Below, piece by piece: positions 1 to 31,809 of a stretch of DNA of 31,809 nt (the stretch's first letter is position 1; each line of letters starts with the position of its first letter). Source of the DNA: Spirochaetaceae bacterium (lineage in GTDB: Bacteria; Spirochaetota; Spirochaetia; Treponematales; Breznakiellaceae). A model generated the notes under the pieces. The model did not search any database. It worked only from the letters and a program-made list of their open reading frames with translations, and was not told the origin of the DNA. The stretch spans positions 1 through 31,809 of the forward strand of contig JAIRPU010000029.1 in the NCBI GenBank assembly GCA_031256815.1, read 5' to 3'. Both the position numbers and the translations under genes were made by a program.

Positions 1-258
1 CCGAAACAGGAGCATCTAAAAATAGTACTCTTAAAAGATATACCAGAAAAATATAAAAAATATGATGATGAAGGAATGTTATTGGTAGATAATTGTTATA
101 TACCAGGCAACTATAAAAACCCTTTTGCCGTGTCCACACGGCCAATATTAAACGGCCTGCTGGAAAATGGGTATAAAATTATTCAAGACAAGGAGTACTA
201 CCCTTATATAAATGGTGAAAAATGTTTTGCAAGAGTGCTGGTGCAAAAGGCGCAGTAA
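1..258 (+). CDS. 5'-truncated CDS; C-terminus resembling EcoRI-family adenine-specific DNA methyltransferase
   Basis: Frame 1 is open from base 1 (PKQEHLKIVLLKDIPEKYKKYDDEGMLLVDNCYIPGNYKNPFAVSTRPIL...YPYINGEKCFARVLVQKAQ*). The YKKYD...D..IP..Y...F.VS and YING...ARVLVQK pattern recalls EcoRI_methylase-family C-termini. Recognised from memory, not searched. Confidence 0.5.
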   Translation, partial: PKQEHLKIVLLKDIPEKYKKYDDEGMLLVDNCYIPGNYKNPFAVSTRPILNGLLENGYKIIQDKEYYPYINGEKCFARVLVQKAQ

Positions 259-400
259 AAACAATGGTGTGCGAATGGGTTAACAGGATTATTTACAGCC
301 GCTTCTGGCACATAGTCTAAATGCCTGCCCGCCATACTTAGCAGGGACTGCGGCTGTTTTCTGCATGACGCGCGGACAGGGCGCTTCGCAATTTGCTATA

Positions 401-429
401 TTGCCTTTAAGCAGGTCTTATATTATACT
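401..429 (+). promoter_or_regulatory. sigma70-type promoter for the NYN gene
   Basis: TTGCCT (401-406), 17 bp, TATACT (424-429); ATG at 439 with no SD. Confidence 0.55.
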
Positions 430-438
430 TGGTATACA

Positions 439-1125
439 ATGAATATCGCCTTATATTTCGACGTAGAAAACGTCAATAATCTTAATCTTTCAGATTTGAT
501 GAACTCACTTATAGACAAAGAAAGAAACAATAACAATATAACGGTCAAACTGGCCGTTGGTAAATCGGAAGCAACAGCAAAGTACAGAAGCGAATTGTTA
601 AATCATAATTTTATGATTATTGAAACGCCTCATATAATAAGAAAAAAAAACAGGGCAGATATAATGCTCTCTATAATCGCTTACGAAGATTTTATTTATC
701 ACAAGCCGGAAATAGACCAGTTTGTATTTATAACATCAGATTCAGATTATACATTTATTATGGATAAGCTTAAACGTAATGGAAAAATTGTTTGGCTTGT
801 TTGCAAAGCAGAAGACAGGGAAAAAGAATATTTTAGAAATTGTACAGATAATATTATTTCCATAGAAAGCAATATTAAAATAAAAAAATCCCTTGCGGAA
901 CTGCAGAAATGGCTTAAAGAAAACGGCTTTGATGAATCTGAATCCCAAAAACTAATCAATTATTTTCCGAAAAATGAATGGAAAAAAATTGACAATTTTG
1001 GCTTTAATTATACAAACAAAAAAATAAAAGGGCAGGTGTCTATTTTAAAGAAATTAACAGACGAATGTTTCCTAGAAAAGAAAAAATCCGGCAATACATC
1101 TGTTTATAAAATTGCCGCAACATAA
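439..1125 (+). CDS. NYN domain-containing protein (LabA/DUF88-like, PIN-fold ribonuclease)
   Basis: N-terminal ALYFDVEN, K..ADI and FVFITSDSDY...DKLKRNGKIV motifs carry the acidic NYN active-site residues; extra C-terminal ~85 aa domain. Confidence 0.85.
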   Translation: MNIALYFDVENVNNLNLSDLMNSLIDKERNNNNITVKLAVGKSEATAKYRSELLNHNFMIIETPHIIRKKNRADIMLSIIAYEDFIYHKPEIDQFVFITSDSDYTFIMDKLKRNGKIVWLVCKAEDREKEYFRNCTDNIISIESNIKIKKSLAELQKWLKENGFDESESQKLINYFPKNEWKKIDNFGFNYTNKKIKGQVSILKKLTDECFLEKKKSGNTSVYKIAAT

Positions 1126-1131
1126 AACCGC

Positions 1132-2004
1132 TTATACAATATTAAAAAGCACATTATAAACAATAAAGAAAATTGGAGCGGCAAGCGATATAGAATCGAG
1201 AGAATCAAGCACGCCGCCGCGTCCCGGCATTAACGAGCCTGAGTCCTTTACACCGCAGCTTCGCTTTAGCGCGGATTCGGCAAGGTCGCCTATTATCGAA
1301 GCAAATCCTGTTGTTACGCCAAGAATTATTCCGGATGTAAGCGCGCTAAAACGTGTTGTTGTAAATATCGCCGGCAAAAGCAACGAGGCCGCAACGCAAA
1401 CGACCATTGAACCAAAAATCCCGCCGGCAAATCCGGCAACACTTTTGTTTGGGCTTGCAGGAATAATGCCTTTGTTGCGTTTTCCAAAAAGCATTCCAAA
1501 AAGCCATGCCGAGCTGTCGTTTAAGATAACAGTTCCCAAAAATACAATAATAAGCGGCGTTGAATTTGGCAGACTGGACATAAGGTTAATGCAGCTCAAA
1601 AATATGCCGGGGTAAAAAATTACAGAAAGCCCTGCGGCAAGACGCAAACCCGCTTTTTCCATTGTTTGCGCCTGAGTAAACGCGCACAGAATAAGGCAGT
1701 AAGCCGCGCAAAGTATTACAGACGCGGCTATGGTAAGCGCCGTCCAGCCAAAACTTACATAAAGCGTAGTTGTAAGCGAAGGCAGGCCGCCAAATATAAT
1801 CGCTTCTATTTTGCTTACATAAAGCTGTTTATGCCGGAGTATACCCGCAAATTCCACTGCTCCCAGAACAGAAAAAAATGTTACAAGAATATTCAACGCA
1901 AGATGATTTTTTTGCGGAAAAAAGAAAACTACGGCAAGGGACAAAGGCAGCCCTATCCCAAAAATCAAAAGCCTTTCAAGTATATTTTTAACTTTTGCAT
2001 TCAT
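1132..2004 (-). CDS. cdsA: phosphatidate cytidylyltransferase
   Basis: Polytopic membrane protein with SPNKSVAG and GDLAESALKRSCGVKDSGSLMPGRGGVLDSLDS signatures; 4-bp overlap with uppS. Confidence 0.95.
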   Translation of the reverse strand: MNAKVKNILERLLIFGIGLPLSLAVVFFFPQKNHLALNILVTFFSVLGAVEFAGILRHKQLYVSKIEAIIFGGLPSLTTTLYVSFGWTALTIAASVILCAAYCLILCAFTQAQTMEKAGLRLAAGLSVIFYPGIFLSCINLMSSLPNSTPLIIVFLGTVILNDSSAWLFGMLFGKRNKGIIPASPNKSVAGFAGGIFGSMVVCVAASLLLPAIFTTTRFSALTSGIILGVTTGFASIIGDLAESALKRSCGVKDSGSLMPGRGGVLDSLDSISLAAPIFFIVYNVLFNIV

Positions 2005-2717
2005 TCTGCACCGCCAAAACGCCTTTCGCGGCAGGCAAAAAAATCAAGCGCCGCGCGTAAATGCGATTCAGTCCAGTCCGGCCAAAGCTCGCTGGAAATA
2101 TAATACTCGGAATACGCGCCTTCCCACAATAAAAAATTACTGGTTCGGAATTCGCCTGCAGTACGTATAATTAAATCCGGGTCGGGAACATCCGGGTTGT
2201 CCAGGTTGTTTGCTATCGCGCTTTCGTTTACAATCACTGATTCGCCATTCAAAGCTTTACCGTCTAAAATCCGGTTTACCGCGCGTATAATTTCGTTACG
2301 GCCGCCGTAATTTAGCGCAAGAATTACCTGCATCCCGTCAAAAGCGCGTGTGTCTTCACAAGCTTTTCGCACTTCTGCGGAGATTTCGGCGGGTAAACCG
2401 GATAAATCTCCTGCATGACGCACCCTTAGCCTGTCTTTTCGGTAATGATTCAATTCGTCTACCAAATAACGTTTAACCAAATTCATAATGAATTGAACTT
2501 CACTTTCCGCGCGTTTCCAATTTTCTGTAGAAAAAACATATAGAGTGAGGTAGCGAATTCCAAGCCGCACAGACGCTTCTACTATCTTTCGCGCTGTTTT
2601 TAGCCCTTCAAGATGCCCGTCTGTTCTTGGACGCCCCTGCCGTGCTGCCCAGCGGCCGTTCCCGTCCATAATAATCCCGACATGAACAGGCAGCCCGCCC
2701 TTAGTTTTTTCCGACAT
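2001..2717 (-). CDS. uppS: undecaprenyl diphosphate synthase (cis-prenyltransferase)
   Basis: HVGIIMDGNGRWA, FSTENWKR, NYGGR.EI, DPDLIIRTAGEFRTSNFLLW and RRFGG motifs. Start moved from 2762 to the ATG at 2717 (MSEKTK). Confidence 0.95.
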   Translation of the reverse strand: MSEKTKGGLPVHVGIIMDGNGRWAARQGRPRTDGHLEGLKTARKIVEASVRLGIRYLTLYVFSTENWKRAESEVQFIMNLVKRYLVDELNHYRKDRLRVRHAGDLSGLPAEISAEVRKACEDTRAFDGMQVILALNYGGRNEIIRAVNRILDGKALNGESVIVNESAIANNLDNPDVPDPDLIIRTAGEFRTSNFLLWEGAYSEYYISSELWPDWTESHLRAALDFFACRERRFGGAE

Positions 2718-2846
2718 TTTTGTTATTACTATGAACATTATAATACGATTATTCAAGCCCACAATAAATTTTGTAGGAATTATTGATTTTCAGGCCGAAA
2801 ATTATTCTGTAAGCATTGATAAATATCATAAAAAACTACAAGGCGC

Positions 2847-2876
2847 TTGACATTGAGATTTATAGTGTAGTAAAGT
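2847..2876 (+). promoter_or_regulatory. sigma70-type promoter upstream of cheY
   Basis: TTGACA (2847-2852), 18 bp, TAAAGT (2871-2876); AGGAG RBS just before the start. Confidence 0.55.
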
Positions 2877-2910
2877 TAATAAGTGTTAATTTTTAGATTT
2901 AAGGAGCTTC

Positions 2911-3348
2911 GTGATGATTGCTAAAAGTAGTATGGGCGCTGACTCAAAACCACCTGCGGGCATGAAACCGGACGGAACCGCTTACCGCGTGCTTATTGTT
3001 GATGACTCTATGTTTATTGCAAAGCAGCTGGGGCAAATTTTAACCTCCGAGGGTTTTGAGGTTGTTGATACTGCGGGGGATGGCGCTCAAGGTGTCGAAA
3101 AATTCAAGGCAAACCAGGGCAAAATTGATCTTATCACTATGGATATTACAATGCCTGTGCTTGATGGTGTTTCGGCACTGGAAAAAATAATTCAAATAGA
3201 TAAAAACGTTAAAGTTATTATGGTTAGCGCCCTTGGCAAAGAAGATGTTGTAAAAAAATGTCTTTTGGCAGGCGCAAAAAGCTACATCGTAAAGCCGCTT
3301 GACCGCGCAAAAGTGCTTGAACGGGTTAATACTGTTATAAAAATGTAG
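2911..3348 (+). CDS. cheY: chemotaxis response regulator CheY (spirochaete type, single receiver domain)
   Basis: VLIVDDS, MDITMP (phosphoacceptor D), VSA and VKP receiver motifs. The N-terminal extension ...P.G.KPDG..YRVLIVDDSMFIAKQLGQIL is typical of treponemal CheY. Start is GTG 2911 or ATG 2914. Confidence 0.85.
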   Translation: MMIAKSSMGADSKPPAGMKPDGTAYRVLIVDDSMFIAKQLGQILTSEGFEVVDTAGDGAQGVEKFKANQGKIDLITMDITMPVLDGVSALEKIIQIDKNVKVIMVSALGKEDVVKKCLLAGAKSYIVKPLDRAKVLERVNTVIKM

Positions 3349-3358
3349 CGGAGAGTAT

Positions 3359-4411
3359 GTGAAAATCGAAGTTCACTCTCCTACCATACGCCGTAAGGAG
3401 ATGGACGCTGTTCTTACTGTGCTGGTGGAAGAAAAAATCGGCCCCGGAGAGCAGTCCCAAAGGCTTGTTCAAAAAGCCAAAGAAAATTTGCATTTTGATT
3501 ATGCTCTTGCTTTACGCAGTCCGGCAATCGCGTTAACACTGGCATTAAGGTCGTTTGGAGAGTTCAACGACAGCTCTTGGCGTCCGGGCGCGGTTGTTTC
3601 GGCATTGTCGCCGCTTTATTACGAGAGGGCGATTTTGGACGCCGGCTGGATGCCGATTTATTGCGATGTAGATGTACAAACAGCGCTTATTTCAACAGAT
3701 ACTTTTAAGAAAGCAATAGAAAATTGTCCGCATGAGCTAAAACCTTACTGCGTTATACTGCACGAAACTCTTGGTTTTATGCCGGCACATTCTTTCTTCG
3801 ATGAAATTTCAATTCCTGTAATAGAAGATTGTTCGCTTTCCATGGGGGGGCGTTTGGATGAGGCAACCGCCGGTTCTTTTGGGCATCTTTCTATTTTAGG
3901 ACTTGAGGAACGCGATTTTTTAACGGCAGGCGGCGGCGCATTATTGTTTGCCGCAGAAAGACGAAATGGCAGTGTTTTGAAAAGCTTTGACGCCTTGCCC
4001 CCTGAATACGGACTTCCGGACATGAATGCGGCCATGGCGCTGGTTCAAATGAGAGAAGCGGCGCGAAACAGCGAGAAATGCGCCGAAATTGCCCGGCTTT
4101 ATACCGATGCGGCGCTCCGTGGCGGCAGGCACAAACTTATAACCATGCCGCACAACTTTGAATACAACAATTATGCTTTTCCGCTGATATTGGAATCCGG
4201 CATGAAAGATACGGTTGCATGGGCAAATAAAAAAGGAATCGCCGTTGAGCTTGCTTTTGGCGGGACTCTCGCTGGAACAGGCGTGGTAAACAGAGGCCTT
4301 TGCCCGGCTGCGGAATCTCTTGCGCTGCGCACCGCCCTATTCCCGCTTTATCCGCGTTTAAGCGCCGATTCTGCGCAAAAAGTCGCCCGTCTTATACAAA
4401 CTTTGCCCTAA
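3359..4411 (+). CDS. DegT/DnrJ/EryC1/StrS aminotransferase-fold protein (catalytic Lys apparently absent)
   Basis: IGPGE, P+YCDVD, IEDCS, LTAGGGALL and C-terminal LFPLYPRL match the family fold; GTG start with GGAG RBS. Confidence 0.8.
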   Translation: MKIEVHSPTIRRKEMDAVLTVLVEEKIGPGEQSQRLVQKAKENLHFDYALALRSPAIALTLALRSFGEFNDSSWRPGAVVSALSPLYYERAILDAGWMPIYCDVDVQTALISTDTFKKAIENCPHELKPYCVILHETLGFMPAHSFFDEISIPVIEDCSLSMGGRLDEATAGSFGHLSILGLEERDFLTAGGGALLFAAERRNGSVLKSFDALPPEYGLPDMNAAMALVQMREAARNSEKCAEIARLYTDAALRGGRHKLITMPHNFEYNNYAFPLILESGMKDTVAWANKKGIAVELAFGGTLAGTGVVNRGLCPAAESLALRTALFPLYPRLSADSAQKVARLIQTLP

Positions 4412-5790
4412 TGCCATTTTTTAACGAAAAAGCGTATTATGGAGACGAAACGCCCATAGCTGCGATAGCTACCGCGCACGGCATAAGCGCGCTTTCTTTA
4501 ATAAGAATTTCCGGCAAAGGTTCTGTCGAACTGCTGTCCAAAATATTTTCACGCCCGCAGGCGCTTAAACAGGCCGCGGCCAACAGCGTTGTTTACGGAT
4601 GGATGCTCGATGATATTTGCGGGGCGCGCATTGACGAAACGCTGGTTTCGGTCTACAGAGCGCCAAAGAGCTTTACCGGGGAAGACGGCGCTGATATTTG
4701 CTGCCACGGAGGGCTTGCTGCGGCGCGTTCTATAATGACAGCGCTTTTAAAATCCGGATTTAGAGAGGCGCTGCCTGGCGAATTTAGTTTCCGCGCGTTT
4801 TCAAATGGCAAGATAGATTTAAGCCGCGCCGAAGCAATAATGGAGCTTGTCGGTTCAAAAACAGACACAGGCAGGGCGAAGGCGGTAAAAAGGCTTGCCG
4901 GAGCTATCGAAACGCGGATTCGTTCTATTCAGAATGAACTCGTATCAATTTTGGCTGAAGTCGAACTCAATCTTGATTATTCCGAAGTTGACGGCATAGG
5001 AGACGAAAGCGAAGCGTTTTTGGAATACGAAAAACTTAAAGCCGTGCTTGATAGTCTAGATTCGCTTTCTTCCAGTTTTGCCGGCGAAAGAATATACCGC
5101 GAAGGAATAAAGGTTGTGCTTGCCGGAGCGCCAAATGCTGGAAAATCGAGTTTGTTCAATATGCTTGTTCAGGAAGAGCGTTCAATAGTAAGCGAAATTC
5201 CAGGGACAACGCGGGATTGGCTTGAAGCATGGATTTCGTTAAAAGGCATTCCTGTTTGCCTTATAGATACCGCAGGTTTACGTGAAGATGGCGGCAAAAT
5301 AGAAAAAATTGGAATTGAACGCAGCAGAGCGCTTACCGAAAGCGCGGAGCTTGTACTTTTCATTTTGGACGGCTCAACCTGGACGGGCAGCGAAGACGCT
5401 TTGTTGGCAGGCATAGACACGCGCAGGCTTATATATGTTTGGAACAAAGCGGATATTGTTCCAAAGGCGGCGCGGGAAGATTTTTTACCGGTAAGCGCTA
5501 CGGCGGGAACAGGCATAGACGCGCTTTGTTCCGCCATAGTTCAGCGTGTTGAGGCTATATTTAAACCATGCGAAGACTACGCTCTTGGCAGCGACAGGCA
5601 AAAATTGCTTGTAGATGAGGCGCGTAATTTTTTGCGCGAAGCGCTAAGACTTGCCGGTTTAAACGAAGCGCTGGAACTCATTGCAGGAGAACTTCGGGGC
5701 GCGGTAAATGCGCTTGGCGAAATAACCGGCGAAGTTAGCAGCGATGATATACTAAATGTTATCTTCAGCAAATTCTGCGTAGGGAAATAG
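4411..5790 (+). CDS. mnmE: tRNA modification GTPase MnmE
   Basis: IAAIAT, IRISG, SFTGED...CHGG, PGEFSFRAF.NGKIDL..AEA, GAPNAGKSS, GTTRD, DTAG and C-terminal IFSKFCVGK. Start moved to ATG 4411, which overlaps the upstream TAA. Confidence 0.97.
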   Translation: MPFFNEKAYYGDETPIAAIATAHGISALSLIRISGKGSVELLSKIFSRPQALKQAAANSVVYGWMLDDICGARIDETLVSVYRAPKSFTGEDGADICCHGGLAAARSIMTALLKSGFREALPGEFSFRAFSNGKIDLSRAEAIMELVGSKTDTGRAKAVKRLAGAIETRIRSIQNELVSILAEVELNLDYSEVDGIGDESEAFLEYEKLKAVLDSLDSLSSSFAGERIYREGIKVVLAGAPNAGKSSLFNMLVQEERSIVSEIPGTTRDWLEAWISLKGIPVCLIDTAGLREDGGKIEKIGIERSRALTESAELVLFILDGSTWTGSEDALLAGIDTRRLIYVWNKADIVPKAAREDFLPVSATAGTGIDALCSAIVQRVEAIFKPCEDYALGSDRQKLLVDEARNFLREALRLAGLNEALELIAGELRGAVNALGEITGEVSSDDILNVIFSKFCVGK

Positions 5791-5816
5791 CGGTTTGCGT
5801 AAATAACGCGCCGCTA
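5788..5816 (+). terminator. stem-loop immediately after mnmE, between convergent genes
   Basis: TAGCGG (5788-93)/CCGCTA (5811-16) with inner GCGT/ACGC; no clear U-tract. Confidence 0.35.
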
Positions 5817-5925
5817 CAAACTTGAATCGGCCTGTGCTTTAAACGCCGCATACAACCGCCGCAGCCTCGTTGTAATAACCGCACGCCGCATTGCAAAATT
5901 GTGCCGGCCTTCGCTGCTTAACGTA

Positions 5926-7065
5926 TTAACGCAAAAACAAACGCGGCACACGCCGGCTTATACCGCAGCAGATTTCGTATGGAATAGTGCCTGCAATAAC
6001 AGCAAGCGAAGCGGCGTCCTGTGCGGGCGGGCTTTGACCAAATATTACAGCATCGTCATATAGGGACGTTTTTAATGTTGAACCTAAATTGACCATACAC
6101 ATATCCATGCATATTCTGCCGGCAAGCGGATAGAGTTCGCCGCCAATGCATACAAAAAAATTACCTTGCGGAGCTGTGCTTAATATGCGCGGCAGCCCAT
6201 CGGCATACCCTATTGGCAGGATGCCGATGAAGGTATCTTCGGCGGCTGTCCATGCCCGTCCGTAAGAAACTGTTTCGCCAGCGCCGATTTTTTTTATTAA
6301 CACAAGTTTTGTTACAAGTTCCATAACCGGTTTTGCCAAAAAAGTTTTACCGCCATTTTGAGGCGGCGCATATCCATAAAGCGCAATTCCAGGCCTAACC
6401 ATATCCAGCCATGAATTGCTGTGAAGGAATACGCCTCCCGAATTTGCCGCGCTTAAAATACCATGTGTAATACCGGCGTTTTTTATTTCAAGTACGGCAT
6501 TTTTAAAAACATTAAGTTGAGATTCTGTCCATTCAATTTCATTTTTACCGGTGGAATCCGCTGCTGCAAGGTGAGTAACACAACCGGAAAGTTCAAGGCC
6601 GTTTTCTTTAACGGCGCGGGCAAGCGCGGCGGCGGAATGTGGCGGGCAGCCGGAACGATTCATGCCTGTATCGACTTTTAAAAAAACTTTTGCCGTTTTG
6701 TTTTTTGCGGCATTTTTAGCGGCGCGGGCAAAATTTTTTATTTGGTCCTCACAGCTAACAAAAGGCGAAATTGATAAACTTGCCGCCGCTTCCAATTCAG
6801 AGGGCAGCGCGGGCGAAAAAAGCAGAATTGGAGCGTTTATACCCGCCTCGCGTAATTCCGCCCCTTCGTCAACTGTGGCAACAGCAAGCGCCGCCACGCC
6901 TGCTTCAAGCGCTGTTTTAGCAATTTCTACCGCGCCGTGACCATAGGCATCTGCCTTAACGGGCAAACATATCAGGGGGCGTGTTCCTCCGCCAAGATAT
7001 GCCCTAAGCGCGCCAATATTTGCGGCAAGGTTTTTAAGATGGATTATCGCGCGTGTGGCTCTCAT
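5926..7065 (-). CDS. alr: alanine racemase
   Basis: VKADAYGHG (PLP lysine), HLKVDTGM-like LKVDTGMNR, VRPGIALYG, VSYG, GYADG, GRICMD and GTIPYEI. Start moved to ATG 7065 (MRATRA). Confidence 0.97.
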   Translation of the reverse strand: MRATRAIIHLKNLAANIGALRAYLGGGTRPLICLPVKADAYGHGAVEIAKTALEAGVAALAVATVDEGAELREAGINAPILLFSPALPSELEAAASLSISPFVSCEDQIKNFARAAKNAAKNKTAKVFLKVDTGMNRSGCPPHSAAALARAVKENGLELSGCVTHLAAADSTGKNEIEWTESQLNVFKNAVLEIKNAGITHGILSAANSGGVFLHSNSWLDMVRPGIALYGYAPPQNGGKTFLAKPVMELVTKLVLIKKIGAGETVSYGRAWTAAEDTFIGILPIGYADGLPRILSTAPQGNFFVCIGGELYPLAGRICMDMCMVNLGSTLKTSLYDDAVIFGQSPPAQDAASLAVIAGTIPYEICCGISRRVPRLFLR

Positions 7066-7600
7066 TTTTGCGTTTAACGTAAAAGCTAACAACGGAACGT
7101 CCGTATTCGCGTTCATCCAGAATCTCAAGCGGAACTCCGTTTAATTCAAAATGCTCTTCCCCCGGATGATGAAGCAGCACAAGCCCTCCCTCTCTTATAA
7201 TTCCGTTTTTTGCTATGGAAGCAAGCAAATCTTCTTTGTATTTGTATATAAAAGGCGGGTCGCAAAATACAATATCAAAGTTTTTTAGTTTTGTTCTTTT
7301 AATATACAGTTCAACAGGCATAAACTTGCAATTAATTCGCACAGGAGCGCCTTCAACATTTTCTATAAGCGTTGAGCGTTTTTTGGGGTCGCTTTCTACC
7401 GCTTCTACAAATGCCGCCCCGCGGGAGGCCGCTTCCAGGGCTATTATGCCTGAACCGCTAAAAAGGTCAAGAAAAGAAAGTCCGTCTAGTTCTCCAAGAA
7501 CGGCAAATACCGATTCACGCATTTTGTCCATAGCGGGGCGGATAATTCCGGCAGGACAGCCGACACGCTTTCCGGCAAGCGCGCCGCCGGAAACTCTCAT
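7034..7600 (-). CDS. rsmD: 16S rRNA (guanine(966)-N2)-methyltransferase RsmD
   Basis: MRVSGG..., IRPAMDKMRESVF, FLDLFSGSG..ALEAASRGA, DPPF and REYG motifs. Confidence 0.93.
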   Translation of the reverse strand: MRVSGGALAGKRVGCPAGIIRPAMDKMRESVFAVLGELDGLSFLDLFSGSGIIALEAASRGAAFVEAVESDPKKRSTLIENVEGAPVRINCKFMPVELYIKRTKLKNFDIVFCDPPFIYKYKEDLLASIAKNGIIREGGLVLLHHPGEEHFELNGVPLEILDEREYGRSVVSFYVKRKNESHTRDNPS

Positions 7601-8046
7601 TTCAAATCGGTAAGTAATGCGGAAAGTTCGTCAACGCTTACAATGCGCGGGTCGCTTGCAGTGTTTAGCGCTTCCGACATATTTTCTTTTATAATTTTTT
7701 GCCTTTCTGTGCAGGCGGCGGCAAGCGCCCCTGTAATTTCAGCAATACGCGGATAGTTATTAATGGAAAATGAGGCTTTACCGCTCAGAATACGGCTTAA
7801 GAGGTCAAAAAAACGTTCTTCCGTATCGTATAAATTGTGCAGCTGCTCATCCCATTCAATAAGCTGCCTGTTCTCCATAAGGCTTTTTAAAATGATTTTT
7901 GCGGTCTCGCCAATAAAATCAAGATCTTCAATCGTTTTATCAAGGTATAGTTCCGGAGCGGCGTCGAGATGTAAAAGGTCAGAAACTGTCCTTATCCTCG
8001 TATTCAAGATAAAAATATTGTCTTCGTAATTAAGATGCTTTTCCAT
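7597..8046 (-). CDS. hypothetical protein (helical, 149 aa)
   Basis: ATG start, 4-bp overlap with rsmD, protein-like composition; no family recognised. Confidence 0.75.
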   Translation of the reverse strand: MEKHLNYEDNIFILNTRIRTVSDLLHLDAAPELYLDKTIEDLDFIGETAKIILKSLMENRQLIEWDEQLHNLYDTEERFFDLLSRILSGKASFSINNYPRIAEITGALAAACTERQKIIKENMSEALNTASDPRIVSVDELSALLTDLK

Positions 8047-8091
8047 AACCTTACTTTCAGTATCGGAAAATTAAAACAGAACTTCAATAAT

Positions 8092-8934
8092 TTAATTTTT
8101 TTTAGCGCCTATAACACGTTGATTTCCGGCAAGGTCGCTGTAAATATCAATAATACAGAGTGAGGCCTCTTCAAGAAGCGCCGCTATTTGGCGCATTTGG
8201 CCAGGGGCGGCCTCAATAAAAATAGCCCCGCCAGGAGACAGGTAAGAGGGCGCTTGTTTACAAATTCGGCGTATAAGCGAAAGCCCGTCAGCGCCGCCGT
8301 CAAGCGCAAGGCGCGGTTCATTTTTAACTTCCGGCGCAAGCGTTTCTATTTCGGCGCATGGAACATAGGGCGGATTTGCAGTTATAAGATTATAAAGGCC
8401 GGAAACTTTAGAAAACAAATCGCTTTTTAAAAGGCGAAATTTTCCTTTAAGCGAAGCGCGTTTTTTGCAAAGCATGGCGTAGTTTTTCCGCGAAATTAAA
8501 AGCGCATGGCGGCTAATGTCAACCGCCGTCATTGCAAGCGTCTGCGTTTCGTCAAGAAGCGCAAGCGCTATTGCGCCCGTCCCTGTGCAAAGGTCAAGCG
8601 CTTTGGGGTTTTCTATGGAAGCGGAGTTAAGCCAAAAAAGCGCCGCTTCTACAAGCGTTTCTGTATCCGGTCTTGGAATAAACACGTGCCTGTTTACCGC
8701 TAAATCGAGGAATCTAAATTGTTTATTGCCTGTAATTGCCGCCACGCAAAAACCCTGTTTGCGTTTTTCCAGCGCTTTATTATAACGATTTAAGATTTTG
8801 GAGGGAATTTCTGTTTTAGGCGCGGCAAGCAGTTCGGAACGGCTGATGCCCAAAACAGCGCAAAGCAAAAGTTCCGCGTCCAGCGCCGAATTTACAGTTT
8901 TTTTTGCATTACATAATGCTTCAAGTGCCGTCAT
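8092..8934 (-). CDS. prmC: release factor glutamine methyltransferase PrmC/HemK
   Basis: DAELLL, VFIPRPDTETLVE, LDLCTGTGAIAL, NPPY and EPRLALDGGADGL. Start moved to ATG 8934 (MTALEAL). Confidence 0.95.
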   Translation of the reverse strand: MTALEALCNAKKTVNSALDAELLLCAVLGISRSELLAAPKTEIPSKILNRYNKALEKRKQGFCVAAITGNKQFRFLDLAVNRHVFIPRPDTETLVEAALFWLNSASIENPKALDLCTGTGAIALALLDETQTLAMTAVDISRHALLISRKNYAMLCKKRASLKGKFRLLKSDLFSKVSGLYNLITANPPYVPCAEIETLAPEVKNEPRLALDGGADGLSLIRRICKQAPSYLSPGGAIFIEAAPGQMRQIAALLEEASLCIIDIYSDLAGNQRVIGAKKN

Positions 8935-9220
8935 CAGCCTGAATGCTAAATGATTTATAAGTTTTTTGCGGCGGGCAAATATCGCTTCTAACCTTGTCGA
9001 CGCGGGCGTGCGGTGAACCTTTGTGCAGCCAGTCAAGAAAATTTATTACGTTTTCTTCGATTCCTTCCGCCCATACCTCTACAGAACCATCTTCACTGTT
9101 GCGTATCCATCCTGTTACGCCAAGACGTGCGGCTTCGCTCTGGGCATAGTAACGAAACGCAACTCCCTGTACCCGCCCTGTAATTCTGGCGTGCAAAGCG
9201 GTAATTGGTTTTGCCTTCAT
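8921..9220 (-). CDS. acyP: acylphosphatase
   Basis: GRVQGVAFR, GWIRN..DGSVEV.AEG and GSPHARV. Start moved to ATG 9220. Confidence 0.93.
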   Translation of the reverse strand: MKAKPITALHARITGRVQGVAFRYYAQSEAARLGVTGWIRNSEDGSVEVWAEGIEENVINFLDWLHKGSPHARVDKVRSDICPPQKTYKSFSIQADDGT

Positions 9221-9284
9221 TAAATAATTTTCGCGCATATAAGGGCGTATTGTCAAGAAGCGTTATGTTTAGTTACGATAAGTT

Positions 9285-10295
9285 ATGTTTACACGTGAAA
9301 TAAAACCGCCTTTGGCGCGGCCAATTCAGAATGGACGGCCTGTTCAAGGCACATGGACACGCGCTTTCAGGCGGCTCGGAATGACGGGGTTTCGCGTTAA
9401 AGAATGGCAGTCGTTTATTATTCAGAATGATGATGTTTTTTTTGAGGCTATAATCGCAAATTTAAAGTATATTCGTTTTATAGAGATAAGTTTTTTAAAC
9501 AAAAAGAACGGAATGTTAAAATATTATATTGATTACTTCCCTTTTGCGTTTTGGGAACTGCCCGATTCACTTTATGATTCAATAATGGAATATAAAACGC
9601 TTGGATATTCAATTAAGATTCATAATTATTTAAATAAAAACAAGTTTGAATTTATTTTTGAAATTGACCCTTTGGACGATTTAAATGTATTTAAAGCGAA
9701 TTTTATCATTTATGTAGAAGAAAAAAAATGGCTGCCTTTGGTTACCAATCTGCTTTACTCTGAAGACCGCTATCTTGTTTCTTACAAAACGCCCGGAAGG
9801 GTGCTTGGAATTATAAACACGGGCGATGGAGGCCCTTTTGAGCTTTCGCCTGAAAACACGCTTGCTCTTGTGCGCGACAGCAAAGGTTATTTACCGTATA
9901 TTACAAAATTTAATAATGCAAACGGATTTGGTTTTGATAAAACAGGAAAGATAATAGCGTTTAGTTTGAGCGAAAACGCAGCGCGCGGCGCTAAAAAAGA
10001 CAACGAAAACGCGCTTTGGAGCGGCAGCGAGCTTACTCCTCTGCCGCCGGTAATGATAACTCACGAAGAGGGTTTTGAAAAAGACTGGGTAATTGAAGAT
10101 ATAGAAGGAATGATAGATTTAAGTTTTACCCCGCAAAATCAAACCGGTAAAAAAAGTTTTGATATTATTTTAGCAAAAGCTGAACTTGCAAATCCTATAG
10201 GTGTTTTTAATGGAATGATTATGACTAAAGAGGGAGAAAAAATTATTCTGCGAAATCTGCCCGGCTATGTTGAAAGCATATATTTAAGATTTTAA
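9285..10295 (+). CDS. DUF2804-like conserved hypothetical protein
   Basis: 336-aa ORF with KEWQSFII, ENALW..., WVIEDIEGMIDLSFTP and P.G.FNG features reminiscent of DUF2804; recognised from memory. Confidence 0.55.
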   Translation: MFTREIKPPLARPIQNGRPVQGTWTRAFRRLGMTGFRVKEWQSFIIQNDDVFFEAIIANLKYIRFIEISFLNKKNGMLKYYIDYFPFAFWELPDSLYDSIMEYKTLGYSIKIHNYLNKNKFEFIFEIDPLDDLNVFKANFIIYVEEKKWLPLVTNLLYSEDRYLVSYKTPGRVLGIINTGDGGPFELSPENTLALVRDSKGYLPYITKFNNANGFGFDKTGKIIAFSLSENAARGAKKDNENALWSGSELTPLPPVMITHEEGFEKDWVIEDIEGMIDLSFTPQNQTGKKSFDIILAKAELANPIGVFNGMIMTKEGEKIILRNLPGYVESIYLRF

Positions 10296-10307
10296 CTCTA
10301 TAGCAAT

Positions 10308-10340
10308 AAAAAAGCCCCTGCAAAAGGGGCTTTTGTTTTT
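10308..10340. terminator. bidirectional rho-independent terminator
   Basis: AAAAGCCCCT-GCAAA-AGGGGCTTTT (10310-10334) with A-tract and T-tract flanks, between the convergent DUF2804-like gene and flaA. Confidence 0.9.
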
Positions 10341-11065
10341 TACCAGTCGTCGCGAGGGTCGTCCGGGTCTCTGTTGTTTTCTGCAAACAGGTCGGTAACT
10401 ACGCGAAGGTCGTCAAAGTAAGCGTAGTATGTGCCGTAAGCTTCCATTGGGTCAACGTCAATACGGAATCCAACAATACTAATACCTCCACTTGAAGTAT
10501 AGTGAAAGTCGTTTTGAATAATGCCATTATCGCCATTGGCTTGCTGCGGCGGCACGGAAACGGTAAGTTTCTTCCAGCCCTGATAGTTAAGCCGCCCCAT
10601 GTACAGTTCAAAATACTTGCCTCTTGAATCGTTTAGGAGAAGATAAAGCCTGTGGTTATAATTACGCCCCGCAACCCAAACGGATACCGTTTTGGTTATA
10701 CCTTCCACAGATATAGGCCGGGTTGTGGTAATATAAACGCTTGCATTGCCCCTGCGCAAAAAATCTACTTTAACACCCAAAACCTTGTTGTCTGCCATGT
10801 TAAGCGATTCTTCACCCTGGACAGGCTGTTTTGCCATTGGAGCGCCTTCAAAAAGCCTTCCTGAAGAAAAGCCGCTGTCGGTAGAAATATACACCTGCCA
10901 ATAGCCTTCCTGTTCAAACTTATCAACGGAAACTTCCCGCAGTGCCTGCTGCGGAAACCCTCCCGCTTCTGTCTCGGCGTTTGGTTCGCCAACTTCGGGG
11001 GCCTGCTGAGCAAAAGCAAAACCCGCAATAAATATCACCAGTAAAAGTGCGATATATCGTTTCAT
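10340..11065 (-). CDS. flaA: flagellar filament outer layer (sheath) protein FlaA
   Basis: Signal peptide; KVLGVKVDF.RRG, VSVWVAGRNY.HRL, GRLNYQGWKKL.V.VP and Y.YFDDLRVVTDLF are FlaA-family motifs. Confidence 0.9.
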   Translation of the reverse strand: MKRYIALLLVIFIAGFAFAQQAPEVGEPNAETEAGGFPQQALREVSVDKFEQEGYWQVYISTDSGFSSGRLFEGAPMAKQPVQGEESLNMADNKVLGVKVDFLRRGNASVYITTTRPISVEGITKTVSVWVAGRNYNHRLYLLLNDSRGKYFELYMGRLNYQGWKKLTVSVPPQQANGDNGIIQNDFHYTSSGGISIVGFRIDVDPMEAYGTYYAYFDDLRVVTDLFAENNRDPDDPRDDW

Positions 11066-11083
11066 TGTTTTTACCTTCCTTGA

Positions 11084-11917
11084 TTAATTTTCACCGGCTG
11101 TTCCACCGCCGGCGCCCCCGCCTGACCAGAGCTGATTTATCTTCTTGGGGTTAGACAGCTCGTCTCCATCATATATATTATCATATATGTCAGAAAGCAC
11201 TTTTAACTGTGAAAAATACACATAAAACGGCACAATCTTTGTAATTTTACCAGTTTTATCACGCTCTATATCAACATAGGTTCGTTCTTTCGGGTCTGTC
11301 CAGAGCCTTAGTTTAACGAAAGTTGTAGCGTGAGTTGAGCGCGGCGTTATATTGGAAACCATGGGAATACCCGTGGGAACCGCACTGCGAAGATTCTTCC
11401 AGCCAGTATATTTAAGACTGCCAAGCGGAATCGTGTGCATTACACCACGGTTGTCGCGTATGTAAGCTTCAAGTCTATAGTTAAGATTTGAACCCCACAC
11501 CCAAAGGTCAATAAACCGCGTTCTGCCCAAAAGCGGAATTTCCGCCGGCTGCTGATCTGCGTCATCTGAACGTGTAGGATAGATATCTATCCAATTAAAG
11601 CCATTCCGGTCAAATGCGCCCTGAACACCCAGACTCTTTGCTCCGGCATCCCCTGCCTGCCGGGCGATTGCCATTGGCGCGGTAGTTATAACATTAATGA
11701 CGGGAAAAGTCTGCTCAGAAGTTTTTGTGGTAAACTTACTCGCCACAGCTTTCCAGGTGTAGCGATACTCCTCGCCGTCAACTACATAGGGAGTTCCATC
11801 GAATTTATCAAGAATCCGGGACTCCATTTCAACGGTTCCAGCATCACCAAACGCTGGTAACCGAACCAAATTTGCTAAGACAATACCGAAAACGGCCAGC
11901 AAATTGCCTTTTTTCAT
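11084..11917 (-). CDS. flaA: flagellar filament outer layer (sheath) protein FlaA paralogue
   Basis: Signal peptide; SLGVQGAFDRNG.NW..IYP, IDLWVWGSN.NYRLEAY.RD, GSLKYTGWKNL and YVYFSQLKVLSD; AGGAG RBS. Confidence 0.88.
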   Translation of the reverse strand: MKKGNLLAVFGIVLANLVRLPAFGDAGTVEMESRILDKFDGTPYVVDGEEYRYTWKAVASKFTTKTSEQTFPVINVITTAPMAIARQAGDAGAKSLGVQGAFDRNGFNWIDIYPTRSDDADQQPAEIPLLGRTRFIDLWVWGSNLNYRLEAYIRDNRGVMHTIPLGSLKYTGWKNLRSAVPTGIPMVSNITPRSTHATTFVKLRLWTDPKERTYVDIERDKTGKITKIVPFYVYFSQLKVLSDIYDNIYDGDELSNPKKINQLWSGGGAGGGTAGEN

Positions 11918-11962
11918 ACGGTTCTCCTTCCTCTGCTCTCCTTAAAGAGAAATCACTTGGTT

Positions 11963-11991
11963 AGTATAGCAGTCAAATACTATTCTGTCAA
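11963..11991 (-). promoter_or_regulatory. sigma70 promoter of the flaA operon
   Basis: Minus strand TTGACA, 17 bp, TATACT (near consensus). Confidence 0.8.
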
Positions 11992-12092
11992 ATCCATTTT
12001 TATTAACAGAATCAATTCATTATCGGTTTTTTTTGTTTTTTTGTAAAGTGCCTTGTACGTCATCAATTTCTGCAAATTTTCCGGCGGGGGGC

Positions 12093-12122
12093 TTAACATT
12101 TTTTTGCGTTTATTGTTACAAT
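12093..12122 (+). promoter_or_regulatory. sigma70-type promoter upstream of the TPP riboswitch
   Basis: TTAACA (12093-98), 18 bp, TACAAT (12117-22) with TGn extended -10. Confidence 0.5.
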
Positions 12123-12127
12123 AAAAC

Positions 12128-12203
12128 AATCGGGGTGTCGTGGTTTTACACGTCTGAGATTATACCCGTTGAACCTGATGCGGATAATGCCGCCGGAGGG
12201 AGC
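12128..12203 (+). ncRNA. TPP (THI-box) riboswitch
   Basis: Conserved GGGGTG...CTGAGA..ATACCC...GAACCTGAT.CGGATAATGCC.CCGGAGGGA, directly upstream of a thiamine-binding protein gene. Confidence 0.95.
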
Positions 12204-12205
12204 AA

Positions 12206-13213
12206 ATGAAAAAAGCTCATATTTTATTTATTGTTTTAATCGTCTTCGTGTTTTGCGCTTGTTCAAAAAAAGAAAGCGCTTCTTCGGGAACAAAGCTTGT
12301 AATCTGGACTTACGATTCATTTACAAGCGAATGGGGGCCGGGAGCGGCCATTGCGCGTAACTTTAAAGAAGAAAGCGGATTTGAAATTCAATGGGAAAGC
12401 GCGGGAGACGCCGGTTCTCTACTTGCGCGCCTTCTTCTTGAAGGCAGCGGGGCAAATGCGGACATTGTTCTTGGGTTAGACCAAAATCTTGCGCCGCGCG
12501 CGTTAAAATCGGGTCTTTTTGAGGCCTATATACCCAAAAATGCAAAAAATTTAATTGCGGACATAGGTTTTAATGGCGATTTTAGATTAATTCCTTATGA
12601 TTACAGTTATTTTGCGCTGATTTACGACAGCGAAAAAATAGAGGCCCCGCCGTCAAATTTAGAGGCGCTTTGCGATGCCAAATATAAACAAAAACTCATT
12701 TTAATGGACCCGCGCACCTCCTCGCCGGGGCTTGGTTTTTTTGTTTGGACAAAGGCAATTTATGGGAATCAATGGCAGGACTACTGGAAGCGGCTGCTGC
12801 CCTCCGTGCTTACAATAGCCGCCGGCTGGGATGAAGGTTACGGGCTTTTTACCAAAGGAGAAGCGCCGCTGGTGCTTTCCTATACGACAAGTCCAGCCTA
12901 TCATGCCGAATACGAAAAAAGCACGCGCTACAAAGCGGCGCTTTTTAAGGATGGGCATCCATTACAAACAGAGTTTGCCGGACTTCTGGTAAACGCCAAA
13001 GCAAAAGAGGCGGCAAAACAGTTTCTTGAATTTATGTTGAGCAGGGGTTTCCAAAAAGAAATTCCTCTTGGAAACTGGATGTATCCTGTTATAGATATTG
13101 AACTGCCGGTTTCGTTTAATGAGGCTCCAAAACCGGCAAAGGCAATTTCATCCGCGCCGGTTTCGGATGAAGAAATTAACGCATGGGCAGAACTTGTTCG
13201 CTCGGCGCGTTGA
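12206..13213 (+). CDS. thiB: thiamine ABC transporter substrate-binding lipoprotein
   Basis: Lipobox (FCAC); WTYDSF.SEWGPG, ADIVLGLD, PYDY.YFAL+YD, DPRTSSPGLGF, LVLSYTTSPAY and NWMYPV; TPP riboswitch upstream. Confidence 0.93.
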   Translation: MKKAHILFIVLIVFVFCACSKKESASSGTKLVIWTYDSFTSEWGPGAAIARNFKEESGFEIQWESAGDAGSLLARLLLEGSGANADIVLGLDQNLAPRALKSGLFEAYIPKNAKNLIADIGFNGDFRLIPYDYSYFALIYDSEKIEAPPSNLEALCDAKYKQKLILMDPRTSSPGLGFFVWTKAIYGNQWQDYWKRLLPSVLTIAAGWDEGYGLFTKGEAPLVLSYTTSPAYHAEYEKSTRYKAALFKDGHPLQTEFAGLLVNAKAKEAAKQFLEFMLSRGFQKEIPLGNWMYPVIDIELPVSFNEAPKPAKAISSAPVSDEEINAWAELVRSAR

Positions 13214-13225
13214 ATTTTAACTGAA

Positions 13226-13597
13226 TTATAATTCTGCGACAGCCTCGATTTCGCAAAGCGCGTTTTTTGGCAGCGCTTTAACGGCAAAGCAGGAACGCGC
13301 CGGTTTTCCGGTAAAATGTTTGGCATAAACTTCGTTGAATGCGGCAAAATCGGCCATATCGGCAAGAAAACAAGTTGTTTTTATAACTTTTGCAAGTGAA
13401 GAACCGCCCGCTTCCAGTACCGCTTTAAGGTTTTTTATGCACTGCTCGGCCTGTTCCGCCGCTGTTTTTCCTACAATGTCTCCAGATTTGGGACAAAGCG
13501 GAATTTGTCCGGAAGTCCAAAGCAGATTTCCAACAACAAAGCCTTGCGAATAAGGCCCAATTGCGGCAGGCGCCGCGTCTGTTTGAATGAGTTTCAT
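13226..13597 (-). CDS. ridA: RidA/YjgF/YER057c family enamine/imine deaminase
   Basis: APAAIGPYSQG, TSGQIP, FAAFNEVY..F...PARS (catalytic Arg) and LPK..LCEIEA. Confidence 0.9.
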   Translation of the reverse strand: MKLIQTDAAPAAIGPYSQGFVVGNLLWTSGQIPLCPKSGDIVGKTAAEQAEQCIKNLKAVLEAGGSSLAKVIKTTCFLADMADFAAFNEVYAKHFTGKPARSCFAVKALPKNALCEIEAVAEL

Positions 13598-13621
13598 AAT
13601 ATTGTCCTCTTAAAAAATAAT

Positions 13622-13658
13622 TTTTGTTCAGTATAATACTAAACTTTTGTTCAGTCAA
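13622..13658 (-). promoter_or_regulatory. sigma70 promoter of the ridA gene overlapped by 11-bp direct repeats
   Basis: Minus strand TTGACT, 17 bp, TATACT; ACTGAACAAAA occurs twice (plus-strand 13645-55 and 13622-32). Confidence 0.75.
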
Positions 13659-13823
13659 GTAATGTTTATTGGGTTTTGGGCGCATTTTTGCCGGTTTAAA
13701 TCCTGGCCGGATGATTTGGAATCAAAAAAATAAAGTGGAACCGGACGCGGATAGGGCAGTTATGCAAAATATGCCGCCTGATATAAAATTTCTATTGGTC
13801 GTTGACACGGTTTCTGCAAAAAC

Positions 13824-13852
13824 TTGACCGGCTATAAAAGAACGGCTATAGT
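13824..13852 (+). promoter_or_regulatory. sigma70 promoter of the URO-D family gene
   Basis: TTGACC, 17 bp, TATAGT; AAGGAG RBS before ATG 13923. Confidence 0.7.
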
Positions 13853-13922
13853 GTCAGTTATCCTTTCAATTCGATGGTAAACTGGTATTGCGGCGCAAAA
13901 TAAAGCCGCGAAGGAGAATATT

Positions 13923-14912
13923 ATGCTGAACAGGCGGGAATTGGTACAGAAAGTTCTGCGGAACGAAAGCGCGGAACGGGTGCCTGCCGGATTTTGGTTC
14001 CACTTTATTGAAAATCCAGAAGGAGCAGACGCTCTTAAAAATCCTGATTTTTTTGCGGCGAACATTGCGGGACACAGAAAGTTTTACACAGATTTTAAGC
14101 CGGATTTTGTAAAGATAATGAGCGACGGGTTCTTTATCTATCCTAACGAGGTATTTTTGACGGCAAAAACACCGTCCGATTTTAACCGGGTAAAGCCATT
14201 GGGCAAAAATCACCCGTGGGTGGAAAAACAGGCGGAACTTGTGAGCAAGGTAACTTCGATTTTTAAGGGCGAAGTTATGAGTTTTTACAATCTTTTCGCG
14301 CCGGCAACCTTGTTCAAGATTCTGCACCCCGGAGACCCCGCAACCGCGCGTGTGCTTGCGGGACTTATCAACGAAGACAAGCGCGCCGCGCGAAACGCGC
14401 TTAATGTTGTTGCAGAAGATATAGCGCAGGTTGCGCGGCGGGTAATAAGCGAGGGCGGCGCGGACGGCATCTATTACAGCACGCAGGATGCAGCCGGACT
14501 GAACGGCGCGGCGCGGGACGAGGCAGTGCGCCCTTCGGACGAGGCGGTGCTTAAGGCGGCAGGCGAGCTTAGCAAATTCAACATACTGCACATTTGCGGT
14601 TACGAGGGGCATCGCAACGAACTGGCGCGTTACGCCGACTATCCTGCGCAGATTTTTAACTGGGCGGCTGCAGTGGAAGGCGTTACGCCTGGCGAAGGCA
14701 AAAAGCTTTTTGGCGGGAAGCCTGTAATCGGTGGTTTTGGAAACACAAAAAACGATGTGTTGTATAAAGGCAGCCGAGAGGAAGTAGAGGCGGAAACCGC
14801 GAAAATTCTTGCCGAAGCCGGGCGCACCGGGCTGATTCTGGGGGCGGACTGCACTGTGCCTTCAGACATCAATTACGAGCGCCTTGAATGGGTGCGTTCG
14901 GCAGGCTTTTAA
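13923..14912 (+). CDS. uroporphyrinogen decarboxylase (URO-D)/MtaA-CmuA family protein
   Basis: RVPAGFW.HF, PDFVKIM.DG, ADGIYYS, ILHICG and ILGADC.VP. This is the divergent URO-D-like type; true HemE activity is not supported. Confidence 0.85.
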   Translation: MLNRRELVQKVLRNESAERVPAGFWFHFIENPEGADALKNPDFFAANIAGHRKFYTDFKPDFVKIMSDGFFIYPNEVFLTAKTPSDFNRVKPLGKNHPWVEKQAELVSKVTSIFKGEVMSFYNLFAPATLFKILHPGDPATARVLAGLINEDKRAARNALNVVAEDIAQVARRVISEGGADGIYYSTQDAAGLNGAARDEAVRPSDEAVLKAAGELSKFNILHICGYEGHRNELARYADYPAQIFNWAAAVEGVTPGEGKKLFGGKPVIGGFGNTKNDVLYKGSREEVEAETAKILAEAGRTGLILGADCTVPSDINYERLEWVRSAGF

Positions 14913-15110
14913 GCGCCCGGGCCTGCATGGACGGCCGCCGGCTGGCCACCGCGCAGACCACTGCCAGCCGGCCGGTCACCGCACAGGCCGGCCCCCGCGC
15001 GTATCGCGCAGTCCGCCGCCAGCCGTCACACCGCACAGACGCTGGCTGGCCGCGCGTATCGCGGTGACCACCGCACAGGCCGGCCTTAACCGGCAGTCCG
15101 CGAAAAATCG
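14913..15110. repeat. GC-rich mosaic of short repeated modules between convergent genes
   Basis: CACCGCRCAG at 14947, 14977, 15029 and 15069 (CACCGCACAGGCCGGCC exact at 14977 and 15069); CCGCGCGTATCGCG at 14995 and 15050. Confidence 0.85.
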
Positions 15111-16592
15111 CTAGTATACGCTTGCGCTGCTTTTGGGAACCCAGCCGGACGACCCGTTTGCCGCTTCCACATAAAGCCAGTTGCCTGAAGCGGAGCGCAG
15201 CAAAACAGGAGTTCCCCGGGCAAATGACGAGCTTCCTGCCGCGCCTTGTTCGGGCAAGTCGTAAATCAGCGTTTTATCAAGCACGGCGCGGCGGCCGGAT
15301 TCAAGTTTTCCGGCAATTATTCCACCGGCCGCAAAAAGGCACAGCGCCGCCCCAAGTATAAAACGTTTTTTTCTAAACCTTAGCGGCTTGTCCAAAATCA
15401 ACCGGACTATCAAATTTGCAGCGCATAGAACAACAATCAGTAAGCCTAAAATGCCAAAAGCGGCAAAAAGGCGCGGCGGCAGCCAAACTTCGTTGTGAAG
15501 CGCGGGTAAATCAAGCGCTTCTTCACATTCCCGCCTAAAAGCGGCAATGGCCGCGCCGGCAATAAAATCGCGTTCGGCTTTACGCAGCACAGACAAACAA
15601 AGCGCATAATTGCCTGTTTCCCATAAAGCGCGCGCGCGTTCTGTTAAGGCCAAACATTTTGCCCCGTCAAAAAAACCAGGCAAGCCAAAACTTTTTTGCG
15701 ATGGAAACTCAGGCGTCTTTACTACCTCTCCGGCTTCGGATTCCGGTAAAGGCTCAAAAAACACCTTGTTATCAAGCGTTTCTTCCTGCGCGCCGGCTTT
15801 TCGCGCCGCGCCTGCTACAGAAAGTTTTAATTCTGGAACAACAATATGCCAATCTTTATAGCGCACTGTTCTTGCTTCAAGCCGCACTTCATTGCCGCTT
15901 ATTGGCAGGACACCGAGTCTCAGCACGGTGCCGCGCAGCTCTTCCTGTTTGGAAATGGGAAGCGTTTCAACAATCGCATTACGCGGAGCCGCAACCGGAA
16001 TTTTTAGCTCATGCGGATACTTGATTCCGGATTCAGTTTCTTTAACCCGCAGCATGGCTATACCGGTTTCGTTTACGCGGACAGAAGAGGCTCCCGCCCA
16101 AACAAACTCCGGCGGAACTTCGCTGTTTTTATCTTTAACCACCACAAGCTGTAAAGGCAAAGTATTTATTGAATATTGCGGAGAAGTTATAGTCCATGAA
16201 CCAAGCGTAAATTGCCCTTCCTTTGCCGCTACAAGGGTAATTTTAAGCTCCGTCCATTTATGGCTGTCGTCATCTTCTTCTTCAGAATTTTCAGAAAGCC
16301 GCGTTCTTTTTCTGGGAACATCAACTATATGCAAAGAGGAACTTAATCTTTCAAAAAAAAACTCTTCGTTAAACGGAGGCGGGTCTATAACGACCTCACC
16401 CGGATTTGGATGATTAACAAGTATGCTTATTGTAAAAGGCTTTAGCTCTACAATATCGTTGTTTTCAAGCTCGACCAGCGCCTTTAGCGGCTCGCGGATT
16501 TTTAGCGGCGCACCGCCGGCCTGCGCCATTAAAGCAAACGGCAGCATAAAAAAAATCATTTTAAAAACAATTAATGTCCGGCACGGCTTCAT
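15111..16592 (-). CDS. exported/membrane protein with BatD-like N-terminal region, two TM segments and C-terminal SH3-like domain
   Basis: Signal peptide; beta-rich N-terminus with G.FTLGSWTI; hydrophobic segments near aa 375-430; C-terminal GNWLYVE..NGSSGWVPK SH3b-like motif. Confidence 0.55.
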   Translation of the reverse strand: MKPCRTLIVFKMIFFMLPFALMAQAGGAPLKIREPLKALVELENNDIVELKPFTISILVNHPNPGEVVIDPPPFNEEFFFERLSSSLHIVDVPRKRTRLSENSEEEDDDSHKWTELKITLVAAKEGQFTLGSWTITSPQYSINTLPLQLVVVKDKNSEVPPEFVWAGASSVRVNETGIAMLRVKETESGIKYPHELKIPVAAPRNAIVETLPISKQEELRGTVLRLGVLPISGNEVRLEARTVRYKDWHIVVPELKLSVAGAARKAGAQEETLDNKVFFEPLPESEAGEVVKTPEFPSQKSFGLPGFFDGAKCLALTERARALWETGNYALCLSVLRKAERDFIAGAAIAAFRRECEEALDLPALHNEVWLPPRLFAAFGILGLLIVVLCAANLIVRLILDKPLRFRKKRFILGAALCLFAAGGIIAGKLESGRRAVLDKTLIYDLPEQGAAGSSSFARGTPVLLRSASGNWLYVEAANGSSGWVPKSSASVY

Positions 16593-17653
16593 TTTTTTTG
16601 CGCCTCCAAAGCGCGCTTAAGCTGAATATAAGGGTCGCTCTTGTTGTTCAGTGTTTTTGCCGCCGCTATGAATTCAGGCAAATTGCTGCCTGCGCTTTCG
16701 TAAAGCGATTTAAGGCGATCATCTCCTTCGTGATACAACCTGTACAGTTCAAGATATGCATTGTTGATTTTCATTTTTCCTGCAAAACGGTATTGGTTTG
16801 TTTTAAAAACAGAATCGTATTCATCCAAAAAACGCTGCTGCGAAGCATTGATTATTTCTTCCTTGCGCCGCAGTTTTTCTTCACGCGGAATATCCATTGA
16901 ATAAAGCGATTCCAATTCTGTTATAATTGACTTTATATAAAATACAAACATTTTGTTATCACGCTCGTTTTTAGCAAGCGCCGTGTACGCCTCTGAATCT
17001 GCTCCGTATTTTTTTTCTATATAAAGCCTTGCGCCTTCCGTTCCAATAAATTCGGCAATTTCTTCGTTAAACTGCGCGTTGCTTTTTAAAAAGAGCGTAG
17101 CATGAAACGATTCGTGTATTATAAGGTCGGCAAGACGCGCTTCGGAATATTCACGCATAAACGAATACAACGGGTCATTAAACCAGCCCAATGTGCTAAA
17201 CGCATCTACAGGCCGCGCTATAACATCAAGCCCCTTTTTTTTAAGCCGAAGCGCTTCGTGTTTTGCATCTTCAATATTAAAAAAACCTTTATACGGCACG
17301 CTGCCAACCACCGGAAACCACCATTGATGCCGTTTAAAACTGTCTTTTGCAGAAGCGGATACAATCGACGCAAGATAGTCCCTATCCAGACTAACATATT
17401 TTGTATAATTTTTTGTGGCGCTAAGCGAAAGTTCTTCCAGGGTAAAACGCCTTATATCGTTTACATGGCTGACAAACAATGCGGCATCTTCATCTTCATT
17501 TGCAATGGATTCAAGAGGCACTGCGCGGTTTAAATAACCAATAAGGGTTATTCCCTGTTTAAGCGTCCAGCAGGCCTGAAACATAATCGAAAGGCTGCCG
17601 ATAACAACGGCGGCAAGCGCCGCCGGAAGTATGCAATAAAAAAAATGCTTCAT
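16589..17653 (-). CDS. putative zinc aminopeptidase (DUF2265-like)
   Basis: WWFPVVGSVPYKGFF, AFSTLGWFNDPL and IIHESFH (HExxH)...FNEEIAEF. Confidence 0.85.
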   Translation of the reverse strand: MKHFFYCILPAALAAVVIGSLSIMFQACWTLKQGITLIGYLNRAVPLESIANEDEDAALFVSHVNDIRRFTLEELSLSATKNYTKYVSLDRDYLASIVSASAKDSFKRHQWWFPVVGSVPYKGFFNIEDAKHEALRLKKKGLDVIARPVDAFSTLGWFNDPLYSFMREYSEARLADLIIHESFHATLFLKSNAQFNEEIAEFIGTEGARLYIEKKYGADSEAYTALAKNERDNKMFVFYIKSIITELESLYSMDIPREEKLRRKEEIINASQQRFLDEYDSVFKTNQYRFAGKMKINNAYLELYRLYHEGDDRLKSLYESAGSNLPEFIAAAKTLNNKSDPYIQLKRALEAQKK

Positions 17654-18243
17654 TTTGCAAATAACTTTATGCAGCTTTCAAAATTAGAAAGCGCTGAGCG
17701 CAGATTCTCTTTTTTTAGTACGGCAAGCTCAAGCACAGCGGCTTCAATAAACGAAAAAATAATTTCGTTTACCGTATGTACTTTAACTGCCCGCAGCTCG
17801 CCGGAATTTATTCCATCTATTACTATTACCGCTATTTTACGCCTAAAACGAATTGTACGCCGGCTTATATAATATTTTATACTTGATGTATCTGTGTCTT
17901 TGTAATTGTTTACAATAAAGTTTAAAATCACAATTAGCAGCTTGCGGTTTTTTTCCAGCCTTGTAAATACGGCGCGTATAATTAAAATAAGTTTTTCTAC
18001 AGCGGACTTTGCCCTGTCTATGCCGGTTATATCTTCTTCCAGATGACCCAAAAAATGTTTTATGCTAAAATGAAACAATTCCAGCTTGTCTTTAAAATAC
18101 TGATACAGTATTGTGCGGGTAACACGGGCACGGTCGGCTATCTTTTGGAATGTAGCGCTCTCAAATCCAACTTCTATAAAAACATCCAGCGCGTTTTCTA
18201 TTATTCCTTCGCGCCGCTCGTCATGTTCAACAAAACGCGCCAT
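17650..18243 (-). CDS. TetR/AcrR family transcriptional regulator
   Basis: IIENALDVF.E.GFESATFQKIADRARVTRTILYQYFKDK N-terminal HTH. Confidence 0.92.
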   Translation of the reverse strand: MARFVEHDERREGIIENALDVFIEVGFESATFQKIADRARVTRTILYQYFKDKLELFHFSIKHFLGHLEEDITGIDRAKSAVEKLILIIRAVFTRLEKNRKLLIVILNFIVNNYKDTDTSSIKYYISRRTIRFRRKIAVIVIDGINSGELRAVKVHTVNEIIFSFIEAAVLELAVLKKENLRSALSNFESCIKLFAK

Positions 18244-18244
18244 T

Positions 18245-20047
18245 CTATTTTTCTAAAAGCCGCTCTAACTCGTCAACAAGTCCGGAAAACACAGCGCAGG
18301 CGGCGCCGACCGGTTCCGGCTCTGACATATCCACGCCGGCAGCCTTTAGCGAATCAATCGGGAAGCGTGAGCCGCCGGACGACAGGAACGAAAAATAATC
18401 TTCGCGCTCATCTTTGCCGCCGCCAAGCACACGTCCGGCAAGCGCCAAAGACGCCGAAATTCCAGTTGAATACTTGTAAACATAAAACGCCCTGTAAAAA
18501 TGCGGTATTCGCAGCGCTTCAAGGTCGCTGCAAGCTTCCAGCTCAACGCCATCGCCAAAATATTTTTTTAACAGCCCGCGGTAAACAGAACGGAGCGTTT
18601 CTATGGTAAGCGGTTCGCCGCGTTCTTCCTGTTCGTGCGTTAATTTTTCAAACTCTGCAAACATTGTCTGCCTGTAAAGCGTAGCAAGAATGTCGTCCGC
18701 GCGCTTGTTTACAATATAAAGCATAAGTTCAGGCGAGCCTGACTTCTCTTTTAAATAACGGTAAAGCAGTTCTTCGTTAAATGTGCTTGCCACTTCGGCT
18801 TCAAAAATTGAATAATTATAATGCGAAAACGGATTCGACTTTGCAGAATAAAATGAATGCATTGAATGTCCGCCTTCATGGGCAAGCGTAAACACATCCC
18901 TTATGGAATCTTCTTTGTAATTCATAAGAATATACGGAGGAGCCGTATATGAACCTGCCGAAAACGCGCCGCTGCGCTTGCCTTTGTTTTCGTATTTATC
19001 CGCCCAGCCGCCCGAAAGTCCGCCGCGCAGTGTATTAACGTATTCATTCCCCAGAGGGGCAAGAGCGCAGCAGATAAGCTCTACCGCTTCGTTCCAGCTT
19101 GTTTTCTTTTTTACATCCGCGCTAACAGGGGCGTAAACATCGTAATGACACATCCGCTCCAGTTTGAGCGTCCGTTTTTTTAGCGCATAATAGCGGTGTA
19201 AAGGCGCAAGATTTTTACTTATTGTGGAAATTAAATTGTCGTAAACAGAAAGCGGAACGTTGTCCGGAAACAGCGCCGCTTCCCTTGCTGAGGCAAAACC
19301 GCGGATTCGCGCCCTTATAACATCCTGTTTTACAGAACCGCCGTAAAGCGCGGCAAGCGTTGTTTTATGAGAGTCGTAACAGCTATAAAAAGCATCGTAT
19401 GCGCGTTTTCGCAAATCGCGGTTTTCGCTCTCCATAAAAACAGACCATGTAGATTGAGAAAGCGGGCGCGGCCCTTCCTCCGTATCTATTGTGCCAAAAT
19501 CAAAGTCAACATTTGTAAGAACACTAAAAGCATCTCCCGCTATTCCAGAGGCTTCGTTTTGCAGCGCAATTAGACGCTCTTCTTTATCAGTTAAAATGTG
19601 CGGTTTCCAGCGCAAAATTATTTTAAGATAAATTAAATATTCGCTTAAACATTCTTCTTTAAGAAAACCGGTGATTTTATCGTTGTCTATAGCCTGAATT
19701 TCAGGTATAGCCCACGAAATTCCGGCGGCGGCTTTGGCGCTTGCGATAGTCATTTTGCCCGTCATAACACGCGCTTCGTTTGCGCCTTCGTCTTCGCACT
19801 GCCTTAGGTCGGCATAATATGCCAGCCGCTCTTCAAGTATAGAAAAATCGCGGTAAAAATTGAGGTATTCGGCCAGCGAACCGGCGCTTTTACCCAAACT
19901 GCCCTTGAAGCCGGGCAGCTTCTCCGCGCGAAGCGCATATTCAGAAAACGCCTTTTCCCACTCGGCATCGTTTGCAAAAAGTCCGGAAAGGTTCCATTTA
20001 TCATTTTGCGCAATTTGTGAACGTAAAGGAATATCAGCTTTATTCAT
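18245..20047 (-). CDS. pepF: oligoendopeptidase F (M3B)
   Basis: WNLSGLF, W.DKYENKGKRSGAFS, TLAHEGGHSMHS (HExxH), AEVASTFNE and IPHFYRAFYVYKY. Start moved to ATG 20047. Confidence 0.95.
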   Translation of the reverse strand: MNKADIPLRSQIAQNDKWNLSGLFANDAEWEKAFSEYALRAEKLPGFKGSLGKSAGSLAEYLNFYRDFSILEERLAYYADLRQCEDEGANEARVMTGKMTIASAKAAAGISWAIPEIQAIDNDKITGFLKEECLSEYLIYLKIILRWKPHILTDKEERLIALQNEASGIAGDAFSVLTNVDFDFGTIDTEEGPRPLSQSTWSVFMESENRDLRKRAYDAFYSCYDSHKTTLAALYGGSVKQDVIRARIRGFASAREAALFPDNVPLSVYDNLISTISKNLAPLHRYYALKKRTLKLERMCHYDVYAPVSADVKKKTSWNEAVELICCALAPLGNEYVNTLRGGLSGGWADKYENKGKRSGAFSAGSYTAPPYILMNYKEDSIRDVFTLAHEGGHSMHSFYSAKSNPFSHYNYSIFEAEVASTFNEELLYRYLKEKSGSPELMLYIVNKRADDILATLYRQTMFAEFEKLTHEQEERGEPLTIETLRSVYRGLLKKYFGDGVELEACSDLEALRIPHFYRAFYVYKYSTGISASLALAGRVLGGGKDEREDYFSFLSSGGSRFPIDSLKAAGVDMSEPEPVGAACAVFSGLVDELERLLEK

Positions 20048-20130
20048 ACTAATAATATGCAGAAGTTTAACCAAAAAGTTAAGCCGCCAGTCTCTGCGCG
20101 CAGTCAGAGGCGGTTAAACCCTTGAAACGT

Positions 20131-20226
20131 CTGCCGCGGGCAGCCTGCCGCGGACAGCCTGCATTTCGCGCCGTGGGCAGCCGCAGGCAGTCTCCGCCAG
20201 CCCCGCGCCAACCGATTAGCCGGCGG
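20131..20226 (+). repeat. direct repeat copy 1 (left of the GT2 gene)
   Basis: CTGCCGCGGRCAGC x2 (20131-58), then CTGCATTTCGCGCCG...CAGCCGCAGG.AGTCTCCGCCAGCCCCGCGCCAACCGATTAGCC; homologous to 21518-21649. Confidence 0.9.
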
Positions 20227-20249
20227 CAGGCGCTTTCTTAACAAAACTG

Positions 20250-20280
20250 TTGACGGGGGGGGGGGGGTAAATGTTACGCT
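20250..20280 (+). promoter_or_regulatory. sigma70-type promoter with a G13 homopolymer in the spacer
   Basis: TTGACG (20250-55), G-run 20255-20267, TGn-TACGCT (20272-80); present spacer is 19 bp. Confidence 0.65.
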
Positions 20281-20299
20281 AAAAGGAAACGCTGCCTGC

Positions 20300-21085
20300 A
20301 TGAAATTATGCGCAGCAGAGTTTAACACTATTAAAAATGGACGGTTTATTATGGTCAGTTTTGTGATGCTTACATGGAACAGAAAACAGTTTGTTGAAAA
20401 AATGTTTTCTTCATTTTATAAATCCAAAAGCGAAAAATATAATTATGAATTTTTAATTATTGATAACGGCTCAATTGATGGAACGGCATCATTGTTAAAA
20501 GAAGCAGAAAAAAATGACCCGCATATTAAGATATGGTATAATAAAAAAAATAAATCATTAAATGAATATAAAAAACTTTTTAACAGAAGCAAAGGAGATT
20601 ATATAATAATTATTGATGATGATGTTATTGAGTTTCCGAAAGATTTTGATAAAATAATGGTTGATTTTATCAATGTATTTTATGATTTTGGATTTATTGC
20701 ATTGGATGTAATACAAAATGAATTTACAAACGGAGCAAAACCGGAATTAAAATTTTATAAAGATATTTTAAAGAACGGGCTTACAATAAGTGAAGGGCCG
20801 GCAGGAGGCTGGTGTTCGATATTTAGAAAAACTGATTACAAAAAAATAAAATTCAAAATGGCCGGTAAAAGACTTGATATGAAAAATGGTGAAGACGGCG
20901 TATTGTGCTACCTGTTTGAGAATATTCTTGGACTAAAACAAGGGCTAACAAAAGGAATAAAATGTTTTCATGCGTGCGGCCCCTGGTATTCAAAAGAGTT
21001 TGGATATTTAGACCGTGATATACAAAAGTATAAAGCTTCCGGTCTCGATAATTTTGTGGAATTATACAATAAATACAAAGCATAA
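20300..21085 (+). CDS. glycosyltransferase family 2 (GT-A fold)
   Basis: VSFVMLTWNR, FLIIDNGSIDGT and SKGDYIIIIDDD (DxD); visibly AT-rich. Start is ATG 20300 or 20351. Confidence 0.9.
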   Translation: MKLCAAEFNTIKNGRFIMVSFVMLTWNRKQFVEKMFSSFYKSKSEKYNYEFLIIDNGSIDGTASLLKEAEKNDPHIKIWYNKKNKSLNEYKKLFNRSKGDYIIIIDDDVIEFPKDFDKIMVDFINVFYDFGFIALDVIQNEFTNGAKPELKFYKDILKNGLTISEGPAGGWCSIFRKTDYKKIKFKMAGKRLDMKNGEDGVLCYLFENILGLKQGLTKGIKCFHACGPWYSKEFGYLDRDIQKYKASGLDNFVELYNKYKA

Positions 21086-21228
21086 CAAGGCAAAACTCCG
21101 GCTGGCAATCGGAAAAAGAAGACTGGTTTTGATATTGCATTTTATTTGGAAACAAAGGCGGCTGCAGACACTCGCGCAAGCGATTGAAGCGGAATTTGCA
21201 AGCGAAGCAAAGCAAATTGTAGCGGAAA

Positions 21229-21482
21229 GCGCGGTTTTTGCCGGAGGCGACCGCGCTTCGCGCGGCCTTATCGCCAGACACGGCCTGCGCCTTATCGCCG
21301 GCCCGCGGCCTGCGCGTTGCGCAGGCCGCGTAACAACGGCCGCCACACCGCAGACGCGGTGTGGCGGCGTACGGGCTGGCGAAACCGCACGCGGTTTCGC
21401 CAGCTTGCCGGTAGAGGCCGCCCGCAACGCCGTTTCGCGGGCGGCCTCTACCGCAGCGCTTCTGCCTCCGGCACAAATGCGC
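21229..21482. other. multi-hairpin GC-rich element (five internal hairpins plus closing stem)
   Basis: Stems at 21251-65, 21304-30, 21339-68, 21375-404 and 21409-53; 21239-48 is the perfect reverse complement of 21464-73. Confidence 0.8.
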
Positions 21483-21517
21483 CCAAAATACCATAAATAC
21501 ATATACCCTGATGATTG

Positions 21518-21649
21518 CTGCCGCGGACAGCCTGCATTTCGCGCCGCCGGCAGACGCGGACAGCCGCAGGTAGTCTCCGCCAGCCCCGCGCCAACCGATT
21601 AGCCTGCGGCAGTCTCCACCAGCCCCCGCGCCAGCCGATTAGCCGGCGG
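21518..21649 (+). repeat. direct repeat copy 2 (right of the GT2 gene), with a duplicated ~39-bp sub-module
   Basis: Matches 20145-20226. The sub-module AGTCTCC.CCAGCCCC(C)GCGCCA.CCGATTAGCC occurs twice here and once in copy 1. Confidence 0.9.
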
Positions 21650-21663
21650 ACTCAAGAAGCCGC

Positions 21664-21693
21664 TTGACAAAAAAATTGGACTGCGTGTATCAT
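21664..21693 (+). promoter_or_regulatory. sigma70 promoter of the ABC operon
   Basis: TTGACA (21664-69), 18 bp, TATCAT (21688-93). Confidence 0.65.
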
Positions 21694-21849
21694 AATAATG
21701 CGCTGATGAATCGCGCATTCCACCCTCGAACAGGGTTTTACCATTCTTTTATTAACTATTCCATGACGGAATAAACACGGAGATGAACTCCCAAAAACGG
21801 GCATTGCGCCCATAAAAAGCCATGCCGGCGGCGTGGCGAAGGAGTTTAT

Positions 21850-23463
21850 ATGTTTATTTATCTTAGAAGCATTTTAACCGCAAGATGCATTTTTGCACTG
21901 GCGGCCGCGTTGGGCATGAGTTTGAGTTTCGGCTCGTGCGCAAAAAAAAGCGCCGGAACAGGGGCGCCAGACCAGCTGATACTGGCTGTAGGCGGAGAAC
22001 CAGACGAAGGTTTTGACCCCTGTACCGGCTGGGGACGTTACGGTTCACCTCTCTTTCAAAGCACACTGCTTGAATTTGACAAGGACATGAATTTTTCTTA
22101 TGACCTTGCAGAAGACTATTCGGTAAGCGCCAACGGGCTCGTGTGGACTTTTCGTATCCGCAGAGATGCGAAGTTTACCGATGGCACGAATGTTAACGCC
22201 CGTGATGTGGCATTCACCTACAACACGGCAAAACAAACCGACAGCGAAGTTGACCTTACCCGTATGAAAGAAGCCAGAGCAGTCAATGATACAACCGTTG
22301 AATTTGTGCTGAATACCCCTATGTCCGCCTTCCCGTATATCGCGGTAACTCTCGGTATTGTTCCAGAAAATATATACACGCAGAATCCGCAGGCCTACGG
22401 ACAAAAGCCGGTTGGCTCCGGCCCCTACAAGTTTGTGCAGTGGGACAAGGGCCAGCAGCTCATTGTTGAACGCAACGATGATTATTACGGGCAAATGCCC
22501 GCCTTTAAACGGCTTGTCCTGCTTTTCTACGACACCGATGCGGCGCTTGCCTCGGTTTTGTCAGGAGAGGCGGATATAGCGATGACGGTTCCGGCGCTGG
22601 TGCGCGACATACCCGGCTATACCCTGCTCCGCTGTTTAAGCGTTGATAACAGGGGCGTAAGCTTTCCCGCAACAAAAAGCGGTACAAAAAACGCCGATGG
22701 GCTTCCCGTTGGGAACGATGTAACCAGCGACATTGCGATTCGCAAGGCGCTTATCTACGGAATTGACCGGGATGCCATTGTAAACGATGCCCTGCGCGGT
22801 TACGGCAGACGCGCCGATTCAGCCTGCGATAACCTGCCCTGGTGGAATCCGCAAACCCGTATTAGCGACAAAGATGCCGATGGCCAAAAAAAGGCGCTTG
22901 ACGCGGCAGGCTGGATTGAAGGCAGCGGCGGTATTCGCGAAAAAAATGGCCTGCGCGCCTCATTCGAGCTTATGTATCCCGCAAACGACAGTCTTCGCCA
23001 GGCTATAGCGCTGGAGTTTGCACGCCAGGCACGGGCGCTCGGCATTGAGGTTAAACCACTTGGAGGAAGCTGGGACGACATTGGCAGGCGTATGTACGAA
23101 ACACCGGTAGAGTTCGGCTGGGGCGCTCATAATCCCATGGAAATATACAACCTCTACTACGGCAAATACGCCACCGACGGGTATAACAATCTTACCAACA
23201 TGGTAAATCCCGCCGTAGACCGCTACATGGATGCTGCCCTTGCCGCGCTCAGCTACGAAGAGGCGATAAAAAACTGGCGGCTTGCCCAATGGGACGGCGT
23301 AACCGGTTTTTCAAGCCTGGGGGACGCGACCTGGTGCTGGCTGGTAGACATCGACCACCTGTACTATGTCCGCTCAAATCTTGATACGGGGAATCAGCGT
23401 ATTCATCCGCACGGCCATGGCTTCCCGATTATATCGAATATCAAAGAATGGAAGCGCAAGTGA
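21850..23463 (+). CDS. ABC transporter substrate-binding lipoprotein, family 5 (NikA/DppA/OppA-like)
   Basis: Lipobox FGSC; WTFRIR.D.KFTDG, PVGSGPYKF and IRKAL.YGIDR; C-terminal IHPHGHG; AAGGAG RBS. Confidence 0.92.
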   Translation: MFIYLRSILTARCIFALAAALGMSLSFGSCAKKSAGTGAPDQLILAVGGEPDEGFDPCTGWGRYGSPLFQSTLLEFDKDMNFSYDLAEDYSVSANGLVWTFRIRRDAKFTDGTNVNARDVAFTYNTAKQTDSEVDLTRMKEARAVNDTTVEFVLNTPMSAFPYIAVTLGIVPENIYTQNPQAYGQKPVGSGPYKFVQWDKGQQLIVERNDDYYGQMPAFKRLVLLFYDTDAALASVLSGEADIAMTVPALVRDIPGYTLLRCLSVDNRGVSFPATKSGTKNADGLPVGNDVTSDIAIRKALIYGIDRDAIVNDALRGYGRRADSACDNLPWWNPQTRISDKDADGQKKALDAAGWIEGSGGIREKNGLRASFELMYPANDSLRQAIALEFARQARALGIEVKPLGGSWDDIGRRMYETPVEFGWGAHNPMEIYNLYYGKYATDGYNNLTNMVNPAVDRYMDAALAALSYEEAIKNWRLAQWDGVTGFSSLGDATWCWLVDIDHLYYVRSNLDTGNQRIHPHGHGFPIISNIKEWKRK

Positions 23464-24473
23464 AAGCTCAAGCCCTCCGCGCCTTTACATTGAAAACCAA
23501 TGCCCTCCGCGCCGTTGCCTGGTTTTTCTGCAAAACACTGATGCTCTTTCTCGCGGTAAGCCTGGCGGCATTTACGCTGCTGCGCTTATCGCCAATTGAC
23601 CCGGTACAGGCGTATATCGGGGCGGACGCCTCAGTTTCCAATGAACAAAAAGCCCGAATCGCCGAACGCTGGGGGCTTAACGAAGCGCCGCACCGGCAGT
23701 ACCTCAAATGGCTTGGTAATATATGCCGCGGCGATTTCGGAGAATCGGTGATTTTCCGGCTGCCGGTGCTTACCGTTGTCAAAGAACGCGCCCTGGCATC
23801 TTTTGCGTTAATGGGATTCGCGTGGCTCTTCTCCGGCGCGGCGGGTTTTTTACTTGGCGTGCTTGCCGGCACATTCCACGGCAAATGGCCGGACAAACTC
23901 ATTACAACATGGTGCCTGATTCTGGCAAGCGCCCCAACCTTCTGGCTTGCCCTGGTTTTATTAATCATCTTTTCGGTTAGTCTGGGTATTTTCCCGCTAG
24001 GACTCGCCGCGCCCGCCGGAAAACTTGCCGCGGAGGTTAGTTTTGGCGAACGTATCCATCATCTTGTACTGCCCTGCCTTGCGCTTGCCCTCTCCGGAGT
24101 TTCATATATTGCAATGCAAACAAGGCAGAAGTTGTGCGAAGTTCTTGAACAAGACTATGTTATTTACGCGCGCGCCCGCGGCGAAACTCAACTGCGGATT
24201 ATTCTTCGCCATGGGCTTCGCAATATCGCGCTGCCGGCGCTTACCCTGCAATTTCTTTCTTTTTCCGAATTGTTTGGCGGCTCTGTGCTTGCCGAACAGG
24301 TATTTGCGTATCCCGGACTTGGACGCACCGCAGTTATGGCGGGAATGCAAAGCGATGCGCCGCTGCTCCTGGGAATTACGCTTTTTTCGGCATTATTCGT
24401 ATTTACAGGAAACACCATAGCAAACTCGTTATACCACATCATAAATCCGGAGGTAAAAAAACATTATGATTAA
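23448..24473 (+). CDS. ABC transporter permease (OppB/DppB/NikB-like)
   Basis: LSPIDPV, GDFGES, HHLVLPC, EQDYV.YARARG (EAA loop) and EQVFAYPGLG. Alternative GTG start at 23460. Confidence 0.92.
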   Translation: MEAQVKAQALRAFTLKTNALRAVAWFFCKTLMLFLAVSLAAFTLLRLSPIDPVQAYIGADASVSNEQKARIAERWGLNEAPHRQYLKWLGNICRGDFGESVIFRLPVLTVVKERALASFALMGFAWLFSGAAGFLLGVLAGTFHGKWPDKLITTWCLILASAPTFWLALVLLIIFSVSLGIFPLGLAAPAGKLAAEVSFGERIHHLVLPCLALALSGVSYIAMQTRQKLCEVLEQDYVIYARARGETQLRIILRHGLRNIALPALTLQFLSFSELFGGSVLAEQVFAYPGLGRTAVMAGMQSDAPLLLGITLFSALFVFTGNTIANSLYHIINPEVKKHYD

Positions 24474-25299
24474 AAAAATTACGCTTCCACTGCGCAGGCG
24501 TATCGTCATCACCCTTGGTTTATGCGCCATGCTCTTTGTACTCGTTTTTGCAAAAGGGCTCACCATGCCCCCAAGTGCATGGGATGTCGACTTTAACGCG
24601 ATAAACCAGCCGCCATCGTGGAAACACTTTTTTGGCACCGACTGGCTGGGACGCGATATGTTTTCGCGCACAGTAAAGGGGCTTACAACAAGCATCGTAA
24701 TAGGACTTATCGCTTCGCTTATAAGCGCGGCGCTTGCCGTTGTGCTGGGCATTGCCGCGGCAAGCCTTGGCAGGAAGGTGGATGCCTTTGTAAACGGCAT
24801 GGTAAACGTATTTTTAAGCGTACCTCATTTAATCCTTCTCGTTTTAATCGCAATAGCCTGCGGAAAAGGATTGCAGGGCGTATTAATCGGAGTAGCGGCA
24901 ACACACTGGACTTCTCTGGCGCGTATAATCCGCGCAGAAGTGCTTGCACTGAAAAACGCCCGCTACATTTCCTGCGCGCAGGCATTCGGTAAAAGCAATT
25001 TATGGATAGCGGGCGTTCACTTTTTGCCGCATATAATTCCACAGTGTATAATCGGCGTAGTGCTGCTATTTCCACATTCAATACTGCACGAATCATCGGT
25101 AACATTTTTGGGTTTTGGGCTTTCTCCAGAACAGCCGGCAATAGGCGTAATTCTTTCTGAATCGATGCGCTACCTAAGCGCCGGCCTCTGGCACCTTGCC
25201 GTGTTCCCCGGCCTTTCGCTGCTGATAATCGTAATGCTTTTCGATATTGCAGGCGAACAGCTCCGCCTTATACTGAACCCCGGAACGGCGCATTTGTAG
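24466..25299 (+). CDS. ABC transporter permease (OppC/DppC/NikC-like)
   Basis: HFFGTDWLGRD, IIRAEVL.LK..RYI..A..FG and ESSVTFLGFG. Confidence 0.92.
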   Translation: MIKKITLPLRRRIVITLGLCAMLFVLVFAKGLTMPPSAWDVDFNAINQPPSWKHFFGTDWLGRDMFSRTVKGLTTSIVIGLIASLISAALAVVLGIAAASLGRKVDAFVNGMVNVFLSVPHLILLVLIAIACGKGLQGVLIGVAATHWTSLARIIRAEVLALKNARYISCAQAFGKSNLWIAGVHFLPHIIPQCIIGVVLLFPHSILHESSVTFLGFGLSPEQPAIGVILSESMRYLSAGLWHLAVFPGLSLLIIVMLFDIAGEQLRLILNPGTAHL

Positions 25300-25308
25300 G
25301 AAAAATAT

Positions 25309-26217
25309 ATGTTACAGGTAAAAAATCTTTCTATAGCGTTTAACCGTTACACCAGCACGCTGCTTGCGCGGGAAAAACTCGAAGTAATTTCTTCGTTAGA
25401 CCTCGAAGTAAAAGCAGGAGAAGTACACGCCATTATCGGTTCCTCAGGTTCGGGAAAAAGCCTCCTTGCCCATGCGATACTCGGTATTTTGCCGCCCAAC
25501 GCCGAAGTGCATGGCGACATTATCTATAACGGAGAGCCGCTTTCCGCAAAACGCCTTAACAAGCTGCGCGGAAACGAAATAGCGTTTATTCCGCAATCGG
25601 TGAGTTTTCTGGATCCAAGTATGAAGACCCTTGCCCAAATTGCCGGCGTAAAATATTCCGAAGCGGATGTGCGCGCAATTATCAAACGTTATTCACTTGA
25701 CGAAAGTGTGCTTGAAAAATATCCGCATGAACTTTCGGGAGGCATGGCGCGGCGCGTACTTGTAGCCGCTGCCGTGCTTGGCGGGGCAAAACTTGTAATT
25801 GCCGATGAACCAACCCCCGGCCTTTCCGAAAATCTTGCCCGCGAAGCACTCGGCCACCTTAGGGAACTTGCCGATTCAGGCTGCGCCGTGCTGCTTATTA
25901 CCCACGATATTGCGCTTGCGCTTAACGTTGCCGGCCGTGTTTCCATTTTTTACGCCGGTCTTACCGTTGAAACAGCGCCGCGCCCGGACTTCAGCGGAGA
26001 CGGCGAAAAACTGCGTCATCCTTACAGCAGAGCGTTATGGAAAGCTATGCCACAAAACGGCTTTGTTCCGCTTGCCGGCGTCCAGCCTTACGCCTGCGGA
26101 GACAAACAGATATGCCCTTTCTACTCCCGCTGCGCCTGCGCCGCGCCGGAGTGCCGTGCGGAAATTCCATTGCGTCCTCTGCGCGGCGGTTTTGTGAGGT
26201 GCGTCCGTGAAGCTTGA
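25309..26217 (+). CDS. ABC transporter ATP-binding protein (OppD/DppD-like)
   Basis: GSSGSGKS Walker A, YPHELSGGM, IADEPT, ITHD, HPYSRAL and Cys-rich C-terminus. Confidence 0.95.
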   Translation: MLQVKNLSIAFNRYTSTLLAREKLEVISSLDLEVKAGEVHAIIGSSGSGKSLLAHAILGILPPNAEVHGDIIYNGEPLSAKRLNKLRGNEIAFIPQSVSFLDPSMKTLAQIAGVKYSEADVRAIIKRYSLDESVLEKYPHELSGGMARRVLVAAAVLGGAKLVIADEPTPGLSENLAREALGHLRELADSGCAVLLITHDIALALNVAGRVSIFYAGLTVETAPRPDFSGDGEKLRHPYSRALWKAMPQNGFVPLAGVQPYACGDKQICPFYSRCACAAPECRAEIPLRPLRGGFVRCVREA

Positions 26218-26869
26218 AGCAAACAACCTTGGATTTTTTTATACCAAAGACAGGTGGATTTTCCGCAGTGTAAGTTTGAGCTTTTCATCCGGCTGCCGCA
26301 CCGCGCTGCTTGGCGAAAGCGGCGCTGGAAAAACCACGCTGGCAAAAGTGCTTGCCGCTTATGAAAAACCATCCGAAGGCGCCGTGCAGATTGACGGGAC
26401 GCCTTTTACAGGCAAAAAGCGCGAATACCGGAGCGTTCAATTAATTTCGCAGCATCCGGAAAAGGCAATAAACCCGCGCTTCAGGATGAAGGATGTTCTT
26501 GCCGAATGTTACGGGAAGACCAATATAGACACGCTGCTGGAAAAACTCGGCATTGAGCGGGAGTGGCTTAACCGCTATCCCGGTGAACTTTCCGGCGGCG
26601 AACAACAGCGTTTTTGTATAGCCCGCGCTCTTTGCGAACAAACACGCTTTATCATTGCCGATGAGTTAAGCGCTATGCTCGACCCTGTAACGCAGGCGCA
26701 GTTATGGGCAGTCCTGCTTGATGAATGTAACAGGCACAATATCGGTCTTATCGCAATAACCCACGACGCCGCACTCGCGCAAAAGATATGTAACGACTTT
26801 ATCAATATTGAGTCCCTGTTTCTTTATAAATCGACAGCGGACTTGCCGCATTTTTTAACTGGAGAATAA
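26207..26869 (+). CDS. ABC transporter ATP-binding protein (short OppF/NikE-like)
   Basis: GESGAGKT, YPGELSGGEQQR, IADE and ITHD. Confidence 0.93.
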   Translation: MKLEANNLGFFYTKDRWIFRSVSLSFSSGCRTALLGESGAGKTTLAKVLAAYEKPSEGAVQIDGTPFTGKKREYRSVQLISQHPEKAINPRFRMKDVLAECYGKTNIDTLLEKLGIEREWLNRYPGELSGGEQQRFCIARALCEQTRFIIADELSAMLDPVTQAQLWAVLLDECNRHNIGLIAITHDAALAQKICNDFINIESLFLYKSTADLPHFLTGE

Positions 26870-26907
26870 AATAAATGGCCTTAATGAATATAAAAAGGAA
26901 CATAAAA

Positions 26908-28413
26908 ATGAAAATTATTAAACGATTTTTTTCAGCGTCCGCACTGGCTGCAGCGCTGCTTGCCGTGTTTTCGGTTTCCTGCGAAAAGCCTCAAAAGGCG
27001 GCGCAGGAGCTGGTAATTGGCGAACAGTTCGACCTGCAAAGCATCGACCCAAAAGAAGGTATGCTTGATGACACGCAGATTCTCATCTACAACGGACTTA
27101 TCGAAATCGACAGTAGCTTTCGCTTAACGCCGGCGCTTGCAGAATCGTGGACTATGAGCGATGACGGGCTTGTATGGACATTCAATCTCAGGCGCGGCGT
27201 AAAGTTCCACGATGGCGAAGCCTGGAACGCGGCGGCGGCGCTTGACAACTTTAAGCGGCTTGACGGTTACCCCGGTCTTGCCGATGCCGCCGACGTTGAC
27301 GCCCCCGATGATTACACGCTCGTCCTAAAAATGAAGCGTCCTGTTTACAATTTGGCGTCGAATCTTGCGCGGACTATGATGAGCATGGTAAGCCCAAAAG
27401 CGATAAACGCGGACGGCAGCCTTGAATATGAAGCGGGAAGCGGCCCCTACAAACTGACATCATGGGAGAAAAACGCCGAATATGTTTTTGAAGCCTTCGA
27501 TGAATTTTGGGGCGGCAAACCGGCGCTGCGAAAAATCACTTTCAAGGTTATACCAGACGCCGCTTCCCGCGCCCTCGCCCTTGAAACAGGCGATATCGAT
27601 ATGATGAGCGGCTACCAGTCGCTTGCCGCGGTAAAAAAATTACAGAACGACCCGCGTTTTCAGATTATCAAAAAGACGCAGAATACTTCCGAATTTTTGT
27701 TATTCAACATGAAGAAAAAACCGCTTGACGATTACAATGTCCGCGCAGCGATAGCCTGCGCGCTCGACTTTAACCTCATCGTAACACAACTGCTTCCAGG
27801 TCTTGCCTCGCCGCCTTCGGGGTTTTTCTCTCCAGCATACAGCGAACTTGTTAATCCAAATGTTAAAAATCCGCCTTACAACCTGGAAAGCGCGCGTGAG
27901 CTGCTTAAAGGAAAACAAATTGCTGTTTCGCTTACATACAACGCGGCAAACAGCGAAGACGCGCTGCTTGCGCCGGTCATTCAGGATATGCTTGCCAGAG
28001 CGGGCATTACCGTTACGCTCAACGCGGTAGACGGCGGCGCTCTTGATGACGCGCTGGAAAATAAAACATTCGATATGGCGCTGGCAGGGCAATCGTTTAT
28101 TCCAACTGATGACACACTGTTTCATTACCGGCAGGGATATTGGCATTCGCAAAGTTATTACAATATGTATTCAAGCGATAAACTTGACGCGCTGATAGAC
28201 GAACTTGCCGGAACAATGAACGCCGAAAAACGCAAAGAATTGAACTGGGAAATTCAGCGGGAAATTGCCGCGCAAATTCCATTCGTAATGGTCTTCCACC
28301 GGAACAGCGTCCGCATTGCGCAGGCCGGCATACATAACTTTGATATATCAGCCGGAGTGTGGCACATCAACAGAGCCTTAAAAGACGCGGTAATTGAGCG
28401 TGGTAAAAAATAA
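26908..28413 (+). CDS. second family-5 ABC substrate-binding lipoprotein (NikA-like)
   Basis: Lipobox SVSC; IYNGL, WTFNLRRGVKFHDG, GSGPYKL and VR.AIA.ALD. Start moved to ATG 26908 after AAAGGAA. Confidence 0.92.
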   Translation: MKIIKRFFSASALAAALLAVFSVSCEKPQKAAQELVIGEQFDLQSIDPKEGMLDDTQILIYNGLIEIDSSFRLTPALAESWTMSDDGLVWTFNLRRGVKFHDGEAWNAAAALDNFKRLDGYPGLADAADVDAPDDYTLVLKMKRPVYNLASNLARTMMSMVSPKAINADGSLEYEAGSGPYKLTSWEKNAEYVFEAFDEFWGGKPALRKITFKVIPDAASRALALETGDIDMMSGYQSLAAVKKLQNDPRFQIIKKTQNTSEFLLFNMKKKPLDDYNVRAAIACALDFNLIVTQLLPGLASPPSGFFSPAYSELVNPNVKNPPYNLESARELLKGKQIAVSLTYNAANSEDALLAPVIQDMLARAGITVTLNAVDGGALDDALENKTFDMALAGQSFIPTDDTLFHYRQGYWHSQSYYNMYSSDKLDALIDELAGTMNAEKRKELNWEIQREIAAQIPFVMVFHRNSVRIAQAGIHNFDISAGVWHINRALKDAVIERGKK

Positions 28414-29339
28414 TGCCGCTGCGTTTTATTGCGCAAAGATTACTGCAGTTTATACCGGTCTTTTTTGGGGTAACATTTCTTTCGTTTTTATTGATTCGCG
28501 CCGCGCCGGGAGACGCGGCACATTTTTATCTTGCCGAACGCGGCGCGGATTTGTCGCATGAGGCGCTTGCACAGGCGCGGCGGCAGCTCGGTCTTGATAA
28601 AACCATCGCAGGACAATACGCCGCGTATCTTCGCGCAATTCTCAAAGGGGATTTCGGCAATTCATACATAACAAAAGAACCTGTAAGCGCCGAACTTAAG
28701 CGCCGTTTTCGCGTAACGCTGCTATTGGCGCTGGCAACGCTTCCCGCAGTGCTGCTCATCGCGTTTCCGCTCGGCGCATTTTGCGCGCTAAAACACGGCA
28801 GCGCCTTTGACAAGGCGGCGCGGGCACTTTCTACAATTTTAACTTCATTGCCCTCGTTTTGTGTTGCGTTTTTATTCATATTGATATTCGGCGCAGGGCT
28901 GCGCCTGCTTCCTGTTTTTGGCGCGTCTACTCCGGCGCATTATATTCTGCCATGCTTAACACTGGTAATTTCGTCCTCGGCATATTACACGCGCTTTATC
29001 CGCGCCGCCTTTATTGAAGAATTTTCAAAAGAGTACATAAAAGCCGCAAAATCGCGGGGGCTTTCGCTTTTTGCCATTGTACGTTCTTCGCTTAAAAATG
29101 CGATGCTGCCTGTGTTTACTTCGCTCGGAATGAGTCTTGCTTCTCTTTTGGGCGGTCAGGCAATTATCGAAAAAATTTTTGCGCTGCCCGGCATGGGCAG
29201 TTTTTTGATTGACGCAGTAATAAAACGCGATTATGCCGTTGTAGACGGCTGTGTTCTCCTTTACGCCGCGCTCTTTGCGTGCATCAATCTTTGCGCCGAC
29301 ATTCTTTGCGCGTATCTAAATCCGTTATATGAAAAATAA
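28413..29339 (+). CDS. ABC transporter permease (NikB/OppB-like)
   Basis: APGDAA, GDFGNSY, KEYIKAAKSRG and IEKIFALPGMG. Confidence 0.92.
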   Translation: MPLRFIAQRLLQFIPVFFGVTFLSFLLIRAAPGDAAHFYLAERGADLSHEALAQARRQLGLDKTIAGQYAAYLRAILKGDFGNSYITKEPVSAELKRRFRVTLLLALATLPAVLLIAFPLGAFCALKHGSAFDKAARALSTILTSLPSFCVAFLFILIFGAGLRLLPVFGASTPAHYILPCLTLVISSSAYYTRFIRAAFIEEFSKEYIKAAKSRGLSLFAIVRSSLKNAMLPVFTSLGMSLASLLGGQAIIEKIFALPGMGSFLIDAVIKRDYAVVDGCVLLYAALFACINLCADILCAYLNPLYEK

Positions 29340-30177
29340 GTTTACAGGCAAAACCCCGCGTTTTGTTTACGCCTTATGTGCGGCGGCGCCTGTCATTCTT
29401 TTGAGCGCGGCATTTTTCGCGCCGTTCTTTGCGCCGCACAATCCGCTTGCCGTATCGCTTGAAAACACGCTCGCTCCGCCATGCGCGGAATATCCATTGG
29501 GAACAGACGAACTCGGACGCTGCATACTTTCGCGGCTTATGACGGGAAGCAGAACAACGCTTGGCGCGGCGTTTATCATCGAAATTATTATTCTTGTCTG
29601 CGGAATTTTTACCGGAATGTTTGCCGGATTTGCAGGCGGTATTTTTGACGCTGTTTTTATCAGCATAATTGATATATTACTTGCGTTTCCATCGGTAATT
29701 TTCGCGCTTGTACTTTCCGGCATTTTGGGCGCGGGGCTTCATAATGTTATGATCGCGATGATTTGTGTATACTGGGTTGAACACGCAAGAATTGCCCGCA
29801 GTGCCTGCCGCGCTCTGCGCGAAAAAGAATTCGTCCTTGCCGCGCGCGCAATTGGATGCTCAAATTCGCGTATCATTTTTAAACATATACTGCCGGAAAT
29901 AATTCCGGGTATGCTTGTTTTTTCAACGCTGCATATAACGCATATTATCATAGCGCTCTCGTCTCTTTCGTTTTTGGGTCTGGGCGTCCGTCCGCCCGCG
30001 CCGGAATGGGGTGCCATGCTTTCCGCACAGCGCAACTATCTGCGCGAAAATCCTGCCGCCGCGCTTGCCGTTCTTGCGTGCCTTGCCCTCTCCGCCGCCT
30101 GTTTCCAGTTTGCCGGCGAAAAACTCCGCGATGTACAAAACCCCCGCAATGACAGGCGGATTATCAGGATTAAATAA
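29329..30177 (+). CDS. ABC transporter permease (NikC/OppC-like)
   Basis: PLGTDELGRC, EKEFVLAARAIG and SLSFLGLGVRPPAPEWG; the last codons lie inside the 86-bp repeat. Confidence 0.92.
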   Translation: MKNKFTGKTPRFVYALCAAAPVILLSAAFFAPFFAPHNPLAVSLENTLAPPCAEYPLGTDELGRCILSRLMTGSRTTLGAAFIIEIIILVCGIFTGMFAGFAGGIFDAVFISIIDILLAFPSVIFALVLSGILGAGLHNVMIAMICVYWVEHARIARSACRALREKEFVLAARAIGCSNSRIIFKHILPEIIPGMLVFSTLHITHIIIALSSLSFLGLGVRPPAPEWGAMLSAQRNYLRENPAAALAVLACLALSAACFQFAGEKLRDVQNPRNDRRIIRIK

Positions 30178-30241
30178 TCAAAGGGGGGAAGTCTCCCCCA
30201 TCGCTTCCAAGCCTGCGCTCCGGTCGAAAAGGCCTGCGCTA
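30156..30241 (+). repeat. 86-bp direct repeat, copy 1
   Basis: 84/86 identical to 30789-30874 by manual alignment. Confidence 0.95.
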
Positions 30242-30258
30242 AGCGCTTTGCTTTGCTT

Positions 30259-30477
30259 TTACAACAGTTTTAAAAAATCATCTAACTCAATTCCGGCTTG
30301 TATTAATATGCTTTTTAAAGTTCCTCTGGCTACGGTATCATGCGCCGGAATGACCGTTATTCTGCGCCCGTTGGAATATTTCACGTGGCTTCCTTTTTGG
30401 CTTTTATAAACAAATCCTTTTTTAGATAAGGCCAAAATAATTTCATCCGGTCTTAATAACGGATATTTATGCCCCAT
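30259..30477 (-). CDS. hicA: type II toxin HicA family mRNA interferase
   Basis: GF...SQKGSHVKY....RITVIPAH....GTLKSILIQAGI, with the HicA GSH motif. Confidence 0.93.
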   Translation of the reverse strand: MGHKYPLLRPDEIILALSKKGFVYKSQKGSHVKYSNGRRITVIPAHDTVARGTLKSILIQAGIELDDFLKLL

Positions 30478-30478
30478 T

Positions 30479-30694
30479 TTATAAAGCCATTTCCAATGAC
30501 GTTATAAAAATCGGGTCGTTTTTAATAGCGTTTAATTCTTCTGTTTCATCTTCATAATACAATGTAATAGCCTCTTTTAAATTGAGGATAGATTCGTCAA
30601 TTGTTTTTCCTTGTGAAGCAATATTGTTTTCAAGGCAGGTTGCCACAAACAATCCATCTTCTTGTTTTATTATTATAGTTCCCCTAAAACTCAT
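30479..30694 (-). CDS. hicB: type II antitoxin HicB family (short, UPF0150-like)
   Basis: IIIKQEDGLFVATC.E.NIASQGKTIDES..NLKEAI.LY. Start moved to ATG 30694 after GGGGAGG; 1 bp from hicA. Confidence 0.9.
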   Translation of the reverse strand: MSFRGTIIIKQEDGLFVATCLENNIASQGKTIDESILNLKEAITLYYEDETEELNAIKNDPIFITSLEMAL

Positions 30695-30721
30695 CGTATC
30701 CTCCCCAAAATTTATACTTAA

Positions 30722-30750
30722 ACAATACTTTATAAAAAAAGGCTGGGCAA
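30722..30750 (-). promoter_or_regulatory. sigma70-type promoter of hicBA
   Basis: Minus strand TTGCCC, 17 bp, TATTGT. Confidence 0.55.
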
Positions 30751-30788
30751 GGCTCCATAATTTTAATTTCATCCGCCGTTAAACCGCA

Positions 30789-30874
30789 GCGGATTATCAG
30801 GATTAGATAATCAAAGGGGGGAAGTCTCCCCCCTCGCTTCCAAGCCTGCGCTCCGGTCGAAAAGGCCTGCGCTA
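30789..30874 (+). repeat. 86-bp direct repeat, copy 2
   Basis: Contains perfect GATTATC-N7-GATAATC (30792-812) and the GGGGGG-AAGTCT-CCCCCC hairpin. Confidence 0.95.
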
Positions 30875-30908
30875 GCGCGGCCATTCTCCCTCCGCTTGCT
30901 TGTCCGCT

Positions 30909-30953
30909 ACCCCCCTCAACGGGGGTGCTGCCCCCGTAACGCCCCCGCCGGGC
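30909..30953. repeat. C5/G5 hairpin element downstream of the LRR gene
   Basis: ACGGGGG-TGCTG-CCCCCGT (30919-37), with additional C-runs at 30910-15 and 30942-46. Confidence 0.55.
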
Positions 30954-31654
30954 TATCCGAAAATCGTCCGCGAACCGAAGCGCTGAGTAATGGCGTCCCG
31001 CGTGGCGGCGTCCAGCGAAACGCAGCCCATGAACGCCCCGCGCTCAACCTTTCGCAGCCCTGCCGGAAACGTTACCGTTGTGAGGGATATGCAGCCATAA
31101 AAAGCGTTGCGGTCTATATCCCGCAAACCGGCGGGCAGGGCGATGGTTTTAAGCGCGGCGCAGTCCGCAAACGCGCCTTCTTCAATCTTTTCCAGCCGCT
31201 GAGGCAGGGTAACGGCGGCAAGCGCCGTGCAGCCGCGGAAAGCGTCATCGCCGATTTTCCGCACCGAGTTGGGAATAGTAATTGACGCAAGGCTTGTGCA
31301 GCCCGCAAAGGCGCGGTCGTCAATATCGTCTATACCTTCAGGCAGGGTGATTGACCTAAGCCCCGTGCAGCCAGAAAAAGCGCCTTCGTCAATATCCCGC
31401 GCCGCCTTAACGGTAACAGAGCGGATAGCCGTCTTTCCCGCAAAAGCGCCCCGCCCGATTTTGTCAACCGGCACGCCGCCTATGGCCGCCGGAACAACCA
31501 CATCTACGGCGGTTCCCGTGTAGCCTGTGATGCTAATATAGCCATGCCGGTCTGTGTAGGTCGTAAAATCCGCCTCAGTCTGGGCAAAGGCCCCGCCCGT
31601 GCCGAGCGCCAGCAGCGCCGCAAACAGCCCCGCTTGTAATCCTGCGTTTTTCAT
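30953..31654 (-). CDS. BspA-like leucine-rich repeat (LRR_5) exported protein
   Basis: Signal peptide; ITGYTG...V.VP..I.G.PV..IG..AF N-cap; ~23-aa repeats L..ITLP.G+..I...AF.GC; AGGAGG RBS. Confidence 0.93.
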   Translation of the reverse strand: MKNAGLQAGLFAALLALGTGGAFAQTEADFTTYTDRHGYISITGYTGTAVDVVVPAAIGGVPVDKIGRGAFAGKTAIRSVTVKAARDIDEGAFSGCTGLRSITLPEGIDDIDDRAFAGCTSLASITIPNSVRKIGDDAFRGCTALAAVTLPQRLEKIEEGAFADCAALKTIALPAGLRDIDRNAFYGCISLTTVTFPAGLRKVERGAFMGCVSLDAATRDAITQRFGSRTIFG

Positions 31655-31662
31655 AAAGCCTC

Positions 31663-31809
31663 CTATTTTTTCACCACATAGTGCGCTTCAATTATATACC
31701 GAAACCCGTGCCTGTCCACCTCGCCGTAGATGATAATGGTATCTTCCGGGCGGAAGGCATACCAATGATGGTCGTCAATCTCCACGGTAACGGTATTCTT
31801 GCCGTCACT
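31663..31809 (-). CDS. 5'-truncated YgiW/YdeI-type bacterial OB-fold (BOF) protein
   Basis: Translated by hand: SDGKNTVTVEIDDHHWYAFRPEDTIIIYGEVDRHGFRYIIEAHYVVKK*. V.VEID...W and I.I.GEVD are BOF motifs; absent from the ORF track. Confidence 0.75.
   Translation of the reverse strand, partial: SDGKNTVTVEIDDHHWYAFRPEDTIIIYGEVDRHGFRYIIEAHYVVKK

Follow-up and report, generated by a model that had tools for sequence, protein, structure and literature searches.

The window is the whole 31,809-nt stretch of DNA that was analysed, contig C139 of a metagenome-assembled genome (MAG) of a Spirochaetaceae bacterium (2.02 Mb in 185 contigs, 84% complete, 45% GC). It carries a gene for a GT2 glycosyltransferase, and a repeat element containing an array of GC-rich hairpins (21229-21482) begins on the same strand 16-88 nt after the GT2 stop codon. 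The GT2 gene is very AT-rich (GC 23-35%). Gene and element are bracketed by two direct repeats of about 85 nt (20146-20225 and 21516-21607, ~85-90% identical), each followed by a sigma-70-like promoter. Judged by its sequence, the bracketed segment has the appearance of an inserted cassette or of a local duplication. A tract of 13 G residues (20255-20267), which shares bases with a TTGACG -35-like hexamer and lies 33 nt upstream of the GT2 start, might mediate phase variation of a surface-glycan gene by strand slippage.

The array was described in an earlier note as five GC-rich hairpins closed by a basal stem, and all five hairpins are present:

21251-65: hairpin 1, 6 bp
21304-15/21319-30: hairpin 2, 12 bp, 100% complementary
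21339-51/21356-68: hairpin 3, 13 bp, 100% complementary
21375-88/21391-404: hairpin 4, 14 bp, 100% complementary
21409-25/21437-53: hairpin 5, 17 bp, 100% complementary

The enclosing pair, 21239-48 with 21464-73, is likewise exact over 10 bp and extends imperfectly to 26 nt (77%). When both strands were folded as RNA and compared with shuffled controls, each was far beyond chance: the 254 nt reached -183.5 kcal/mol on the plus strand (z = -11.1) and -188.6 kcal/mol on the minus strand (z = -10.4), with 0/200 shuffles as good in either case. Because the two strands fold equally and the stems are purely Watson-Crick, this was a first hint of a palindrome array at the level of DNA and not of an RNA made from one strand. 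Two regularities that had been pointed out in the array fared differently. The monotonic rise in stem length is true of the window copy but peculiar to it, as other copies differ in the order and number of modules. The ending of the apical arms in GC/GC holds genome-wide, in 210 of 347 GC-rich hairpins, 184 of which end in CGC (53% of the 347).

What had been read as one self-contained fold at 21229-21482 belongs to a larger unit, extending over about 21101/21130-21505. The array is probably an enlargement of P3, the third arm, in one copy of an intergenic, non-coding repeat that is dispersed in the genome. The parts of this repeat are as follows (contig numbers refer to this MAG):

21101-21172, plus strand: left extension, a degenerate copy of a ~75-nt module, aligned with copies on C166, C62 and C132
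21174-21178, plus strand: 5' strand (GCGCA) of P1, the closing helix of a three-way junction, from the RNAalifold consensus
21180-21232, plus strand: P2, a hairpin of Flavo-1 type (RF01705, 30.6 bits) that has two purine-rich internal loops and an apical stem that varies
21235-21248, plus strand: 5' strand of P3, including the basal-stem arm 21239-48; 7/9 P3 pairs change on both sides across genomes
21249-21463, plus strand: insert in the P3 loop, palindromic modules a-f, which are perfect inverted repeats
21464-21477, plus strand: 3' strand of P3, with one mismatch (C21474) against the family consensus
21478-21482, plus strand: 3' strand of P1 (TGCGC), within the invariant right-end block
21483-21505, plus strand: right-tail remnant, aligned with C29, C132 and C62; coverage by other copies stops at ~21505
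13674-13700, minus strand: isolated right-end remnant belonging to a further copy, placed 19 nt before a sigma-70-like promoter (TTGACT, 17 nt, TATTAT)

Other copies cover the region from about 21173 to 21505. The best copies in the genome have a left extension of ~75 nt and a right tail of ~65 nt, and their ends are inverted repeats of ~15-20 bp, the left module beginning with one of them. Such a pair bounds C132:7885-8217, and weaker versions bound the copies on C166, C62 and C153. In the window, homology of the left extension is clear from about 21130, its terminal-repeat part having decayed, and the right tail lacks its last ~45 nt, including its terminal inverted repeat. These terminal repeats occur in few copies only, and family members in other genera mostly lack them. 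A different left extension, with two more hairpins, is found in about half of the copies, as is also seen upstream of cores in other genera. The insert in P3 contains, besides its palindromes, two 11-nt direct repeats (21265-75 and 21289-99). A coding reading of the element was rejected, since ORFs overlapping it match no Pfam family and the lengths of the elements fall into all three classes modulo 3.

P3 is formed by 21235-48 with 21464-77, and the basal stem of the earlier note is therefore P3. The pairing at its heart is real, but its outermost 5 bp (21229-33 with 21478-82), although present in the single-sequence fold, compete with two other pairings. One is the base of P2, a helix that covaries in relatives; the other is the invariant closing helix, 21174-78 with 21478-82. 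Moreover, the outer 5 bp cannot form in the commoner subfamily of the repeat, where this segment is altered.

The earlier note had left room for the stretch being single-copy, but 158 BLAST matches of the 254 nt were found in this MAG. The 78-nt left arm (21173-21250) has 33 near-full copies of 92-99% identity, all with the same start base, the right-end block occurs ~57 times, and a covariance model of the core gave 41 matches. In this genome, that of a spirochaete from the termite gut, some 40-60 copies lie scattered. Cores were enriched at the ends of contigs, with 21/41 lying less than 500 nt from an end (9% expected, p = 7e-12), and 170/347 of the GC-rich hairpins were equally close. This excess means that the repeats break the assembly and that true counts are higher. 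Recognising such repeats should therefore aid both assembly and annotation and avoid spurious ORF calls, half of the copies being at contig ends. Beyond about -350/+650 the flanks are unique at every copy, and thus no gene is carried by the repeat.

Across the bacterial family, the covariance model detected the core in 84/151 sampled genomes and 47/66 genera, with 148, 142, 98, 52 and 21 copies in five relatives. Two single-contig genomes are among those listed without a match to the core. An exact-pattern scan also located the left arm in Spirochaetaceae bacterium Nm470_bin15 and in Treponema sp. Pc512_bin78 and Pc512_bin50. The repeat is homogeneous within a genome, divergent between genomes and patchily distributed in the family. 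With up to about 150 copies in 2-3 Mb, it appears to be among the most abundant repeats of termite-gut treponemes.

The core measures ~100 nt and comprises P1 (GCGC/GCGC), P2 (the Flavo-1 hairpin) and P3 (a GC-rich hairpin in which the sequence is free). In other genera of the same family the element occurs in a minimal form of 85-120 nt, in which two invariant blocks, at the 5' and 3' ends, flank first a hairpin whose loops are conserved and whose apex varies, and then a second one whose sequence is free. Eighteen minimal elements from 11 genomes were aligned for the analysis of covariation, and the RNAalifold consensus consisted of three helices. In this consensus 99.4% of cells pair and 9/20 pairs change on both sides. 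The covariation score was 0.350 vs 0.105 in shuffles, with 0/500 shuffles reaching it, and slid controls scored 0.01-0.11. Two basal pairs of P2 show full compensatory changes and seven pairs of P3 covary, while P1 (4-5 bp) is invariant; as P1 never varies, covariation neither supports nor contradicts it. Covariation among homologues had been proposed as a check on the fold of the hairpin array. P2 and P3 do covary, but the conserved, covarying part lies mostly outside 21229-21482.

Among 46 distinct elements the pairs of P3 numbered 450 Watson-Crick, 12 G:U (from very few independent events) and 0 A:C. The occurrence of G:U without A:C suggests that the plus strand may be the folded form. Identity in the variable apex of P2 is 86% within genomes vs 57% between genomes, and some compensatory variants were seen within genomes. 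This pattern of identity is, as far as sequences can tell, that of lineage-specific amplification from few masters, and it is also compatible with selection on the fold for the element's own propagation. A second subfamily was observed in the Spirochaetaceae MAG Nm470_bin15 (L010:323-467, L013:5117-5283, L019:7283-7412). In it the invariant blocks at the 5' and 3' ends are retained, as is P3, and P2 is a different one, devoid of the loop blocks of Flavo-1; the frame of the junction could thus predate the Flavo-1 arm or be the more general of the two.

A search against Rfam returned no family at its gathering score inside 21229-21482, but a sub-threshold match to Flavo-1 (RF01705) adjoins the interval. 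It lies at 21169-21240, and its 30.6 bits compare with a gathering score of 42. The genome contains 39 Flavo-1 matches, one of which is at or above the gathering score (43.2), and copies in two other genomes score 43.5 and 42.7. The conserved blocks of P2 are, on both strands, identical to those of the Rfam consensus and of the 2010 seed alignment, while the apical stems differ between genomes with complementarity kept. That seed alignment contains the same conserved blocks, including the 5' block, and has a member from Treponema denticola (Weinberg et al. 2010, PMC2864571). For Flavo-1 these authors record only the taxonomic range (PMC2864571), and the literature gives no function for it. The segment 21180-21232 thus resembles Flavo-1 in its blocks, its hairpin, its two purine-rich internal loops and its variable apex. 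However, the published model consists of one arm only, whereas here the arm stands within a three-way junction, alongside a second hairpin that covaries and a closing helix that does not vary. A further difference is that here it belongs to a high-copy dispersed repeat, the second hairpin of which is palindrome-expanded in this genome. An orphan Rfam motif, to which no function has been assigned since 2010, is in this way tied to a larger three-armed element.

P3 may here be no more than a bare hairpin or reach about 550 nt, giving elements of 109 to 659 nt overall. The shortest (C29:5270-5378, 109 nt) is without palindromic modules and the longest is C156:21866-22524. Modules a-f of the window recur in the same order in the copy on C167 and as a subset on C153. 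In the copies on C166 and C75 their order and orientation are exactly reversed, with the arms of P3 unchanged. A reversed filling between unchanged arms indicates a presumptive DNA inversion or insertion in two directions. In general, the filling of P3 is reshuffled, duplicated and inverted between copies. Other cargo was also observed in P3. Some copies (e.g. C156:13044-13526 and C58:317-655) contain short tandem GGATT-like repeats followed by an AT-rich hairpin, and a module of ~120 nt is common to copies on C30, C156, C89 and C132.

The palindromes themselves are numerous. Perfect GC-rich hairpins whose stems have 9 bp or more number 347 in the genome, about 60 times as many as in local shuffles, and these show a sharp peak at stems of 13 bp and loops mostly of 3 nt. 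Families among them include hairpins 2, 3 and 4 of the window, with the loops in both orientations, and 70 clusters of 2-5 perfect hairpins occur in the genome. With respect to the cores, 108 hairpins are near one, 116 are undecidable, being near contig ends, and 123 are clearly elsewhere. Given these 123, the palindromes are a population of their own, which also settles in P3. In the largest family (70 copies), 45 copies have perfect outer stems despite at least 12 variants of the arms, and mismatches are not enriched in G:T. Its core palindrome is present 42 times here vs 0-4 times in each of 150 relatives; this palindrome family, the one that was checked, is on these counts amplified in this lineage only. 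Some palindromes resemble inverted duplications of the element's own right arm, which would be compatible with fold-back copying.

Several known systems share features with this element. Like the REP, BIME and REPIN sequences of proteobacteria, it presents short GC-rich intergenic palindromes that are highly repeated and form mosaic clusters of variable number and orientation, and, as in BIMEs, these clusters lie between genes. Unlike REP sequences, the stems here are perfect and of 13 bp, and the arms start with CC or GC, with no GTAG-type head. In contrast to BIMEs, many of the palindromes are found inside the loop of a larger conserved element and do not stand alone. The BOX elements of Streptococcus pneumoniae are dispersed and intergenic, have no coding capacity and no known mobiliser, and are built from two conserved end modules, left and right, that pair around internal modules of one kind (boxB), the number of which varies. 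The element is similarly modular, with paired conserved ends around a variable filling. However, the filling is here one of mixed palindromes, the ends belong to the Flavo-1 junction, and there is no sequence similarity to BOX. The Correia/NEMIS elements of Neisseria are MITEs, small and non-coding; the best copies here, unlike the decayed window copy, may resemble them in their terminal inverted repeats, and copies are often found just upstream of promoters. In contrast to MITEs, neither a target duplication nor a parent insertion sequence was seen here, in a MAG that is 84% complete. In yeast mitochondria, mobile GC clusters are GC-rich palindromic units that multiply in AT-richer spacers and nest side by side. 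This is an analogy only, from another domain of life and with no sequence relation.

The ends of complete copies were inspected for target-site duplications and no consistent one was seen. A palindromic 11-mer beside the right end was considered as a general boundary or target and rejected, as it is present in only 6/34 elements of other genera. An empty site was sought in three ways. Same-genus genomes gave no DNA-level match to the flanking genes, the pepF orthologues in three relatives are not syntenic and have no element beside them, and exact words from the GT2 3' end matched none of the metagenome contigs scanned. No insertion polymorphism could be shown from the loci compared. The genes located between paired elements in a related MAG code for a solute-binding protein and a T6SS ImpA-domain protein, and no transposases were found among them.

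We consider it likely that the element is a selfish structured repeat of the REP/BIME/BOX type, the window containing a palindrome-expanded copy of a Flavo-1-type three-way junction. The core would spread as selfish DNA, with a trans-acting factor recognising, in a single-stranded form specific to one strand, the conserved junction together with the P2 loops. P3 would be the tolerant arm, so that palindromes may accumulate there, and recombination or template switching between the inverted arms could flip and resize its content. Perfect arms, with variants changed on both sides, might arise when one arm is copied off the other, by fold-back synthesis or intra-hairpin repair; loss of imperfect copies is an alternative source. 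The array would then have no function specific to the GT2/opp locus. On this account a lineage-specific burst of perfect palindromes in a tolerant arm may offer a compact natural system in which the origin, inversion and persistence of palindromes in bacterial DNA can be followed. A bolder version, which we hold to be rather doubtful, makes the Flavo-1-type junction the recognition module of an undescribed strand-specific mobilisation system, common to Bacteroidota and Spirochaetota and other than Y1, TnpB, IS110, DDE or RT. P3 would in that case be a landing pad, colonised in this lineage by a new class of self-renewing perfect palindromes via fold-back copying of arms.

The strongest competitor to a selfish repeat is that the core, perhaps with its expanded arm, is a multi-copy structured RNA of use to the host, serving as a transcript-end stabiliser, as an insulator or terminator between operons, or as a protein-sponging small RNA. 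The hairpins of P3 would then confer resistance to nucleases, as REP arrays do in E. coli mRNAs. The covariation of P2 and P3 speaks for such a role, yet it is equally expected if the fold serves the element's own propagation. The restriction of wobble pairs in P3 to the plus strand (the 12 G:U vs 0 A:C, from few independent events) also favours an RNA. A further argument is position. In this genome, 42/56 right ends point towards the start of a co-oriented gene (p = 2e-4, with crude ORF calls), and a sigma-70-like promoter usually lies between the two; this bias hints at selection or targeting near promoters. However, at 30 loci in five other genomes the orientation was random, with a split of 14:14, and the bias is therefore treated as local to this genome. 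Many copies have a run of 5-6 T directly after the P2 hairpin, but the run is not conserved across genera, and no terminator-like site was scored at 20050-21900 in the window. Reports on transcription point both ways: Flavo-1 is among the unannotated transcribed regions in a Leptospira preprint (10.1101/2023.03.29.534852), but in the transcriptome of Flavobacterium psychrophilum its matches are sense, antisense or outside transcribed regions (PMC9723704). The copy number, which ranges from 0 to about 150 among related genomes, also argues against a host function. On balance, a host-useful RNA appears unlikely. Two other properties of the surroundings were looked at. Orientation of the elements has no clear link to the GC skew of their contigs (18:10), and a compositional 'mutation shadow' beside the cores was rejected, as composition and skews of the flanks are ordinary in this genome.

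Among the three readings offered by the earlier note, that of a fold-back or REPIN-like mobile element came closest, in that the stretch is part of a high-copy dispersed repeat with half of its copies at contig ends; its REPIN part fails. According to that part, the palindromes would be REP/REPIN elements moved by a RAYT (a Y1 HUH transposase), as in Pseudomonas and E. coli. Their shortness, GC-richness, intergenic clustering and presence in both orientations are in keeping with this, as is a faint likeness of one pair of hairpins to naRNA4/REP325 (RF02564; 21338-21405, minus strand, 28.9 bits vs a gathering score of 59.5). Against it, the stems are perfect and carry no conserved GTAG-like 5' tetranucleotide, and no RAYT was found that co-occurs with the elements. 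No Y1_Tnp match exceeded the cut-off in the 84%-complete MAG, and the sole weak match was discarded as a false positive, since it lies over the genes for thymidylate kinase and the acetolactate synthase small subunit. Genes for TnpB, IS110, DDE_Tnp_1 and RT were likewise not found in this MAG. MAG bins often lose insertion sequences, and the missing mobilising enzyme is therefore weak evidence. Y1 genes were present in 85/151 genomes of the family. Ten or more core copies are present in 29 genomes, of which 19 have a Y1 gene and 10 do not, and the presence of Y1 does not track the copy number of the element across the family. Movement of these palindromes by a RAYT is thus very improbable.

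Equally improbable is that the array acts at this locus, whatever its origin, as a 3'-UTR stabiliser or terminator of the GT2 mRNA, which was another of the three readings. The location shortly after the GT2 stop codon on the same strand favours it, as does the lack of any other terminator-like site between GT2 and the opp promoter. However, no T run follows any hairpin of the window on either strand, and the same array is found at unrelated loci, also inverted. The reading is conceivable for this one copy but leaves the family unexplained, the left side facing the end of a co-oriented gene in only 10/17 copies here.

The remaining reading, an undescribed gene for a structured ncRNA of ~250 nt that stands on its own and does not extend beyond 21229-21482, would account for the extreme folding z-scores and for the want of an Rfam family at gathering score inside the interval, but it can be virtually discounted, because the interval is multi-copy and mosaic, sister copies lack its content or have it replaced or inverted, a palindrome family within it is lineage-specific, both strands fold equally with perfect Watson-Crick stems, palindrome mismatches are not G:T-enriched and the main conserved arm is the known Flavo-1. 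Read as a selfish repeat, the element explains this striking structure without a new RNA gene.

Two further sites deserve mention. At L051:1689-1762 of genome G012, a copy of the core lies ~100 nt upstream of a tRNA gene. In the window itself, a further cluster of GC-rich repeated modules occupies an intergenic spacer at 14940-15110; near it, long ORFs are listed across 13866-14912 on both strands and overlap each other.
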